Below are positions 1 through 64,000 of a stretch of DNA of 64,000 nt, one piece after another. The notes under the pieces were generated by a model, which was given only the letters and a program-made list of their open reading frames with translations, made no database searches and had not been told where the DNA came from. Position 1 is the first letter of the stretch. Every line of letters begins with the position of its first letter. Source of the DNA: Escherichia coli (GTDB lineage Bacteria > Pseudomonadota > Gammaproteobacteria > Enterobacterales > Enterobacteriaceae); NCBI RefSeq assembly GCF_965641715.1, contig NZ_OZ282455.1; one strand, 5' to 3'. Made by a program: the position numbers and the translations under genes.

Positions 1-1077
1 GTGTATAAATACACGGCACAATCGCTCCGCCATAAGCGACAGCTTGTGGCAGGTCTGAAGAATACTCCATATAACGCAGTACACTGGAGTCAGTTAGCAC
101 CCGAAGAGCAGATCCGTTTCTGGGAAGACTATGAAGCGGGAAGGGCGACCACTTTCCTGGTTGAACCGGAAAGGAAGCGCACGAAGCGTCGTCGTGGTGA
201 GCACTCCACCAAACCCAAATGCGAAAATCCGTCCTGGTATCGTCCTGAGCGCTATAAGGCGCTGAGCGGGCAGCTCGGGCACGCCTACAACCGTCTGGTG
301 AAAAAGGACCCGGTGACCGGCGAGCAGAGCCTGCGCATGCACATGTCTCTGCATCCTTTTTACGTGCAGAAACGAACGTATGCCGGTCGCAAATATGCTT
401 TCCGTCCGGAAAAACAACGCCTCCTCGATGCCGTCTGGCCGGTTCTGGTCAGCTTCAGTGATGCGGGCACACATACCGTAGGCATGAGTGTTTCCCGTCT
501 GGCCAGAGAAATCAGCCCGAAAGACAGCAAGGGGAAGGTTATTCCGGAACTGGAAGTGACGGTCTCCCGCCTTTCCCGTTTGCTGGCCGAACAGGTACGT
601 TTTGGTGTGCTGGGTGTTTCAGATGAAACCCTGTGGGACCGTGAAACCCGCCAGCGTCTGCCACGCTACGTCTGGATAACACCGGCAGGCTGGCAGATGC
701 TGGGCGTCGACATGGTAAAACTTCACGAACAGCAGCAGAAACGACTGCGTGAAAGTGAAATCCGCCAGCAGCTCATTCGGGAAGGTGTTCTGCGTGAGGA
801 TGAAGATATCTCCGTACATGCGGCCAGAAAACGCTGGTATCTGCAGCGCAGTCAGGATGCGCTGAAACACCGTCGTGCGAAAGCAGCAGCCAGTAAGCGC
901 GCCAGACGCCTGAAGAAACTGCCTGCCGACCAGCAGATTCATGAGATGGCAGAGTATCTCAGGAAGCGTCTGCCTCCGGATGAAGCCTATTTTTGTTCCG
1001 ATGACCATCTGAAGCGAATGGCCATCAGGGAGTTGCGTCAGCTTGAACTGACGCTGGCTGCCCCGCCACCGCACTAG
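1..1077 (+). CDS. plasmid replication initiation protein (IncFII-RepA/RepZ-like family); 5' end may lie upstream of window
   Basis: ORF begins at window edge (GTG), 358 aa, basic C-terminus; followed by ~900 bp non-coding origin-like region with DnaA box; family assignment by motif-level resemblance only. Confidence 0.5.
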   Translation: MYKYTAQSLRHKRQLVAGLKNTPYNAVHWSQLAPEEQIRFWEDYEAGRATTFLVEPERKRTKRRRGEHSTKPKCENPSWYRPERYKALSGQLGHAYNRLVKKDPVTGEQSLRMHMSLHPFYVQKRTYAGRKYAFRPEKQRLLDAVWPVLVSFSDAGTHTVGMSVSRLAREISPKDSKGKVIPELEVTVSRLSRLLAEQVRFGVLGVSDETLWDRETRQRLPRYVWITPAGWQMLGVDMVKLHEQQQKRLRESEIRQQLIREGVLREDEDISVHAARKRWYLQRSQDALKHRRAKAAASKRARRLKKLPADQQIHEMAEYLRKRLPPDEAYFCSDDHLKRMAIRELRQLELTLAAPPPH

Positions 1078-1079
1078 AC

Positions 1080-1980
1080 AGCACCATTCCCTCAGCACTG
1101 AATCATCACCAGCCCCTCCGGGGCTTTCGGCGCTGGTTCCGCTCAGCCCAAAATCCGCAGTAATCACCTTAAATCCCCTCAGAGGGGCATATCTGCCCAT
1201 AAAACCACGCATCAGTCATCAGAACATGGCCACGTTGTTTCAGTTATCCACATAAATCCGCAAACAAAGAACTTTAAGAAGCTGCAAACCTGAAACAGCA
1301 AACCTGCAATATAGTCTTAACCCCATTATTTAATCCCCTGCGTTGCTTCGCCGCAGGGAAAATCTTTATCTCTGAGACCACTGTGAACAAATACAAAGAG
1401 GCCTTCGCTTGCAGCGGCCAAGGCCGCGCCGCTCAGAATCTAAAAGCACCTCCCACGCTGACGCGCGGGCCCCGAACCTCACCGTTCTGAAACCACAACA
1501 AAAAAACATCAGGAATAAAAACACCACACAAACGCAGCACCGTGCCCACCCCTCATAACTGAAAAGCGAGGCCGCCCCCGCCCAAAGGGCGGGAACAACA
1601 TCGCTTTTAATTATGAATGTTGTAACTACACCTCATCATGGCTGTCAGTGTTCTGGCTGGAAGTATCGAGTACACGCTCGTAAGCGGCCCTAACGGCCCG
1701 CTAACGCGGAGATACGCCCCGACTTCGGGTAAACCCTCGTCGGGACCACTCCGACCGCGCACAGAAGCTCTCTCATGGCTGAAAGCGGGTATGGTCTGGC
1801 AGGGCTGGGGATGGGTAAGGTGAAATCTATCAATCCGTACCGGCTTACGCCGGGCTTCGGCGGTTTCACACCTGTGCTACATGTAACCACCGTATGCCGC
1901 CTTACATGCGCTGACGCGCATTATTTGCCTTGTTCCGTCTGAAAGTAATCACTATGATTAAATATGATTAACAACTAATC
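1080..1980. other. putative replication origin/control region downstream of rep
   Basis: Non-coding; DnaA-box TTATCCACA at 1244-1252; GC-rich hairpin cccgccc-aaag-ggcggg around 1566-1590; position relative to rep matches IncFII/I-complex oriR layout. Confidence 0.35.
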
Positions 1981-1984
1981 GGAT

Positions 1985-2269
1985 ATGCAAATGAAAAACA
2001 ATACCGCACAGGCAACAAAAGTCATTACCGCGCATGTGCCATTACCTATGGCTGATAAAGTCGACCAGATGGCCGCCAGGCTGGAACGCTCCCGGGGCTG
2101 GGTTATCAAACAGGCGCTTTCTGCATGGCTTGCCCAGGAGGAGGAGCGTAATCGCCTGACGCTGGAAGCCCTGGACGATGTGACATCCGGACAGGTTATC
2201 GACCATCAGGCTGTACAGGCCTGGGCGGACAGCCTCAGTACTGACAATCCGTTACCGGTGCCACGCTGA
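1985..2269 (+). CDS. ribbon-helix-helix antitoxin (ParD/RelB-like, YacA-like)
   Basis: 94 aa; stop overlaps start of downstream RelE/ParE-like toxin (TGATG); typical antitoxin-first operon. Confidence 0.6.
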   Translation: MQMKNNTAQATKVITAHVPLPMADKVDQMAARLERSRGWVIKQALSAWLAQEEERNRLTLEALDDVTSGQVIDHQAVQAWADSLSTDNPLPVPR

Positions 2270-2544
2270 TGGAACTGAAGTGGACCAGTAAGGCGCTTTC
2301 TGATTTGGCGCGGTTATATGATTTTCTGGTGCTGGCCAGTAAACCTGCGGCCGCCAGAACGGTGCAATCCCTGACACAGGCACCGGTCATTCTGTTAACT
2401 CATCCACGTATGGGAGAACAGTTGTTTCAGTTTGAACCCAGGGAAGTCAGACGGATTTTTGCTGGCGAGTACGAAATCCGTTACGAACTTAATGGCCAGA
2501 CTATTTATGTATTGCGCCTGTGGCACACACGAGAAAACAGGTAG
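2269..2544 (+). CDS. RelE/ParE-family toxin (YacB-like)
   Basis: 91 aa; C-terminal ...YEIRYELNGQTIYVLRLWHTRENR typical of RelE/ParE fold; translationally coupled to upstream antitoxin. Confidence 0.7.
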   Translation: MELKWTSKALSDLARLYDFLVLASKPAAARTVQSLTQAPVILLTHPRMGEQLFQFEPREVRRIFAGEYEIRYELNGQTIYVLRLWHTRENR

Positions 2545-2573
2545 ATTGTGTGTGGGGACAACTTAACATAGCC

Positions 2574-2654
2574 GGGGTCGTTTGCGGGAGAGGGCGAAAT
2601 CCTACGCTAAGGCTTTGGCCAACGATATTCTCCGGTAAGATTGATGTGTTCCCA
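2574..2654. repeat. Tn5393 terminal inverted repeat (strB-proximal end)
   Basis: Sequence recalled from Tn5393/RSF1010 strB-flanking region; Tn3-family GGGG start. Confidence 0.65.
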
Positions 2655-2679
2655 GGGGATAGGAGAAGTCGCTTGATAT

Positions 2680-3516
2680 CTAGTATGACGTCTGTCGCAC
2701 CTGCTTGATCGCGGCCGCGATAGCTAGATCGCGTTGCTCCTCTTCTCCATCCGCGTTCCAAGCTGCGGAAAGGCACCCATAAGCGTACGCCTGGTCGAGC
2801 AGGCGACGCGGATCGACGTCCAGCGCACGAGAGAATGCGTCCGCCATCTGTGCAATGCGTCTAGGATCGAGACAAAGGTCGTCTCTGTCAGCCGGATCGT
2901 AGAACATATTGGCGGCGCCAAAGCCCACTTCACCGACCAGACCGACGGGATCTATCACCAGCCAGCCGCGACTGGAGAACATGATGTTTTCATGATGCAG
3001 ATCGCCATGTAGCCCACGCAGTTCCGAGGCATTGCTCATCATTTGATCGGCTATAATCGCCGCGTGGACGTAGTCAGTTTGACAACCTGCGTTTTGATCA
3101 TCGCGCGCCCGCTGAAACAAAGCTGCAAAGCGATCCCGGATCGGGAGAAGGGCAGAAGGCAGGGGTTCCTCAGATGCGGCATACAGCTTCGCCATTAGTT
3201 CCGCTGCAATTTCGGTCGCCTGGTAGTCGCCGTGCTCGGCAACGATGTGAGAGAGCATTCGCTCCCCGGCATATTCGAGCAACATCAGATTGTTCTCACG
3301 ACCGAGCAACCGGACTGCTCCCCTCCCATTGCGCCATACCAGATAGTCGGCCCCGCGCAGTTCATCAGCAATGTCTTCTATAGGTTTCAATCCCTTGACG
3401 ATTGCAGGAGTCCCGTCTGGCAATGAAACTTTCCAAACGAGGCTGGAAAAGGTGTCCGCAATGAGAACAGGTTGCGAAACGTGCCAATGAGCAGGAAAAA
3501 CAGGCGGCATGAACAT
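2680..3516 (-). CDS. strB: aminoglycoside 6-phosphotransferase APH(6)-Id (streptomycin resistance)
   Basis: Translation from internal Met MFMPPVFPAHWHVSQPV... to ...AAAIKQVRQTSY matches StrB as recalled. Confidence 0.95.
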   Translation of the reverse strand: MFMPPVFPAHWHVSQPVLIADTFSSLVWKVSLPDGTPAIVKGLKPIEDIADELRGADYLVWRNGRGAVRLLGRENNLMLLEYAGERMLSHIVAEHGDYQATEIAAELMAKLYAASEEPLPSALLPIRDRFAALFQRARDDQNAGCQTDYVHAAIIADQMMSNASELRGLHGDLHHENIMFSSRGWLVIDPVGLVGEVGFGAANMFYDPADRDDLCLDPRRIAQMADAFSRALDVDPRRLLDQAYAYGCLSAAWNADGEEEQRDLAIAAAIKQVRQTSY

Positions 3517-4319
3517 CAACCCCAAGTCAGAGGGTCCAATCGCAGATAGAAGGCAAGGCGTTCGCGGTCGGGGGCTTCGATCCCCAATACATTGAATAGG
3601 ACAGCGAAGGCGCGCTCTGCTTCATCTGGCGCTGCCCAGTTCTCTTCGGCGTTAGCAATCATGAGTGCCAAATCGGCATAGCGATCTGCTGTTCCGAGCC
3701 GCCCAAGGTCGATCAGACCCGTGCATTGAAGAGTTTTAGGGTCCACCATGAAGTTCGGCATGCAGGGATCACCATGGCAAACAACCATATCGGTGCGCTC
3801 TTGGTCGAGCCGCACCGGTAGCTCTCGTTCGACACGAGCCAAAAGATCGAGCTGCGGCGTACTCTTGTCCTCGTCCGGTAAGAAGTCGGGATTGACGGCA
3901 TTGCGGGACACCACATCAACGGCGCGTCCGAACATTCGCGACAGCCTGCGCTCAAACGGACATTGATCAACCGATAGGCTGTGAACAGCGCCAAGTTGCT
4001 GCCCCATTGACGGCCACGCTTTGAGCAAATCCGCTCCAGACAGATCAGCCGCCGGTACTCCCGGAATTGCCGTTATCACCAAGCATGCACCCTCCTGTTC
4101 CTCCTGCCAGTTGATCACCTCGGGGCAAGCCACACCTCGACCTTTGAGCCAAATGAGGCGGTCACGCTCTCCAGCGAGCTCACCGCGGCGGGAAGCAGGT
4201 GCGATTTTCGCGAAGGCATGCCCGTCACCACGTCGAAAAACAAAATCACCAGATTCTCCGCCTCTGACAGGCAACCAGTCAGAATGCGATTCACCAAAAA
4301 AAATATTAGTTCGATTCAA
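3516..4319 (-). CDS. strA: aminoglycoside 3''-phosphotransferase APH(3'')-Ib (streptomycin resistance)
   Basis: Translation (L/M)NRTNIFFGESHSDWLPVRGG...RLDPLTWG matches StrA; TTG start at 4319; six-frame ORF extends artificially upstream to 4505. Confidence 0.93.
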   Translation of the reverse strand: MNRTNIFFGESHSDWLPVRGGESGDFVFRRGDGHAFAKIAPASRRGELAGERDRLIWLKGRGVACPEVINWQEEQEGACLVITAIPGVPAADLSGADLLKAWPSMGQQLGAVHSLSVDQCPFERRLSRMFGRAVDVVSRNAVNPDFLPDEDKSTPQLDLLARVERELPVRLDQERTDMVVCHGDPCMPNFMVDPKTLQCTGLIDLGRLGTADRYADLALMIANAEENWAAPDEAERAFAVLFNVLGIEAPDRERLAFYLRLDPLTWG

Positions 4320-4425
4320 TGGAGGTTCCTTCAGTTTTCTGATGAAGCGCGGAGGTGGCTCAACCTGCGAAAAGAAACGAGTTGCTATGGACTTGCACCG
4401 GTTGTGTTCCGGTCTATCTCTCATT

Positions 4426-5283
4426 TTAAGCGGCTTTTTTCTCAAATGCCACCGGCGATTTCCAGCCGAGTGTTGAATGTCTTCGGCGTGGATTATAAAA
4501 GCCATTTATATATTCGAAGATTGCAATCTCAATATCTCGCCTTGTTTGCCAGTGTCTGCGCCAAATCAACTCAGCCTTTAATGATTTAAAGAAGCTTTCT
4601 ACTGCGGAGTTATCAAAACAATTGCCTTTCCCGCTCATGGACGGCAGCAATTGATGTTTGAGCAGTAGCTTTTGATATTCATGAGCGCAATATTGGCTCC
4701 CACGGTCTGTGTGTTGAATACAACCCGGTGGTGGTTTGCGTAAAGCCAACGCCATATTCAGTGCCCTTAATGCAAGATCCTGCTTTAATCGATCACCTGT
4801 TGCCCAGCCAATCACGCGACGGGAATACAGGTCAAGGATAACAGCAAGATAGACCCATCCTTCTCTGGTCCAAACATAAGTGATATCGCCTGCCCATTTC
4901 TGGTTGGGTGCGCTTGCGCTAAAGTCTTGTTTTAATAGGTTCGGTGCAATGTTGAAGGTATGATGACTATCCGTTGTCCGTTTGAATTTACGCGTTCGAA
5001 CAACTGTAATGTTATTCTGGCGCATCAAACGTCCAACCCGACGCTGCCCAACCTGCAGGCCCAGCGCTTTCAACTCTTCTGTCATACGCGGCCTACCATA
5101 GCTCCCCAAACACAACCGATGCTGCTCACGTATATGCGCTAGAAGTATAAGATCACGACGCTGGCGCAGTGATGGAGGACGGCGTTTCCATGCACGTAAA
5201 CCACGATCTGTTACGCCCATCAAACGACATATGCGTGAACGTGAGAGAGAGCCACGGTAATCCGTAATAAACTGAAATCTCAC
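4426..5283 (-). CDS. IS3-family transposase OrfB (DDE integrase domain)
   Basis: 285 aa; motifs ...NQKWAGDITYV...HTDRGSQY...NSAVESFF... typical IS3 OrfB; start overlaps orfA stop. Confidence 0.85.
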   Translation of the reverse strand: MRFQFITDYRGSLSRSRICRLMGVTDRGLRAWKRRPPSLRQRRDLILLAHIREQHRLCLGSYGRPRMTEELKALGLQVGQRRVGRLMRQNNITVVRTRKFKRTTDSHHTFNIAPNLLKQDFSASAPNQKWAGDITYVWTREGWVYLAVILDLYSRRVIGWATGDRLKQDLALRALNMALALRKPPPGCIQHTDRGSQYCAHEYQKLLLKHQLLPSMSGKGNCFDNSAVESFFKSLKAELIWRRHWQTRRDIEIAIFEYINGFYNPRRRHSTLGWKSPVAFEKKAA

Positions 5284-5533
5284 AGCTTTTGTACTGCGAA
5301 AAATATTGCTGCCTTTTTTAATATCTCCCTCTCCTCCCGAAGGATACGGTTCTCTTTGCGTAAACGTTCATTCTCACGCAGAAGATCAGTGTCTTGGGTA
5401 GGAATTTTAGTTTCATCGGAAATTGATGCGATCCATTTCCCAAGCGTGGAAAGCCCAATACTTAAATCTGACGCAACTTGACGGCGTGTTAAGCCACTAG
5501 TGAGTGCTATGCGAACTGCATCACGCTTAAATT
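5280..5533 (-). pseudogene. IS3-family OrfA, N-terminally truncated
   Basis: HTH/leucine-zipper OrfA-like sequence ...FKRDAVRIALTSGLTRRQVASDL... without start; upstream in-frame codons are encoded by the Tn1722-like IR. Confidence 0.55.
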
Positions 5534-5571
5534 GGGGAGCCCGCAGAATTCGGAAAAAATCGTACGCTAAG
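5534..5571. repeat. Tn1721/Tn1722-type 38-bp terminal inverted repeat (tnpA end)
   Basis: GGGGAGCCCGCAGAATTCGGAAAAAATCGTACGCTAAG. Confidence 0.85.
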
Positions 5572-6283
5572 GTTTTCCGGGCATCCGTAAGGGCCGAAAC
5601 TTCCCGTCTTCCAGTCTGCGGCTCTGCCGCCAGACGTAATCGCCGGTTAGGTTGATGTGCTCCCAGCCCAGCGGCGACAGGAATTGCAGCAGCTCGCCGT
5701 CCACCGGCTTGCCGGCCTCGACCAACCCCTGGGTGGCGCGTTCCAGGTACACCGTGTTCCACAGCACGATAGCCGCCGTCACCAGGTTGAGGCCGCTGGC
5801 CCGGTAGCGCTGCTGCTCGAAGCTCCGATCCCTGATTTCCCCAAGGCGGTTGAAGAACACCGCCCTGGCCAGCGAGTTGCGCGCCTCACCTTTGTTCAGG
5901 CCGGCATGCACGCGGCGGCGCAGTTCAACACTTTGCAGCCAGTCCAGGATGAACAGCGTGCGCTCGATCCGGCCCAGCTCGCGCAGGGCCACGGCCAGTC
6001 CGTTCTGGCGCGGGTAGCTGCCGAGCTTGCGCAGCATCAGCGAGGCGGTGACGGTGCCCTGCTTGATCGAGCTGGCCAGGCGCAGGATGTCGTCCCAGTG
6101 GGCACGCACGTGCTTGATGTTCAGGGTGCCGCCGATCAGCGGGCGCAACGTCGGGTAGGCTTGCACGCCCTGCGGCACGTACAGCTTGGTTTCGCCGAGG
6201 TCGCGGATGCGCGGCGCGAAGCGGAAGCCTAGCAGGTGCATCAGGGCAAAGACGTGATCGGTGAAGCCGGCCGTGTCGGTGTA
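5567..6283 (-). pseudogene. tnpA: Tn1721-like TnpA, C-terminal fragment (split by Tn2 insertion)
   Basis: Translation ...[13 protein letters not shown]...[12 protein letters not shown]... is the Tn21-subfamily TnpA C-terminus; stop inside terminal IR. Confidence 0.85.
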
Positions 6284-6321
6284 GGGGTCTGACGCTCAGT
6301 GGAACGAAAACTCACGTTAAG
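6284..6321. repeat. Tn3-family 38-bp terminal inverted repeat (tnpA end of Tn2)
   Basis: GGGGTCTGACGCTCAGTGGAACGAAAACTCACGTTAAG. Confidence 0.95.
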
Positions 6322-9300
6322 CAACGTTTTCTGCCTCTGACGCCTCTTTTAATGGTCTCAGATGTCCTTTGGTCACCAGTTCTGCCAGCGTGAAGGAATA
6401 ATGGCCGAGCATATTGATATGTCCGTGGCAAAGCGGGGAGAGGCGTGCGATATCTTCATCATTCAGTGTTTCACCCTGCGCCCGGAGATGATCCAGGGCT
6501 GCCTGCATATAAATAGTGTTCCATAACACGACGGCGTTAGTGACCAGCCCCAGTGCGCCCAGTTGATCTTCCTGACCGTCGGTATATCGTTTTCTTATCT
6601 CACCTTTTTGACCGTGACAGATGGCTCTGGCAACGGCATGGCGACTTTCTCCCCGATTAAGCTGGGTCAGAATGCGCCGGCGGTAATCTTCATCATCAAT
6701 ATAATTAAGCAGATACAGCGTTTTGTTGATGCGCCCCACTTCAATGATTGCCTGAGTCAGTCCGGAAGGACGTTCACTTTTCAGCAATGAACGGACCAGC
6801 ACTGAAGCCTGTACTTTGCCCAGCTTCAGGGAGCCAGCGGTCCGGATCATTTCGTCCCACTGAAGGACTATTTTTCGGGGATCTGATTGCCCTCTGGCAA
6901 TATCATTCAGCACGCCATAGTCGGCATCATGGTCCATTCGCCAGAAAACCGAAGCACCGGCATCAGCCAGGCGTGGAGAAAACTGGTATCCCAGCAGCCA
7001 GAAAAGGCCAAAGACAAGTTCGCTGGCACCTGCTGTATCGGTCATAATTTCGGTTGGATTCAGCCCGGTCTCCTGTTCCAGAAGACCTTCCAGCACAAAG
7101 ATAGAGTCCCTCAGCGTCCCCGGTATAACGATGCCATGAAAGCCGGAATACTGATCGGACACAAAGTTGTACCAGGTGATCCCTCTGTTATTACCAAAGT
7201 ATTTGCGGTTCGGTCCGGCATTGATTGTTCTGACTGGCGTAACAAAGCGCATTCCATCTGCAGATGCCACTTCTCCTCCACCCCATATCTGTGCCAGTGG
7301 CAGCGTTGCCTGAAAATCAACCAGTCTGGCATTAGCGCTGGTGATAGTTTCAGCCCGCAGATAGTTCGCTTTTGTCCAGTTCAGCCGGTGTCGGGTCAGT
7401 GCAGGAACATTTGATCTGATCAGTGGTTCCAGACCGATATTGCAGGCTTCAGCCATCAGCACGGCGCTGATGCTGACGGGCAGATCATCAACTCTGGCAC
7501 TGGCTTCACTAGCATGGAAAAACTCATCAGCAAATCCGGTATGGGCGTTAATTTCGAGCAGCAACTCCGTTAAATCCACCGGAGGGAGTAGATCACTGAT
7601 CATTTTGCTCAGTCGTTTCAGACTGTCCGGCTCATCAAGACTGGCGAGGGGAGAAATTGTCAACCGGGGCTTCGGGCCAGAAACATCGAGTTCGACAGCC
7701 TCATTTTCGCAAAGACGTGCAGCAACCTGTCTGTAACGACTATCAAGCTGATGACCCAGAGATTTTATTGCTTCCTGCGGGTCTGTCGGGTGCCCCAAAG
7801 AACGATAAACCTTAATCCGGTTTGCCTGCCAGTCAGCACCCTGTAGTAATCTTGCACGAGGATCTCCCCACCGGTTACTGCCGGTAACGTAGACATCCCT
7901 CCGCCTCAGACTATCCTGCAGTTTACTGAGAAAGCAGAGCGTGTATCCCCTGCGGGTGATATGTTTTTCCTTGTTAATCACCAGCCGTTTCCATGACCGA
8001 CTGATAATTTCCGTTGGTGCGTCGTCAAAAAACTGCCGCCGTGAGCTGAACTCCCGGCTGAGGTAGTCACAGGCATTCAGAGTGGTAACCCCGGCAGGTG
8101 CGGATGAAAATTTAACGGTATTCAGCAGATGGGGCAGGAAACGACGAACGCGCCCGTACTGCTCCACCATTTCTTCATGAAAATTATCGTCTGAGGGCCG
8201 GGCAATTTCACGGACAAGCGTGATGATTTCAGCCAGCTTTTGCCTTGGGATGTAGCTGAACACCTCAGCACGAATCGATTCGTCCGGTGTTTCTTCTTTC
8301 AGCAGGTACGAACATGCGCTGGCGAGCGCCAATGCAGATTTATCCAGATCCTTCAGCGAGCGGAGCCGTTTTTTCTGCCCAATCTTTCTGGCGTCACGGA
8401 TGATAACGGCCAGCATGGCGTCCAGAACGTCCAATGCATCATCCAGCGCCAGCGTTTCCCATGCAAGGACAAAGGCAACCAGAACCGCCATCCTTTTCTG
8501 CGGTGACATCCTGGCAATATTGAACACCGAAGTCATACCAGCATAACGTGCGAGATTTTTCAGGCGCACAGCCGGGAGTGTACTCAGGTTTTCAGCATGC
8601 AGGCCAAAATCGTTCAGAGTTTTCCAGCGTTCAATTGCTTCATTAAACGCCGGACCACTGATGGTCACAGGGCCCTTTTTCAGTGATTCCAGTAAAGACA
8701 GGCGGCTGCAATCAGTTGGCCCCAGCAGCATCTCCAGCTGTGAACGCTGTTCGGCTGACGGTATCAGTGCCAGTTTGTTCCACAGGCGCAACGTCGCCTT
8801 TTCCCTTACCTCTGAAATCAACCGGGTCAGCGTAGTGGCTCCGGGGAGAATAATACGATGTTGCATAAGCCACCCTGTCGCCAGATCGAAAAGCAGGCCA
8901 GGACGTTCGTTGCTTATCCAGCTCCGGGTATATAAAAGACGGGTAAGGCGAAATGTCCAGGGCCAGGCAAATTCACGATACTGATAGTGCTGACGTATCA
9001 GCGCTGCATGCTCACGGCGGGTATTTTCCCTCTGACCGTATTCTGCAAGAACGGTGATATCACGAATCCCGAGCTGTCTGGCGGTAAAATGCCGGACGCC
9101 GGAAGGAATATGATTCATATCGGTGAGGAAGGTGCCCAGAAAACGGACACATCCAATTTGCAGGGCAATGCCCAGACGGTTGTGATCACCTCTGCTTTTT
9201 CCGATAAATTCCTTGTCTGCTTCATCAAGGTGAAAATATCGTGCCAGCTGAAGCTCATCCGGTTCACCGGTGAATCTGCCATAGCTTTCAGTCTGCTCAG

Positions 9301-9322
9301 TGGTCAGAAAGTCAACGGGCAT
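6317..9322 (-). CDS. tnpA: Tn3/Tn2 transposase TnpA
   Basis: 1001 aa from MPVDFLTTEQTESYGRF... to ...LKEASEAENVA; six-frame ORF is extended 53 codons upstream. Confidence 0.95.
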   Translation of the reverse strand: MPVDFLTTEQTESYGRFTGEPDELQLARYFHLDEADKEFIGKSRGDHNRLGIALQIGCVRFLGTFLTDMNHIPSGVRHFTARQLGIRDITVLAEYGQRENTRREHAALIRQHYQYREFAWPWTFRLTRLLYTRSWISNERPGLLFDLATGWLMQHRIILPGATTLTRLISEVREKATLRLWNKLALIPSAEQRSQLEMLLGPTDCSRLSLLESLKKGPVTISGPAFNEAIERWKTLNDFGLHAENLSTLPAVRLKNLARYAGMTSVFNIARMSPQKRMAVLVAFVLAWETLALDDALDVLDAMLAVIIRDARKIGQKKRLRSLKDLDKSALALASACSYLLKEETPDESIRAEVFSYIPRQKLAEIITLVREIARPSDDNFHEEMVEQYGRVRRFLPHLLNTVKFSSAPAGVTTLNACDYLSREFSSRRQFFDDAPTEIISRSWKRLVINKEKHITRRGYTLCFLSKLQDSLRRRDVYVTGSNRWGDPRARLLQGADWQANRIKVYRSLGHPTDPQEAIKSLGHQLDSRYRQVAARLCENEAVELDVSGPKPRLTISPLASLDEPDSLKRLSKMISDLLPPVDLTELLLEINAHTGFADEFFHASEASARVDDLPVSISAVLMAEACNIGLEPLIRSNVPALTRHRLNWTKANYLRAETITSANARLVDFQATLPLAQIWGGGEVASADGMRFVTPVRTINAGPNRKYFGNNRGITWYNFVSDQYSGFHGIVIPGTLRDSIFVLEGLLEQETGLNPTEIMTDTAGASELVFGLFWLLGYQFSPRLADAGASVFWRMDHDADYGVLNDIARGQSDPRKIVLQWDEMIRTAGSLKLGKVQASVLVRSLLKSERPSGLTQAIIEVGRINKTLYLLNYIDDEDYRRRILTQLNRGESRHAVARAICHGQKGEIRKRYTDGQEDQLGALGLVTNAVVLWNTIYMQAALDHLRAQGETLNDEDIARLSPLCHGHINMLGHYSFTLAELVTKGHLRPLKEASEAENVA

Positions 9323-10043
<721 letters not shown>

Positions 10044-10149
10044 TACGCCTATTTTTATAGGTTAATGTCATGATAATAATGGTTTCTTAGACGTCAGGTG
10101 GCACTTTTCGGGGAAATGTGCGCGGAACCCCTATTTGTTTATTTTTCTA

Positions 10150-11086
<937 letters not shown>

Positions 11087-11195
11087 CTGTCAGACCAAGT
11101 TTACTCATATATACTTTAGATTGATTTAAAACTTCATTTTTAATTTAAAAGGATCTAGGTGAAGATCCTTTTTGATAATCTCATGACCAAAATCC

Positions 11196-11233
11196 CTTAA
11201 CGTGAGTTTTCGTTCCACTGAGCGTCAGACCCC
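11196..11233. repeat. Tn3-family 38-bp terminal inverted repeat (bla end of Tn2)
   Basis: CTTAACGTGAGTTTTCGTTCCACTGAGCGTCAGACCCC. Confidence 0.95.
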
Positions 11234-20889: not shown

Positions 20890-22023
20890 ATGCATTTTTA
20901 TGTGGATGAAACCGGTCATACCGGTCCCAATCTTTTTGACCGTACCCAGCCTGTGCTTTCCTACGGTGTGCTTTCCTCACCGGATGACCTGGACAAGGTT
21001 GCCGAAGCCGATCTTGCTGCCTTGCGTAAGAAACTGGGAGTGCAGCGCCTGCACGCCGCAGAGCTTGGCATGCACCGCCTTGATGAGGTGGTTGATACGC
21101 TGCTTGTCCTGCAAAAGAAGCACCGGATACGGTTTGATGTCTGGCAGGTCGTTAAACGGGATCACGCCATTATTTCGTTCTTCGATCAGGTGTTCGATCA
21201 GGGGATGAATCCTGCAGTGCCCAGGGTTGCCTACTGGACCCCCTTTCGTTACCCGCTGCTACTGAATCTGGCAAGCCTGTTCGATAATGAGCTGGCTGAA
21301 AAAGCGTGGCGTGCCCGCCTCGAAGCCCATGATGGAAGGTCCTCATCTCTGTTCAGTGAGGTCTGCAGTGAGCTGCTTGCGCGCGCTCATACCCTGGGGG
21401 ACCGCCGTTACATTGAATTGATTACCGATGCGTTGTCCTGGGCGATGACCCACTTTGACGAACTGGGATATAACTGCAAAACCGGTAAACAAAAGCTGCA
21501 GATCATGCCCAATATGGTTGGATTTCAGTTCGTATTGCGCGGTATCTGTTCCCGCCTGGGAGCACCAAATCGCAAAGCCGACATCGTTGTGGACCAGCAG
21601 TCACAGTTCAACACCACCCAGCGGGAGCTGAGGGAGTTCTATTACCAGATACGTGAGATGCCGTGGGCACACGGTCCCGGTTTACCGGTCATGGATGTGA
21701 CGAACATGCCGGCTGAACCGCTGGTCTTCCAGTCGGGTACAAAAAGTGCAGGGCTGGAGCTGGTTGATATATATCTCTGGATCTTCAAACGCTTTATGGA
21801 AGGGAAGGAGTTAACCAGACCCCTTACCCGCCTGGTTTACACCAATCGCAATACCGGCAGGACGGACAGTGTCTCCCTTCAGTCGGTGGCTAAACGATCT
21901 AAGGAGTTTCTTGACAAACTGCAGGAGCCAACGGCAGAAATGATGAAAAAGGCGAGGGAATACCGGGATCAGGAAGAGGTAAGGCGGCTGGAACATCGGG
22001 TGCAAATCCTGCCGCCATCCTGA
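20890..22023 (+). CDS. DUF3800-like protein
   Basis: N-terminus MHFYVDETGHTG matches the Y(I/V)DE(S/T)G signature of DUF3800; RBS AAGGA upstream; six-frame ORF extends artificially to 20782. Confidence 0.45.
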   Translation: MHFYVDETGHTGPNLFDRTQPVLSYGVLSSPDDLDKVAEADLAALRKKLGVQRLHAAELGMHRLDEVVDTLLVLQKKHRIRFDVWQVVKRDHAIISFFDQVFDQGMNPAVPRVAYWTPFRYPLLLNLASLFDNELAEKAWRARLEAHDGRSSSLFSEVCSELLARAHTLGDRRYIELITDALSWAMTHFDELGYNCKTGKQKLQIMPNMVGFQFVLRGICSRLGAPNRKADIVVDQQSQFNTTQRELREFYYQIREMPWAHGPGLPVMDVTNMPAEPLVFQSGTKSAGLELVDIYLWIFKRFMEGKELTRPLTRLVYTNRNTGRTDSVSLQSVAKRSKEFLDKLQEPTAEMMKKAREYRDQEEVRRLEHRVQILPPS

Positions 22024-22181
22024 TCCGGCAGGTTGAGTACACACAAAAGTGGAAGCGGCCGCGACGGGATGATGCGTCTGTCCGGCATCTTCCGGAGGGC
22101 CAGAGCTCGAAATTCTGGCCGTACTTCACTTCTTCGTTGAAGCTCTATCTGTTCGCTGTGAGTCTCATATTTTTATTAAAA

Positions 22182-22922
22182 CTAAAGCAACTCATCAACA
22201 TAAGTCATGATGGAACGAACCAGATTTATGGCAAAACGGGCATCGGCTTCATTCAGCAAAGTTTCAGTAGGATGGGCCATACTGTAATTGTTGCGCAGGT
22301 TATTGATTCCATGAAGTATTGCGGCAGAAGACTTCAACATTTTAAACACATCTTCATTTCTTCCATCATCCGGCAGAGCCTTAAGATGTGCAGTTATCAG
22401 GGAAAGCAATCCTGGTACATTGTTATTTGTACTATTGGTCGCAATTCCATGGTTTGCGCACATTTGTCTTAATGAAGCATGAAGAGCAGTATGGACACGA
22501 TCATAAGCCCGGTGTGGGCCATTTTTCTGAAGCAACACTTCCGCATCTTCTAAGGCCTGGTAAATATTTTCATTCACATTTTTCACTGGCGCTGCAGAAA
22601 CGTTTCTTTGTCCATTCTGATTAACAATGTCCTTTATTTCATTGAATAAATCATTATCGGTATTGCTGATATAGCGTTGAACATTATCCAGCGCCCAGAT
22701 TTTAGAAAGGTTATCAGCATCCCTGGCCAGGGTAGTTTCTATGGCAGCGATGGCCACCCCTTTCAGTTGATCGTTACCCCATTCAACATGCCTGTAGAAT
22801 TGATTCAGCCCCGCAGGAACGTCTTCACAATCGGTAACAGCAAAAAGCTCCCTCCAGTCACCGCTGTTAAATTTTAATGCCAGAACTTTGGCCAATTTTA
22901 TTTGAGAAACTTTATCCAACAT
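22182..22922 (-). CDS. HEPN / Abi_C-like protein (AbiJ-like candidate)
   Basis: C-terminal ...ILHGINNLRNNYSMAHP... fits HEPN R-x(4-6)-H motif in Abi_C-like context; last gene of a 4-gene operon. Confidence 0.45.
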   Translation of the reverse strand: MLDKVSQIKLAKVLALKFNSGDWRELFAVTDCEDVPAGLNQFYRHVEWGNDQLKGVAIAAIETTLARDADNLSKIWALDNVQRYISNTDNDLFNEIKDIVNQNGQRNVSAAPVKNVNENIYQALEDAEVLLQKNGPHRAYDRVHTALHASLRQMCANHGIATNSTNNNVPGLLSLITAHLKALPDDGRNEDVFKMLKSSAAILHGINNLRNNYSMAHPTETLLNEADARFAINLVRSIMTYVDELL

Positions 22923-22957
22923 ACTGGTCCCTAATAGTTTGTACTTCTCAGTTGAGA

Positions 22958-23746
22958 TTACCGGAACGGAGTCTCAGTAAATGAAATCCGTGTACTGGTA
23001 TACCCCCTGCTCTGCAACAGGAATGAAATCCCGTCCATCATCATTGCTCTGTTACTGCGGGGACCAATTCTGATGTTTGTCAGTGGCAGCTTGTCTTTTG
23101 CTTTAATGATCAGATATGGCACCAGACCGTTATCATTGACACGAAAATTGACACCCTCATAAGGGCTGTCCGGGAGGATTACCATCCGGAACTCCTGCTC
23201 CTCTTTGAAACCGTCATTCTTGAAAAAAGGCGGCAGGCTGTGTGCCAGTCTGGTTGCCTGAATCATCTCATGCATTACATCTGCATTTATTGCCGCCTGA
23301 ACCTGTGGCTGACGAAAGAAGGCGAGGATTTCGTTCCGGGCTTCAACCGTGGAATCCTCTTTGGTATAGAGTACCCGGTTTTTAAACACCTGATATTGAG
23401 TTAATTCCAGGGAGGCAAGCAGCTCTTCATCATCAAATTCCAGGCACACGCCCTGAGAGCTGCCATAACCCCGCCACTGGCTTAACAGGTCGGGTTCGAG
23501 ACAGAACGACACGTTATAGACATGAGCAGCCCGGTGCATTCTGAAGTGCGTCAGTGCCTGTTCGATGAACTTCAGGGTTTTCGGGTTAAAGTCGTCCCTC
23601 AGGTACTGCAGGGCATTCTCAAGGCAGTTCATTCCGTGAGTCAGCTCATTGCTGTCATTGAGGAAGGAAAAGTGCGTCGCCCACAGTGAGCCTGATTCGA
23701 TGATGCCCTTCAGTCCGTTCAGGTCAGTGTAATGATAAATCTTCAT
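22958..23746 (-). CDS. DUF2971-like protein
   Basis: N-terminus MKIYHYTDLNGLKGIIESGSLWATHFSFLNDSNE matches DUF2971 signature (HYT ... LW ... LND..E); ATG overlaps upstream stop (ATGA). Confidence 0.5.
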   Translation of the reverse strand: MKIYHYTDLNGLKGIIESGSLWATHFSFLNDSNELTHGMNCLENALQYLRDDFNPKTLKFIEQALTHFRMHRAAHVYNVSFCLEPDLLSQWRGYGSSQGVCLEFDDEELLASLELTQYQVFKNRVLYTKEDSTVEARNEILAFFRQPQVQAAINADVMHEMIQATRLAHSLPPFFKNDGFKEEQEFRMVILPDSPYEGVNFRVNDNGLVPYLIIKAKDKLPLTNIRIGPRSNRAMMMDGISFLLQSRGYTSTRISFTETPFR

Positions 23747-24363
23747 CTGGCAGCCTCCTGACTGTCCGGGCCCTGTTCGCACTCAGTTTTCTGCATGTCA
23801 GACAGAAACGGGAACGCCTTAAAAGCGGCTTCCCTTGCTTCTTCTATGGACTGTTCCCAGGCCTGCCAATCCGGATCTGCCGCCAGCGTTTCCTCCGCGG
23901 TATCGCGTAACCAGGCATACAGCGTATCGCCACCATCGAGATCAACCTGGCGGGTTTTTACAGGGCCTTCATGCTTCATGATATTGCGTAACAGCTTACC
24001 AAGCTGCCCGTCAGACTCGACAGGTTCGGCAGGAATGTAGTCCGGATATTCGTCGAACTGGTCCAGCGTCAGATCGGTGTACTCCCCGTCCAGCAATACG
24101 ATGACATGCGCGTGAACCGTTGAGTTTTCCGCTTCATGAAAGTCTGCGTTCCCCTGCATAAAAATGATGCAGGGATGGCATCCCTCAGTATCCATCAAAT
24201 ACTGCGCCAGTGTGTTGCTGGCCAGGTCGCAGCTGCCGTGCGGGAAATTCCTGTGTTCCGTTTCCCAGCGAGGAAACCGACGGCACTCGTCAGCCCGCTC
24301 ACCGGCGGCAAGCTCCAGCGCCCGTCGAAAGGCTTTTATACGTAATAGTCTTTCCGGTCTCAT
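23743..24363 (-). CDS. hypothetical protein (acidic C-terminus)
   Basis: 206 aa; start overlaps kfrA-like stop (ATGA) and stop overlaps DUF2971-like start. Confidence 0.4.
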   Translation of the reverse strand: MRPERLLRIKAFRRALELAAGERADECRRFPRWETEHRNFPHGSCDLASNTLAQYLMDTEGCHPCIIFMQGNADFHEAENSTVHAHVIVLLDGEYTDLTLDQFDEYPDYIPAEPVESDGQLGKLLRNIMKHEGPVKTRQVDLDGGDTLYAWLRDTAEETLAADPDWQAWEQSIEEAREAAFKAFPFLSDMQKTECEQGPDSQEAAR

Positions 24364-24971
24364 TTCTTCACCTTCCCGTCCTGGCGGGCCAGGGCCAGCA
24401 GTTCTGCCTGAAGCTGACGGCCGTCCTCCCGGGACTCCTTCAGCTCCGCCTTCGTGTCCTGCAGCTGTGCCGCCAGGTGTTCGCCGGTGGCGGTCAGGCG
24501 GGCCACCTGCTCGCGCAGCGGCAGCGCCTCCGCGCGCAGATCGCGCACCTCCTGCAGCAGGCGGTCACGCTCGGCCACCACCTCGCGCAGCACCGCCAGC
24601 TCGCTTTCCAGGGTGGCCACGCTCGCCAGCGCCTCATCCCGTTCCTGGTCGGCCTGTTCAATGTCCGCGTCGGCCTGCTCGCGCGCCGCCAGGGTCCCGG
24701 CTTCAGCCTGCCTGACGGCCGCCTGCCACAGCAGCCCCAGCTGGCCGGTCAGGAGCTCTGCCAGCTCCGGCGGCAGGGGCGTGGTCTGCTCAGAGGCCTG
24801 CTCGCGCCGTCGGGCGCGGAACGCGCGCATTACCGGGGAGATATGCGACAGGGAGCCGCCGCCGAGGTGCTGGCGCACCTGCTCGTTGGTCGGGTTCAGG
24901 GTGCCGGCGGCGATCAGGGCGGCAGCGGCGTCTTCAATGCGGCGGACGGTGTCCGGGGAGAGGGTGGTCAT
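24360..24971 (-). CDS. KfrA-like coiled-coil DNA-binding protein
   Basis: N-terminal ...TVRRIEDAAAALIAAGTLNPTNEQVRQHLGGGSLSHISPVMRAF... resembles KfrA N-domain, followed by long Ala/Glu/Leu-rich coiled coil. Confidence 0.5.
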   Translation of the reverse strand: MTTLSPDTVRRIEDAAAALIAAGTLNPTNEQVRQHLGGGSLSHISPVMRAFRARRREQASEQTTPLPPELAELLTGQLGLLWQAAVRQAEAGTLAAREQADADIEQADQERDEALASVATLESELAVLREVVAERDRLLQEVRDLRAEALPLREQVARLTATGEHLAAQLQDTKAELKESREDGRQLQAELLALARQDGKVKK

Positions 24972-24974
24972 GGT

Positions 24975-25110
24975 CTGGCTCCGTTTTTACAGGGAATGAC
25001 GTCATCGTACGCCCGGTGTAAAAAATACACAATACACAAAATACAGTTAATACATACAATACAATAAATACATATCGTACATACAATACAGTATGTACAT
25101 ACACGCCTTC
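24975..25110. promoter_or_regulatory. promoter region with reiterated ATACA/TACAA motifs upstream of kfrA-like operon
   Basis: ...aatacacaatacacaaaatacagttaatacatacaatacaataaatacatatcgtacatacaatacagtatgtacatacac... Confidence 0.35.
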
Positions 25111-25512
25111 CCTTTTCCCGTTCAGATCCGAAAACTCCAGGTTCCGGATCCGCGGATCCTTCGCTGCCGCCCGCTGGTCCGCTTTCACAGGATGTGGTGT
25201 CCCGCTCCGCTGACATGACACTGTATGTTGTGTTTCTTCCCGTGTTCCCGAGCCAGTCATCAGCGGCAGAAAAGATCGCTTCGCTTATTCACTGATCCTG
25301 ATTCACTTCCGGAAAGTTGTAAATACGCAGTAAATCGGATCATCTGAAAACCACTGTTCGATAATTTAATGGAGTGGTTATATGCCTGATTATTATTTCA
25401 ATATGTGAAATTCATTTTTGTGAAAGTCACTTTCTCAACAGAGTAGCACTCATCTGGCGATGATTGAGGTGTGGTAAAATTGCACGGCTAACTATTCAAC
25501 TGAGGAAATGAC

Positions 25513-25863
25513 ATGTTTACTGCATTCAATGAGAGAAATGATTTCAGTTATGCTTTTGAAAAAATTCGCAATGCGATTTCCGCGCCAGGAGAAAATAATG
25601 TTTATGCTGCCACAGAATTAGGTCTTGGCATTCTGCTCCGTAAATACGAGCAGTTTCGCCGGGAGCTGGATGTGGCCGGTGAGCTGGGAAACTGGGAATA
25701 CGATCTCGATACCTACAATCACTGTATTGCGGTGCTGCAACGTTACTTCACTGGCAATCCATCCGGACTGACAGAACGTGACGCCCGGATTTACAGTCAG
25801 TACCTGCAGACTGAGCACAAAGGGTTTGTGAAGCTGGCTGAAGAACTGGCGGCTGACCGCTGA
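25513..25863 (+). CDS. hypothetical protein
   Basis: 116-aa ORF; forms pair with downstream 202-aa ORF. Confidence 0.35.
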   Translation: MFTAFNERNDFSYAFEKIRNAISAPGENNVYAATELGLGILLRKYEQFRRELDVAGELGNWEYDLDTYNHCIAVLQRYFTGNPSGLTERDARIYSQYLQTEHKGFVKLAEELAADR

Positions 25864-25932
25864 ATACATACAGTAGGCGGGATTTCCGGATAAGGTACCG
25901 AACCGGGGCTGTTAAAAGATTCTGGAGTTGAA

Positions 25933-26541
25933 ATGAAAAAGGGAAAAACGTTAGAACCGGGGCTGCTGGCCAGCGACAGCGACTGGCACAATAATGCCTG
26001 CCTGAATTACATGCCGGATCATGGTACAGCTTACACCGAAGGTTACAGGCGAGCTGCTGATATTCTGATTAACCACATTGATGAATCCGGGCGGGACCAG
26101 GATTTTCTGGTTTATCCGGTGTTGTTTCTCTACCGACATCACTTGGAGCTCCTTATCAAACAAATTATCGGACTGGCCCTTGCACTGGCAGAAGACCCGG
26201 ATAAACACCAGTACAAAAAAGATGACCATAACCTGAATAATCTATGGCCGCTGGCACAAAAGCTGATCCTGGAAGTTGATGACAGCTACCGGCCTTCCGA
26301 TTTTAAAATCGTCAAAGAGGTGGTTAAAGCTCTTCACCAAGCGGATGAACGGGCGACAGATTTCCGATATGCCAGGAGAAATGACGGCACCCGGAGCCTT
26401 GAAGGAATTCATTACGTCAACACCCGCCGCTTTGGGGAAAAAATGGGAGAGGCTTCCGATTTACTTGACGGGGTCGACAATGGCCTCCGGTACCTGCTGG
26501 ACTGTAAAGCCGAATGGAATCAAATTCTGGACAGCTTCTGA
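25933..26541 (+). CDS. hypothetical protein
   Basis: 202-aa ORF; no domain recognised. Confidence 0.35.
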   Translation: MKKGKTLEPGLLASDSDWHNNACLNYMPDHGTAYTEGYRRAADILINHIDESGRDQDFLVYPVLFLYRHHLELLIKQIIGLALALAEDPDKHQYKKDDHNLNNLWPLAQKLILEVDDSYRPSDFKIVKEVVKALHQADERATDFRYARRNDGTRSLEGIHYVNTRRFGEKMGEASDLLDGVDNGLRYLLDCKAEWNQILDSF

Positions 26542-26608
26542 CAGCCAGAAACGGCGCGAAAAATCCATCAGACTTACCTGAACAACTAATGATACTGAGA
26601 TACCGATC

Positions 26609-27391
26609 ATGACTGGCCTCATACCTTCAGCTACTTCTCAGGGCCCAATGGCCGCCCTGCCAGTGACCATCGACTATCCCGCAGCACTGGCCTTGCGGCA
26701 GATGGCGCTCGTTCAGGACGAACTACCGAAATACCTGCTGGCGCCGGAAGTGAGCGCCCTGCTCCACTATGTGCCCGATCTGCACCGTAAGATGCTGCTG
26801 GCCACCCTCTGGAATACGGGCGCCCGCATTAACGAGGCGCTGGCGCTTACTCGAGGGGATTTTTCGCTGGCACCGCCATATCCGTTCGTACAGCTGGCCA
26901 CGCTGAAGCAACGTGCCGAGAAGGCTGCCAGAACAGCAGGACGTCTGCCCGCCGGCAGTCAGGCCCATCGTCTGGTTCCGCTATCAGACAGCCAGTACGT
27001 GAACCAGTTGGAAATGATGGTGGCCACGCTGAAGATTCCGCTCGAGCGACGTAATAAGCGTACCGGCAGAACCGAAAAGGCGCGTATCTGGGAGGTCACT
27101 GACCGGACGGTACGGACCTGGCTGAATGAAGCAGTGGAGAATGCGGCCGCTGACGGGGTGTCATTCTCTGTGCCGGTTACCCCACATACTTTCCGCCATT
27201 CCTACGCGATGCATATGCTGTATGCTGGTATTCCGCTGAAGGTGCTGCAGAGCCTGATGGGGCACAAGTCGATTAGTTCGACAGAGGTGTACACGAAGGT
27301 GTTTGCGCTCGATGTGGCAGCAAGGCACAGGGTGCAGTTTTCGATGCCTGAGTCCGATGCTGTCACAATGCTGAAAAACAGACACGCATAA
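26609..27391 (+). CDS. tyrosine site-specific recombinase (ResD/XerD-like multimer resolvase)
   Basis: C-terminal catalytic region ...HTFRHSYAMHMLYAGIPLKVLQSLMGHKSISSTEVYT... with conserved R, H-x-x-R and Y. Confidence 0.75.
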   Translation: MTGLIPSATSQGPMAALPVTIDYPAALALRQMALVQDELPKYLLAPEVSALLHYVPDLHRKMLLATLWNTGARINEALALTRGDFSLAPPYPFVQLATLKQRAEKAARTAGRLPAGSQAHRLVPLSDSQYVNQLEMMVATLKIPLERRNKRTGRTEKARIWEVTDRTVRTWLNEAVENAAADGVSFSVPVTPHTFRHSYAMHMLYAGIPLKVLQSLMGHKSISSTEVYTKVFALDVAARHRVQFSMPESDAVTMLKNRHA

Positions 27392-27528
27392 GTCACAAAT
27401 CATAATTATGAATTGTGATTTATTCTATAAAAGAAGAGACCACTGCAATATGTGATCTCTTGTATGCAAGGGTGCTTAAACAGTGTGAATTCACAAGTGT
27501 GATTTCATAAGTAATAACTTCTTGATTA

Positions 27529-27804
27529 TTACGTTAGTGTTTTTAAGTATTGCTCAAGGGCTACTCTGACGATGGCACTTACATTTTTTGGATCTTTACC
27601 ATTGCGTTTATTCCTCAATGCCAGATCTTCTATTGTGACAAGCATGCTTTCACCAAGAGAGATTGTCGTCCGACATTGTTTTTCTGGTTCGGGTTTTTCC
27701 GGCGCGCCGTATGGTTTATCCGCAAGGCGCTGAGCCAGAGCCTCTGCTTGTTCTACCGTAACTGCAGCTCTGTTTAATGCTTGCTGGCTGGGTTTCTTCA
27801 CCAT
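27529..27804 (-). CDS. ParG-like small partition/centromere-binding protein (RHH candidate)
   Basis: 91 aa, overlaps 3' end of ParA-family ATPase gene; C-terminal ...VSAIVRVALEQYLKTL. Confidence 0.45.
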   Translation of the reverse strand: MVKKPSQQALNRAAVTVEQAEALAQRLADKPYGAPEKPEPEKQCRTTISLGESMLVTIEDLALRNKRNGKDPKNVSAIVRVALEQYLKTLT

Positions 27805-28442
27805 GGGCCAAATACCTCATTCATTAAATGTTCAATTTCTGCTCTGGCTGCTGTATTGTTCGTTTCTACTACACCGGTGCCGTTGCTCATGCAATCGCGA
27901 TAGACTTTTCTGAAACAAATAACTGAATCCAGGACTTGAATTGTTGGGAATTCTTCAAGATATTCAAGGAATTCTTTTCTCTCATTTCCCCTCAAAACCG
28001 GATTGGTTGTTGCCATACTTTGTAAACAATAAACCTTAAGTTCCGGGTTAAGGTTACGCATTGCGTCTATCTGTTGTTCTAGTTCTGTAAGAGTATCCAG
28101 ATCTGGTTGAGAACACTGTAGTGGCGCAATTATTTGATGTGCGACAACTCCACTCGTTATGAATTCCTTTGAGTTTCTTCCTGCGACATCCACTATTACA
28201 TCATCGAACTTTTCATTCAGAGCCTGTAGTGTTTGTGTCAGGTTATCAAATTTCTCAACAAGGGTTATTGCTGGTAACAGTCCTGCAGCTTCTCGTTCCG
28301 CATGATGTTTTGCGGCTGTTCGTTGTAGATCTCCGTTTAACAGGCAGACTTCCCTTCCTTTATTTGCGAGAGCAATAGCCAGGTTTGATGCAATGGTAGT
28401 TTTCCCTGAACCACCTTTGTTCCCACCAACTACAGTAATCAT
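27798..28442 (-). CDS. ParA/ParF-family partition ATPase (small type Ib)
   Basis: Deviant Walker A MITVVGGNKGGSGKTT; ~214 aa from internal Met. Confidence 0.75.
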   Translation of the reverse strand: MITVVGGNKGGSGKTTIASNLAIALANKGREVCLLNGDLQRTAAKHHAEREAAGLLPAITLVEKFDNLTQTLQALNEKFDDVIVDVAGRNSKEFITSGVVAHQIIAPLQCSQPDLDTLTELEQQIDAMRNLNPELKVYCLQSMATTNPVLRGNERKEFLEYLEEFPTIQVLDSVICFRKVYRDCMSNGTGVVETNNTAARAEIEHLMNEVFGPW

Positions 28443-28670
28443 TGCAACCTCATAAATGTGATGTGTGAAGTATGATGATATTTTGACACGGTAACCTGAT
28501 GTGTCAACATGCATTCATATTTATGAAGTATGAAATATGAAGTGTGTCATGTGATGTAATAAATATTACTTGTGTTTTGTGATTTCATAACTATGATAGT
28601 GCTCAAATTGAGTATTACCTTGCAACCAGAAACAGTGATTTACTCAGATTGAGTATTTAAGGGGCTATAG
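28443..28670. promoter_or_regulatory. divergent par promoter / candidate centromere repeats
   Basis: AT-rich, reiterated TGTGAT and ATGAAGT motifs; GTGATTTCATAA occurs here (28589-28600) and at 27508-27519. Confidence 0.4.
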
Positions 28671-29642
28671 ATGAACGTATACTGCGATGATGGTTCAACA
28701 ACAATCAAGTTGGCATGGAATGACAATGGGAAAATCTGTAAGTCGTTGTCGCAAAACTCATTTCGTCATGGATGGAAGGTTGACGGGTTAGGGATTCGCC
28801 AGACATTTAACTATGAACTGGATGGTAAAAAATACACGTATGATGAAGTTAGCAACCAATCTATTCTTACGACTCATATTGAGTATCAATATACGGATGT
28901 TAACCTGTTAGCTGTGCATCACGCTTTACTGAATAGTGGATTAGCGCCTCAGCCTGTATCATTGACTGTGACTTTGCCTATCAGTGAGTTCTACACGAAA
29001 GAGTGTCAAAAAAATGAACTCAACATTCAGCGTAAAATTGAGAATTTAATGAGGCCGATTCGTCTTAATAAAGGCGATGTTTTCACCATTGAACACGTTG
29101 ATGTGATGCCTGAATCATTGCCAGCTGTGTTTTCTCGTCTGGTCATGGATAAAGTTGGTCAGTTCGAAAAATCGCTGGTAGTTGATATTGGCGGCACTAC
29201 GCTTGATGTTGGTGTTATCGTTGGTCAATTTGACTCTGTAAGTGCCATTCATGGTAATTCTGGCATTGGTGTGTCTTCAGTTACGAAAGCTGCAATGAGT
29301 GCATTGCGCATGGCATCCAGTGATACCAGTTTCCTCGTTGCAGATGAATTGATTAAACGTCGTAATGACCCGGACTTTGTTCGGCAGGTTATAAATGACG
29401 AAACAAAAACTGATCTGGTCCTTAATACCATTGAGGGGGCTATTGCCAGTCTGGGGGAGCAAGTAGTCAATGAGCTCGGTGATTTTCATCATGTGAATCG
29501 TGTTTATGTTGTCGGTGGTGGGGCCCCGTTGATCTATGATTCGATAAAAACGGCATGGCACCATCTTGGGCAAAAAGTAGTGATGATGGAGTCGCCACAG
29601 ACAGCACTGGTTGAAGCTATCGCGGCTTTCAAAGAGGAGTAA
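28671..29642 (+). CDS. parM: actin-like partition ATPase ParM/StbA
   Basis: MNVYCDDGSTTIKLAWNDNG...VDIGGTTLDVGV...VVGGGAPLIY aligns with R1 ParM (MLVFIDDGSTNIKL... IDLGGTTLDI ... VIGGGAELI). Confidence 0.85.
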   Translation: MNVYCDDGSTTIKLAWNDNGKICKSLSQNSFRHGWKVDGLGIRQTFNYELDGKKYTYDEVSNQSILTTHIEYQYTDVNLLAVHHALLNSGLAPQPVSLTVTLPISEFYTKECQKNELNIQRKIENLMRPIRLNKGDVFTIEHVDVMPESLPAVFSRLVMDKVGQFEKSLVVDIGGTTLDVGVIVGQFDSVSAIHGNSGIGVSSVTKAAMSALRMASSDTSFLVADELIKRRNDPDFVRQVINDETKTDLVLNTIEGAIASLGEQVVNELGDFHHVNRVYVVGGGAPLIYDSIKTAWHHLGQKVVMMESPQTALVEAIAAFKEE

Positions 29643-29646
29643 TATT

Positions 29647-30039
29647 GTGGACGATGAACGGAAAAGGAAAAAATTCACACTTTATCTGCATCCGGAAAAA
29701 GCTGCAGACTCTCAAACTTTGGAAGCGATAGAGTCCGTTCCGCGTTCTGAGCGTGGTGAGCTGTTCCGGAATGCATTTATTTCTGGAATGGCGTTACACC
29801 AACTTGATCCTCGCCTGCCTGTATTGCTGACTGCCATTTTGAGCGAGGAGTTTTCAGCAGATCAGGTTGTAACCTTACTCAGTCAGACGACAGGATGGAA
29901 GCCTTCTCAGGCCGATATCAGAGCTGTGTTGACTGAACTCGGTGCTTTGCAATCTGCTGAAAAAATGCCTCCTTCTGCTACTGATTCGGTGCAGGAGGCA
30001 ATGAATGATGTGCGCCTTAAAATGCAAAAATTATTCTGA
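29647..30039 (+). CDS. parR: ParR/StbB adaptor protein
   Basis: GTG start after RBS GAGGAG; ...SVPRSERGELFRNAFISGMALHQLDPRLPVL... resembles R1 ParR. Confidence 0.7.
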   Translation: MDDERKRKKFTLYLHPEKAADSQTLEAIESVPRSERGELFRNAFISGMALHQLDPRLPVLLTAILSEEFSADQVVTLLSQTTGWKPSQADIRAVLTELGALQSAEKMPPSATDSVQEAMNDVRLKMQKLF

Positions 30040-30043
30040 TATA

Positions 30044-31315
30044 TCAGAATGAAGCAATGGGGATCTCAGTCCATTGTGTTGTATACGAAGGCGAGAGCAT
30101 TTCCCGTTTCATTTGCCATTCAGGGGCGGTTCCTCGCCCCGCAAACCACACTTTCCCTTTTCCAGACTGGTTCAGTTCATCGAGTGTTTTCATTAACTTT
30201 TCGCTGTTTTTACGGGGCTGGATCTCATCAAATAATCCCGGCTGCGCTATACCCGATGGTGTGAAATCAGCCAGCATGACTCCTGCCTTCATATAGCGGT
30301 ACCCTTCACGCCAGACATGGTTTAACGCTCTGCATGCTGCGGCAATAATGTCCCGGCTGTCCTGTGTGGGTAATGGAAGCTTTTCCACAGCGGCATTGCT
30401 GTAACAGGGTTCTTTTACTGCAAAGGGGGATGTCCGTACAAATGTCGTCACCTGCCGGCAATACTGACGCTCCCCACGTAGTTTCTCTGCGGCCCGCTCT
30501 GCATACTGAACAACAGCCTGGTGCATGGCATCTTTGTCTGTGATTCGTTCACCAAAACTGCGACTACAGACAATCTGCTGTTTTGCCGGTGGTGCTTCTT
30601 CCAGGGATATGCAGGACTCGCCGTTGAGTTCGCGTACCGTACGCTCAAGAATGACGCTGAAGTTTTTCCGGATGAATGCCGTGTTAGCCTGCGCCAGCTG
30701 CAGTGCTGTGTTAATACCCAGCGCATTCAGCTTTTCCGTCAGTCTGCGTCCTACTCCCCAGACCTCACCAACTGGCTGCAGCCCCAGTAGCTTCAAGATC
30801 CGATTACGGTTTTCTGCCGTCAGCGCGACCACACCGGAAAACTGTGGCCATTGCTTTGTTGCCCACTGTGCACTTTTAGCCAGCGTTTTTGTAGGCGCAA
30901 TGCCCACCCCCATGGTGAGTCCTGTCCAGCTTTTTACCTGTTCCCTGAGCTGATGACCAAAAAACTCCGGAGAGATGCAATGATTTATCCCCCGCAAATC
31001 AATGAACATTTCATCAATTGAGTAGGGCTCAACTGCGGGAGAAAGCGACTCCAGAACAGCCATAACCCGTTGGCTCATGCTGTGGTACAGCGCATAATTG
31101 CTGGAAAATACATGTATTTTCTTCTCCAGGCGCATTTGTCTCACCTGAAACCAGGGCTGCCCCATTCTGATGCCAAGGGCTTTTGCCTCCGGGCTGCGCG
31201 CGATCACACAGCCATCGTTATTGCTGAGTACGATGACCGGTTCGTTGCGAAGGTCCGGGCGGAAAACTTTTTCACATGAGGCGTAGAAACTGTTGATATC
31301 AGCCAGTGCAAACAT
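30044..31315 (-). CDS. umuC: error-prone DNA polymerase V catalytic subunit (UmuC/ImpB/MucB family, Y-family polymerase)
   Basis: 423 aa, MFALADINSFYASCEKVFRPDL... conserved Y-family N-terminus. Confidence 0.9.
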   Translation of the reverse strand: MFALADINSFYASCEKVFRPDLRNEPVIVLSNNDGCVIARSPEAKALGIRMGQPWFQVRQMRLEKKIHVFSSNYALYHSMSQRVMAVLESLSPAVEPYSIDEMFIDLRGINHCISPEFFGHQLREQVKSWTGLTMGVGIAPTKTLAKSAQWATKQWPQFSGVVALTAENRNRILKLLGLQPVGEVWGVGRRLTEKLNALGINTALQLAQANTAFIRKNFSVILERTVRELNGESCISLEEAPPAKQQIVCSRSFGERITDKDAMHQAVVQYAERAAEKLRGERQYCRQVTTFVRTSPFAVKEPCYSNAAVEKLPLPTQDSRDIIAAACRALNHVWREGYRYMKAGVMLADFTPSGIAQPGLFDEIQPRKNSEKLMKTLDELNQSGKGKVWFAGRGTAPEWQMKREMLSPSYTTQWTEIPIASF

Positions 31316-31752
31316 CAGCGTAACTCCCGCGTCCTGTGTATCACGTGAGTGACAACACCAAAAATACAGATGTTTTCCGGATACAGTGTGCGGAACTCCG
31401 GGCTGTCTGAAACCGGCTCCAGTGCCGGGCGTGGGCGCAACAGCAGTCGTTTGACGGTGAACTCACCGTCGATCTCAGCGATAACGATGTCCCCGTGTTG
31501 TGGTTTTTCGGCCCTGTCCACTACCAGCAGATCACCATTCTGCACGCCAGCCTGGTTCATCGATTCACCGCTGGCGCGCAGAAAGAAGGTGGCTGCAGGT
31601 CTGCTGATGCAATAGCTGTTCAGATCCAGTTCCTGCTCAGCATAATCAGTGGCAGGCGAAGGAAAACCGGCCTGGCAACGATCGGCAAACAACGGTCGCA
31701 CGTAACTGTCATCGCCTGAAGGGTCAGCCGGACGGTGATAAACGGTACTCAT
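31315..31752 (-). CDS. umuD: UmuD/ImpA/MucA family protein (LexA-like self-cleaving)
   Basis: 145 aa with S24 peptidase signature ...RASGESMNQAGVQNGDLLVVD...; coupled to umuC. Confidence 0.9.
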   Translation of the reverse strand: MSTVYHRPADPSGDDSYVRPLFADRCQAGFPSPATDYAEQELDLNSYCISRPAATFFLRASGESMNQAGVQNGDLLVVDRAEKPQHGDIVIAEIDGEFTVKRLLLRPRPALEPVSDSPEFRTLYPENICIFGVVTHVIHRTRELR

Positions 31753-31997
31753 GCTGCAGGCAGCCAGCTGTCGTCCTGCCAGATTTCTTCCAGCAGAGAC
31801 AGGATACGTTCTTTATCCTTGTCGTTGCGGGCTCCTGTGACAGATACAGACGGGGCGCTGCCCTGGTCTATACGCAGCCAGATTTCCGGGTAGTGTGGTT
31901 TCAGACGTTGTTCGATTTCATTCTGTAGCGCCTGAAGTGTGCCTGATTTGAGGTTTTTTGTGCTCTGGCGGTCGAAAAGAATTTCAATGCGGATCAT
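31749..31997 (-). CDS. dinI: DinI-like protein (ImpC-like)
   Basis: 82 aa from MIRIEILFDRQSTKNL...; first gene of dinI-umuD-umuC-like operon as in IncI1 impCAB. Confidence 0.75.
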   Translation of the reverse strand: MIRIEILFDRQSTKNLKSGTLQALQNEIEQRLKPHYPEIWLRIDQGSAPSVSVTGARNDKDKERILSLLEEIWQDDSWLPAA

Positions 31998-32020
31998 GTT
32001 CTCATCTCCCTTTTCTATTG

Positions 32021-32036
32021 CTGTATGCATATACAG
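32021..32036. promoter_or_regulatory. LexA (SOS) box upstream of dinI/umuDC-like operon
   Basis: CTGTATGCATATACAG = CTGT-N8-ACAG palindrome, 24 bp upstream of ATG at 31997. Confidence 0.8.
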
Positions 32037-32390
32037 TATTCTAATAACTGAATCCACACACAGTCAAATGTCATTATTGTGACTAAAAAACGCTCAATTC
32101 TCTGAGCGTGTGGCTGTATGCCTGCTGTGGACTGCTGTGTCCAGCTTATCCACAGCATTTTGCGCACGGTTCTGTGGACAAAATACCTGGTTACCCAGGC
32201 CGTGCCGGCACGTTAACCGGGCTGCATCCGATGCAAGTGTGTCGCTGTCGCCGGCCTCCTCACCCGGTCACGTTTCGTCGTTCCTCCTCCACGCGCTGCG
32301 GCTTCGGGGCCGCACCTGCATTCGTATGCGGTCGCCCGGTTACAGGTGCGGCACGGCCTGATGGAGGCCGCATGTGAGAGGAGAATTCCC

Positions 32391-33317
32391 ATGCCAAACT
32401 GGTGCTCGAATCGTATGTATTTTTCTGGTGAACCGGCACAGATCGCTGAGATTAAACGACTGGCCAGCGGCGCAGTCACACCGTTTTATCGCCGCGCCAC
32501 AAATGAAGGTATTCAGCTGTTTCTGGCCGGAAGTGCCGGACTTCTGCAGACCACTGAAGATGTGCAGTTTGAACCGTGCCCCGGACTGACGGCTGCCGGA
32601 CGTGGTGTTGTATCGCCGGAGAATATCGCGTTCACACGCTGGCTGACACACCTGCAGAACGGTGTGCTACTGGATGAACAAAACTGCCTGATGCTGCATG
32701 AACTCTGGCTGCAGAGCGGTACTGGACAGCGTCGCTGGGAAGGATTACCGGACGATGTCAGGGATACCATCACCGCACTTTTCACCGCAAAAAGAGGTGA
32801 CTGGTGTGGCTTCTGGAGTAACGAGGATGTATCGGTGTGGTGGAACCGTCTTTGTGACAACGTACTGCCGGAAAAAACCATGCCGTTTGACCTGCTGACG
32901 GTTCTGCCCACCCGCCTGGATGTTGAAGTGAATGGCTTTAACGGTGGTGTTCTGAACGGTGTTCCTTCTGCATATCACTGGTATACGGAACAGTATGGCG
33001 TGAAGTGGCCTGTGGGGTATGAGGTGAATATCAGCAGTCAGGGAGACAACTTCATTCAGGTTGATTTCGACACGCCGTGGTGTCAGCCGGAAAGCGACGT
33101 TATTGCAGAATTAAGCCGCCGTTTCAGCTGCACGCTGGAGCACTGGTATGCCGAACAGGGCTGTGATTTCTGTGGCTGGCAGTTGTATGAGCGCGGAGAG
33201 CTCGTTGATGTGCTGTGGGGGGAACTGGAATGGTCTTCCCCGACAGATGACGATGAGCTGCCGGAAGTCACCGGACCTGCGTGGATAGTCGACAATGTGG
33301 CGCATTATGGCGGATGA
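32391..33317 (+). CDS. conserved plasmid hypothetical protein
   Basis: 308 aa from MPNWCSNRMYFSGE... with RBS GAGGAG upstream; Cys/Trp-rich. Confidence 0.45.
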   Translation: MPNWCSNRMYFSGEPAQIAEIKRLASGAVTPFYRRATNEGIQLFLAGSAGLLQTTEDVQFEPCPGLTAAGRGVVSPENIAFTRWLTHLQNGVLLDEQNCLMLHELWLQSGTGQRRWEGLPDDVRDTITALFTAKRGDWCGFWSNEDVSVWWNRLCDNVLPEKTMPFDLLTVLPTRLDVEVNGFNGGVLNGVPSAYHWYTEQYGVKWPVGYEVNISSQGDNFIQVDFDTPWCQPESDVIAELSRRFSCTLEHWYAEQGCDFCGWQLYERGELVDVLWGELEWSSPTDDDELPEVTGPAWIVDNVAHYGG

Positions 33318-33700
33318 AGTATGACGGAGACGGGCGGGAAACCGCCCGTTTCTTTTCCGACAAAGGATGTCGCCGTGCTCCTCTTTTTACTGCGCCGGCT
33401 GACGCGGCGCGGCATAAACGCTGCCTGTGGTCAGTGTCCCGCGTCCGGCGGGCACGGGACGGGCGCTTTTACCGCTCCCGGCTGGCGTCGGTGACAGTGT
33501 ACGCCAGCCCGTCGCCCTTTTCTGATGAACGCCCTTCAAGCCGCTTTCGCGGCATAACCTCGCCGTCAAAAAGACGACGGCTGCGGTATTCCACGGTCGG
33601 CCTGACCCGTTACCGGACGCGGTGAACAGCCCACAGGCAGCGGGGAACGGGCGCCACAGGGGTGCCCTCCCGGTGCCCTCTGTAAGAGAAGGAGTTTTGT

Positions 33701-34384
33701 ATGTCCCGTTTTATCCAGGGTAACTGCGTGCGTGTTATGGCCACGTTTCCGGGCAATGCTGTCGATTTCATCCTTACCGACCCGCCATATCTCGTCGGTT
33801 TTCGTGACCGACAGGGGCGTACCATCGCCGGCGATAAAACCGATGAATGGCTGCAACCGGCCTGTAATGAAATGTACCGCGTACTCAAAAAAGACGCGTT
33901 AATGGTGAGCTTCTATGGCTGGAACCGCGTCGATCGCTTTATGGCCGCCTGGAAAAATGCGGGATTCAGCGTGGTTGGCCACCTGGTCTTCACCAAAAAC
34001 TACACATCGAAGGCCGCATATGTGGGCTATCGCCACGAATGCGCCTACATCCTGGCAAAAGGCCGTCCACGTCTGCCACAAAACCCGCTGCCGGACGTGC
34101 TGGGCTGGAAATATTCAGGCAATCGCCATCACCCGACGGAAAAGCCCGTTACCAGCCTGCAACCGCTGATTGAGAGCTTCACACACCCGAACGCAATTGT
34201 GCTGGACCCGTTTGCAGGCAGCGGCTCAACCTGCGTCGCCGCCCTCCAGTCCGGACGCCGGTATATCGGTATCGAGCTGCTTGAGCAGTATCACCGTGTC
34301 GGGCAGCAACGCCTTGCCGCCGTGCAACGGGCCATGCAGCAGGGGGCCGCGAATGATGACTGGTTTATGCCGGAGGCTGCGTAA
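33701..34384 (+). CDS. orphan DNA methyltransferase (DPPY-motif, N6-adenine/N4-cytosine type)
   Basis: ...VDFILTDPPYLVG... and ...LDPFAGSGST... (AdoMet-binding); no adjacent restriction endonuclease gene. Confidence 0.8.
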   Translation: MSRFIQGNCVRVMATFPGNAVDFILTDPPYLVGFRDRQGRTIAGDKTDEWLQPACNEMYRVLKKDALMVSFYGWNRVDRFMAAWKNAGFSVVGHLVFTKNYTSKAAYVGYRHECAYILAKGRPRLPQNPLPDVLGWKYSGNRHHPTEKPVTSLQPLIESFTHPNAIVLDPFAGSGSTCVAALQSGRRYIGIELLEQYHRVGQQRLAAVQRAMQQGAANDDWFMPEAA

Positions 34385-34606
34385 ATGAACTATGCCGGAC
34401 ACGAAAAACTTCGCGCCGAAGTGGCGGAGGTGGCCAATGCCATGTGTGACCTGCGTACAACCATGAATGAGATGGAGCGGCGGTACAGCTTTAATGCTGA
34501 CACCCTGCCGGAACGTCTGGTGCGTCAGACGTTGTTTCGCGCAAACCGCCTCCTGATGGAGGCATATACCGAAATTCTTGAACTGGATGCGTGCTTCAAA
34601 GATTAA
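34385..34606 (+). CDS. hypothetical small protein
   Basis: 73-aa ORF immediately after MTase stop. Confidence 0.35.
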   Translation: MNYAGHEKLRAEVAEVANAMCDLRTTMNEMERRYSFNADTLPERLVRQTLFRANRLLMEAYTEILELDACFKD

Positions 34607-34618
34607 GGAGGAGACGAA

Positions 34619-35053
34619 ATGTACGGAACATGCGAAACGCTCTGCCGTGAGCTGGCAGCAAAGTATCCGGGAAACACGCCGCTGATGCTGCTTATCTGGT
34701 CCCCGGAAGAGATTCAGGCACTGGCCGACGGTATGGAAATTTCTCTGACCGATCATGAAATCAGGACTGTCCTGGCGCACCTGGAGGACATCCCGGAAGA
34801 CCAGCGGACTGAGTCCGGTATTTCTTCCGCCGCGGCGATGGAGATTATCAGCAACGTGAGCGAAAACCGCCTGGTGACCGTCCCTGCTGAACTGCTGGCG
34901 TCCCTGATTCAGACCGCTGAACAGGCACTGTGGAAACGTGAATGGGCCGCCCGTGATAACGGCCTTGCCGTCCCGGAATGTGTTACCCGCCGTCAGGCAG
35001 TGATTAATCAGGCCCGCACCCTGCTGAAAAACAACACACACGAAAACAACTGA
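34619..35053 (+). CDS. DUF1380-like leading-region protein
   Basis: 144 aa; paralogous to ORF 36762-37184 (shared ...[13 protein letters not shown].../...RQVTVPAVMLEKV...). Confidence 0.45.
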
Positions 35054-35103
35054 TGTTATCGCCGCCTGCCCTGCGGGCGGCGATACAGGGAGAACGCTTA
35101 ATC

Positions 35104-35874
35104 ATGAACAAAACGCTGAATGCACTGGTTTGTCGTCACGCCCGTAACCTGCTGCTGGCGCAGGGCTGGCCGGAAGAGACGGATGTTGACCAGCGAAATC
35201 CGAACTATCCGGGCTGGATCAGCATTTACGTGCGGCTGGATGCGCCCCGGCTGGCGACGTTACTTATCAACCGTCACGGCGGCGTACTGCCGCCGCTCCT
35301 GGCCTCCGCCATTCAGAGACTGACCGGAACCGGGGCGGAACTGGTACTGTCCGGCAGTCAGTGGCAATCGCTGCCGGTACTTCCGGCAGACGGAACGCAG
35401 GTGTCTTTCCCGTATGCCGGAGAATGGCTGACCGAAGACGAAATCAGGGCTGTTCTTGATGCGGTGCACGATGCGGTACGAAGCATCTGTTACCAGGTGG
35501 CAGACGATGCGCGGCGTATCCGTGCGGCGCTGACCACCACCGGTCAGACGTTGCTGACCCGCCAGACGCGCCGCTTTCGCCTGGTCGTGAAGGAAAGCGA
35601 TCACCCCTGCTGGCTCGATGAAGATGACGAAAACCTGCCCGTGGTGCTCGATGCCATCGTGAACCGGGGAGCACGTTTTTCGTCGGTGGAAATGTACCTG
35701 GTCAGCGATTGTATTGAGCATATCCTGTCCAGTGGGCTGGCCTGCGATGTGCTGCGTATACCTGATGAATCGCCCCGCCGCTGGTTTGACCGTGGTGTTC
35801 TGCGGGAGGTGGTCCGGGAAGCCCGGACCGAAATCCGCAGCATGGCGGATGCCCTGGCAAAAATCCGGAAATGA
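35104..35874 (+). CDS. hypothetical protein
   Basis: ORF from MNKTLNALV...; 256 aa. Confidence 0.4.
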
Positions 35875-35930
35875 TGACACTGGCGGGGAAAATCCCCGCC
35901 TTTTTCCTGCCGGTCCCCGGACAGAGCACA

Positions 35931-36280
35931 AAGGAAGTCGCCGCCGGCTCCGCTTTACCCGGCCATGCAGAGCATGGCCTTGTGGTTTTCAGTTATGTGG
36001 CCTCAGCGTCGTGTGCGGGCTGTGCCGTGCCTCCATCTTAGCCGGGCTGGCGTTGATGCAAGGGTACGCTTCGCCGCTGCGGTCACCCGGTCCCTCCTTC
36101 CCGTCTGCCGTGATTTTCCGGTCGTTCACCCGCTCAGATTTCGCGGTCTCACCCTCCAACTCCCGCCAGCCGTGTGCGTCAGGCTGCGGCTTCCCTTGCG
36201 CCCCTGCATCCCCGCCTTATCGCCCGGCTTTTCTGGAGGCACGGCACCGCCCGGTGTCGCGGAATATGTGAACAACGGAG
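35931..36280. repeat. leading-region dispersed repeat, family A copy 1 (ssDNA-promoter/Frpo-like candidate)
   Basis: ~350 bp nearly identical to 42876-43225; GC-rich with internal hairpins; immediately upstream of klcA. Confidence 0.6.
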
Positions 36281-36289
36281 GAAAACATC

Positions 36290-36715
36290 ATGCAATATGC
36301 GAAACCTGTCACTCTGAACGTTGAAGAGTGCGACCGTTTGTCTTTTCTGCCTTACCTGTTTGGCCAGGATTTTCTGTATGCCGAAGCGTCTGTATACGCG
36401 CTGGCGAAACAAATGATGCCGGAATATGAAGGCGGATTCTGGCACTTCATCCGCCTGCCGGACGGTGGCGGTTACATGATGCCGGACGGTGACCGTTTCC
36501 ACATGGTGAACGGTGCAAACTGGTTTGACCGTACCGTGAGTGCTGATGCCGCAGGCATCATCCTTACCTCCCTTGTGATTAACCGCCAGTTGTGGCTGTA
36601 CCACGACAGCGGGGATGCAGGACTGACCCAGCTTTACCGGATGCGCGATGCGCAGTTGTGGCGTCACATCGAATTTCACCCTGAATGCAACGCGATTTAC
36701 GCAGCACTGGACTGA
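36290..36715 (+). CDS. klcA: antirestriction protein KlcA/ArdB family
   Basis: 141 aa [25 protein letters not shown]... ; size and position typical of KlcA/ArdB. Confidence 0.6.
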
Positions 36716-36761
36716 TTAACGGACGGGGCGGCAATGCCGCCCCTGTAAAGGAGACGAGAAC

Positions 36762-37184
36762 ATGTACTGTACTGTTAAAGAAATTATCCGTGATGTACTG
36801 GATACAGACGTGCCGGACAGTGAATGCGTTTTTGCCGTGGTGCTGACCCGTGGGGATGTGCGTCACATAGCCCAGGACTGGAGTCTGACAGACGATGAGC
36901 TGGAAACCGTCATGCAGCGGCTGGACGATGCCTTTGAATATGGTGCGGATGTCAGCGTTGTTCACGGCGTTGTTCGTGAACTGATGGAAGAAAAGCGCGC
37001 CAGCCGTCAGGTGACAGTCCCGGCGGTGATGCTGGAAAAAGTGATGGCGCTGGCAGGCAGTGAAATGAAGCGCCTGTATGCCGTCGGGAGTGAGAACGGG
37101 GGCGACGGTGACGCATTCGTCAGGGAGGAACGCGAAGCAATGGACGTTGTGTTACAGGCGCTGGACGGGGAGACGATGTCATGA
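36762..37184 (+). CDS. DUF1380-like leading-region protein (paralog of 34619-35053)
   Basis: 140 aa; shared motif with 34619-35053. Confidence 0.45.
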   Translation: MYCTVKEIIRDVLDTDVPDSECVFAVVLTRGDVRHIAQDWSLTDDELETVMQRLDDAFEYGADVSVVHGVVRELMEEKRASRQVTVPAVMLEKVMALAGSEMKRLYAVGSENGGDGDAFVREEREAMDVVLQALDGETMS

Positions 37185-37372
37185 ATATCAGCACAGAAAC
37201 CCGCGAAATTCTGCGCAATTACAAAGCCGTGATTAATGCGCGGCGTCGTGAAATGGGGCAGAAACCGCTCACCACTGCGCAGATTGTTGATGAAATCTGC
37301 GATTTTGTGGCGAATCAGCAGGCGGTTTTCCTCGGTGGTCACTATATCCTTCAGGGCAGCAGAAACAGGTGA
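37181..37372 (+). CDS. hypothetical small protein
   Basis: 63 aa; ATG overlaps upstream stop (ATGA). Confidence 0.35.
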   Translation: MNISTETREILRNYKAVINARRREMGQKPLTTAQIVDEICDFVANQQAVFLGGHYILQGSRNR

Positions 37373-37574
37373 TACAGGGCAGGCGGTAGAGGCCGCCTGT
37401 CAGCCCGCGCGAAAACCCCTGGCAGGCTGACGCCTGCCGGAAATGCGGGGTGCAGCGCCTGCGGCGCTGCCGGCCCGGCTTTCCGGTCAGAAGGTAGTGT
37501 ATGGCTGTATGCAGGGAACAGGTGTGATATTCCGTGACACTGTCACTGTTTCTGGCTGTCTTTTATTGCGCCCA

Positions 37575-38075
37575 CTTCGGCTCCCGGCTGCCTGGCGGCA
37601 TCCGGTCGTCAGGCCCGACTCCGACAGGCAGCTGCTGGCGCACCCGCCAGTCTCCGCCGAACCCGCTGGCGCGGTTTCGGGCTGCCGCTACGGTCCGATG
37701 CGTGAAAACCCGGCTTGCAGCGACCGTTCCGGTCGCGCCGCCCCTGTCGCGCCGTGACCTGCGCTCCCTGCACACCTGACGGTGTGTGAGGAAACTGCGC
37801 CTGATGGCGCAGCAGTCTTCCCTCCTGCCGCCACCCCTGCGGCCTGTTTCCCGCTGTGGACTTTCCGGGGGGCAGACGTAACCCCCTCCCGTTCCATCTG
37901 TCCAGGGTGAGATGCACCGGCCACAAAATTTTTAGCCATGAACCCGGCTAAAAATTTTGCGTCCGCCCCCGGACAGCTGTCCCGTGAGGCGGTAAACGGG
38001 CCCCCATCGGAAAGGTCCACTGCGGGGAGAAACCCCTGTGAAGTGGACGGCAGGAGGAGCTTTCGCTCCTCTGAA
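37575..38075. repeat. leading-region dispersed repeat, family B copy 1 (ssDNA-promoter/Frpo-like candidate)
   Basis: ~500 bp highly similar to 43919-44415 and partly to 46950-47295; immediately upstream of ssb. Confidence 0.6.
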
Positions 38076-38140
38076 GGGGCACATGAACGTCCCGTCGCCG
38101 GTATCCGGTTTATCTCACATCTTTCAGTCAGGAGGTTCTT

Positions 38141-38668
38141 ATGAGTGCACGTGGTATCAACAAGGTCATCCTCGTCGGGCGTCTGGGCAATGATCCGGAA
38201 GTCCGTTACATCCCCAACGGGGGCGCAGTGGCAAACCTGCAGGTGGCCACATCAGAAAGCTGGCGTGACAAACAGACGGGGGAGATGCGGGAGCAGACGG
38301 AATGGCACCGCGTGGTGCTGTTCGGCAAGCTCGCGGAAGTGGCAGGTGAATATCTGTGCAAGGGTGCGCAGGTCTACATCGAAGGTCAGCTTCGCACCCG
38401 TAGCTGGGAAGATAACGGTATCACCCGTTACGTCACTGAAATTCTTGTTAAGACCACGGGCACCATGCAGATGCTGGGGAGTGCACCACAGCAGAACGCT
38501 CAGGCGCAACCGAAGCCTCAGCAGAATGGGCAGCCACAGAGTGCTGACGCGACGAAAAAAGGTGGCGCGAAAACGAAAGGCCGTGGACGTAAGGCCGCGC
38601 AGCCCGAGCCTCAGCCGCAACCGCCGGAGGGGGAGGATTACGGGTTTTCAGACGATATCCCGTTCTGA
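38141..38668 (+). CDS. ssb: plasmid single-stranded DNA-binding protein
   Basis: [33 protein letters not shown]... OB-fold N-terminus; acidic tail ...DDIPF. Confidence 0.95.
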
Positions 38669-38686
38669 CTGGCCTGACTGTGATAA

Positions 38687-38959
<273 letters not shown>

Positions 38960-39011
38960 GAGAGGTGCCGGACGCGCGAACGTCCGGCAGGACATAAGCA
39001 ATTATAAGGGG

Positions 39012-40976
39012 ATGATTATGCCTGTAACGAAGTGTGAACCAGAAACCACCCGCAAAGCAAGCCGTAAATCTGCAAAAACGCAGGAAACAGTCCTGTCTGC
39101 CCTGCTGGCGCAGACGGAGGAAGTGAGCGTGCCGCTGGCCTCACTGATTAAGTCACCGCTGAATGTGCGCACGGTGCCGTATTCTGCGGAGTCCGTCAGC
39201 GAACTGGCAGGGTCCATTCAGGGCGTCGGACTGCTGCAGAATCTGGTCGTGCATACCCTGCCTGGTGAGCGCTACGGTGTCGCCGCAGGTGGTCGCAGAC
39301 TGGCAGCACTCAATATGCTGGCTGAGCGTGGAATCATTCCGGCTGACTGGCCTGTCCGCGTGAAAATTATTCCGCAGGAACTGGCGACGGCTGCATCGAT
39401 GACCGAGAACGGTCATCGCCGGGATATGCACCCTGCCGAACAGATTGCCGGATTCCGCGCAATGGCGCAGGAAGGCAAAACAGCGGCACAAATCGGTGAT
39501 TTGCTGGGCTATTCACCCCGCCACGTTCAGCGAATGCTGAAACTGGCAGACCTTGCGCCTGTCATCCTTGATGCGCTGGCAGAAGACCGCATCACCACAG
39601 AGCACTGTCAGGCGCTGGCGCTGGAGAACGACACCGCGCGTCAGGTGCAGGTGTTTGAAGCTGCCTGTCAGTCGGGATGGGGCGGAAAACCGGAAGTACA
39701 GACCATTCGTCGTCTGGTGACCGAAAGTGAAGTGGCGGTGGCGGGGAACACTAAATTCCGCTTCGTGGGGGCTGATGCCTTCTCGCCAGATGAACTGCGC
39801 ACTGATTTGTTCAGCGACGATGAGGGTGGCTATGTGGACTGTGTTGCGCTCGATGCCGCCCTGCTGGAAAAACTCCAGGCTGTTGCAGAGTACCTTCGGG
39901 AAGCTGAGGGCTGGGGATGGTGTGCCGGACGCATGGAGGCCGTTGGTGAGTGCCGTGAAGATGCCCAGGCATACCGCAACCTGCCGCAGCCGGAAGCAGT
40001 GCTGACGGAGGCGGAAGAAGAACGCCTGAACGAACTGATGGCACGTTACGACGCACTGGAAAACCAGTGTGAGGAATCTGACCTGCTGGAAGCAGAAATG
40101 AAGCTGATGCGCTGCATGGCGAAGGTCAGAGCGTGGACGCCGGAGATGCGTGCCGGAAGCGGTGTGGTGGTGTCCTGGCGTTATGGCAACGTGTGTGTCC
40201 AGCGTGGTGTGCAGTTGCGCAGCGAGGATGACGTGGCTGACGACGCTGACCGCACGGAACAGATGCAGGAGAAAGCGTCAGTGGAGGAAATCAGTCTGCC
40301 ACTGCTGACGAAAATGTCTTCCGAACGCACGCTGGCAGTCCAGGCGGCACTCATGCAGCAACCGGACAAATCTCTGGCACTGCTGGCATGGACGCTCTGC
40401 CTGAATGTGTTTGGCAGCGGGGCGTACAGTAGTCCCGCCAGAATTTACCTGGAATGTGGGCATTACTCACTGACCAGCGCTGCGCCGTCAGGGAAGGAAG
40501 GTACCGCATTCATGGCGCTGATGGCAGAGCACTTTCGCCTTGCTGCCCTGCTGCCGGATGAATGGGAACGGGACATGACGACGTTCCTGTCACTCAGCCA
40601 GGAGGTGCTGTTATCCCTGCTCAGTTTCTGCACTGCATGCAGCATCCACGGCGTTCAGACCCGTGAGTGTGGTCACACGTCACGCAGTCCGCTGGACTCG
40701 CTGGAAACCGCCATCGGCTTTCACATGCGCGACTGGTGGCAGCCGACAAAAGCAAACTTCTTCGGACACCTGAAAAAGCCGCAGATTATCGCAGCCCTGA
40801 ATGAGGCAGGACTGTCCGGTGCCGCACGGGACGCGGAGAAGATGAAGAAAGGTGATGCGGCTGAACATGCAGAGCACCATATGAAAGACAACCGCTGGGT
40901 TCCAGGCTGGATGTGTGCACCACATCCACAGACAGATGCCACTGAACGCACCGATAACCTGGCTGATGCCGCCTGA
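39012..40976 (+). CDS. ParB-like nuclease domain protein (leading region)
   Basis: ~654 aa; N-terminal ParB/Srx-like region ...LIKSPLNVRTV...GLLQNLVVHTLPGERYGVAAGGRRLAALNM... Confidence 0.7.
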   Translation: MIMPVTKCEPETTRKASRKSAKTQETVLSALLAQTEEVSVPLASLIKSPLNVRTVPYSAESVSELAGSIQGVGLLQNLVVHTLPGERYGVAAGGRRLAALNMLAERGIIPADWPVRVKIIPQELATAASMTENGHRRDMHPAEQIAGFRAMAQEGKTAAQIGDLLGYSPRHVQRMLKLADLAPVILDALAEDRITTEHCQALALENDTARQVQVFEAACQSGWGGKPEVQTIRRLVTESEVAVAGNTKFRFVGADAFSPDELRTDLFSDDEGGYVDCVALDAALLEKLQAVAEYLREAEGWGWCAGRMEAVGECREDAQAYRNLPQPEAVLTEAEEERLNELMARYDALENQCEESDLLEAEMKLMRCMAKVRAWTPEMRAGSGVVVSWRYGNVCVQRGVQLRSEDDVADDADRTEQMQEKASVEEISLPLLTKMSSERTLAVQAALMQQPDKSLALLAWTLCLNVFGSGAYSSPARIYLECGHYSLTSAAPSGKEGTAFMALMAEHFRLAALLPDEWERDMTTFLSLSQEVLLSLLSFCTACSIHGVQTRECGHTSRSPLDSLETAIGFHMRDWWQPTKANFFGHLKKPQIIAALNEAGLSGAARDAEKMKKGDAAEHAEHHMKDNRWVPGWMCAPHPQTDATERTDNLADAA

Positions 40977-41027
40977 TGAACAACCACACCGCCCCGCCGG
41001 AGACGGGGCGGCAGCAAGGGAGATACC

Positions 41028-41465
41028 GTGATGAAAACTGAACTGACCCTGAATGCCCTGCAGTCCATGAACGCACAGGAATATGAAGATATCCGTGCTG
41101 CGGGAAGCGATATGCGCCGTAATCTCACTCACGAGGTGATGCGTGAAGTGGACGCACCGGCTAACTGGATGATGAATGGCGAGTATGGCAGTGAGTTCGG
41201 GGGCTTTTTCCCCGTCCAGGTTCGTTTCACGCCAGCCCACGAACGTTTCCACCTGGCATTATGTTCGCCGGGAGACGTCTCTCAGCTCTGGATGCTGGTT
41301 CTGGTGAATTGTGGTGGACAGCCTTTCGCCGTCGTTCAGGTGCAACATATCTTCACGCCTGTCGCTATCAGTCACACGCTGGCGCTTGCCGCGACACTTG
41401 ATGCGCAGGGGTACAGTGTTAACGACATCATCCATATCCTGATGGCAGAAGGAGGTCAGGCATGA
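41028..41465 (+). CDS. psiB: plasmid SOS inhibition protein PsiB
   Basis: (M)[27 protein letters not shown]... matches PsiB. Confidence 0.9.
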
Positions 41466-42181
41466 GCGCACGTTCACGGGCACTGATCCCCCTCAGCGCA
41501 GAGCAACAGGCCGCCATGCAGGCTGTGGCTGTCACCGAACAACGTCGTCGTCAGGGACGCACACTTTCAGCATGGCCTTATGCCAGCGCTTTCTTTCGCT
41601 GCCTGAATGGCAGTCGCCGGATTTCGCTGACCGATCTCCGCTTTTTTGCTCCTGCGCTGACGAAGGAGGAATTTCATGGCAACCGTCTCCTGTGGCTGGC
41701 TGCCGTGGATAAACTGATTGAAAGTTTTGGTGAAGTCTGTGTTCTTCCCCTGCCATCCGATGCGGGGCATCGTCTGTTCCCGTCCGTTCCTTTTCGTGAA
41801 GGTGAGCGGCGTCGTCAGAAAACCACGCTGACAGAGCAGAAATACAGCCGCCAGCGGGAACGTGAGGCAGAACGACGGGAACTGGAATACCAGACATGTT
41901 TTGCTCAGGCGCAGATTGACCTTGCGTTTCATACTCCCGCCACGGTCGGAAGCTGGTTGTCCCGCTGGTCTGGTGTTGTTGAGGAGCATGATCTGGAAAC
42001 GATTTTCTGGGGGTGGTGCGGGCGTTTTCCATCACTGTCATCATTTGACCGGTTTTTCTGGCAGGAGGAACCACTCTGGCGGCTGATTTTTGAAGCCGGT
42101 GAGGCCGGTCGTGGTGCACCGGTACAGGTACGTGCACTTGAGCAGTGGATGATCCCGAACAAGCTGGAGAACGCAATATGA
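41462..42181 (+). CDS. psiA: plasmid SOS inhibition protein PsiA
   Basis: 239 aa, overlaps psiB stop; [22 protein letters not shown]... Confidence 0.85.
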
Positions 42182-42774
42182 TGAAATCAGACGAACAATA
42201 TCACGTTCCCGTGTGGATGCGACCTCTGTTGCCGTTGCTCTGCAATACCGGTGGTAATGATCCGGAGGAACTGCTGAATGATACAGAAACCACCGCCAGT
42301 GCGAATATTGTCCGTTATGTACTGATAGTTGCAGTGCGGTCGCAGATTGATCTGCTGCAGCTACTGTACAGGAAAGGACTGTTGCGCACAGAGATACCAG
42401 GTGGCTTTTCACCGGAAGAAGCGCAGGAACTCCTGGATAATCTGGTGCGCAGCCATATCAGCAAGGCGCTGTCGGGTGAGCGAATGGCAGCCCGTGACAG
42501 AAATGCCGATCTGACCTGGATTCGCCAGCAACTGGTCGATGCCGCCTGGTTTGTCCGTGCCACACTGGAAGCGCATGGGATGGGCGTCGGAAATGAGAGT
42601 CCCTCTGCTCCGCCGGAGACAATGCCGGACATACAGACACGGGAACTGGTTATGTTGATCAAGCGACTGGCATCATCGCTGAAAGCGGTGAAACCCGACA
42701 GTAGCGTGGTGCGTGAAGCGCAGGACTGGCTGTGCGACAGAAAACTTGTGGATATCACAGATATTCTCCGGTGA
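42178..42774 (+). CDS. hypothetical protein
   Basis: ORF from [13 protein letters not shown]..., start overlaps psiA stop. Confidence 0.4.
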   Translation: MMKSDEQYHVPVWMRPLLPLLCNTGGNDPEELLNDTETTASANIVRYVLIVAVRSQIDLLQLLYRKGLLRTEIPGGFSPEEAQELLDNLVRSHISKALSGERMAARDRNADLTWIRQQLVDAAWFVRATLEAHGMGVGNESPSAPPETMPDIQTRELVMLIKRLASSLKAVKPDSSVVREAQDWLCDRKLVDITDILR

Positions 42775-42875
42775 ACCAGACATGTATATTTTACGCAGGG
42801 ACACGCCGATCATGATCGTTTCATATCAGGGGTGGTCTGGAGGTCATGCGGCGTGTCCTCTGCACTCGCCGGAAT

Positions 42876-43225
42876 AAGGAAGTCGCCGGCGGCTCCGCTT
42901 TTACCCGGCCATGCGGGGCATGGCCTTGTGGGTTTTCAGCTCTGTGGCCTCAGCGTCGTGTGCGGGCTGTGCCGTGCCTCCATCTTAGCCGGGCTGGCAG
43001 GGATGCAAGGGTACGCTTCGCCGCTGCGGTCACCCGGTCCCTCCTTCCCGTCTGCCGTGATTTTCCGGTCGTTCACCCGCTCAGATTTCGCGGTCTCACC
43101 CTCCAACTCCCGCCAGCCGTGTGCGTCAGGCTGCGGCTTCCCTTGCGCCCTGTGCATCCCCGCCTTATCGCCCGGCTTTTATGGAGGCACGGCACCGCCC
43201 GGTGCCGCAGAACATGTGACTATGG
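42876..43225. repeat. leading-region dispersed repeat, family A copy 2
   Basis: Near-identical to 35931-36280; immediately upstream of ardA. Confidence 0.6.
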
Positions 43226-43236
43226 AGGATTCGGGA

Positions 43237-43737
43237 ATGTCTGTTGTTGCACCTGCTGTATACGTTGGAACCTGGCACAAATACAACTGTGGAAGTATCG
43301 CCGGACGCTGGTTTGACCTGACCACGTTTGATGATGAGCGCGACTTTTTCGCCGCCTGCCGTGCTCTTCACCAGGATGAAGCCGATCCTGAACTGATGTT
43401 TCAGGATTATGAGGGATTCCCGGGGAATATGGCCTCTGAATGCCATATCAACTGGGCCTGGGTTGAAGGCTTCCGCCGGGCACGGGATGAAGGCTGCGAA
43501 GAGGCTTATCGTCTCTGGGTGGATGATACCGGTGAGACGGATTTTGACACCTTCCGCGATGCCTGGTGGGGCGAGGCTGACAGTGAGTAGGCTTTTGCGG
43601 TTGAGTTCGTCAGTGATACCGGCCTGCTGGCTGACGTGCCGGAGACGGTGGCGCTCTATTTTGACTATGAGGCGTATGCGCGGGATTTATTCCTGGACTC
43701 CTTCACCTTTATTGACGGTCATGTGTTCCGTCGGTGA
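43237..43737 (+). pseudogene. ardA: antirestriction protein ArdA interrupted by in-frame amber codon (TAG at 43588-43590)
   Basis: N-terminal 117 codons [28 protein letters not shown]... ; after TAG the same frame continues 48 codons AFAVEFVSDTGLLADVPETVALYFDYEAYARDLFLDSFTFIDGHVFRR to TGA at 43735-43737 (total 166 codons = ArdA length). Confidence 0.75.
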
Positions 43738-43918
43738 TTTACTCCCCCGCTCCGGCGGGGGTATGGCCTGCCAGGCCGCCGGAAAACCCTGGCAGGCTTA
43801 CGCCTGCCTGAAATGCAGGAGGGCCGCGCCTGCGGCGCTGCCCTTCCTGCCCGTCATGGTGTGAGGCATTTTTCTGTTATGTCGTTTCTGTTGTTCTGAT
43901 TTCCGGAGGCGGGGACAC

Positions 43919-44415
43919 CTTCGGCTCCCGGCTGCCTGGCGGCATCCGGTCGTCAGGCCCGACTCCGACAGGCAGCTGCTGGCGCACCCGCCAGTCTCCG
44001 CCGAACCCGCTGGCGCGGTTTCGGGCTGCCGCTACGGTCCGATGTCTGAAAAACCAGGCTTGCAGCGACCGTTCCGGTCGCGCCGCCCCTGTCGCGCCGG
44101 AAACGGCGCTCCCTGCACACCTGACGGTGTGTAAGGCCACTGCGCCTGATGGCGCAGTCAACCCTTCCGCCGCCACCCCTGCGGCCTGTTTCCCGCTGTG
44201 GACTTTCCGGGGGCTGGAGTAACCACATCCCGTTTCAGCAGTCTAGGGGAAGATATACCGTCCACAAAATTTTTAGCCATAAACCCGGCAAAAAATTTTG
44301 CGTCCGCCCCCGGACAGCTGCCCCGTGACGTGGTGACGGACGCCCCATCGGAAAGGTCCACTGCGGGGAGAAACCCCGAAGAAGTGGACGGCAGAAGGGG
44401 CTTTCGCCCCTCCGG
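43919..44415. repeat. leading-region dispersed repeat, family B copy 2
   Basis: Highly similar to 37575-38075; upstream of ORF 44466. Confidence 0.6.
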
Positions 44416-44465
44416 GGAGCAACCGGTCGGCCCGGCGACCTGATTCAGCAGAAGGAGACGTTTTC

Positions 44466-44900
44466 ATGACAGTCAGCAGCACGATTTCCGTTTTTTGCCG
44501 CGACGGGGTGTTCCGTACCGTTTACTGCCACCTGCACGGGGAGCCGACCTGGAACGGTCGCATCCTGCATACCCACTATGCCACCGGTCAGCAGGCCGAA
44601 GCCCTGGTTGAACACGGTGATATCCGTTGCCTCGGTCCCCGTTGCGACAAACCCGCCGGGCATACGCTTCAGAACCCGGTGGACGGTGTGACGGCTTATT
44701 ACGGACGTGACAGTGGTTTCCGGATGGACAGTGAGGCGCGTGAGTACCGTTCTTTCAGGGAGGCTATTGCCACTGAAAGCACTGAAGAGGTGCGCTTCCA
44801 TTATGTGTTCATCGACGGCTACTGGAAGGTGATGTACCGCACGCCGGAAGGCTGGAAGATGAAAGCGCTCGCGCTGGCACTGCGTCGCTGTCCGAAATGA
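44466..44900 (+). CDS. hypothetical protein
   Basis: 144-aa ORF with RBS GAAGGAGA upstream. Confidence 0.4.
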   Translation: MTVSSTISVFCRDGVFRTVYCHLHGEPTWNGRILHTHYATGQQAEALVEHGDIRCLGPRCDKPAGHTLQNPVDGVTAYYGRDSGFRMDSEAREYRSFREAIATESTEEVRFHYVFIDGYWKVMYRTPEGWKMKALALALRRCPK

Positions 44901-44993
44901 AAAAAAGGCAGGGCGATAAACCCTGCCTCTCTCCGCCGGCGCTTCCCCGCCAGGAAGTCCGGCATCTCAATCACTATCTATGGAGATTATGCC

Positions 44994-45260
44994 ATGAGAC
45001 CATCAATTATCTTCGCAACCGCCGAGTATGTAAAGCGTCTGCGTGAAGAGTGCCTGCGGGAGAATAAACCCCTGCACCGCCATACCCGCTTCAGACGTCA
45101 GGAGCTGGCACAGGATGAGATTAACCCGGACGTCCTGGCGATGAGCGGCCATATCGCCAGACGCTGCAGTGAGCAGAAGCGGGTGCGTATCCCCGCTATG
45201 AAAGTCAGCGAATGGGGCCACCTGCTCCGCGCGCTTGAAATTGAGCGGGTCTGCCACTGA
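44994..45260 (+). CDS. hypothetical protein
   Basis: 88-aa ORF. Confidence 0.35.
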   Translation: MRPSIIFATAEYVKRLREECLRENKPLHRHTRFRRQELAQDEINPDVLAMSGHIARRCSEQKRVRIPAMKVSEWGHLLRALEIERVCH

Positions 45261-45324
45261 TTAACCCTTGCCGTCTGCCTGTGCAGGCGGCAGGATACGT
45301 TCAGACATCTCACCAGGAGGAACC

Positions 45325-46251
45325 GTGAGTAAGAAGAAAACCACCACGACGCCCACGCCGCATGATGCCGCGTTCCGGTCGTTCCTGGCGAATCCCGACG
45401 TCGCCAGAGATTTTCTGGAACTGCATCTTCCGGCGGAGTACCGGCAGTTGTGCGACCTGTCCACGCTGAAGCTGGAACCCGCCACCTTTGTTGAGCCGGA
45501 CCTGCATCAGTACGCCAGCGATATCCTCTGGAGTGTGAAAACCACCGGGGGTGAAGATGGCTATGTTTATACGCTCATCGAGCACCAGAGCACCGAAAAT
45601 CTGTACATGCCTTTCCGCATGTTACGTTACAGTGTGGCGGCGATGCAGAGACATCTGGAGCAGCACAAAACGTTGCCACTGGTCATTCCGGTGCTGTTCT
45701 ATCACGGTGAGCGCAGCCCGTACCCGTACAGCATGAACTGGCTGGACTGTTTTGAGAATCCGGCGCTTGCGGCTAAAATATACACAAAGCCGTTTCCGCT
45801 GGTTGATATCACTGTCGTTGATGACAATGAAATCATGAACCATCGCCGGATGGCCGCACTGACGCTGCTGATGAAGCATATCCGCCATCGTGACATGATG
45901 GAGCTGCTGGACAAACTCCCGCAGGTCATGGTGGAAATTTCAGACGAGCAGGTGCGTGTTCTGATTCATTACATCGTTAACGCAGGGGACTCTGTATCAC
46001 CGGAATTTATGCGGGCGCTGGCTGAGCGTCTGCCGCAGCATGAGGATAAACTGATGACTATCGCAGAACGTCTTGAGCAAAAAGGTCGCCAGGAAGGCAG
46101 GATGGAAGGACGCATGGAAGGACGCATGGAAGGAGCGCTTGAAAAAGCCCTGGCTATTGCGTGCCAGCTTCAGAAAATGGGGATGACGCCGGAGCAGATT
46201 AAGCAGGCTACCGGACTTTCCGATGACGAACTGAAGAAAATCACTCACTGA
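45325..46251 (+). CDS. Rpn (YhgA-like) family recombination-promoting nuclease / putative transposase
   Basis: GTG start after AGGAGG; ...FRSFLANPDVARDFLELHLP...YTLIEHQS... PDDEXK-type Rpn core; C-terminal tandem RMEG repeats. Confidence 0.7.
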   Translation: MSKKKTTTTPTPHDAAFRSFLANPDVARDFLELHLPAEYRQLCDLSTLKLEPATFVEPDLHQYASDILWSVKTTGGEDGYVYTLIEHQSTENLYMPFRMLRYSVAAMQRHLEQHKTLPLVIPVLFYHGERSPYPYSMNWLDCFENPALAAKIYTKPFPLVDITVVDDNEIMNHRRMAALTLLMKHIRHRDMMELLDKLPQVMVEISDEQVRVLIHYIVNAGDSVSPEFMRALAERLPQHEDKLMTIAERLEQKGRQEGRMEGRMEGRMEGALEKALAIACQLQKMGMTPEQIKQATGLSDDELKKITH

Positions 46252-46312
46252 GTAAACATCACAGCCCGGCAAAATGCCGGGCTTTTTTGTCAGCAGGAGC
46301 AGAGCAAACAGC

Positions 46313-46471
46313 ATGACGATTGCAGAACGTCTTATTCAAAAAGGCGCACTTGAAGTGGCGCGGGAAATAGCCTGCCGGCTGCGGGATATGGGCTGGACGC
46401 CGGAACGGATTCAGGAGGCAACCGGACTTTCCGGTGAAGAACTGAAAAAGCTGTTTCCTGATGAGCAGTAG
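46313..46471 (+). CDS. small protein homologous to Rpn C-terminal tail only
   Basis: MTIAERLIQKGALEVAREIACRLRDMGWTPERIQEATGLSGEELKKL mirrors Rpn tail MTIAERLEQKG...LAIACQLQKMGMTPEQIKQATGLSDDELKKI. Confidence 0.45.
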   Translation: MTIAERLIQKGALEVAREIACRLRDMGWTPERIQEATGLSGEELKKLFPDEQ

Positions 46472-46501
46472 CCTGGCATTCAGCCAGGCTGTGAATCACG
46501 C

Positions 46502-46753
46502 TCACACATCCTCTGCCGTTTCCCCCAGTTCATTTTCCAGTCGCCTGATGATATCTGCCTTACGCATCCCCTGCATGTGAGGCAGCAGGTCACGGACTGA
46601 AAGTGCCTGGGTGGTCCTCCAGACGGTGACGTCCACCTGTTCCGCATTTTCCCAGGCGTGCCATGTTCTCTGCGTCACGCCAAATTCTCTGGCCGCTTTT
46701 TCGCGTGACCAGAGCATGCTTTTTCGCCAGATTCGCAGTTCCCAGCCGGTCAT
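46502..46753 (-). CDS. putative HTH DNA-binding protein
   Basis: 83-aa ORF; ...SREKAAREFGVTQRTWHAWE... HTH-like. Confidence 0.4.
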   Translation of the reverse strand: MTGWELRIWRKSMLWSREKAAREFGVTQRTWHAWENAEQVDVTVWRTTQALSVRDLLPHMQGMRKADIIRRLENELGETAEDV

Positions 46754-46949
46754 AAAACACCTTTAAAAAAGTGAAAAAACTTCACTTTATTTTATCATCA
46801 TAATCACCAAATTAACGCGATAAATAAGTGTGAAAAAGTGAAGAAATTTCACTTTTTTTGCTTGTAAATGTCGTGCGGTTTTCTCTGTTTTCACCTGTGC
46901 GGGAGTGGTGTGCCAGTGACCACCACATGCCATTGTTGTGCCGTCGTTT

Positions 46950-47295
46950 TTCTTCAGTCGCGCCGTATGCGGCGCTCCCTGCACACCTTACGGTGTGTAA
47001 GGCCACTGCGCCTGATGGCGCAGCTGTCTCTGCCTGTCTGCCGCCGCACTGCGGCCTGTTCTCCGCAGACGGACTTTCCGGGGGTACATACATGACCACA
47101 TCCCGTTTCAGTCGTCCAGGGGAGAGATGTACCAGCCACAAAACTTTTTGCCGCAGGCGTCAAAAACTTTTGCGTCTGCCCCCGGACAACTGCCCCGTGA
47201 CGTGGTGAGCGTCCCCCGTCGGAAAGGTCCACTGCGGGGAAATCCCCGAAGACCCGGACGGCAGAAGGAGCTTCGCTCCTCCGGGAAATGACCTG
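46950..47295. repeat. leading-region dispersed repeat, family B copy 3 (shorter)
   Basis: Shares ~350 bp core with copies at 37575 and 43919; upstream of ORF 47330. Confidence 0.55.
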
Positions 47296-47329
47296 GCTGA
47301 CCCGGCAGTCGTGACGATGAGGAGACAAT

Positions 47330-48181
47330 GTGATGAATCAGACTTTACCCACTGCTGACCTGAATACTGCCGGCACGACAGATGTTATTCCGTCTGTGGC
47401 TATCGACCGCATCATCGCGCAGCGTAACGAAGGTATTGCACTGTTCATGCAGGCGATGGAATGCCTGGCGACAGCGCGCAAGATTCTGCTCGATGCGTCA
47501 GGTGATATTTTTCTTTACGGGTTTGAAGACTGCGTGACTGATTCCGTTCGTCGCATAGATAAACCGGAAGAAGCGAAAAGGAATATCACCCGTCTTGCCG
47601 ACCGGAAAATCTGGGATCGCCTGATGACAGATACGGGCATGTACACCTTCATGAGTTCATGCCAGCGTGATGAGTGGAACAGCCAGCTGATGAGCGACAC
47701 CTGTCCTGAAATCACCCTGGACAATGTACTGGCAACATTCCGCCATCTGAATGCCTGCAAGATGCAGACATTTGAACAGGGACTGATTGATGTCTACCGG
47801 AAATTGTCATGGGATTACAGAACCAATAATCCCTGCCGTCTGGGTAAGAAAATCATTATTGAAAACCTGCTGTACCGCTGGAGTAACGGGCGTGTGACGC
47901 TGGACTGCAGCGGACGGGAGGCACTGGATGACCTGGTACGTCCGTTTTATCTGCTGGAGGGGCGCAACGTTCCTGACTTCAGGAACAGTATCGGGGCGCA
48001 GTATGGTGAATTTCTCGGGAACGGCGACAATGTCGGTAAGCTGTTAGAAGGGGAATATTTTACGGTGCGTGGCTACCAGAAAGGGACCGTACACATTGTC
48101 TTTAAGCGTTCTGACCTTGTTGAAAAACTGAATGATATTATTGCACGGCATTATCCAGGTGCATTGCCGCCACGAGTCTGA
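47330..48181 (+). CDS. hypothetical leading-region protein (first ORF inward of oriT)
   Basis: 283-aa ORF preceded by RBS GAGGAG. Confidence 0.4.
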   Translation: MMNQTLPTADLNTAGTTDVIPSVAIDRIIAQRNEGIALFMQAMECLATARKILLDASGDIFLYGFEDCVTDSVRRIDKPEEAKRNITRLADRKIWDRLMTDTGMYTFMSSCQRDEWNSQLMSDTCPEITLDNVLATFRHLNACKMQTFEQGLIDVYRKLSWDYRTNNPCRLGKKIIIENLLYRWSNGRVTLDCSGREALDDLVRPFYLLEGRNVPDFRNSIGAQYGEFLGNGDNVGKLLEGEYFTVRGYQKGTVHIVFKRSDLVEKLNDIIARHYPGALPPRV

Positions 48182-48266
48182 TTAAACAGAAAAGCCCTGG
48201 TATTTATGCCGGGGCTTTTTTTTCTGTAATCATCATAATCTCAGAACACGATGTGACATTGTCACA

Positions 48267-48608
48267 TCAATTGTTGTTCATATCGATGCCATCTTTCCTG
48301 CCTGAATCTGTCTTTTTAGGTGCTGTTTTAGAGGAAGAACGGCGGGATGGTTTTTTCGATTCTGCTTCCCGAATAATGTCACGAAGTGCCTTCTCTCCTA
48401 CTTCATACCCTGCATTTTTGAGCGTGTCACGAACATCTGCCAGTGTATAACCCTTTGTCCTTACCAGGACAATAATGTCATCACGAATGGCATCAAGAAA
48501 ATCACGCAATGTTTTCCGTTGAGCGGTGAGATCTGGCAATTCCGATAAAGCAGCTTTTGCCAGCTGGATGTCATCATCTGAGTAAAATTTTTTAGAAGCC
48601 ATTGGCAC
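48267..48608 (-). CDS. hypothetical basic protein (possible DNA-binding)
   Basis: 113 aa, Lys/Arg/Ser-rich C-terminal tail; adjacent to oriT. Confidence 0.35.
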   Translation of the reverse strand: MPMASKKFYSDDDIQLAKAALSELPDLTAQRKTLRDFLDAIRDDIIVLVRTKGYTLADVRDTLKNAGYEVGEKALRDIIREAESKKPSRRSSSKTAPKKTDSGRKDGIDMNNN

Positions 48609-48639
48609 TTTCTCTCCGTTTCATGTTGAAGTCTGATTT

Positions 48640-48835
48640 TATCATCAAAAACTGACTCCTGGCAGGGCTGCGCCCTGCCTCTGCCGTCTGCATAAGACTA
48701 TGATGCACAAAAATAACAGGCTATAATGGCCTGAAAAACGGGACAGGATGTGCAATTGTAATACCGTCACACGCGACGCTATTACAATTGCCATCTGGTC
48801 AGGGCTTCGCCCCGACACCCCGTAAGGAGCCTGAA
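48640..48835. other. origin of transfer (IncI1-type oriT) region
   Basis: Immediately upstream of nikA; inverted repeats GGCAGGGC-TG-CGCCCTGCC (48661-48679) and perfect 12-bp IR GCAATTGTAATA(48752-48763)/TATTACAATTGC(48780-48791). Confidence 0.7.
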
Positions 48836-49168
48836 GTGAGTGATAGTGCGGTAAGAAAGAAAAGTGAGGTACGGCAAAAGACAGTTGTCAGGACACTCAG
48901 ATTCTCTCCTGTTGAGGATGAAACCATCAGGAAAAAAGCTGAAGATTCCGGACTTACTGTATCTGCTTACATCCGAAATGCAGCACTGAATAAGCGAATT
49001 AACTCCCGTACAGATGATGCTTTTCTGAAGGAGTTAATGAGACTGGGAAGGATGCAGAAGCATCTGTTTGTTCAGGGAAAAAGAACCGGTGACAAGGAAT
49101 ACGCAGAAGTGCTTGTTGCCATAACCGAACTTACAAATACATTGCGTAAACAGTTAATGGAAGGTTGA
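48836..49168 (+). CDS. nikA: relaxosome accessory protein NikA (RHH)
   Basis: GTG start after AAGGAG; VSDSAVRKKSEVRQKTVVRTLRFSPVEDETIRKKAEDSGLTVSAYIRNAAL... matches R64 NikA. Confidence 0.9.
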   Translation: MSDSAVRKKSEVRQKTVVRTLRFSPVEDETIRKKAEDSGLTVSAYIRNAALNKRINSRTDDAFLKELMRLGRMQKHLFVQGKRTGDKEYAEVLVAITELTNTLRKQLMEG

Positions 49169-49178
49169 GGATTCTCCG

Positions 49179-51878
49179 GTGAATGCAGTCATTCCAAAAA
49201 AGAGAAGGGACGGCAAGTCTTCGTTCGAAGACCTGGTATCCTACGTCTCTGTCCGGGATGACATGACCGATGAGGAACTGGATTTATCTTCTTCTTCGCA
49301 GGCTGAACAACCGCACCGAAGCCGTTTCAGTCGCCTTGTTGATTATGCGACACGTCTTCGAAATGAGTCATTCGTGGCGCTGGTTGATGTCATGAAGGAC
49401 GGCTGCGAATGGGTCAACTTTTATGGTGTCACCTGCTTTCATAACTGTACTTCTCTTGAAACTGCCGCTGCAGATATGGAGTACATTGCCCGGCAGGCAC
49501 ACTATGCAAAAGATGACACTGATCCTGTTTTTCACTACATTCTTTCCTGGCAGTCACATGAAAGCCCGCGTCCGGAACAGATTTATGACAGTGTACGTCA
49601 TACGCTGAAATCACTCGGCCTTGCCGACCATCAGTATGTCTCTGCCGTGCATACTGATACAGATAATCTGCACGTCCATGTGGCTGTTAACCGGGTACAC
49701 CCTGAAACGGGTTATCTGAACCGGTTATCCTGGAGTCAGGAAAAACTCAGTCGTGCCTGCCGTGAGCTTGAACTGAAGCATGGTTTTGCTCCGGATAACG
49801 GTTGCTGGGTCCATGCACCGGGAAATCGTATCGTTCGCAAAACCGCCGTTGAACGTGATCGCCAGAACGCGTGGACACGCGGGAAAAAACAAACTTTTCG
49901 CGAGTATGTCGCGCAGACAGCGGTCGCTGGTTTACGCAGTGAACCTGTAAATGACTGGTTATCCCTGCATCGTCGTCTTGCGGAAGATGGTCTGTACCTG
50001 TCTCAGATGGACGGAAAATTTCTGGTGATGGATGGCTGGGATCGCAACAGGGAAGGTGTACAGCTTGACTCGTTTGGTCCCTCCTGGTGTGCAGAAAAAC
50101 TCATGAAAAAAATGGGTGACTACACGCCAGTACCAAAAGACATTTTCAGCCAGGTGGAAGCACCAGGACGCTATAATCCGCACTTCATTGCCGCTGATGT
50201 TCGCCCGGAAAAAATCGCTGAAACAGAAAGTCTGCAGCAGTATGCCTGTCGTCATCTTGGAGAACGTCTGCCGGAAATGGCACGGGAAGGACGGCTGGAA
50301 AACTGCCAAGCTATTCACCGCACACTGGCTGAAGCGGGATTATGGATGCGTGTTCAGCATGGTCACCTGGTTATCTGTGACGGTTATGATCATAACCAGA
50401 CTCCCGTTCGTGCTGACAGCGTATGGTCGCTGCTGACGCTCGACAATGTGAATCAACTCGATGGTGGCTGGCAGCCTGTACCAACAGATATTTTCCGCCA
50501 GGTTACGCCAACAGAACGCTTCCGTGGTCGTCGTATGGAGAGCTGTCCTGCGACCGATAAAGAATGGCACCGTATGCGTACAGGCACGGGGCCGCAGGGG
50601 GCTATCAAACGCGAACTGTTTTCTGACAAAGAAAGTCTGTGGGGATACAGCATCAGCCATTGTAGCCCTCAGATTGAAGAAATGATCACACAGGGTGAGT
50701 TTACCTGGCAGCGTTGTCATGAGCTGTTTGCACAACAGGGACTGATGCTACAGAAACAACATCACGGGCTTGTTGTCGTTGATGCCTTTAATCATGAGCA
50801 AACGCCGGTGAAGGCCAGCAGCATTCATCCTGATCTGACACTGGGGCGTGCAGAGCCACAGGCCGGACCTTTTGTGAGTGCCCCAGCAGATTTGTTTGAC
50901 AGGGTGCAACCTGAAAGTCGCTATAACCCGGAGCTGGCTGTCAGTGACAGGTACGGGGTCAGCAGTAAACGTGACCCAATGCTGCGCCGGCAGCGACGTA
51001 AAGCCAGAGCTGAGGCCCGTGCTGACCTGCGTGCCCGCTATCTGGCATGGCGTGAACAATGGCGTAAACCAGATCTGCGTTATGGGGAACGTTGTCGGGA
51101 AATTCATCAGGCATGCCGTCTGCGGAAGTCACACATTCGTGCGCAGTACGATGATCCGGCATTACGTAAGCTGCATTATCACATTGCAGAAGTTCAGCGA
51201 ATGCAGGCATTGATCAGGCTGAAAGAAGACATCAGGGATGAGCGACAGAAACTTATTGCTGACGGGAAGTGGTATCCACCCTCTTACCGTCAGTGGGTCG
51301 AAACTCAGGCTGCTCAGGGAGACAGGGCTGCTGTATCGCAGCTGAGAGGCTGGGATTATCGCGATCGCCGTAAAGACAGGTCACGCACAACGACGACAGA
51401 CCGCTGTGTCGTGCTTTGTGAACCGGGCGGAACGCCGGTATACGGTAATACCGGTGATCTCGAGGCCCGTCTGCAGAAGAACGGGAGTGTTCGTTTCCGT
51501 GACCGTCGGACGGGAGAGTTTGTCTGTACGGATTATGGTGACAGGGTTGTTTTCCGTAATCACCATGACCGCAATGCGCTGGCAGATAAACTGGATTTGA
51601 TTGCACCGGTATTATTCGGGCGTGATCCTCGCATGGGTTTTGAACCAGAAGGAAACGACAAACAATTTAACCAGGTCTTTGCTGAAATGGTTGCCTGGCA
51701 TAATGTGACAGGCCGTACCGGTCACGAAGACTACAGGATTACGCGACCGGACGTGGATCATCACCGTGAAGGAAGTGAACGCTACTACCGCGATTATATC
51801 GCGGCGAACAGCAACGATGACGCATCACTGCCTCCGCCGGAGCAGGATAAACGCTGGGAACCGCCTTCTCCAGGTTAA
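49179..51878 (+). CDS. nikB: relaxase NikB (MOB-P family)
   Basis: 899 aa; N-terminal relaxase motifs ...YILSWQSHESP... and HTDTDNLHVHVAVNRVH (3-His motif). Confidence 0.92.
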   Translation: MNAVIPKKRRDGKSSFEDLVSYVSVRDDMTDEELDLSSSSQAEQPHRSRFSRLVDYATRLRNESFVALVDVMKDGCEWVNFYGVTCFHNCTSLETAAADMEYIARQAHYAKDDTDPVFHYILSWQSHESPRPEQIYDSVRHTLKSLGLADHQYVSAVHTDTDNLHVHVAVNRVHPETGYLNRLSWSQEKLSRACRELELKHGFAPDNGCWVHAPGNRIVRKTAVERDRQNAWTRGKKQTFREYVAQTAVAGLRSEPVNDWLSLHRRLAEDGLYLSQMDGKFLVMDGWDRNREGVQLDSFGPSWCAEKLMKKMGDYTPVPKDIFSQVEAPGRYNPHFIAADVRPEKIAETESLQQYACRHLGERLPEMAREGRLENCQAIHRTLAEAGLWMRVQHGHLVICDGYDHNQTPVRADSVWSLLTLDNVNQLDGGWQPVPTDIFRQVTPTERFRGRRMESCPATDKEWHRMRTGTGPQGAIKRELFSDKESLWGYSISHCSPQIEEMITQGEFTWQRCHELFAQQGLMLQKQHHGLVVVDAFNHEQTPVKASSIHPDLTLGRAEPQAGPFVSAPADLFDRVQPESRYNPELAVSDRYGVSSKRDPMLRRQRRKARAEARADLRARYLAWREQWRKPDLRYGERCREIHQACRLRKSHIRAQYDDPALRKLHYHIAEVQRMQALIRLKEDIRDERQKLIADGKWYPPSYRQWVETQAAQGDRAAVSQLRGWDYRDRRKDRSRTTTTDRCVVLCEPGGTPVYGNTGDLEARLQKNGSVRFRDRRTGEFVCTDYGDRVVFRNHHDRNALADKLDLIAPVLFGRDPRMGFEPEGNDKQFNQVFAEMVAWHNVTGRTGHEDYRITRPDVDHHREGSERYYRDYIAANSNDDASLPPPEQDKRWEPPSPG

Positions 51879-51914
51879 AAAAAAGGCCGCGCCAGAATCC
51901 GGCGCGGCCACTGT

Positions 51915-54206
51915 TCAGTACATTCCGTCCCAGTCCGGACGGTTGGTTTTTTTATGATGAAACCCGTTTACAGGACGCCCTGTCGGGTGGTTATTGTCCT
52001 GTGGAAGCGTTAACAGGTTTATACCTGCTCTTTCTGCTCTCACTGATATCTGATTTTCCTCTTTTGTTTCAGGTAGTTCTGGTCTGTTCAGCGTGATATA
52101 GCGAATTCGTCGCTCTTCCCGTGTGGTCGTTTTAAGCGTATTCACCGCTGTTTCCCACAAGGCACTTTCACGTGCGTTGATATCTGTGTCGTACTCTTCC
52201 AGCATTGCCATAGCCGCCTGACGTCCTGCAATGCGTTGCTGGAATGTATCCACGATCGTGTGCGGCTCTGTGCGAATTTTTCGTCTTTTTCTGGAGGGTT
52301 TTGCAGTCAGGACGCCAATGATGGCACTGACATTTTCCGGTGACGGTATTCGACGTTGAGTAGTACGGGGAACAAGACGGCGGAGACGGTCCAGGCGTGG
52401 CGCATCCACGCTGATATACCTGTTTATAACAACGGGATCGCTGCTGCAGCTTTTCTCATCGTCAGGGATGAAGAATGATGCTGATGGTACGGTTTCTCCC
52501 CGGAAAATAGAAAAGAACTCGCCAGGATGAAGTTCAATCAACTCCTGAACATTTATCTTGCTTTCCATCAGGATGCTGATTTGTGGGCTGTCAATCCATG
52601 ATTCACCAAATATGCCGTCCTGACGCTGCAGGTTGTTCATTCTCGCCCTGGCTTCTTCACCGGCGGCGCTTTTCAGCGTTCTGGCCGTACTACCCTCGCT
52701 GACAATCCTGCCGGCAAATTTTGTCCCCGTGTTCTGCATCAGTGTTGCAGTATTCGTGGCTGTTGTCTGTCCTTCTATACGTTCCTGGTCCTGTGCCATC
52801 AAAATCAGAGCAAAATCCAGTGAACGCACCTGAGTGGCTTCCACAGCAATACGGTCCGTATAGTATGCCCCCACTTCATCAAGGAAACACAGATAAGGGA
52901 AACGCCCCTTATATTTTTTGACTTCCAGTGCATCGGAATCAGTTCCTTCGAGGCGGTAGCCCAAATCACGGGCGAGAATCATACTTTTCTGGGTGATAAA
53001 CATTCGTCCAAGAGCAGACGTTGTATGCGCTGATGTATCCAGAGCGGGGATCATTACCATCAGAATCCTGTCGCTGTGAATGCTGTCACGGATATCGATA
53101 TCACCGGAATCTTCAGCAAAAATATCCCCGAATGCTTCCGTGAATGTGCTGAAAGTTTCAGAAAACTGCCCGGAGAGATAAGCATGTTGTTTTCTGGGTT
53201 CTTCCGTCCAGGCTGATGGTGTCCTGACCAGCGACAGGTCGAAACCGGGAACGTCCTGAAGGTAGTTACGTAACGGTGCGATAGCTTCTTCCGGCCACTG
53301 ATCATCGAGGCCACGACAGTAAAGTTTGGCCATCCCTTCGAGAGTCATATGTTCACGGAGCATCTGCAGCGACATTGTTTTGCCTTCGCGCACACACCAG
53401 AATTTAGTACCAAATACCAGTGCCTTATTCATGGCAATGGCCCGGGACTGCCACTCGCCCCCCTGGACGTTCTGGGGCAGCATTGACTGCATTGTCTCCG
53501 CTGTGAATGCCTCAGTGCTGTAACAGAAGGGATTCCAGGTATTTGACTGAGGACGCGTTTTTTCACCACTCAGAATGATTTCACTGCGGGATTTTCCTCC
53601 GTTCATGAAGTTAATGACTTCCACATCGTCTTCACGTCCAAAGCGTCTGGCCAGATACCAGATCGTTCTTGCCGTATCATTCTGTGCCTTGCCATCGACA
53701 AGGGTGAATCCTCTTGCCCAGCAAAGTGGGTTAATCGCCCAGGCAAAGATGGTTTCCGTTTTACCGCCACCGGTGGTGGCGAAAAACATTATATGGCGGG
53801 TCAGATCGTCCATACTCAGCCATAACTCCCTGCCAATATCCCTGACGCGTTGATAACCAACATAGAATATGCCGCTGGCCGGTGATTCCAGAATGACCTC
53901 ATACTGGAACAGGGTTGGCCAGAAGCTGAAAAGACTTCTTTTAATCATTCTGTCCTGTGACGGGTCAGCACATTCCAGCGTCATGGGCATACGAAGAGGG
54001 CAGCGCCATCGCTGCAGACTAAATACCAGCATTGTTATCAGTGTGAACAACAGACATGCCGGTAATGCAAGTGGCCAGATAAAACTGGCCACAAGACTTG
54101 CCACCAGGCAAAAGCCATAGATATTGAGACTCTGGAGTGCATTCCAGACAGGATTTCCCCAGGCTGTACGGTGTAAAAGCTCGGGGTTAACGCGATGTTC
54201 ACTCAT
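51915..54206 (-). CDS. trbC: type IV coupling protein TrbC (DotL/IcmO-like ATPase)
   Basis: 763 aa; N-terminal TM segments; Walker A FFATTGGGKTE. Confidence 0.8.
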   Translation of the reverse strand: MSEHRVNPELLHRTAWGNPVWNALQSLNIYGFCLVASLVASFIWPLALPACLLFTLITMLVFSLQRWRCPLRMPMTLECADPSQDRMIKRSLFSFWPTLFQYEVILESPASGIFYVGYQRVRDIGRELWLSMDDLTRHIMFFATTGGGKTETIFAWAINPLCWARGFTLVDGKAQNDTARTIWYLARRFGREDDVEVINFMNGGKSRSEIILSGEKTRPQSNTWNPFCYSTEAFTAETMQSMLPQNVQGGEWQSRAIAMNKALVFGTKFWCVREGKTMSLQMLREHMTLEGMAKLYCRGLDDQWPEEAIAPLRNYLQDVPGFDLSLVRTPSAWTEEPRKQHAYLSGQFSETFSTFTEAFGDIFAEDSGDIDIRDSIHSDRILMVMIPALDTSAHTTSALGRMFITQKSMILARDLGYRLEGTDSDALEVKKYKGRFPYLCFLDEVGAYYTDRIAVEATQVRSLDFALILMAQDQERIEGQTTATNTATLMQNTGTKFAGRIVSEGSTARTLKSAAGEEARARMNNLQRQDGIFGESWIDSPQISILMESKINVQELIELHPGEFFSIFRGETVPSASFFIPDDEKSCSSDPVVINRYISVDAPRLDRLRRLVPRTTQRRIPSPENVSAIIGVLTAKPSRKRRKIRTEPHTIVDTFQQRIAGRQAAMAMLEEYDTDINARESALWETAVNTLKTTTREERRIRYITLNRPELPETKEENQISVRAERAGINLLTLPQDNNHPTGRPVNGFHHKKTNRPDWDGMY

Positions 54207-55269
54207 GGCCAGACTCGCTGTCGGTGGTTTTCAGGAATAAATTAAGCGTGCCAGTTTCCTGCAGAATTCCTGTAGGCAGATGCCAGCCGGTGTCGGACAG
54301 CACCCATGGGGTACCGGCAAATCCGAACTTACGGAAGGCGACATTGTTAACATCAATCGCAGCTCTGGCTGCTTTCAGGCATGTTTCATCTGCAGGCGTT
54401 GTTTCTTCTGATGGCGTCATCATTCCGTTATCTGCGGAATACAGTCGGTGCCAGCCGGCAGCACGTTTCTGAGCATCTTTTTCACACAGCAGTGGTGCCA
54501 CACGGTCGGTGGATTCCTCTCCACCAATAACTGAAACCGGGTAGATAACGACATTGAAGTCGCTGGCCAGGCGTTTTAAGGCCGGCTCCAGAAGTCTGCA
54601 GTTAGGACAGGCAGGATCGAGAAATGCGAACAGGGTTCGTTCATGACCGGATGACAGGTTGATGGTAAACATGCCCCGATCGGCGTTCCGCTTCAGAACA
54701 GTAGCCAGATTATGTCGCGCAGCTGCGGCTTCCGGATTTTTGCTTGTGATTGTTTTCTCCGGGACCTGGACGTCTTTTTTCGGGGGAACCGGGAGTTGAA
54801 TGCCTTCATTTAATGGCACAGTGTGATTCAGGTGAGGGGGTAGCAGTCGTGGCTCACCTGCTGTCTGTACTGCTTCAGGCGTTGTATCATCCCAGAATAC
54901 ACGATCAACATAGCGGAACAGAGAGAAGCCAATCGTTGCCATTACGAACAGCACAACGCTGGCGATTATGCCACGGAACAAAGGTGTTCTGCTGAAGCGG
55001 CGTTCCATCAGATATTCAAGGCGCAGGCAGGAATCAATAGCTGTAAGTATCTGGTCAGCGTTATGCTCCTGTTTATCAATCAGGACGGTTTCTCTGTTAC
55101 GGGTGCCCATGGCGTCAAAGGCTATATGAATCAGTTGATTATTTCGTGTTACCAGCCCTGACAGGGCATCCCGTGGAAGGACGGCAATAATTTCTGTCCT
55201 GCCATCCGGCCAGATTGCCTGCACGGAAATATGTTTTGCAATGCGTGTTGCAAAGTACTCGATTGTCAT
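54199..55269 (-). CDS. trbB: thiol:disulfide interchange protein TrbB (DsbC-like)
   Basis: 356 aa; thioredoxin motif CPNC; overlaps trbC start. Confidence 0.75.
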   Translation of the reverse strand: MTIEYFATRIAKHISVQAIWPDGRTEIIAVLPRDALSGLVTRNNQLIHIAFDAMGTRNRETVLIDKQEHNADQILTAIDSCLRLEYLMERRFSRTPLFRGIIASVVLFVMATIGFSLFRYVDRVFWDDTTPEAVQTAGEPRLLPPHLNHTVPLNEGIQLPVPPKKDVQVPEKTITSKNPEAAAARHNLATVLKRNADRGMFTINLSSGHERTLFAFLDPACPNCRLLEPALKRLASDFNVVIYPVSVIGGEESTDRVAPLLCEKDAQKRAAGWHRLYSADNGMMTPSEETTPADETCLKAARAAIDVNNVAFRKFGFAGTPWVLSDTGWHLPTGILQETGTLNLFLKTTDSESGHE

Positions 55270-55287
55270 TTTCAGTTCTCCGGATAA

Positions 55288-56496
55288 TCAGAATTCGTTG
55301 TCTGTAGCAGGTGTGCGGGGCAGGATGTCGTCGGTGAGGGACCAGTTGGTCAGGATGCGGCGTTTCCGGTCGCGATCTGGTTGTGGTTCATCCCAGATAA
55401 GACCGAGACTGAGCATATCCCGCCGTAAGCCTTCCACCGCTTCATCAACACAGGGTTCAGGGCAGGGAAGACCAAAACGCATGGCTTCGGCCTCTGCACG
55501 TGCAACGGCCACCACGCCAGCGCCTTCAATAAATCCTTTCGTGGTATTGGCGCGGTGTAATGCATAAAACAGCGTCCTGTCCACGCCTTTCAGCCAAATC
55601 CAGTTGGGTGGCGTAAGCCGCAGGTCATGTGCATACAGCCAGACCAGCCCACTGCGGACGTAGCGATGTTGTTTCAGCCATTGCTGTGCTCCGTTGCTTT
55701 TAATCACTCTCTGGAAAGCTGATTTGGCCAGTGAATAAACAGGGGTACAGAATTTCCCACTGTCCCGTTTGCTTTTAATTCTGCATGAGAGGTTCAGTGT
55801 ATCCATGAGCTTTAATGCTGCCTTACGATCATCCAGGAAATACTGAAGACCAAATATGGCAAAGAGCGCTTTTTCATGTGGTGCCATGTCTTTCCAGGAC
55901 GTTAAAGGTTTACCCAACTGGGCCATGAAACATCGTCTTGCAGCTGCAACATCGAGCTGCATATTGGTGATGAGAGTATGCTGCTCGACAAATGCTTCCG
56001 GGGTGAGAGCAACCCGCCGTTCAGGTCGTTTGCCACCATGAAAGAGTTTTTCCGGATCACCATCTGCCAGTACAGGGGCGATAGCAGGGGACAACGAAGC
56101 AAAGATGTGTGGCAGTCGGGTAATATCTACTGGTCTGCGGGTGAAACGGCTTTGTCCCGGATGTTGATACCATTCCCACAAACACCAGAGTGTCACAGGT
56201 AAGAGGTACATCCACAGAATACCTATGGTCTGCTCCATGACGTTAACCCACTGGCTATAGCTTATGTTGGCGGCGTTGTTACCGGTCATGGCAAGCAGGT
56301 TGTATCGTGGTGCTGCATAGTTATGAAATGGCCCCCAGTCGACCAGTCCCCATAAGGTATGAAGAATCAGGCAGCTGGCGTAAACCACTTCCGGCAAGAA
56401 TAACCATATGACGAATAGCAGCAGGATAAGAAGGACACCAACAGCGCCCCATATCTGCATAGGATCTTCTGCGACAGGCTGTCGATTGTAAGACAT
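55288..56496 (-). CDS. trbA: conjugal transfer membrane protein TrbA (DotM/IcmP-like)
   Basis: 402 aa, N-terminal TM helices; position upstream of trbB-trbC. Confidence 0.7.
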   Translation of the reverse strand: MSYNRQPVAEDPMQIWGAVGVLLILLLFVIWLFLPEVVYASCLILHTLWGLVDWGPFHNYAAPRYNLLAMTGNNAANISYSQWVNVMEQTIGILWMYLLPVTLWCLWEWYQHPGQSRFTRRPVDITRLPHIFASLSPAIAPVLADGDPEKLFHGGKRPERRVALTPEAFVEQHTLITNMQLDVAAARRCFMAQLGKPLTSWKDMAPHEKALFAIFGLQYFLDDRKAALKLMDTLNLSCRIKSKRDSGKFCTPVYSLAKSAFQRVIKSNGAQQWLKQHRYVRSGLVWLYAHDLRLTPPNWIWLKGVDRTLFYALHRANTTKGFIEGAGVVAVARAEAEAMRFGLPCPEPCVDEAVEGLRRDMLSLGLIWDEPQPDRDRKRRILTNWSLTDDILPRTPATDNEF

Positions 56497-56726
56497 GACA
56501 AAGTCTCCATTTCTGGAATTTAAATCAAACGGAAAGGTTAAAAATTTATTTGCAGGCGATAAGAGCTAACCAGAGGAATTAGCCGTGCGATAAAAGGATT
56601 GTTGCAGATACGAAAGTCGTTAGAATAGCTGCGGGCGCTTGAGGCTGTATGCCGAAAGCGTTTTGTGGACGGTATACAGCAGAAAGCCCCTGGAGATTTT
56701 TTTATCAATCAACCAAGGGCTCTACT

Positions 56727-56933
56727 GTAATGCCTAGACAACATTATAGTAGCCCGATAACCGCCGTAAGGCAATGGAGGGGCTATGATGCCACAGCGAA
56801 CGTTTTTAATGATGTTAATCGTCATCTGTGTGACGATTCTGTGTTTTGTCTGGATGGTGAGGGATTCGCTTTGCGTACTCCGGCTCCAGCAGGGAAACAC
56901 AGTGCTTGTGGCAACGTTAGCCTACGAAGTTAA
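56727..56933 (+). CDS. pndC: PndC (Mok-like) overlapping reading frame of hok-type toxin locus
   Basis: ORF overlapping pndA in another frame, as for mok/hok. Confidence 0.4.
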   Translation, partial: VMPRQHYSSPITAVRQWRGYDATANVFNDVNRHLCDDSVFCLDGEGFALRTPAPAGKHSACGNVSLRS

Positions 56934-56940
56934 ACGTTAA
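56788..56940 (+). CDS. pndA: Hok-family type I toxin PndA
   Basis: Translation MPQRTFLMMLIVICVTILCFVWMVRDSLCVLRLQQGNTVLVATLAYEVKR (50 aa); below the ORF-track length cut-off. Confidence 0.85.
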   Translation: MPQRTFLMMLIVICVTILCFVWMVRDSLCVLRLQQGNTVLVATLAYEVKR

Positions 56941-57011
56941 CGGGCAACACGGCGGCAGGTTTTCTGCCGCCGCTTTGTTGCGAAGGCTGACCTCATTGCG
57001 CCCTTTCTTCT

Positions 57012-57263
57012 TCAATGAAGCGTATCCGGTATTGTTTCATTTCCCCTGAAGCCGATTAGCTCCAGCCGAATGCCTTTGCCATCGGGGGCCACGTTCTGCA
57101 TTTCGCAGATACCACGTCGGGTCATGAGTGTGAAGGCTGTCATTGCCAGCATGGCTAACGCGTTTTCCTCGCTTCCGCTGCGTTTCTCGAGAGCATCGGC
57201 AATTTCTTCTATGCTCCCCACCTGAAAGCAAGAGTCGAATTCTTTACTCCACTTTTCTGACAT
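57012..57263 (-). CDS. hypothetical protein
   Basis: 83-aa ORF. Confidence 0.3.
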   Translation of the reverse strand: MSEKWSKEFDSCFQVGSIEEIADALEKRSGSEENALAMLAMTAFTLMTRRGICEMQNVAPDGKGIRLELIGFRGNETIPDTLH

Positions 57264-57422
57264 CGGATTTTCTCTCTGTATTTATGGGTAGTTATCGAAC
57301 TGAATGTGCCAGTTTTTTCAGGAGACGGCAAAGTTGAGATGATTGGTTCTGATTCAGAGCATGAGTTTCCTCGGTGTGACGGGCATGTCGGGCGGATTTT
57401 GAGAAACAACAGATGTAAAAAA

Positions 57423-57448
57423 ACCGACTGGTGAGGTCGGTTTTTTTA
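57423..57448. terminator. bidirectional rho-independent terminator
   Basis: AAAAAA-CCGAC-TGGTGAG-GTCGG-TTTTTTT hairpin flanked by A- and T-tracts. Confidence 0.65.
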
Positions 57449-57761
57449 CTGTTCCGTTACAGAGTGGGTGGCCCTGACCGGAGGAAATCTCTTTTCAACT
57501 AACGTTCTTATAATAGCGAGCTGTTCATTTGATAGCAACCATCCTTATAATCCGCAGGTTAGCTCTGTCTGGCGACACTTCTGCCGTGATATCCATCGGG
57601 ACTATGGATGCAAGATTTTAAGTCCTGGCTGAACAAACAGGTGGTGCTGTGTTCAGTGCTCTGGCAGGAGGAAGTCTCTTTTCAACTAACACTGAAAGTG
57701 CCGTTGTGACAGGCAATGTAAGAGTAAGCAACGGTGATTTCCTCCAGTGATGGAGAAGCGG

Positions 57762-57857
57762 ATGATTAATCTGTTAATCATCGTTCTCAGGGCAGTAGTT
57801 GCCGTTGCAAACGCGCTGATTGCTGTTCTGGAACTGATCCGGGAACTTGTCGACTGA
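57762..57857 (+). CDS. small hydrophobic protein (31 aa), candidate membrane peptide / type I toxin-like
   Basis: ATG preceded by GGAGAAG; MINLLIIVLRAVVAVANALIAVLELIRELVD; two ~25-bp direct repeats GGAGGAA(A/G)TCTCTTTTCAACTAAC upstream (57480-57504, 57668-57692). Confidence 0.35.
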   Translation: MINLLIIVLRAVVAVANALIAVLELIRELVD

Positions 57858-57921
57858 TAAGCCTGGAAACGTAACTAAGGGCAGGGAGTTACCGCTTCCT
57901 GCCCTTTAACAAAAAGAGATC

Positions 57922-58098
57922 TCACGTTAAAAATTTGTACCCTTCTTTAACTTCCAGTGCCTGCTCCTTTGACTCAAACATCAGTCTTGTTTTCCCGGGA
58001 ACACCCCATGAAATGTATTCAACATCTATCCACCATTTTCCATATTCTTCATATGGCCCGGATATTACTTTTTTGACAAAGGCGTCTACCAGATTCAT
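57922..58098 (-). CDS. hypothetical small protein
   Basis: 58 aa from MNLVDAFVKKV... with RBS AAGGA 8 nt upstream. Confidence 0.35.
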   Translation of the reverse strand: MNLVDAFVKKVISGPYEEYGKWWIDVEYISWGVPGKTRLMFESKEQALEVKEGYKFLT

Positions 58099-58483
58099 TA
58101 TTTTTTCCTTTTTGTGTTGAAAATAATTAATGCCAGAGCACAGCGAAAATAATGAATGCGCTGGCTGTGATAATTGCGATTTTCTCCCATATGATATTTT
58201 TCTCATGGGGGATTCTACGGAGATTATTTCTTCGCATTGAGATACCGGTATTCATGTTTTATCTTGGACTTTTGTTTTGTTGTCTGTCTGGCAGGCTGTT
58301 CTGCGCCCGTTTGTGACAAGGTTAGCTTATGGGGTTAAATGGTCACGGACATCATGCGGACGGTTCCCTGTCACATGCCATCTGGTTTTTTCATTCAAAT
58401 TGAGAGATATTGCTAAGTTGAGTCGCTTGCGATAGTGGACTCCTGTTTGTAAGTGAGTGCCATTGTTTATTTCATGAAGAGGA

Positions 58484-58699
58484 TTGATTATGAGCATGCC
58501 TCCTGCGATAGCTAATACTTTCTTGTTTGAAATGATGAAGAGTAAATCAAAAGACGTTACACTTGCTGCGATCTATGCATTAGGTGAAGGCCGGTGTCAG
58601 GCGGAGAACATTACTCGTGAATTACATAGATTGAGTCAAAGTGATGATATGGAAATAAAAATTGCTGCGATTAAAGCACTTGGTCGAATTTATCGGTAA
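58484..58699 (+). CDS. small HEAT-repeat-like protein
   Basis: 71 aa; two ...AAI(Y/K)ALG(E/R)... repeats typical of HEAT/PBS-lyase repeats. Confidence 0.35.
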   Translation: MIMSMPPAIANTFLFEMMKSKSKDVTLAAIYALGEGRCQAENITRELHRLSQSDDMEIKIAAIKALGRIYR

Positions 58700-58770
58700 C
58701 GGCATAAGTTATCTGTTGTAATGAACAAAAGCCGGCTCATTTGAACCGGCTGTTATGGAGGGAGCTTATC

Positions 58771-59445
58771 TTAAAATACTTCGGCTACAGGCATGCCTGC
58801 AATCTGCTCCCACTCCTTACGCTTCTCCTGAATTAGGCGAGGAAAGTCGACAGGGTAATCATATCCTCTTTCTGCCATTGCATGCATTGTATCCGCCATC
58901 ATTTTGGGATGGATGCATCCTGACGGAATTGAGACCATTGGTATATTTATGTATTTTGTATAAATCTCTAGTGTCTTGGCGTCGGTCACAGTGCGTGTGA
59001 AGTTGTCAATGTCAAAGCCGATAATATCCATTATATTTCCAGGGTAAGCACGAGCATACAGCATAGTGCCTTTTTTGGTATCCACGCCAAAATAGACGCC
59101 CTGAGTAAAAGACAGTCCCTCATATTCTTTGTCAGGTGAATAAAAACCGGTGTTTTTTATCTCCGCGACAATTTTTTTTATTTTGTCTTTTCTTGAGCTT
59201 GCTCGGGAATACATCAATATTGCAGGGGCAATTAGTAAAAACAGACAGACGCAAGTATAAATATAATCTTCTTGCGTCACATATCTTGAAGATGTAATGG
59301 AGAGCACTCCGAAAAGAATAAAAATGGATAACACTGGTATGCTTATGAAATATATAAATCTAAGGGCGTAATATAATGTCCACCAAGCAGGATATCTATT
59401 GATTGTTTTTACCATTTGCATAATAAACCCTCCATAAACACTCAT
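58771..59445 (-). CDS. excA: entry (surface) exclusion protein ExcA-like inner-membrane protein
   Basis: 224 aa, two N-terminal TM helices; position between pnd and traY as in R64. Confidence 0.5.
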
Positions 59446-59494
59446 CGATATTTTAATGCGATTGAGTGTTTATGGCAAGGTTGTTTTATTAAAA

Positions 59495-61732
59495 TTATCC
59501 TTTTATTCCATCTTTATTATCATCCTTTGTGACATTTTTTAGTCTGTCCTCTCTAACTCCAGGGCTGTGTCTAATATTTCTATTAGAACCTGCAAAAATA
59601 TCTTTTACTGATGAGGTGAGGTTGCCAAGAGTATTTACACCATCTCTACCACCCAAGAAATTGATAACATGGTCAGGAAGATATGCTTGTAAAGCAAATA
59701 TTGCAGCTACAGACGTTGTACACATACGGGCGTAAATTAGCAGGAACCCGGCAAGGCTGAATATCCCTGTTAATGATTTTACCTGTACGTTAACTAGTGC
59801 TGCGCCAAACAGTGAGTTTAATATTGTGCCGACGGCAATGATGGCGACAGAGGCAAAAAAGAAACCGAATACCATGAGAGGTGGTCTTATCATGCTGTCA
59901 ATTAAGTATATATATCCGTAAGCTGCTCGACTTCCTCTGTCCTCTGATGTTCCTAGATGTGTTGCTGCCCACAGAGGCCCGGCGGTGCATCCTATTAATA
60001 CGCTTACTATCCAGTTCCCAATGCCTGTCATCCAGAAAATGAATGGTATAAATGGTAGGTAAATTGATAAGGAAAAACCCGCACAAAACAACAGGAACAA
60101 CAAGAAATATATTGGGGGAGCTGCAGCATCCAGCAGAGCAACAAATCCTTTAGGTAATCCAGAGAACAAATTAACAGCCTTTCCGAAAATAGAGTTATCA
60201 CCCATTGTCGCGAGAACTCTGACAGTTGTATATCCTGTCCAGAGAATTTCTGTTGTACCCAATGTATAATCGCCGATGTTTTTCATCTTAATTAATGGGT
60301 TAACTTGGTTGCTGGTTGTTCCTGTTCCTGACCATTCAGTAGCAGCTTGGTTTGTCCATTTTAATATGGTTGGCGCTATACTTTTCATGACCACACTTTG
60401 TGGGTCTGTGCTATTAGCTGCATTACTTTCATCTTGAGTTGTTATCGTTCCTATCGTTGGAGTATATGTGGAGTTCTGCAATTGAGTCTTGTATGCCCCC
60501 ATAACAGCACTAAATAAATCAGTATCGCCAACTTCCCCAAGTGATGACATTGAAGTTACAGCTGGAGCTCGGTCTGCCAGCTCTGCCAGACGTTGGTTAG
60601 CAGTGGCAAAGGTCTGATACCACGCGCCAAGCGTCACCCATCCATAGGTTGTGAGATAAGACTTGAGAGCTTCTTTCCTGGATTGTTCTCCGTTATCAAT
60701 AGGTAATGATTTTTGTACAGCACGTTCATACTCGTCGGCTGCTCTCTGAATCCGTGTCTCGATATCCGGCAATGTTCCGTTGCCAGAATTTCTTTTTTCC
60801 AGAAATGTTGTCACAAACTCACTGGCAGCGTTGTCCATGTCGCTAATCATATTATCCATGGCTGCACGTTGTGCTGAGATAACACCGCTGTATTCGTTTT
60901 TACTGAAGGGATTAAAGAATTTTCCAATCGTCGATTGATCTGTTGTTCCGTTTCCTTCTACTGACAGGCTGGCTGAACCACAGATACCGCTGCCATTGGA
61001 TACCGTGACAGTGTAATTACCACTGGCGGTTTTAGCTGATTCTGTCATCAGTGAAGTCGAGGATTTGACCGTCTGATTAAAATCATTTAGTCCTGCGTTA
61101 ACCGCATACTTACACAGTTCCATTTCAAAAATGCCACGCGCTGCTGTTCGTGTGGATGCCTGAACTGGCTGTACAGTCATTGAATAACCATTTGCGATAT
61201 TATCAGCGGCAAGTTGCACCATCACATTGGCGGACCCAACCCCCATTATCGATGCGCCCCATAACATAATGAGCTGAGCGATACTCCAGCCATTTCCGGT
61301 TGGAACGATCATCAGAAAACCTGCAACGACACTCAGTGTGCCGACGATATCGCGTCCGGTGCTGAATACCTGTCCCTGATGCCCCGAACGCACAACATGA
61401 CGGATACCAATGAACATAAACCAGACAACGGCAAGTACGGCGATGATACTGTTGAACGCCCCGAACATGCTTCCGATCAGAGTGGGGGCGCTGGTTGACA
61501 GTGGATTGGTGACTACATCACCGAATATCGTGACCAGCGCCTGACGGGACAGATCGTCAGGATTGGTTGCGGCAGACACAATATCCTGATAGGTCACTGA
61601 AGCCATTGCCGGCAGTGAGGATATAGCAAGGCCTGCACAGAGTGCGCGAAGTAAAATTTTCACAGTAACTCCGGAATAGAATTGCGTATGGGCAAAGGCC
61701 ACACAGGATTTAATTAAGGGGGATGGCGACAT
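59495..61732 (-). CDS. traY: conjugal transfer integral membrane protein TraY (DotA-like)
   Basis: 745-aa polytopic membrane protein; gene order traW-traX-traY-exc. Confidence 0.75.
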   Translation of the reverse strand: MSPSPLIKSCVAFAHTQFYSGVTVKILLRALCAGLAISSLPAMASVTYQDIVSAATNPDDLSRQALVTIFGDVVTNPLSTSAPTLIGSMFGAFNSIIAVLAVVWFMFIGIRHVVRSGHQGQVFSTGRDIVGTLSVVAGFLMIVPTGNGWSIAQLIMLWGASIMGVGSANVMVQLAADNIANGYSMTVQPVQASTRTAARGIFEMELCKYAVNAGLNDFNQTVKSSTSLMTESAKTASGNYTVTVSNGSGICGSASLSVEGNGTTDQSTIGKFFNPFSKNEYSGVISAQRAAMDNMISDMDNAASEFVTTFLEKRNSGNGTLPDIETRIQRAADEYERAVQKSLPIDNGEQSRKEALKSYLTTYGWVTLGAWYQTFATANQRLAELADRAPAVTSMSSLGEVGDTDLFSAVMGAYKTQLQNSTYTPTIGTITTQDESNAANSTDPQSVVMKSIAPTILKWTNQAATEWSGTGTTSNQVNPLIKMKNIGDYTLGTTEILWTGYTTVRVLATMGDNSIFGKAVNLFSGLPKGFVALLDAAAPPIYFLLFLLFCAGFSLSIYLPFIPFIFWMTGIGNWIVSVLIGCTAGPLWAATHLGTSEDRGSRAAYGYIYLIDSMIRPPLMVFGFFFASVAIIAVGTILNSLFGAALVNVQVKSLTGIFSLAGFLLIYARMCTTSVAAIFALQAYLPDHVINFLGGRDGVNTLGNLTSSVKDIFAGSNRNIRHSPGVREDRLKNVTKDDNKDGIKG

Positions 61733-61759
61733 GCCAGTGGTACTGGCATCTGGACGTGA

Positions 61760-62344
61760 TCAGTATTGTTTACTGGTTACGGCAATTAATGTGGCATTGC
61801 GCCAGCCATTGCGGTCGTTCAGAAAATCACGGAAAGTCCCCTGCTCGGGTTCGCTGACTTTTCGTTCATGCAACTGCCAGAGGCGGTATGTAACAATCAG
61901 TGCTCTGGAAGCACAAAGAGCGACGCCTGACAGTATCAACACAAGAGTGCTGATGGCGCGTACCAGAGTCGTAAGAGGTAATGAAGAGGCGGCAAAGAGC
62001 ATACCACTGAGAAACAAAGCGATGGCCAGCAGACTCCAGCAACAGAATCGCCATACTGTTCTGCGCCGGCGGAAACGACGATCCAGATCGTCTACTGACA
62101 TATGGCTGGCCTGCAGAGCTTCTTCCCACGTGAGGTGGAGTTGCGCCTTTTTATTATTTACCTGACGAAATCTGTCCAGCCTGCGTTTTTGTTGTTCCAG
62201 CATATGCTGTACAGAATTCGTTATCAGGCGAGTCTCCATCAGAGGAACAAAAATGTTAATAATCCCCCGGGTGGCTATGCGGGTTATGGATGGTGATTTT
62301 TTGACGTTTTTCGTCTGGTCTGAATTTTCCGGTAACTTATTCAT
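61760..62344 (-). CDS. traX: conjugal transfer protein TraX
   Basis: 194 aa with central TM helices; position. Confidence 0.6.
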   Translation of the reverse strand: MNKLPENSDQTKNVKKSPSITRIATRGIINIFVPLMETRLITNSVQHMLEQQKRRLDRFRQVNNKKAQLHLTWEEALQASHMSVDDLDRRFRRRRTVWRFCCWSLLAIALFLSGMLFAASSLPLTTLVRAISTLVLILSGVALCASRALIVTYRLWQLHERKVSEPEQGTFRDFLNDRNGWRNATLIAVTSKQY

Positions 62345-62372
62345 TTTTTCAGTCCTGTTCTGACGTCAGCTT

Positions 62373-63575
62373 TCAACGTGCGTTTGCCTGATTGATTGTT
62401 TTCTCAAGGCTACCGAGTTGTTTTTCATAATACTGGCGGGCGGTCAGAGCCAGTTGCTGTCCAGAGATGACATTACCCTGGCGGATCTGTTCTTTCAGGT
62501 CGTTCAGTTGCCAGTTCATTTGCGCAGTGATTCTTACCAGTTCACGGAGCAGGTTATCTCCCTGCATTTCCTGTAAATCCACCAGGTATGCTGTGTTGGC
62601 GTAGCGCCGGCCAGCCTCAAAAGCTTCAAACTCACGGGTACTCATATATCCCCGTGCTTTTGCTTCTGGTGAAGCCACCTGGTCGAAGTAAGCGGCCGCT
62701 GAGTCTGACTGCAGTGTTTCAGCCAGTGCTTTACGTGTGCTTTCATTAGGCGTGCTGTCAGCAATCAGCGTCAGTTGGGGATTCGACGCAGAATCAATGA
62801 TGCCGTTGTATTCGTTCTGGAGTCCGACGTAGGTTCGCCCACTCTGGGTATTCACTTCTCCTTTACCCAGAGCACGACCGGCAGAGGGGCGGGAAGTGTT
62901 TTTCATGTAAGCCGTCGCTGCATCTATTTGCTTCTGATCCCATGTCAGTGCTGCAGGTGTGTCCGCTGTACCTGCGCCGTGGTAAATCGAGCGTACCTGA
63001 CTGTCTCCACCTGGTATTTCGCCCACAGAAGGACAAACGGCGGTTCCTCCAAAACGTGCATATTCTGCTTCTGTACAGTAACTGGCGTGTATGGCCGCGC
63101 CATCATAAGCTTCCCGCACGGGAGAGTTTGCTGCGCTGGCCAGACGGTCGCGGATGCTACGGTTGCTCACACCGCCACCTTTACTGAGTTTTGAGGCTGC
63201 GGATGCTGAGGCACTTTTGCTTTCTGTTGCAATCCCTGATGCGGATTCACTGCAGATGGAGTCTGGCACGGTGAAGCTTTTCCGTGCCTCCTCGAGGCGC
63301 TGAGTTTCATTACTGAAAATCATCTGCTGACGTGTCGCCTGTCCGTTCTGGGCAATGACACTTGCCAGCTTTTCAGAGTTCTGATTGATAGCGGTACCCG
63401 TGGCTGTCTGGGTACTCAGTATGTTGCCAAGGACATCTTTGATGGCTTCCATTCTGGGGATGACCTGCTCTTCAACAGGCCGGCTGGCGACGACGGTGAC
63501 TGAATAAGCATGAGCCTGGCATGCCGTTCCACTCAGGGTGGCTATAAGGGCTGCGAGTAATGTTTTTCTTTGCAT
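62373..63575 (-). CDS. traW: conjugal transfer lipoprotein TraW
   Basis: 400 aa; signal peptide with lipobox LSGTAC (MQRKTLLAALIATLSGTACQA). Confidence 0.65.
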   Translation of the reverse strand: MQRKTLLAALIATLSGTACQAHAYSVTVVASRPVEEQVIPRMEAIKDVLGNILSTQTATGTAINQNSEKLASVIAQNGQATRQQMIFSNETQRLEEARKSFTVPDSICSESASGIATESKSASASAASKLSKGGGVSNRSIRDRLASAANSPVREAYDGAAIHASYCTEAEYARFGGTAVCPSVGEIPGGDSQVRSIYHGAGTADTPAALTWDQKQIDAATAYMKNTSRPSAGRALGKGEVNTQSGRTYVGLQNEYNGIIDSASNPQLTLIADSTPNESTRKALAETLQSDSAAAYFDQVASPEAKARGYMSTREFEAFEAGRRYANTAYLVDLQEMQGDNLLRELVRITAQMNWQLNDLKEQIRQGNVISGQQLALTARQYYEKQLGSLEKTINQANAR

Positions 63576-63967
63576 TTTATTGTCTCCTGCTCGGGATGGA
63601 GCACAAGGTCAGGAAGGCTGTCGTATTTTCTGTTTTCAGGTAGTGGGGCCAGTGGGAAACACTGAAATCGCCTGGTGATATAACCTTTCCTGTTCCGGTT
63701 ATCGATGATGCTGAAAGAACGACGTCTGACGCGCCGTAAGGTGGAAGGGTCAGTATCCATAACAGGCCAGTCACCGGCACTCAGTGCCGGCGTTCCGGGA
63801 ACGGATGGCCATAACCAGGTATCATCGGACATCAGCGAAGCCAGCGGTGAAGGGAGTATCCACTGGATGACATGCTGAACGTCGAATGGTGCTTCATCCG
63901 GGACAGAAACCTGCCATATTGCCGTTGTTATCAGCTCATCTGTGCTGGACGGCAACAACAACCGCAT
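63542..63967 (-). CDS. traV: conjugal transfer protein TraV-like (start near window edge)
   Basis: 141-aa ORF overlapping traW start; position in tra operon. Confidence 0.45.
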   Translation of the reverse strand: MRLLLPSSTDELITTAIWQVSVPDEAPFDVQHVIQWILPSPLASLMSDDTWLWPSVPGTPALSAGDWPVMDTDPSTLRRVRRRSFSIIDNRNRKGYITRRFQCFPLAPLPENRKYDSLPDLVLHPEQETIKCKEKHYSQPL

Positions 63968-64000
63968 GCCTGTAACCTTTCCCTGTGTTCTGGCATCCGA

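What the first reader, a model, noticed from the sequence alone, without database searches (positions are those of the whole stretch)
56649..56940. hok-type toxin pndA with overlapping pndC, missing from the six-frame track
56788-56940 translates to MPQRTFLMMLIVICVTILCFVWMVRDSLCVLRLQQGNTVLVATLAYEVKR, a 50-aa Hok-family toxin, and is overlapped by a longer out-of-frame ORF in the mok/pndC arrangement. It lies downstream of trbA as in IncI1 plasmids.
Basis: partly seen in the sequence, partly recalled or inferred. Interest (0 to 1): 0.35.

Follow-up and report, generated by a model that had tools for sequence, protein, structure and literature searches.

The report
Known pnd plasmid-addiction toxin locus
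This is the well-known pnd "addiction" module of IncI1 resistance plasmids: a small membrane-killing toxin held in check by an antisense RNA, which kills cells that lose the plasmid. It is intact here and ordinary.

Summary
An out-of-frame ORF overlaps it. The region 56497-57030 is 530/534 identical to plasmid R64, with the same gene order: trbCBA, pnd, a hypothetical gene, dqlB, excA. About 1,950 plasmid records carry this locus.

The whole hok/sok-type apparatus is recognisable:
- an mRNA promoter with the start near 56633;
- a 5' end (56633-56643) that pairs with a 3' element (56992-57003), and this pairing covaries in relatives;
- a conserved minus-strand promoter and terminator for a PndB antisense RNA of about 60 nt, covering the pndC start.

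- pndC as published is 56730-56933 (67 codons). The ATG at 56649 only gives the longest ORF, sits in the 5' stem and is not conserved.
- pnd is transcribed divergently from trbA, so it lies upstream of trbA, not downstream.
- The functional unit runs from about 56599 to about 57010, beyond the stated coordinates.

pnd was characterised experimentally on R483, and its deletion was tested on the IncI plasmid pESBL. trbA-pndC is an IncI1 pMLST marker. Verdict: already known, low interest.

The parts
56599..56626 (+). Predicted pnd mRNA promoter: -35 TTGTTG (56599-56604), 16-nt spacer, -10 TAGAAT (56621-56626)
   Evidence: Read from the sequence. A -10-like TAnAAT/TATTAT hexamer sits 6-7 nt upstream of the GGGnGC start in 6 of the 8 aligned loci; the Vibrio locus is gapped there and the Providencia locus reads TAATCT. 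The match is below the consensus-scan threshold, so it is a weak promoter. Inferred, not mapped.
56633..57010 (+). pnd mRNA (full-length form). The 5' end near G56633 is inferred; the 3' end is uncertain but must lie beyond 57003
   Evidence: Position 1 of the Rfam RF01794 model aligns at 56633, which is 7 nt after the -10 hexamer. The 398-nt stretch folds at -163.9 kcal/mol, z=-6.9 against shuffles. The 3' end was not determined here.
56633..56643 (+). tac-like 5' element (GGGCGCUUGAG). It pairs with the 3' fbi in the full-length mRNA and with 56683-56690 in the truncated mRNA
   Evidence: Pair probabilities are 0.97-0.999 with 56992-57003. After truncation to 56980 or 56985 the 5' end refolds into the local stem that the Rfam consensus shows.
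56992..57003 (+). fbi-like 3' fold-back element (CUCAUUGCGCCC)
   Evidence: Forbidding this pairing costs 16 kcal/mol. An equivalent complementary box lies 50-78 nt after the toxin stop in 7 of 8 related loci, with compensatory changes.
56730..56933 (+). pndC, the mok-like leader reading frame: 67 codons, overlapping pndA out of frame
   Evidence: The coordinates transfer from the pESBL annotation, where PndC is 204 nt and starts 55 nt before PndA (PMC4288162). An ATG at mRNA nt 90-100 is conserved in 5 of the 8 loci compared, counting the window. No protein family matches.
56733..56741 (+). Predicted antisense-target loop (CCUAGACAA), immediately after the pndC AUG
   Evidence: It is the hairpin loop in the MFE structure and in the Rfam consensus. 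The two differences from R64 (56734 and 56736) fall in this loop.
56776..56782 (+). pndA Shine-Dalgarno sequence (GGAGGGG)
   Evidence: Read from the sequence. In the full-length fold it is partly paired with 56752-56755.
56785..56940 (+). pndA, the Hok/Gef-family toxin. It is 51 codons from ATG 56785 or 50 from ATG 56788
   Evidence: Annotated 'Hok/Gef family protein' in the matching plasmids listed.
56746..56774 (-). Predicted pndB antisense-RNA promoter: -35 TTGCCT (56774->56769), 17-nt spacer, -10 TACTAT (56751->56746). It overlaps a perfect TATAAT at 56748->56743
   Evidence: TTGnnn and TAnnnT hexamers are conserved in register in most of the 8 divergent loci, while the flanking sequence diverges. 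Below the scan threshold. Inferred.
56681..56742 (-). Predicted PndB antisense RNA, about 56-62 nt: a single-stranded 5' tail complementary to the pndC start and loop, then a terminator hairpin (56724->56685) and a UUUCU tail
   Evidence: Folds are (-21.6 kcal/mol). In the 8-locus alignment 7 of the 14 hairpin pairs show compensatory changes, although the RNAalifold covariation term is about zero (+0.56 kcal/mol), so this alignment neither supports nor contradicts the hairpin. The ends are inferred from promoter and terminator geometry, not mapped.
56950..56972 (+). GC-rich hairpin with a T-run just after the pndA stop. It lies inside the 3' UTR, upstream of fbi
   Evidence: Terminator-like scan hit. 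It forms part of the long 3' hairpin in the MFE structure. A comparable hairpin is present at the same place in the homolog downstream sequences.

Best explanation
This is an intact copy of the pnd (pndA/pndB/pndC) type I toxin-antitoxin locus of IncI1 plasmids, a hok/sok homologue that works by post-segregational killing. The mechanism below follows the hok/sok and pnd literature, and I mark which steps are supported here. (1) A weak promoter makes a stable mRNA of about 370-390 nt starting near 56633. Its 5' end (tac, 56633-56643) pairs with a 3' element (fbi, 56992-57003), which locks the RNA in a form that is neither translated nor bound by the antisense RNA. The pairing is predicted here and supported by covariation. 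(2) Slow 3' trimming removes fbi. The 5' end then snaps into a local hairpin, and the RNA refolds to expose the pndC start (56730) and the target loop (56733-56741). The refolding is predicted here; the processing itself is taken from the literature. (3) While the plasmid is present, a short unstable antisense RNA, PndB (minus strand, about 56742->56681), pairs with the pndC initiation region. This blocks pndC translation and therefore the coupled translation of pndA, and it marks the duplex for cleavage. The gene, promoter and terminator are predicted and conserved here; the coupling and cleavage come from the literature. (4) In a cell that has lost the plasmid, PndB decays and the processed mRNA is translated. 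The 50-aa PndA inserts into the inner membrane through its hydrophobic helix (residues 6-24) and kills the cell.
For: Identity: 530 of 534 nt match R64 across promoter, leader, genes and 3' UTR. The gene order trbC-trbB-trbA | hok-family gene | hypothetical | dqlB | ... excA is the same in R64, pESBL-117 and ColIb-P9, except that dqlB is not annotated in ColIb-P9. Megablast finds 1,945 plasmid records, 1,898 of them predicted conjugative.

Toxin: Pfam HOK_GEF at 45 bits against a cutoff of 22, with the invariant Cys, Thr, Arg and Y-E residues of the family.

RNA: Rfam RF01794 at 134 bits, full length. The 5'-3' end pairing has probability above 0.97 and is worth 16 kcal/mol. The same end pairing occurs in 7 of 8 loci with compensatory changes at a constant distance; for example mRNA position 4 is C, U or A and its partner is G, A or U. 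The one exception has an IS421 insertion in its 3' UTR.

Antisense gene: the -35 and -10 hexamers are aligned in most of the 8 loci, and the terminator stem has 7 of 14 compensatory pairs.

[quoted passage not shown] The native R483 pnd locus mediates post-segregational killing, and PndA is toxic on overexpression (bioRxiv 10.1101/2025.08.07.668861).
Against: Nothing was measured for this particular copy. The transcript ends, the 3' processing, the instability of PndB and the pndC-pndA coupling all rest on homology and on the literature. Both promoters are below the threshold of the consensus scan. No clear intrinsic terminator follows fbi, so the 3' end of the full-length mRNA is undefined. 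The hairpin with a T-run at 56950-56972 precedes fbi; if it terminated efficiently, the transcript would lack fbi. On pESBL the pnd deletion alone had no stability phenotype, so the contribution of pnd is partly redundant. One study cited found tagged R483 PndA non-lytic.
Confidence: 0.95

Rival explanations
1. A decayed, non-functional relic of a hok-type locus, like the chromosomal hok loci of E. coli K-12 that have been inactivated by insertions or point mutations.
For: Chromosomal hok loci do not mediate post-segregational killing (literature summarised). One relative fetched here (L009) has an IS421 insertion that removes its fold-back element, so decay does occur in this family. The V30 substitution relative to R64 is untested.
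Against: Every element is intact: both promoters, tac and fbi, the pndC ATG, the Shine-Dalgarno sequence, the toxin ORF and the antisense terminator. The locus differs from R64 at only 4 of 534 positions. The V30 protein carries the same accession as the ColIb-P9 and pESBL-117 proteins, and at least 421 plasmid records hold a match of at least 99% identity. Plasmid-borne pnd on IncI pESBL is functional.
Confidence: 0.03
2. The full 94-aa ORF 56649-56933, the reader's 'pndC' coordinates, is the real leader protein, translated from the ATG at 56649.
For: It is the longest open frame and begins with ATG.
Against: The published PndC annotation is 204 nt, which corresponds to 56730-56933. ATG 56649 is mRNA nt 17, inside a very stable stem, and has no Shine-Dalgarno sequence. 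The IncK2/Z relative lacks this ATG but keeps the ATG at nt 97. Relatives have a start at nt 90-100 whatever frame it is in. The predicted antisense RNA covers 56730, not 56649. No protein family matches either version.
Confidence: 0.03
3. The locus is kept mainly for something other than plasmid addiction, for example abortive infection against phage or competition between plasmids. The molecular mechanism would be the same but the selected function different.
For: The pnd deletion alone had no effect on pESBL stability. From my own knowledge, hok/sok of R1 has been reported to exclude phage T4. The antisense target loop comes in two common alleles.
Against: No evidence from this window bears on it. 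The triple-mutant and microfluidics data on pESBL show pnd acting on plasmid-free segregants.
Confidence: 0.1

Closest known systems
pnd (pndA/pndB/pndC) of IncI1 plasmids R64, ColIb-P9, R483 and pESBL
   Same: 530 of 534 nt are identical to R64. The PndA protein carries the same accession as in ColIb-P9 and pESBL-117. The position next to trbA and the pndC length and offset match the pESBL annotation.
   Different: PndA has V30 where R64 has G30. Two substitutions in the target loop just after the pndC AUG give CCUAG here against CUUCG in R64, and there is one substitution upstream of the promoter. There is no finQ or IS66 insertion between trbA and pndC, unlike pESBL and pEC_Bactec.
hok/sok (parB) of plasmid R1 and srnB of F, the paradigm type I toxin-antitoxin systems
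   Same: The architecture is the same: a Hok-family toxin, a leader reading frame starting in the antisense target hairpin, a cis-antisense RNA of about 60 nt, end-pairing of the mRNA 5' and 3' ends, and a GC hairpin after the stop codon.
   Different: The toxin is only 38-46% identical to the Hok-like and SrnB-like relatives. In the SrnB-like and IncHI2 loci the leader frame is in frame with the toxin, whereas pndC is out of frame, as the published descriptions give for mok.
Rfam RF01794 'sok'
   Same: Full-length match at 134 bits.
   Different: The model matches the toxin-sense strand and ends on the toxin ATG in all 8 loci examined. It therefore describes the mRNA leader, not the antisense RNA, which is predicted on the opposite strand at about 56742->56681.

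Membership tests
Hok/Gef toxin family (Pfam PF01848) | A peptide of about 50 aa that scores above the family threshold | tested here: met
   45.1 bits against a cutoff of 22, E=7.4e-12.
Hok/Gef toxin family (Pfam PF01848) | N-terminal transmembrane helix plus the conserved Cys, Arg and C-terminal L-x-Y-E residues | tested here: met
   Residues 6-24 have mean Kyte-Doolittle 2.97. C14, T16, L18, R25, L28, C29, L44, Y46 and E47 are invariant in 8 relatives.
hok/sok-type type I TA locus | Structured mRNA leader upstream of the toxin gene | tested here: met
   Rfam RF01794 at 134 bits against a gathering score of 59, covering model positions 1-157. The same match appears in 7 fetched relatives.
hok/sok-type type I TA locus | Long-range pairing of the 5' end (tac) with a 3' element (fbi) in the full-length mRNA | tested here: met
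   Pair probability above 0.97 and a 16 kcal/mol contribution. It is conserved with compensatory changes in 7 of 8 loci, 50-78 nt after the stop.
hok/sok-type type I TA locus | Leader (mok-like) reading frame that starts in the antisense target region and overlaps the toxin gene | tested here: met
   pndC 56730-56933 ends 7 nt before the pndA stop and matches the published PndC coordinates.
hok/sok-type type I TA locus | Cis-encoded antisense RNA gene with its own promoter and terminator, opposite the leader | tested here: inconclusive
   The -35 and -10 hexamers align in most of the 8 loci. The terminator hairpin has 7 of 14 compensatory pairs, but the RNAalifold covariation term is about zero; its fold is. 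The promoter is below the scan threshold, and the transcript itself cannot be observed with these tools.
hok/sok-type type I TA locus | 3' processing activates translation, the toxin is translationally coupled to the leader frame, and plasmid-free cells are killed | not testable with these tools
   Only in-silico refolding on truncation could be shown. Functional evidence comes from the literature on R483 and pESBL.
IncI1 pnd locus specifically | Near-identity to R64 pnd and a position beside trbA in the transfer region | tested here: met
   99.3% identity over 534 bp, with synteny shown.

The most novel reading that the evidence does not exclude
The two substitutions that separate this copy from R64 (56734 and 56736; loop CCUAGACAA against CUUCGACAA) fall exactly on the two free positions of a YUNR-type U-turn motif in the predicted antisense-recognition loop. 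Both alleles are common: 441 and 575 plasmid records carry the exact 60-mer. This could mean that IncI plasmids carry distinct PndB/pnd specificity types that do not cross-neutralise, so the locus would also serve in competition between related plasmids. It may equally be neutral drift at unconstrained loop positions. Because the RNA is cis-encoded, each allele stays perfectly self-complementary either way.
Probability: 0.12. Interest if true: 0.35.

Novelty: already known. Interest (0 to 1): 0.05.

Why it matters
It matters little as a discovery. pnd has been characterised since about 1990. It is part of the standard IncI1 typing scheme (the trbA-pndC pMLST locus), and NCBI annotation already labels the toxin gene. 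The practical value lies in annotation quality. The toxin is short enough to be dropped by ORF-length filters. The published pndC start differs from the longest ORF. The Rfam 'sok' hit marks the sense-strand leader, not the antisense RNA. This plasmid segment carries two adjacent type I toxin-antitoxin systems (pnd and dqlB/agrB), which is relevant to anyone trying to cure or destabilise IncI1 resistance plasmids.

Tried and rejected
- The consensus promoter scan of 56450-57100 found no sigma-70 site on either strand. Both promoters were therefore placed by hand from hexamer spacing and from conservation in relatives, and they remain inferences.
- The first automatic attempts to delimit toxin and leader ORFs in relatives used wrong anchors or frames. 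They were redone with annotated stop positions.
- I looked for a second pnd or hok copy in the window, because many plasmids show two matching places. There is none, by Rfam over the whole 64 kb or by blastn. The second place in ColIb-P9 is a partial copy of the promoter and leader, 560 bp downstream of pnd.
- No protein family matched PndC, in either the 94-aa or the 67-aa version, or the convergent 83-aa ORF.
- I considered and rejected the idea that the hairpin with a T-run at 56950-56972 is the mRNA terminator. Relatives have an equivalent hairpin upstream of their fold-back box, and the fold-back box would otherwise not be transcribed. This was not tested experimentally.
- The large protein, structure and metagenome searches were not used, because close annotated relatives answered the question.

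Full report
**Observation.** One codon upstream there is a second in-frame ATG at 56785, which some annotations use, giving 51 aa. An out-of-frame ORF, 56649-56933, overlaps it. The peptide is a clear Hok/Gef family member: Pfam PF01848 scores 45.1 bits against a cutoff of 22, E=7.4e-12. It also matches the NCBIfam Hok models at E=9e-19 and 4e-11, although below their equivalog cutoffs. Its hydrophobic core is residues 6-24, and the residues invariant across eight relatives (C14, T16, L18, R25, L28, C29, L44, Y46, E47) are all present. The region just upstream, 56633-56790(+), matches Rfam RF01794 over its whole length at 134 bits, E=6e-32.

**Identity.** A 521-bp query around the locus is 100% identical to many E. 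coli and Salmonella plasmids. It finds 1,945 plasmid records, almost all predicted conjugative, and the listed matches are annotated 'Hok/Gef family protein'. Against the IncI1 reference plasmid R64, window 56497-57030 is identical at 530 of 534 positions. The four differences are:
- 56588, upstream of the promoter;
- 56734 and 56736, in the loop just after the pndC start;
- one base that changes PndA G30 to V30.

The V30 protein carries the same accession in ColIb-P9 and in pESBL-117. The gene order is the same in R64, pESBL-117 and ColIb-P9: nikB, trbC-trbB-trbA on the minus strand, the hok-family gene on the plus strand, a convergent hypothetical gene, dqlB, then excA and traY onward. The one exception is that dqlB is not annotated in ColIb-P9. 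The 402-aa minus-strand neighbour at 55288-56496 has a DotM_C domain and corresponds to TrbA.

- *pndC start.* In the published table for the IncI plasmid pESBL, PndC is 204 nt and starts 55 nt before PndA (PMC4288162). Transferred to the window this is 56730-56933, or 67 codons. The ATG at 56649 merely gives the longest ORF. It is nt 17 of the mRNA and sits inside a stable stem. It is missing in the IncK2/Z relative, which keeps the ATG at nt 97. Relatives have a start codon at nt 90-100 whether or not it is in frame with the toxin.
- *Orientation.* trbA is on the opposite strand and starts at 56496. pnd is therefore upstream of trbA and divergently transcribed, not downstream. This intergenic region is the 'trbA-pndC' locus of IncI1 plasmid MLST (PMC2887853). 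The finQ and IS66 insertions described there are absent here.
- *Extent.* The functional unit is larger than the stated coordinates, running from about 56599 to about 57010.

**Anatomy of the mRNA.**
- A -10-like TAGAAT (56621-56626) with TTGTTG 16 nt upstream places the mRNA start near G56633, which is also position 1 of the Rfam model. In 6 of the 8 aligned loci a TAnAAT/TATTAT -10-like hexamer sits 6-7 nt before the GGGnGC start.
- The 398 nt from 56633 fold at -163.9 kcal/mol, z=-6.9.
- In that fold 56633-56638 pairs with 56998-57003, and 56640-56643 pairs with 56992-56995, with probabilities of 0.97-0.999. Forbidding this pairing costs 16 kcal/mol.
- When the 3' end is trimmed to 56980-56985, the 5' end instead pairs locally with 56683-56690. 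This is the stem drawn in the Rfam consensus.

**Test of the end-pairing in relatives.** I compared seven related loci: IncK2/Z, Photobacterium, Vibrio, Providencia, an SrnB-like IncF locus and two IncHI2 loci.
- Including the window, seven of the eight loci have a box complementary to their own 5' end, 50-78 nt after the toxin stop.
- The changes are compensatory. For example GGGCGC/GCGCCC becomes GGGUGC/GCACCC or GGGAGC/GCUCCC.
- In most of these loci few or none of 500 shuffled controls do as well.
- The exception has an IS421 element inserted in its 3' UTR.

**Anatomy of the antisense gene.** On the minus strand, TTGCCT (56774->56769), 17 nt, then TACTAT (56751->56746) forms a promoter-like pair. 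These hexamers stay in register in most of the eight loci while the surrounding sequence diverges. Downstream lie a tail of about 14-16 nt and a hairpin at 56724->56685, followed by UUUCU. Seven of the 14 hairpin pairs show compensatory changes, although the RNAalifold covariation term is about zero, so that alignment adds little. The predicted PndB RNA of about 60 nt (about 56742->56681) is complementary to the pndC start codon, to the loop after it and to the region upstream. pndA has a strong Shine-Dalgarno sequence (GGAGGGG, 56776-56782).

**Mechanism.** The locus has every sequence feature of the hok/sok paradigm, so I take the mechanism from that paradigm.
- The stable full-length mRNA is held inert by pairing of its two ends.
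- Slow 3' trimming triggers refolding, which exposes the pndC start.
- PndB blocks pndC translation, and with it the coupled translation of pndA, as long as the plasmid keeps supplying PndB.
- After plasmid loss PndB decays, and PndA is made and damages the inner membrane.

Shown or supported here are the reading frames, family membership, predicted structures, covariation of the end-pairing, and conservation of both promoters and of the antisense terminator. Taken from the literature are the processing, the coupling, RNA stability and the killing itself. The literature support is as follows:
- The pESBL paper states that pndB antisense RNA neutralises the membrane-damaging PndA toxin in IncI plasmids.
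[quoted passage not shown] Instability appeared only in the par, oriT, pnd triple mutant (PMC7602700).
- A recent survey of Hok toxins lists R483 PndA among the characterised homologues. It reports that the native R483 locus mediates post-segregational killing (bioRxiv 10.1101/2025.08.07.668861).

**Uncertainties.**
- Transcript ends are inferred, not mapped.
- Both promoters fall below the consensus-scan threshold.
- No obvious terminator follows the fold-back box. A hairpin with a T-run (56950-56972) lies before it, and relatives have the same arrangement.

**A small point of possible interest.** The two substitutions relative to R64 lie in the predicted antisense-target loop, giving CCUAGACAA against CUUCGACAA. 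They change only the two free positions of a pyrimidine-U-N-purine motif. From my own knowledge, that motif is the U-turn proposed to speed antisense recognition in this family. Both alleles are frequent: 441 plasmid records carry the exact 60-mer of this window and 575 carry that of R64. This may be neutral variation, or it may define specificity types; nothing here decides between the two.

**Verdict.** This is a correct identification of an already well-known locus, with minor errors in the pndC start and in the orientation relative to trbA. The novelty rating is 'already known' and the interest is low.

Noticed in passing
window 57415-57857: A second type I toxin-antitoxin system lies about 500 bp from pnd. 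The ORF 57762-57857(+) encodes a 31-aa DinQ-like toxin, DqlB (NCBIfam NF041473, 67 bits against a cutoff of 35), annotated dqlB at the same spot in R64 and pESBL-117. An AgrB-like RNA hits Rfam RF02891 at 57415-57502(-), 55 bits against a gathering score of 40. A 33-nt direct repeat (57471-57503 and 57658-57690, 88% identical) makes the AgrB-like RNA complementary in trans to the dqlB 5' UTR. DqlB/agrB was validated on pOXA-48 and reported in 67% of IncI1 plasmids (PMC12365149). It is a candidate for the 'additional TA' suspected on IncI pESBL (PMC7602700).
   Followed up: partly
window 56633-56790 (+) and loci L004-L010: The Rfam family RF01794, named 'sok antitoxin', matches the toxin-sense strand and ends on the toxin ATG in all 8 loci examined. 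It therefore models the hok/pnd mRNA leader rather than the antisense RNA. Automatic annotation from this hit would place 'sok' on the wrong strand.
   Followed up: partly
window 56734 and 56736: The only differences from R64 within the leader fall in the predicted antisense-target loop (CCUAG against CUUCG), at the two degenerate positions of a YUNR motif. Both alleles are common among plasmids: 441 and 575 exact 60-mer matches.
   Followed up: partly
L011 (ColIb-P9, NC_002122.1) 48474-48616: ColIb-P9 carries a partial second copy of the pnd promoter and 5' leader, 81% identical over about 157 nt, roughly 560 bp downstream of its pnd locus. This probably explains the '2 places' reported for many IncI plasmids. 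The copy is absent from this window.
   Followed up: partly
window 57012-57263 (-): A conserved 83-aa hypothetical ORF converges on pnd and ends 9 nt beyond the fold-back box. It is annotated 'hypothetical' in R64, ColIb-P9 and pESBL-117 and has no Pfam or NCBIfam match. Its 3' end shares the GC hairpin at 56950-56972 with the pnd 3' UTR.
   Followed up: no
L009 (NZ_AP027418.1, IncHI2 plasmid): This Hok-family locus has an IS421 element inserted about 45 nt after the toxin stop, which removes the 3' fold-back box that its intact sister locus L010 retains. By the hok model, such a truncated mRNA would lack the translational lock.
   Followed up: no

What the first reader, a model, noticed from the sequence alone, without database searches (positions are those of the whole stretch)
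57470..57857. Unannotated 31-codon hydrophobic ORF preceded by two direct repeats between pnd and exc
ATG at 57762 with RBS GGAGAAG encodes MINLLIIVLRAVVAVANALIAVLELIRELVD, a single predicted TM helix, which is below the ORF-track size cut-off. Upstream are two ~25-bp direct repeats GGAGGAA(A/G)TCTCTTTTCAACTAAC at 57480-57504 and 57668-57692, and a strong bidirectional terminator at 57423-57448. This could be a small membrane peptide or type I toxin with a repeat-containing regulatory RNA.
Basis: seen in the sequence. Interest (0 to 1): 0.45.

Follow-up and report, generated by a model that had tools for sequence, protein, structure and literature searches.

The report
Known agrB–dqlB plasmid toxin–antitoxin module
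The small hydrophobic ORF and its two repeats are the already described agrB–dqlB type I toxin–antitoxin module of IncI1 plasmid R64: one repeat is the head of a small antisense RNA and the other is its target in the toxin mRNA, so the finding is real but ordinary.

Summary
The window is 100% identical to plasmid R64, where RefSeq annotates 57762-57857 as dqlB, "DinQ-like type I toxin DqlB". The peptide scores 67 bits against NCBIfam NF041473 (cut-off 35).

On the opposite strand, 57503→57415 matches Rfam AgrB (55.3 bits, gathering score 40). It has its own promoter-like site and terminator.

The two "direct repeats" (33 nt, 57471-57503 and 57658-57690) are the sRNA's 5' antisense domain and its target in the dqlB 5' UTR. 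They pair at 32 of 33 positions. Across 11 plasmid loci this intermolecular helix shows compensatory changes at 15 of 33 pairs.

The 5' UTR carries the four-element switch described for dinQ: 1:2, 2:3, and a 3:4 hairpin that closes the Shine-Dalgarno sequence. The peptide is under purifying selection (pN/pS about 0.17).

The dql family was defined in 2016. Homologues 81% identical to this peptide were shown in 2025 to be toxic, agrB-neutralised addiction modules. The R64 copy itself has not been tested, and it lacks dinQ's promoter LexA box.

Interest is low. Novelty: already known.

The parts
57415..57503 (-). agrB-like antitoxin sRNA gene (about 88 nt; 5' end at G57503 or U57502)
   Evidence: Rfam RF02891 AgrB, 55.3 bits against a gathering score of 40, E 9e-8, full model 1-84. 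It aligns with K-12 agrA and agrB. The predicted fold has a single-stranded 5' tail, a small stem-loop and a terminator hairpin.
57510..57538 (-). sigma-70-like promoter of the sRNA (TTGCTA, 17 nt, TATTAT)
   Evidence: Promoter scan, 9 of 12 matches. The -10 hexamer ends 6-7 nt before the sRNA 5' end.
   Evidence: Inverted repeat I2, 14 nt and 100% complementary. Terminator scan on the minus strand.
57471..57503 (-). repeat copy 1: the 5' antisense (target-recognition) domain of the sRNA
   Evidence: Direct repeat family D1. Its reverse complement pairs with 57658-57690 at 32 of 33 positions.
57546..57551 (+). predicted -10 box (TATAAT) of the dqlB promoter, with predicted +1 at G57558
   Evidence: TATAAT, 6 nt, then GTTAGC is conserved across plasmid loci. 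GTTAGCTCTG is the 5' end of the K-12 dinQ +1 transcript, found by counting back from G88-A119 as given in PMC5066626. The start was not mapped experimentally here.
57558..57910 (+). predicted full-length dqlB mRNA (about 350 nt, with a 204-nt 5' UTR)
   Evidence: Homology to the dinQ mRNA along its whole length. The consensus structure has compensatory changes in 36 of 93 pairs.
57578..57585 (+). switch element 1 (CUUCUGCC), which pairs with element 2 in the full-length mRNA
   Evidence: Position homologous to dinQ U16-C28. Predicted 1:2 duplex of -18.3 kcal/mol. Covariation at alignment columns 51-55/155-159.
57658..57690 (+). repeat copy 2: the sRNA target site in the dqlB 5' UTR, containing switch element 2 (GGCAGGAGGAAGUC, 57663-57676)
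   Evidence: 32 of 33 positions pair with the sRNA, including 3 G-U pairs and 1 mismatch. The cofold gains about -34.5 kcal/mol. Across loci, 15 of 33 pairs have changes on both sides and no shuffle out of 500 reaches the observed value. Homologous to the agrB target G88-A119 of dinQ.
57736..57745 (+). switch element 3 (GAUUUCCUCC), which pairs either with element 2 or with the Shine-Dalgarno sequence
   Evidence: Inverted repeat I6 with 57667-57676. Cognate 2:3 duplexes average -18.1 kcal/mol against -13.6 for non-cognate combinations over 15 loci.
57742..57755 (+). 3:4 hairpin (CUCCA-GUGA-UGGAG) that sequesters the Shine-Dalgarno GGAG (57752-57755)
   Evidence: Predicted in all 15 homologues with compensatory changes. 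It forms in the model when the target site is blocked or the sRNA is co-folded; the probability that the SD is unpaired falls to 0.01.
57762..57857 (+). dqlB ORF: 31-aa hydrophobic single-helix toxin
   Evidence: Annotated as dqlB (WP_001303310.1) in the identical R64 record. NCBIfam NF041473, 67 bits against a cut-off of 35. GRAVY 1.89 and pN/pS 0.17 over 12 homologues. BLASTP to DinQ gives 11 of 17 identical residues.
57761..57782 (+). conserved 9-bp hairpin enclosing the start codon (GAUGAUUAA-UCUG-UUAAUCAUC)
   Evidence: RNAalifold columns 255-276, kept in 15 of 15 sequences, with an AU-to-GC compensatory change in K-12 dinQ. It overlaps coding sequence, so conservation alone is ambiguous.
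57877..57906 (+). terminator-like hairpin at the 3' end of the dqlB mRNA, facing the convergent 58-aa ORF
   Evidence: Inverted repeat I4. The stem is conserved with compensatory changes at columns 380-411. Only 3 T follow it, so the terminator scan did not call it.

Best explanation
This is the agrB-dqlB type I toxin-antitoxin module of IncI1 plasmid R64.

dqlB is transcribed rightward from a constitutive-looking promoter (-10 TATAAT at 57546-57551, +1 about 57558). The product is an mRNA of about 350 nt with a 204-nt leader, encoding a 31-aa inner-membrane toxin.

The full-length mRNA is expected to be translationally inert. Its 5' end and element 1 pair with the target/element 2 region, and element 3 closes a hairpin over the Shine-Dalgarno sequence. 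By analogy with dinQ +44, removal of about 58 nt from the 5' end would let element 2 capture element 3 and free the SD.

A divergently transcribed sRNA of about 88 nt (57503→57415) pairs through its 33-nt 5' tail with the leader at 57658-57690. This displaces element 3, which re-closes the SD hairpin. The long duplex is probably also an RNase III substrate.

If the plasmid is lost, the sRNA would have to decay faster than the mRNA; toxin would then be made and the plasmid-free cell killed (addiction).

Shown here: sequence identity to the annotated gene, family membership of both the peptide and the sRNA, the complementarity, covariation, and purifying selection.

Inferred from homologues: toxicity, rescue by agrB, 5' processing, RNase III cleavage, and post-segregational killing.
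For: - The region is 100% identical to R64, and the ORF is annotated there as dqlB.
- NCBIfam NF041473 scores 67 bits against a cut-off of 35.
- Rfam AgrB scores 55.3 bits against a gathering score of 40 on the opposite strand, with a promoter-like site and a terminator.
- The whole locus is colinear with K-12 agrA-dinQ.
- The sRNA 5' tail pairs with the target at 32 of 33 positions. The cofold gain is about -34.5 kcal/mol, and the SD hairpin forms in the complex.
- In 11 plasmid loci the sRNA-target helix is 91.7% paired. 15 of 33 pairs are changed on both sides, and no shuffle out of 500 reaches that.
- Cognate sRNA-target pairs match at 22-24 of the first 24 nt; most non-cognate combinations match at 16-22, and loci whose 5' domain and target are nearly the same (window/L005, L004/L014, L003/L015) reach 22-24.
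- All four switch elements are present, with compensatory changes, in 15 homologues.
- pN/pS is 0.17.
- A direct repeat with 188-nt spacing occurs in the pOXA-48-type locus, against 187 nt here.
- Literature: the dql family and its switch are described in PMC5066626. pOXA-48 DqlB is toxic and rescued by agrB, with a 4-nt mismatch plus compensatory mutation test, and killing after plasmid loss is agrB-suppressible; 67.4% of IncI1 plasmids carry dqlB (PMC12365149). The IncX3 locus is toxic and stabilises a plasmid (PMC12317039).
Against: - Nothing was measured for the R64 copy itself. The peptide differs at 6 of 31 residues from each validated homologue.
- The thermodynamic model does not clearly open the SD in a 5'-truncated mRNA: the probability that GGAG is unpaired is 0.17, against 0.12 for full length and 0.01 with the target blocked. 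The 'active' conformation is therefore supported only by homology.
- The -35 region of the dqlB promoter is poor, and the promoter scan did not call it.
- The mRNA terminator has only 3 T.
- DqlB was not detected in the proteome of an IncI1 plasmid host (PMC12211044). That is expected for a repressed toxin but gives no positive support.
- Covariation between the two repeat copies could partly reflect gene conversion between direct repeats rather than selection on pairing.
Confidence: 0.93

Rival explanations
1. It works like chromosomal dinQ. Under this reading it is an SOS (LexA)-induced stress toxin whose main role is in the DNA-damage response of the host, not plasmid addiction.
For: It is homologous to dinQ-agrB along the whole locus. 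A CTG-N10-CAG motif lies at 57625-57640. It is identical to the site predicted for dqlB of IncI1 plasmid pTF2, with a heterology index of 11.64 (PMC12211044). impCAB LexA boxes are present elsewhere in the window.
Against: The dinQ LexA box CTGTATGATTATCCAG overlaps -10/+1 in K-12. The homologous R64 sequence is CCTTATAATCCGCAGG, with both half-sites lost, and the same is true of the other plasmid loci. The 57625-57640 motif lies at +68 to +83 inside the transcribed leader, partly within conserved stem-loop SL2, and its score is weak. The peptide is below the cut-off for the DinQ model NF041472 (20.7 bits against 30). Plasmid homologues behave as addiction modules.
Confidence: 0.08
2. It is an inactive relic. 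Under this reading the ORF and sRNA are decaying remnants that are no longer expressed or no longer toxic, while the neighbouring pnd module does the stabilising.
For: Some relatives clearly are relics. In L009 and L010 the segment between the two repeats, carrying both promoters, is deleted, and L009 and L016 have shortened ORFs. The -35 region is weak.
Against: In the window every element is intact: both -10 boxes, the sRNA fold, 32 of 33 pairing positions, the SD, the ORF and the terminators. 731 plasmid records are at least 99% identical over 57300-57950. pN/pS is 0.17. Compensatory evolution of the sRNA and its target argues for continued selection.
Confidence: 0.04
3. The repeats have another role. 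They might be protein-coding repeats (both copies translate as GG(N/S)LFSTN in small + strand ORFs), or DNA-level sites such as iterons or recombination sites.
For: ORFs 57468-57632 and 57649-57750 both contain the translated repeat. Recombination between the copies does seem to occur (L009, L010).
Against: Those ORFs have no family support and are not conserved as reading frames (indels). Variation between loci preserves RNA pairing, including G-U pairs, rather than an amino-acid sequence. Copy 1 lies inside an Rfam-supported sRNA.
Confidence: 0.01

Closest known systems
agrB-dqlB of pOXA-48 (IncL) and of IncX3 pOXA-484 (PMC12365149, PMC12317039)
   Same: Same family by the NCBIfam DqlB model. 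The toxin is 31 aa, and 25 of 31 residues are identical to each. The sRNA is divergent and upstream. The direct-repeat geometry is the same, with 188-nt spacing in the IncL locus and 187 nt here. The leader elements are the same.
   Different: The sequence class of the sRNA head and its target is different. The sRNA of the IncL locus is too diverged for the Rfam AgrB model to find it. The genomic position differs: between pnd and excA in the IncI1 transfer region here, between repA and trbC in pOXA-48. The R64 copy has not been tested experimentally.
dinQ-agrA/agrB of E. coli K-12 (PMC3567139, PMC5066626)
   Same: The loci are colinear and homologous, with 76% mean column identity in a pairwise alignment. 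The four-element leader switch is the same. The GTTAGCTCTG mRNA 5' end is the same. The sRNA scaffold and terminator are the same. The peptide C-terminal motif LELIR is shared.
   Different: There is one sRNA gene instead of two. There is no LexA box at the promoter. The peptide is 31 aa rather than 27 aa and is below the DinQ model cut-off. The start codon is ATG rather than GTG. The module is plasmid-borne and so presumably serves addiction rather than the SOS response.
tisB-istR1, zorO-orzO and shoB-ohsC (trans-encoded type I TA systems of E. coli)
   Same: All have a divergently encoded sRNA that pairs with a long 5' UTR well upstream of the RBS, an inert primary transcript activated by 5' processing, and a small hydrophobic toxin. 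There is a weak Rfam OrzO-P similarity in the terminator part of the sRNA (33.6 bits, below the gathering score of 60).
   Different: There is no sequence homology of the toxin. The mechanism of SD closure is specific to the dinQ/dql leader.
pnd / hok-sok (the neighbouring module at 56633-56940)
   Same: It is a plasmid type I addiction module with a small membrane toxin, a folded inert mRNA and an unstable antisense RNA. It lies 0.5 kb upstream in the same window.
   Different: Sok/PndB is a cis-encoded overlapping antisense RNA acting through a leader ORF (mok/pndC). Here the sRNA is trans-encoded and relies on a duplicated 33-nt segment.

Membership tests
DqlB-AgrB (DinQ-like) type I toxin-antitoxin | The toxin peptide matches the curated DqlB model above its cut-off | tested here: met
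   NF041473 scores 67 bits against a cut-off of 35, covering residues 1-31 of 31. RefSeq product name in the identical R64 record.
DqlB-AgrB (DinQ-like) type I toxin-antitoxin | Short hydrophobic single-helix peptide (about 27-31 aa) with a polar C-terminal tail | tested here: met
   31 aa; GRAVY 1.89 overall and 2.50 for residues 1-23; C-terminal ELIRELVD. This is a hydropathy calculation only, with no topology prediction or structure.
DqlB-AgrB (DinQ-like) type I toxin-antitoxin | AgrB-family sRNA gene nearby, transcribed divergently, with its own promoter and terminator | tested here: met
   RF02891 scores 55.3 bits against a gathering score of 40 at 57502→57415. Promoter-like site and terminator.
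DqlB-AgrB (DinQ-like) type I toxin-antitoxin | At least 30 nt of complementarity between the sRNA 5' domain and the toxin 5' UTR, upstream of the RBS | tested here: met
   32 of 33 positions pair, and the target ends 72 nt before the ATG. Covariation across 11 loci.
DqlB-AgrB (DinQ-like) type I toxin-antitoxin | Four leader elements able to form mutually exclusive 1:2, 2:3 and 3:4 (SD-closing) pairings | tested here: met
   The elements are located by homology and the duplexes are predicted, with compensatory changes, in 15 sequences. The sRNA-bound state closes the SD in silico, but the open state is not reproduced by the energy model.
DqlB-AgrB (DinQ-like) type I toxin-antitoxin | The peptide is toxic on induction and neutralised by the sRNA through base pairing | not testable with these tools
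   Shown for the pOXA-48 and IncX3 homologues only.
DqlB-AgrB (DinQ-like) type I toxin-antitoxin | 5' processing converts an inert primary transcript into a translatable one, and RNase III cleaves the duplex | not testable with these tools
   Shown for dinQ. The homologous processing point here would be about 57616 (inference).
DinQ proper (damage-inducible toxin, NF041472) | The peptide scores above the DinQ model cut-off | tested here: not met
   20.7 bits against a cut-off of 30.
DinQ proper (damage-inducible toxin, NF041472) | LexA box overlapping the toxin promoter | tested here: not met
   K-12 has CTGTATGATTATCCAG; R64 has CCTTATAATCCGCAGG at the homologous place. The only CTG-N10-CAG nearby is inside the leader at 57625-57640.
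Hok/Sok (Pnd) family | Hok/Gef-type toxin with a cis-overlapping Sok-type antisense RNA | tested here: not met
   The Rfam sok match and the Hok/Gef protein belong to the separate neighbouring locus at 56633-56940. There is no sok match at 57400-57900.

The most novel reading that the evidence does not exclude
The sRNA head and its target have co-diversified into at least five mutually poorly matching sequence classes among plasmids. Cognate pairs match at 22-24 of 24 nt with uninterrupted runs. Combinations between different classes match at 16-22 nt with runs of 5-15.

Some plasmids carry extra 'orphan' agrB genes of a foreign class. For example, pKPNH54.2 (L003, 1097-1184) has an R64-class agrB that keeps its promoter, although that plasmid's own dqlB target belongs to another class.

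If these classes are functionally insulated, orphan sRNAs could act as anti-addiction devices. They would let one IncI-complex plasmid displace a competitor, such as R64, without killing the host.

This goes beyond what I found in the papers read here. It concerns relatives of the window rather than the window itself.
Probability: 0.25. Interest if true: 0.5.

Novelty: already known. Interest (0 to 1): 0.15.

Why it matters
As a discovery it matters little. The gene is named in RefSeq for this exact sequence, the family was defined in 2016, and homologues were validated as addiction modules in 2025.

It does have practical relevance. R64-type IncI1 plasmids carry two adjacent type I killer modules, pnd and agrB-dqlB, which helps explain their persistence. 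It also bears on plasmid-curing strategies, because supplying agrB in trans rescued cells cured of pOXA-48.

The sRNA gene is not annotated in the R64 record (PLSDB table), and this analysis places it and the regulatory elements to the nucleotide. The absence of a dinQ-type LexA box, and the existence of pairing-specificity classes and orphan sRNAs, are modest leads that can be tested.

Tried and rejected
- **Protein repeats.** I considered that the repeats encode GG(N/S)LFSTN motifs of a decayed adhesin or autotransporter-like gene (ORFs). I rejected this because the frames are not conserved and the variation preserves RNA pairing.
- **LexA control as in dinQ.** The promoter box is absent. 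A weak leader motif at 57625-57640 remains unresolved.
- **First alignment of the promoter.** The pairwise alignment mis-paired K-12 TATAAC with R64 TATAAT. Counting back from the published dinQ coordinates, together with the 15-sequence alignment, corrected this.
- **RNAduplex on the whole molecules.** It gave a meaningless long-range structure. I replaced it with an ungapped register scan and a cofold.
- **Thermodynamic test of the 'open SD' state.** Truncation did not give a clear opening.
- **Rfam AgrB on distant loci.** It did not detect the sRNA of the IncL/M and Enterobacter loci L018-L020. The direct-repeat search found it for L019.
- **Named examples in the 2016 paper.** R64 and IncI are not named in the main text of the 2016 dql paper. 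I did not open the supplements.

Full report
**1. What is in the sequence**

The region 57300-57950 is 100% identical to plasmid R64 (NC_005014.1). At least 99% identical copies occur in 731 plasmid records, mostly conjugative plasmids of Escherichia and Salmonella.

ATG 57762 to the stop at 57857 encodes MINLLIIVLRAVVAVANALIAVLELIRELVD, preceded by GGAGAAG at 57752-57758.

The direct repeat is real and longer than reported: 33 nt at 88% identity, 57471-57503 and 57658-57690.

The hairpin at 57415-57449 has a perfect 14-bp stem and scores as an intrinsic terminator on the minus strand.

**2. Identity of the ORF**

In the R64 RefSeq record the ORF is annotated as dqlB, "DinQ-like type I toxin DqlB", WP_001303310.1.

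- The peptide scores 67 bits against NCBIfam NF041473 (cut-off 35).
- It scores only 20.7 bits against the DinQ model NF041472 (cut-off 30).
- BLASTP against K-12 DinQ aligns the C-terminal halves, 11 of 17 identical, around the LELIR motif.
- The peptide is strongly hydrophobic (GRAVY 1.89).
- Among 12 plasmid homologues pooled pS is 0.42 and pN is 0.074, a ratio of 0.17. That means it is a protein-coding gene under purifying selection.

**3. Identity of the repeats**

A scan against Rfam finds an AgrB-family sRNA on the minus strand at 57502→57415. It scores 55.3 bits against a gathering score of 40, E 9e-8, over the full-length model.

Directly upstream on that strand is a TTGCTA-17-TATTAT promoter-like site at 57538-57510.

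Repeat copy 1 is therefore the template of the sRNA's single-stranded 5' tail (fold). Because the sRNA is read from the opposite strand, that tail is complementary to repeat copy 2, which lies in the leader of the dqlB mRNA.

The pairing covers 32 of 33 positions. Three of the four differences between the DNA repeats are transitions that leave G-U pairs. Co-folding the sRNA with the mRNA gives this duplex and a net gain of about -34.5 kcal/mol.

**4. Homology with the chromosomal dinQ locus**

The whole stretch 57405-57915 aligns colinearly with agrA-dinQ of E. coli K-12. The sRNA aligns with both agrA and agrB.

I used the coordinates published for dinQ: agrB target G88-A119, elements 1-4, and the SD at G184-G187 (PMC5066626). 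From these the dinQ +1 is the G of GTTAGCTCTG. The same decamer occurs in the window at 57558, 6 nt after a perfect TATAAT at 57546-57551. This TATAAT-N6-GTTAGC arrangement recurs in other plasmid loci.

The predicted dqlB mRNA is thus about 350 nt with a 204-nt leader.

In K-12 a LexA box (CTGTATGATTATCCAG) overlaps -10/+1. The homologous R64 sequence is CCTTATAATCCGCAGG, and the other plasmid loci lack the box as well. The only CTG-N10-CAG nearby, at 57625-57640, lies inside the leader. It is the site given a weak heterology index of 11.64 for an IncI1 plasmid in PMC12211044.

**5. Evidence from relatives**

I fetched 18 further plasmid loci from IncI-gamma/K1, IncK2/Z, IncFIB, IncX3/X4/X5 and IncL/M plasmids, among others. 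A distant search matches at least 5000 plasmid records.

Every locus except three distant ones (L018-L020) has an Rfam AgrB hit on the opposite strand upstream of dqlB. In the pOXA-48-type locus L019, one of those three, a direct-repeat search finds the same geometry, with 188-nt spacing against 187 nt here.

For 11 loci I concatenated the sRNA head and its target and counted pairs:

- 91.7% of cells are paired.
- 15 of 33 pairs are changed on both sides.
- No shuffle out of 500 reaches the observed values.
- Slid registers give only 37-46% pairing.

Cognate sRNA-target pairs match at 22-24 of the first 24 nt. Most non-cognate combinations match at 16-22 nt with short runs; loci whose 5' domain and target are nearly the same (window/L005, L004/L014, L003/L015) score like cognate pairs.

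Two caveats apply. Targets were located by best complementarity, although they fall at the homologous alignment position. Gene conversion between the direct repeats could also contribute to the co-variation.

**6. The leader switch**

RNAalifold on 15 mRNAs recovers the structure published for +1 dinQ:

- the 5' GUUAG pairing with CUAAC at the 3' edge of the target (the a/a' interaction);
- element 1:2;
- SL2 and SL4;
- the 3:4 hairpin over the SD;
- a hairpin enclosing the start codon;
- the terminator.

In this consensus 36 of 93 pairs have compensatory changes.

In the window the elements are:

| Element | Sequence | Coordinates |
|---|---|---|
| 1 | CUUCUGCC | 57578-57585 |
| 2 | GGCAGGAGGAAGUC | 57663-57676 |
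| 3 | GAUUUCCUCC | 57736-57745 |
| 3:4 hairpin | CUCCA-GUGA-UGGAG | 57742-57755 |

The alternative 2:3 helix, found as inverted repeat I6, is stronger for cognate than for non-cognate combinations (-18.1 against -13.6 kcal/mol).

In partition-function calculations, blocking the target or adding the sRNA closes the SD hairpin: the probability that GGAG is unpaired falls to 0.01. However, 5' truncation alone barely opens the SD (0.17 against 0.12). The translatable state rests on homology with dinQ, not on my energy model.

**7. Mechanism**

The most likely mechanism is the published dinQ/dql one:

- The primary transcript is inert.
- 5' processing gives a translatable form. By homology this would be near 57616.
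- The sRNA binds the element-2 region, which releases element 3 to sequester the SD.
- The duplex is cleaved by RNase III (PMC5066626).

For plasmid copies the biological role is addiction.

- pOXA-48 DqlB is toxic and produces ghost cells.
- agrB rescues, and rescue depends on base pairing. This was tested with a 4-nt mismatch and a compensatory mutation.
- agrB alone rescues cells from killing after plasmid destruction (PMC12365149).
- The IncX3 locus is toxic without agrB and stabilises a test plasmid (PMC12317039).

The window's peptide is identical at 25 of 31 residues to each of these types.

None of this was measured for R64. The loss of the LexA box fits constitutive expression, as an addiction module needs, but that is an inference.

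**8. Novelty and verdict**

The dql family (dqlA and dqlB, on chromosomes and plasmids) was defined in 2016. NCBI has a curated model and annotates this very gene. A 2025 survey reports dqlB on 67.4% of IncI1 plasmids.

What this analysis adds is local detail: the unannotated sRNA gene and its promoter, the predicted mRNA start, the switch elements, and the missing LexA box. It also adds a few side observations on relatives: specificity classes, orphan sRNAs and repeat-mediated deletions.

Interest is 0.15.

Noticed in passing
L003 717-804, 1097-1184, 1343-1429 (pKPNH54.2, IncI-gamma/K1): This plasmid has three agrB-like genes upstream of one dqlB, plus an extra sok-like element at 917-1065. 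Only 1343-1429 matches its own dqlB target. Copy 1097-1184 differs by 1 nt from the R64 sRNA head and keeps its promoter. It is therefore an orphan antitoxin of a foreign specificity class and a possible anti-addiction device. L014 and L016 also carry a second AgrB hit.
   Followed up: partly
L009 645-888 and L010 601-858 (IncK2/Z plasmids): The sRNA 5' end lies only 71-72 nt from the dqlB ATG. That is the distance expected if recombination between the two direct repeats deleted the 187-nt segment carrying both promoters, leaving apparently dead derivatives. L009 also has a shortened 27-aa ORF.
   Followed up: partly
window 56633-56940: A second type I toxin-antitoxin module, pnd (Hok/Gef family protein with a Rfam sok match of 134 bits), lies 0.5 kb upstream of agrB-dqlB. 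R64 therefore carries two small-toxin killer modules side by side between trbA and excA.
   Followed up: no
window 57625-57640: CTGGCTGAACAAACAG is a CTG-N10-CAG motif inside the dqlB leader. It is the site reported as a possible LexA box (heterology index 11.64) for IncI1 pTF2. It lies partly within conserved stem-loop SL2, so its conservation may be structural.
   Followed up: partly
window 32021-32036 and 32048-32063: Two good LexA-box-like sequences 11 nt apart (CTGTATGCATATACAG and CTGAATCCACACACAG). They match the pair described upstream of impCAB in an IncI1 plasmid. CTG-N10-CAG is 2.2-fold over-represented in the whole window (43 matches against 19 expected), probably because of CTG/CAG trinucleotide bias.
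   Followed up: no
window 57012-57263 (-), 57922-58098 (-), 58490-58699 (+): Three small conserved genes flank the module. They are annotated as hypothetical (83 aa and 58 aa) or as a 'HEAT repeat domain-containing protein' (69 aa). The 58-aa gene converges on the dqlB terminator hairpin.
   Followed up: no
window 57761-57782: A 9-bp hairpin (GAUGAUUAA-UCUG-UUAAUCAUC) encloses the dqlB start codon. It is kept in all 15 homologues, with a compensatory AU-to-GC change in K-12 dinQ. It could be an extra layer of translational control, or simply a consequence of the conserved MINLLII codons.
   Followed up: no
L018, L019, L020 (IncL/M and an Enterobacter plasmid): The Rfam AgrB model (RF02891) does not detect the antitoxin sRNA of the experimentally validated pOXA-48-type locus, even at E below 0.1, although the direct repeat and its geometry are present. 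The Rfam family is too narrow for this branch.
   Followed up: partly
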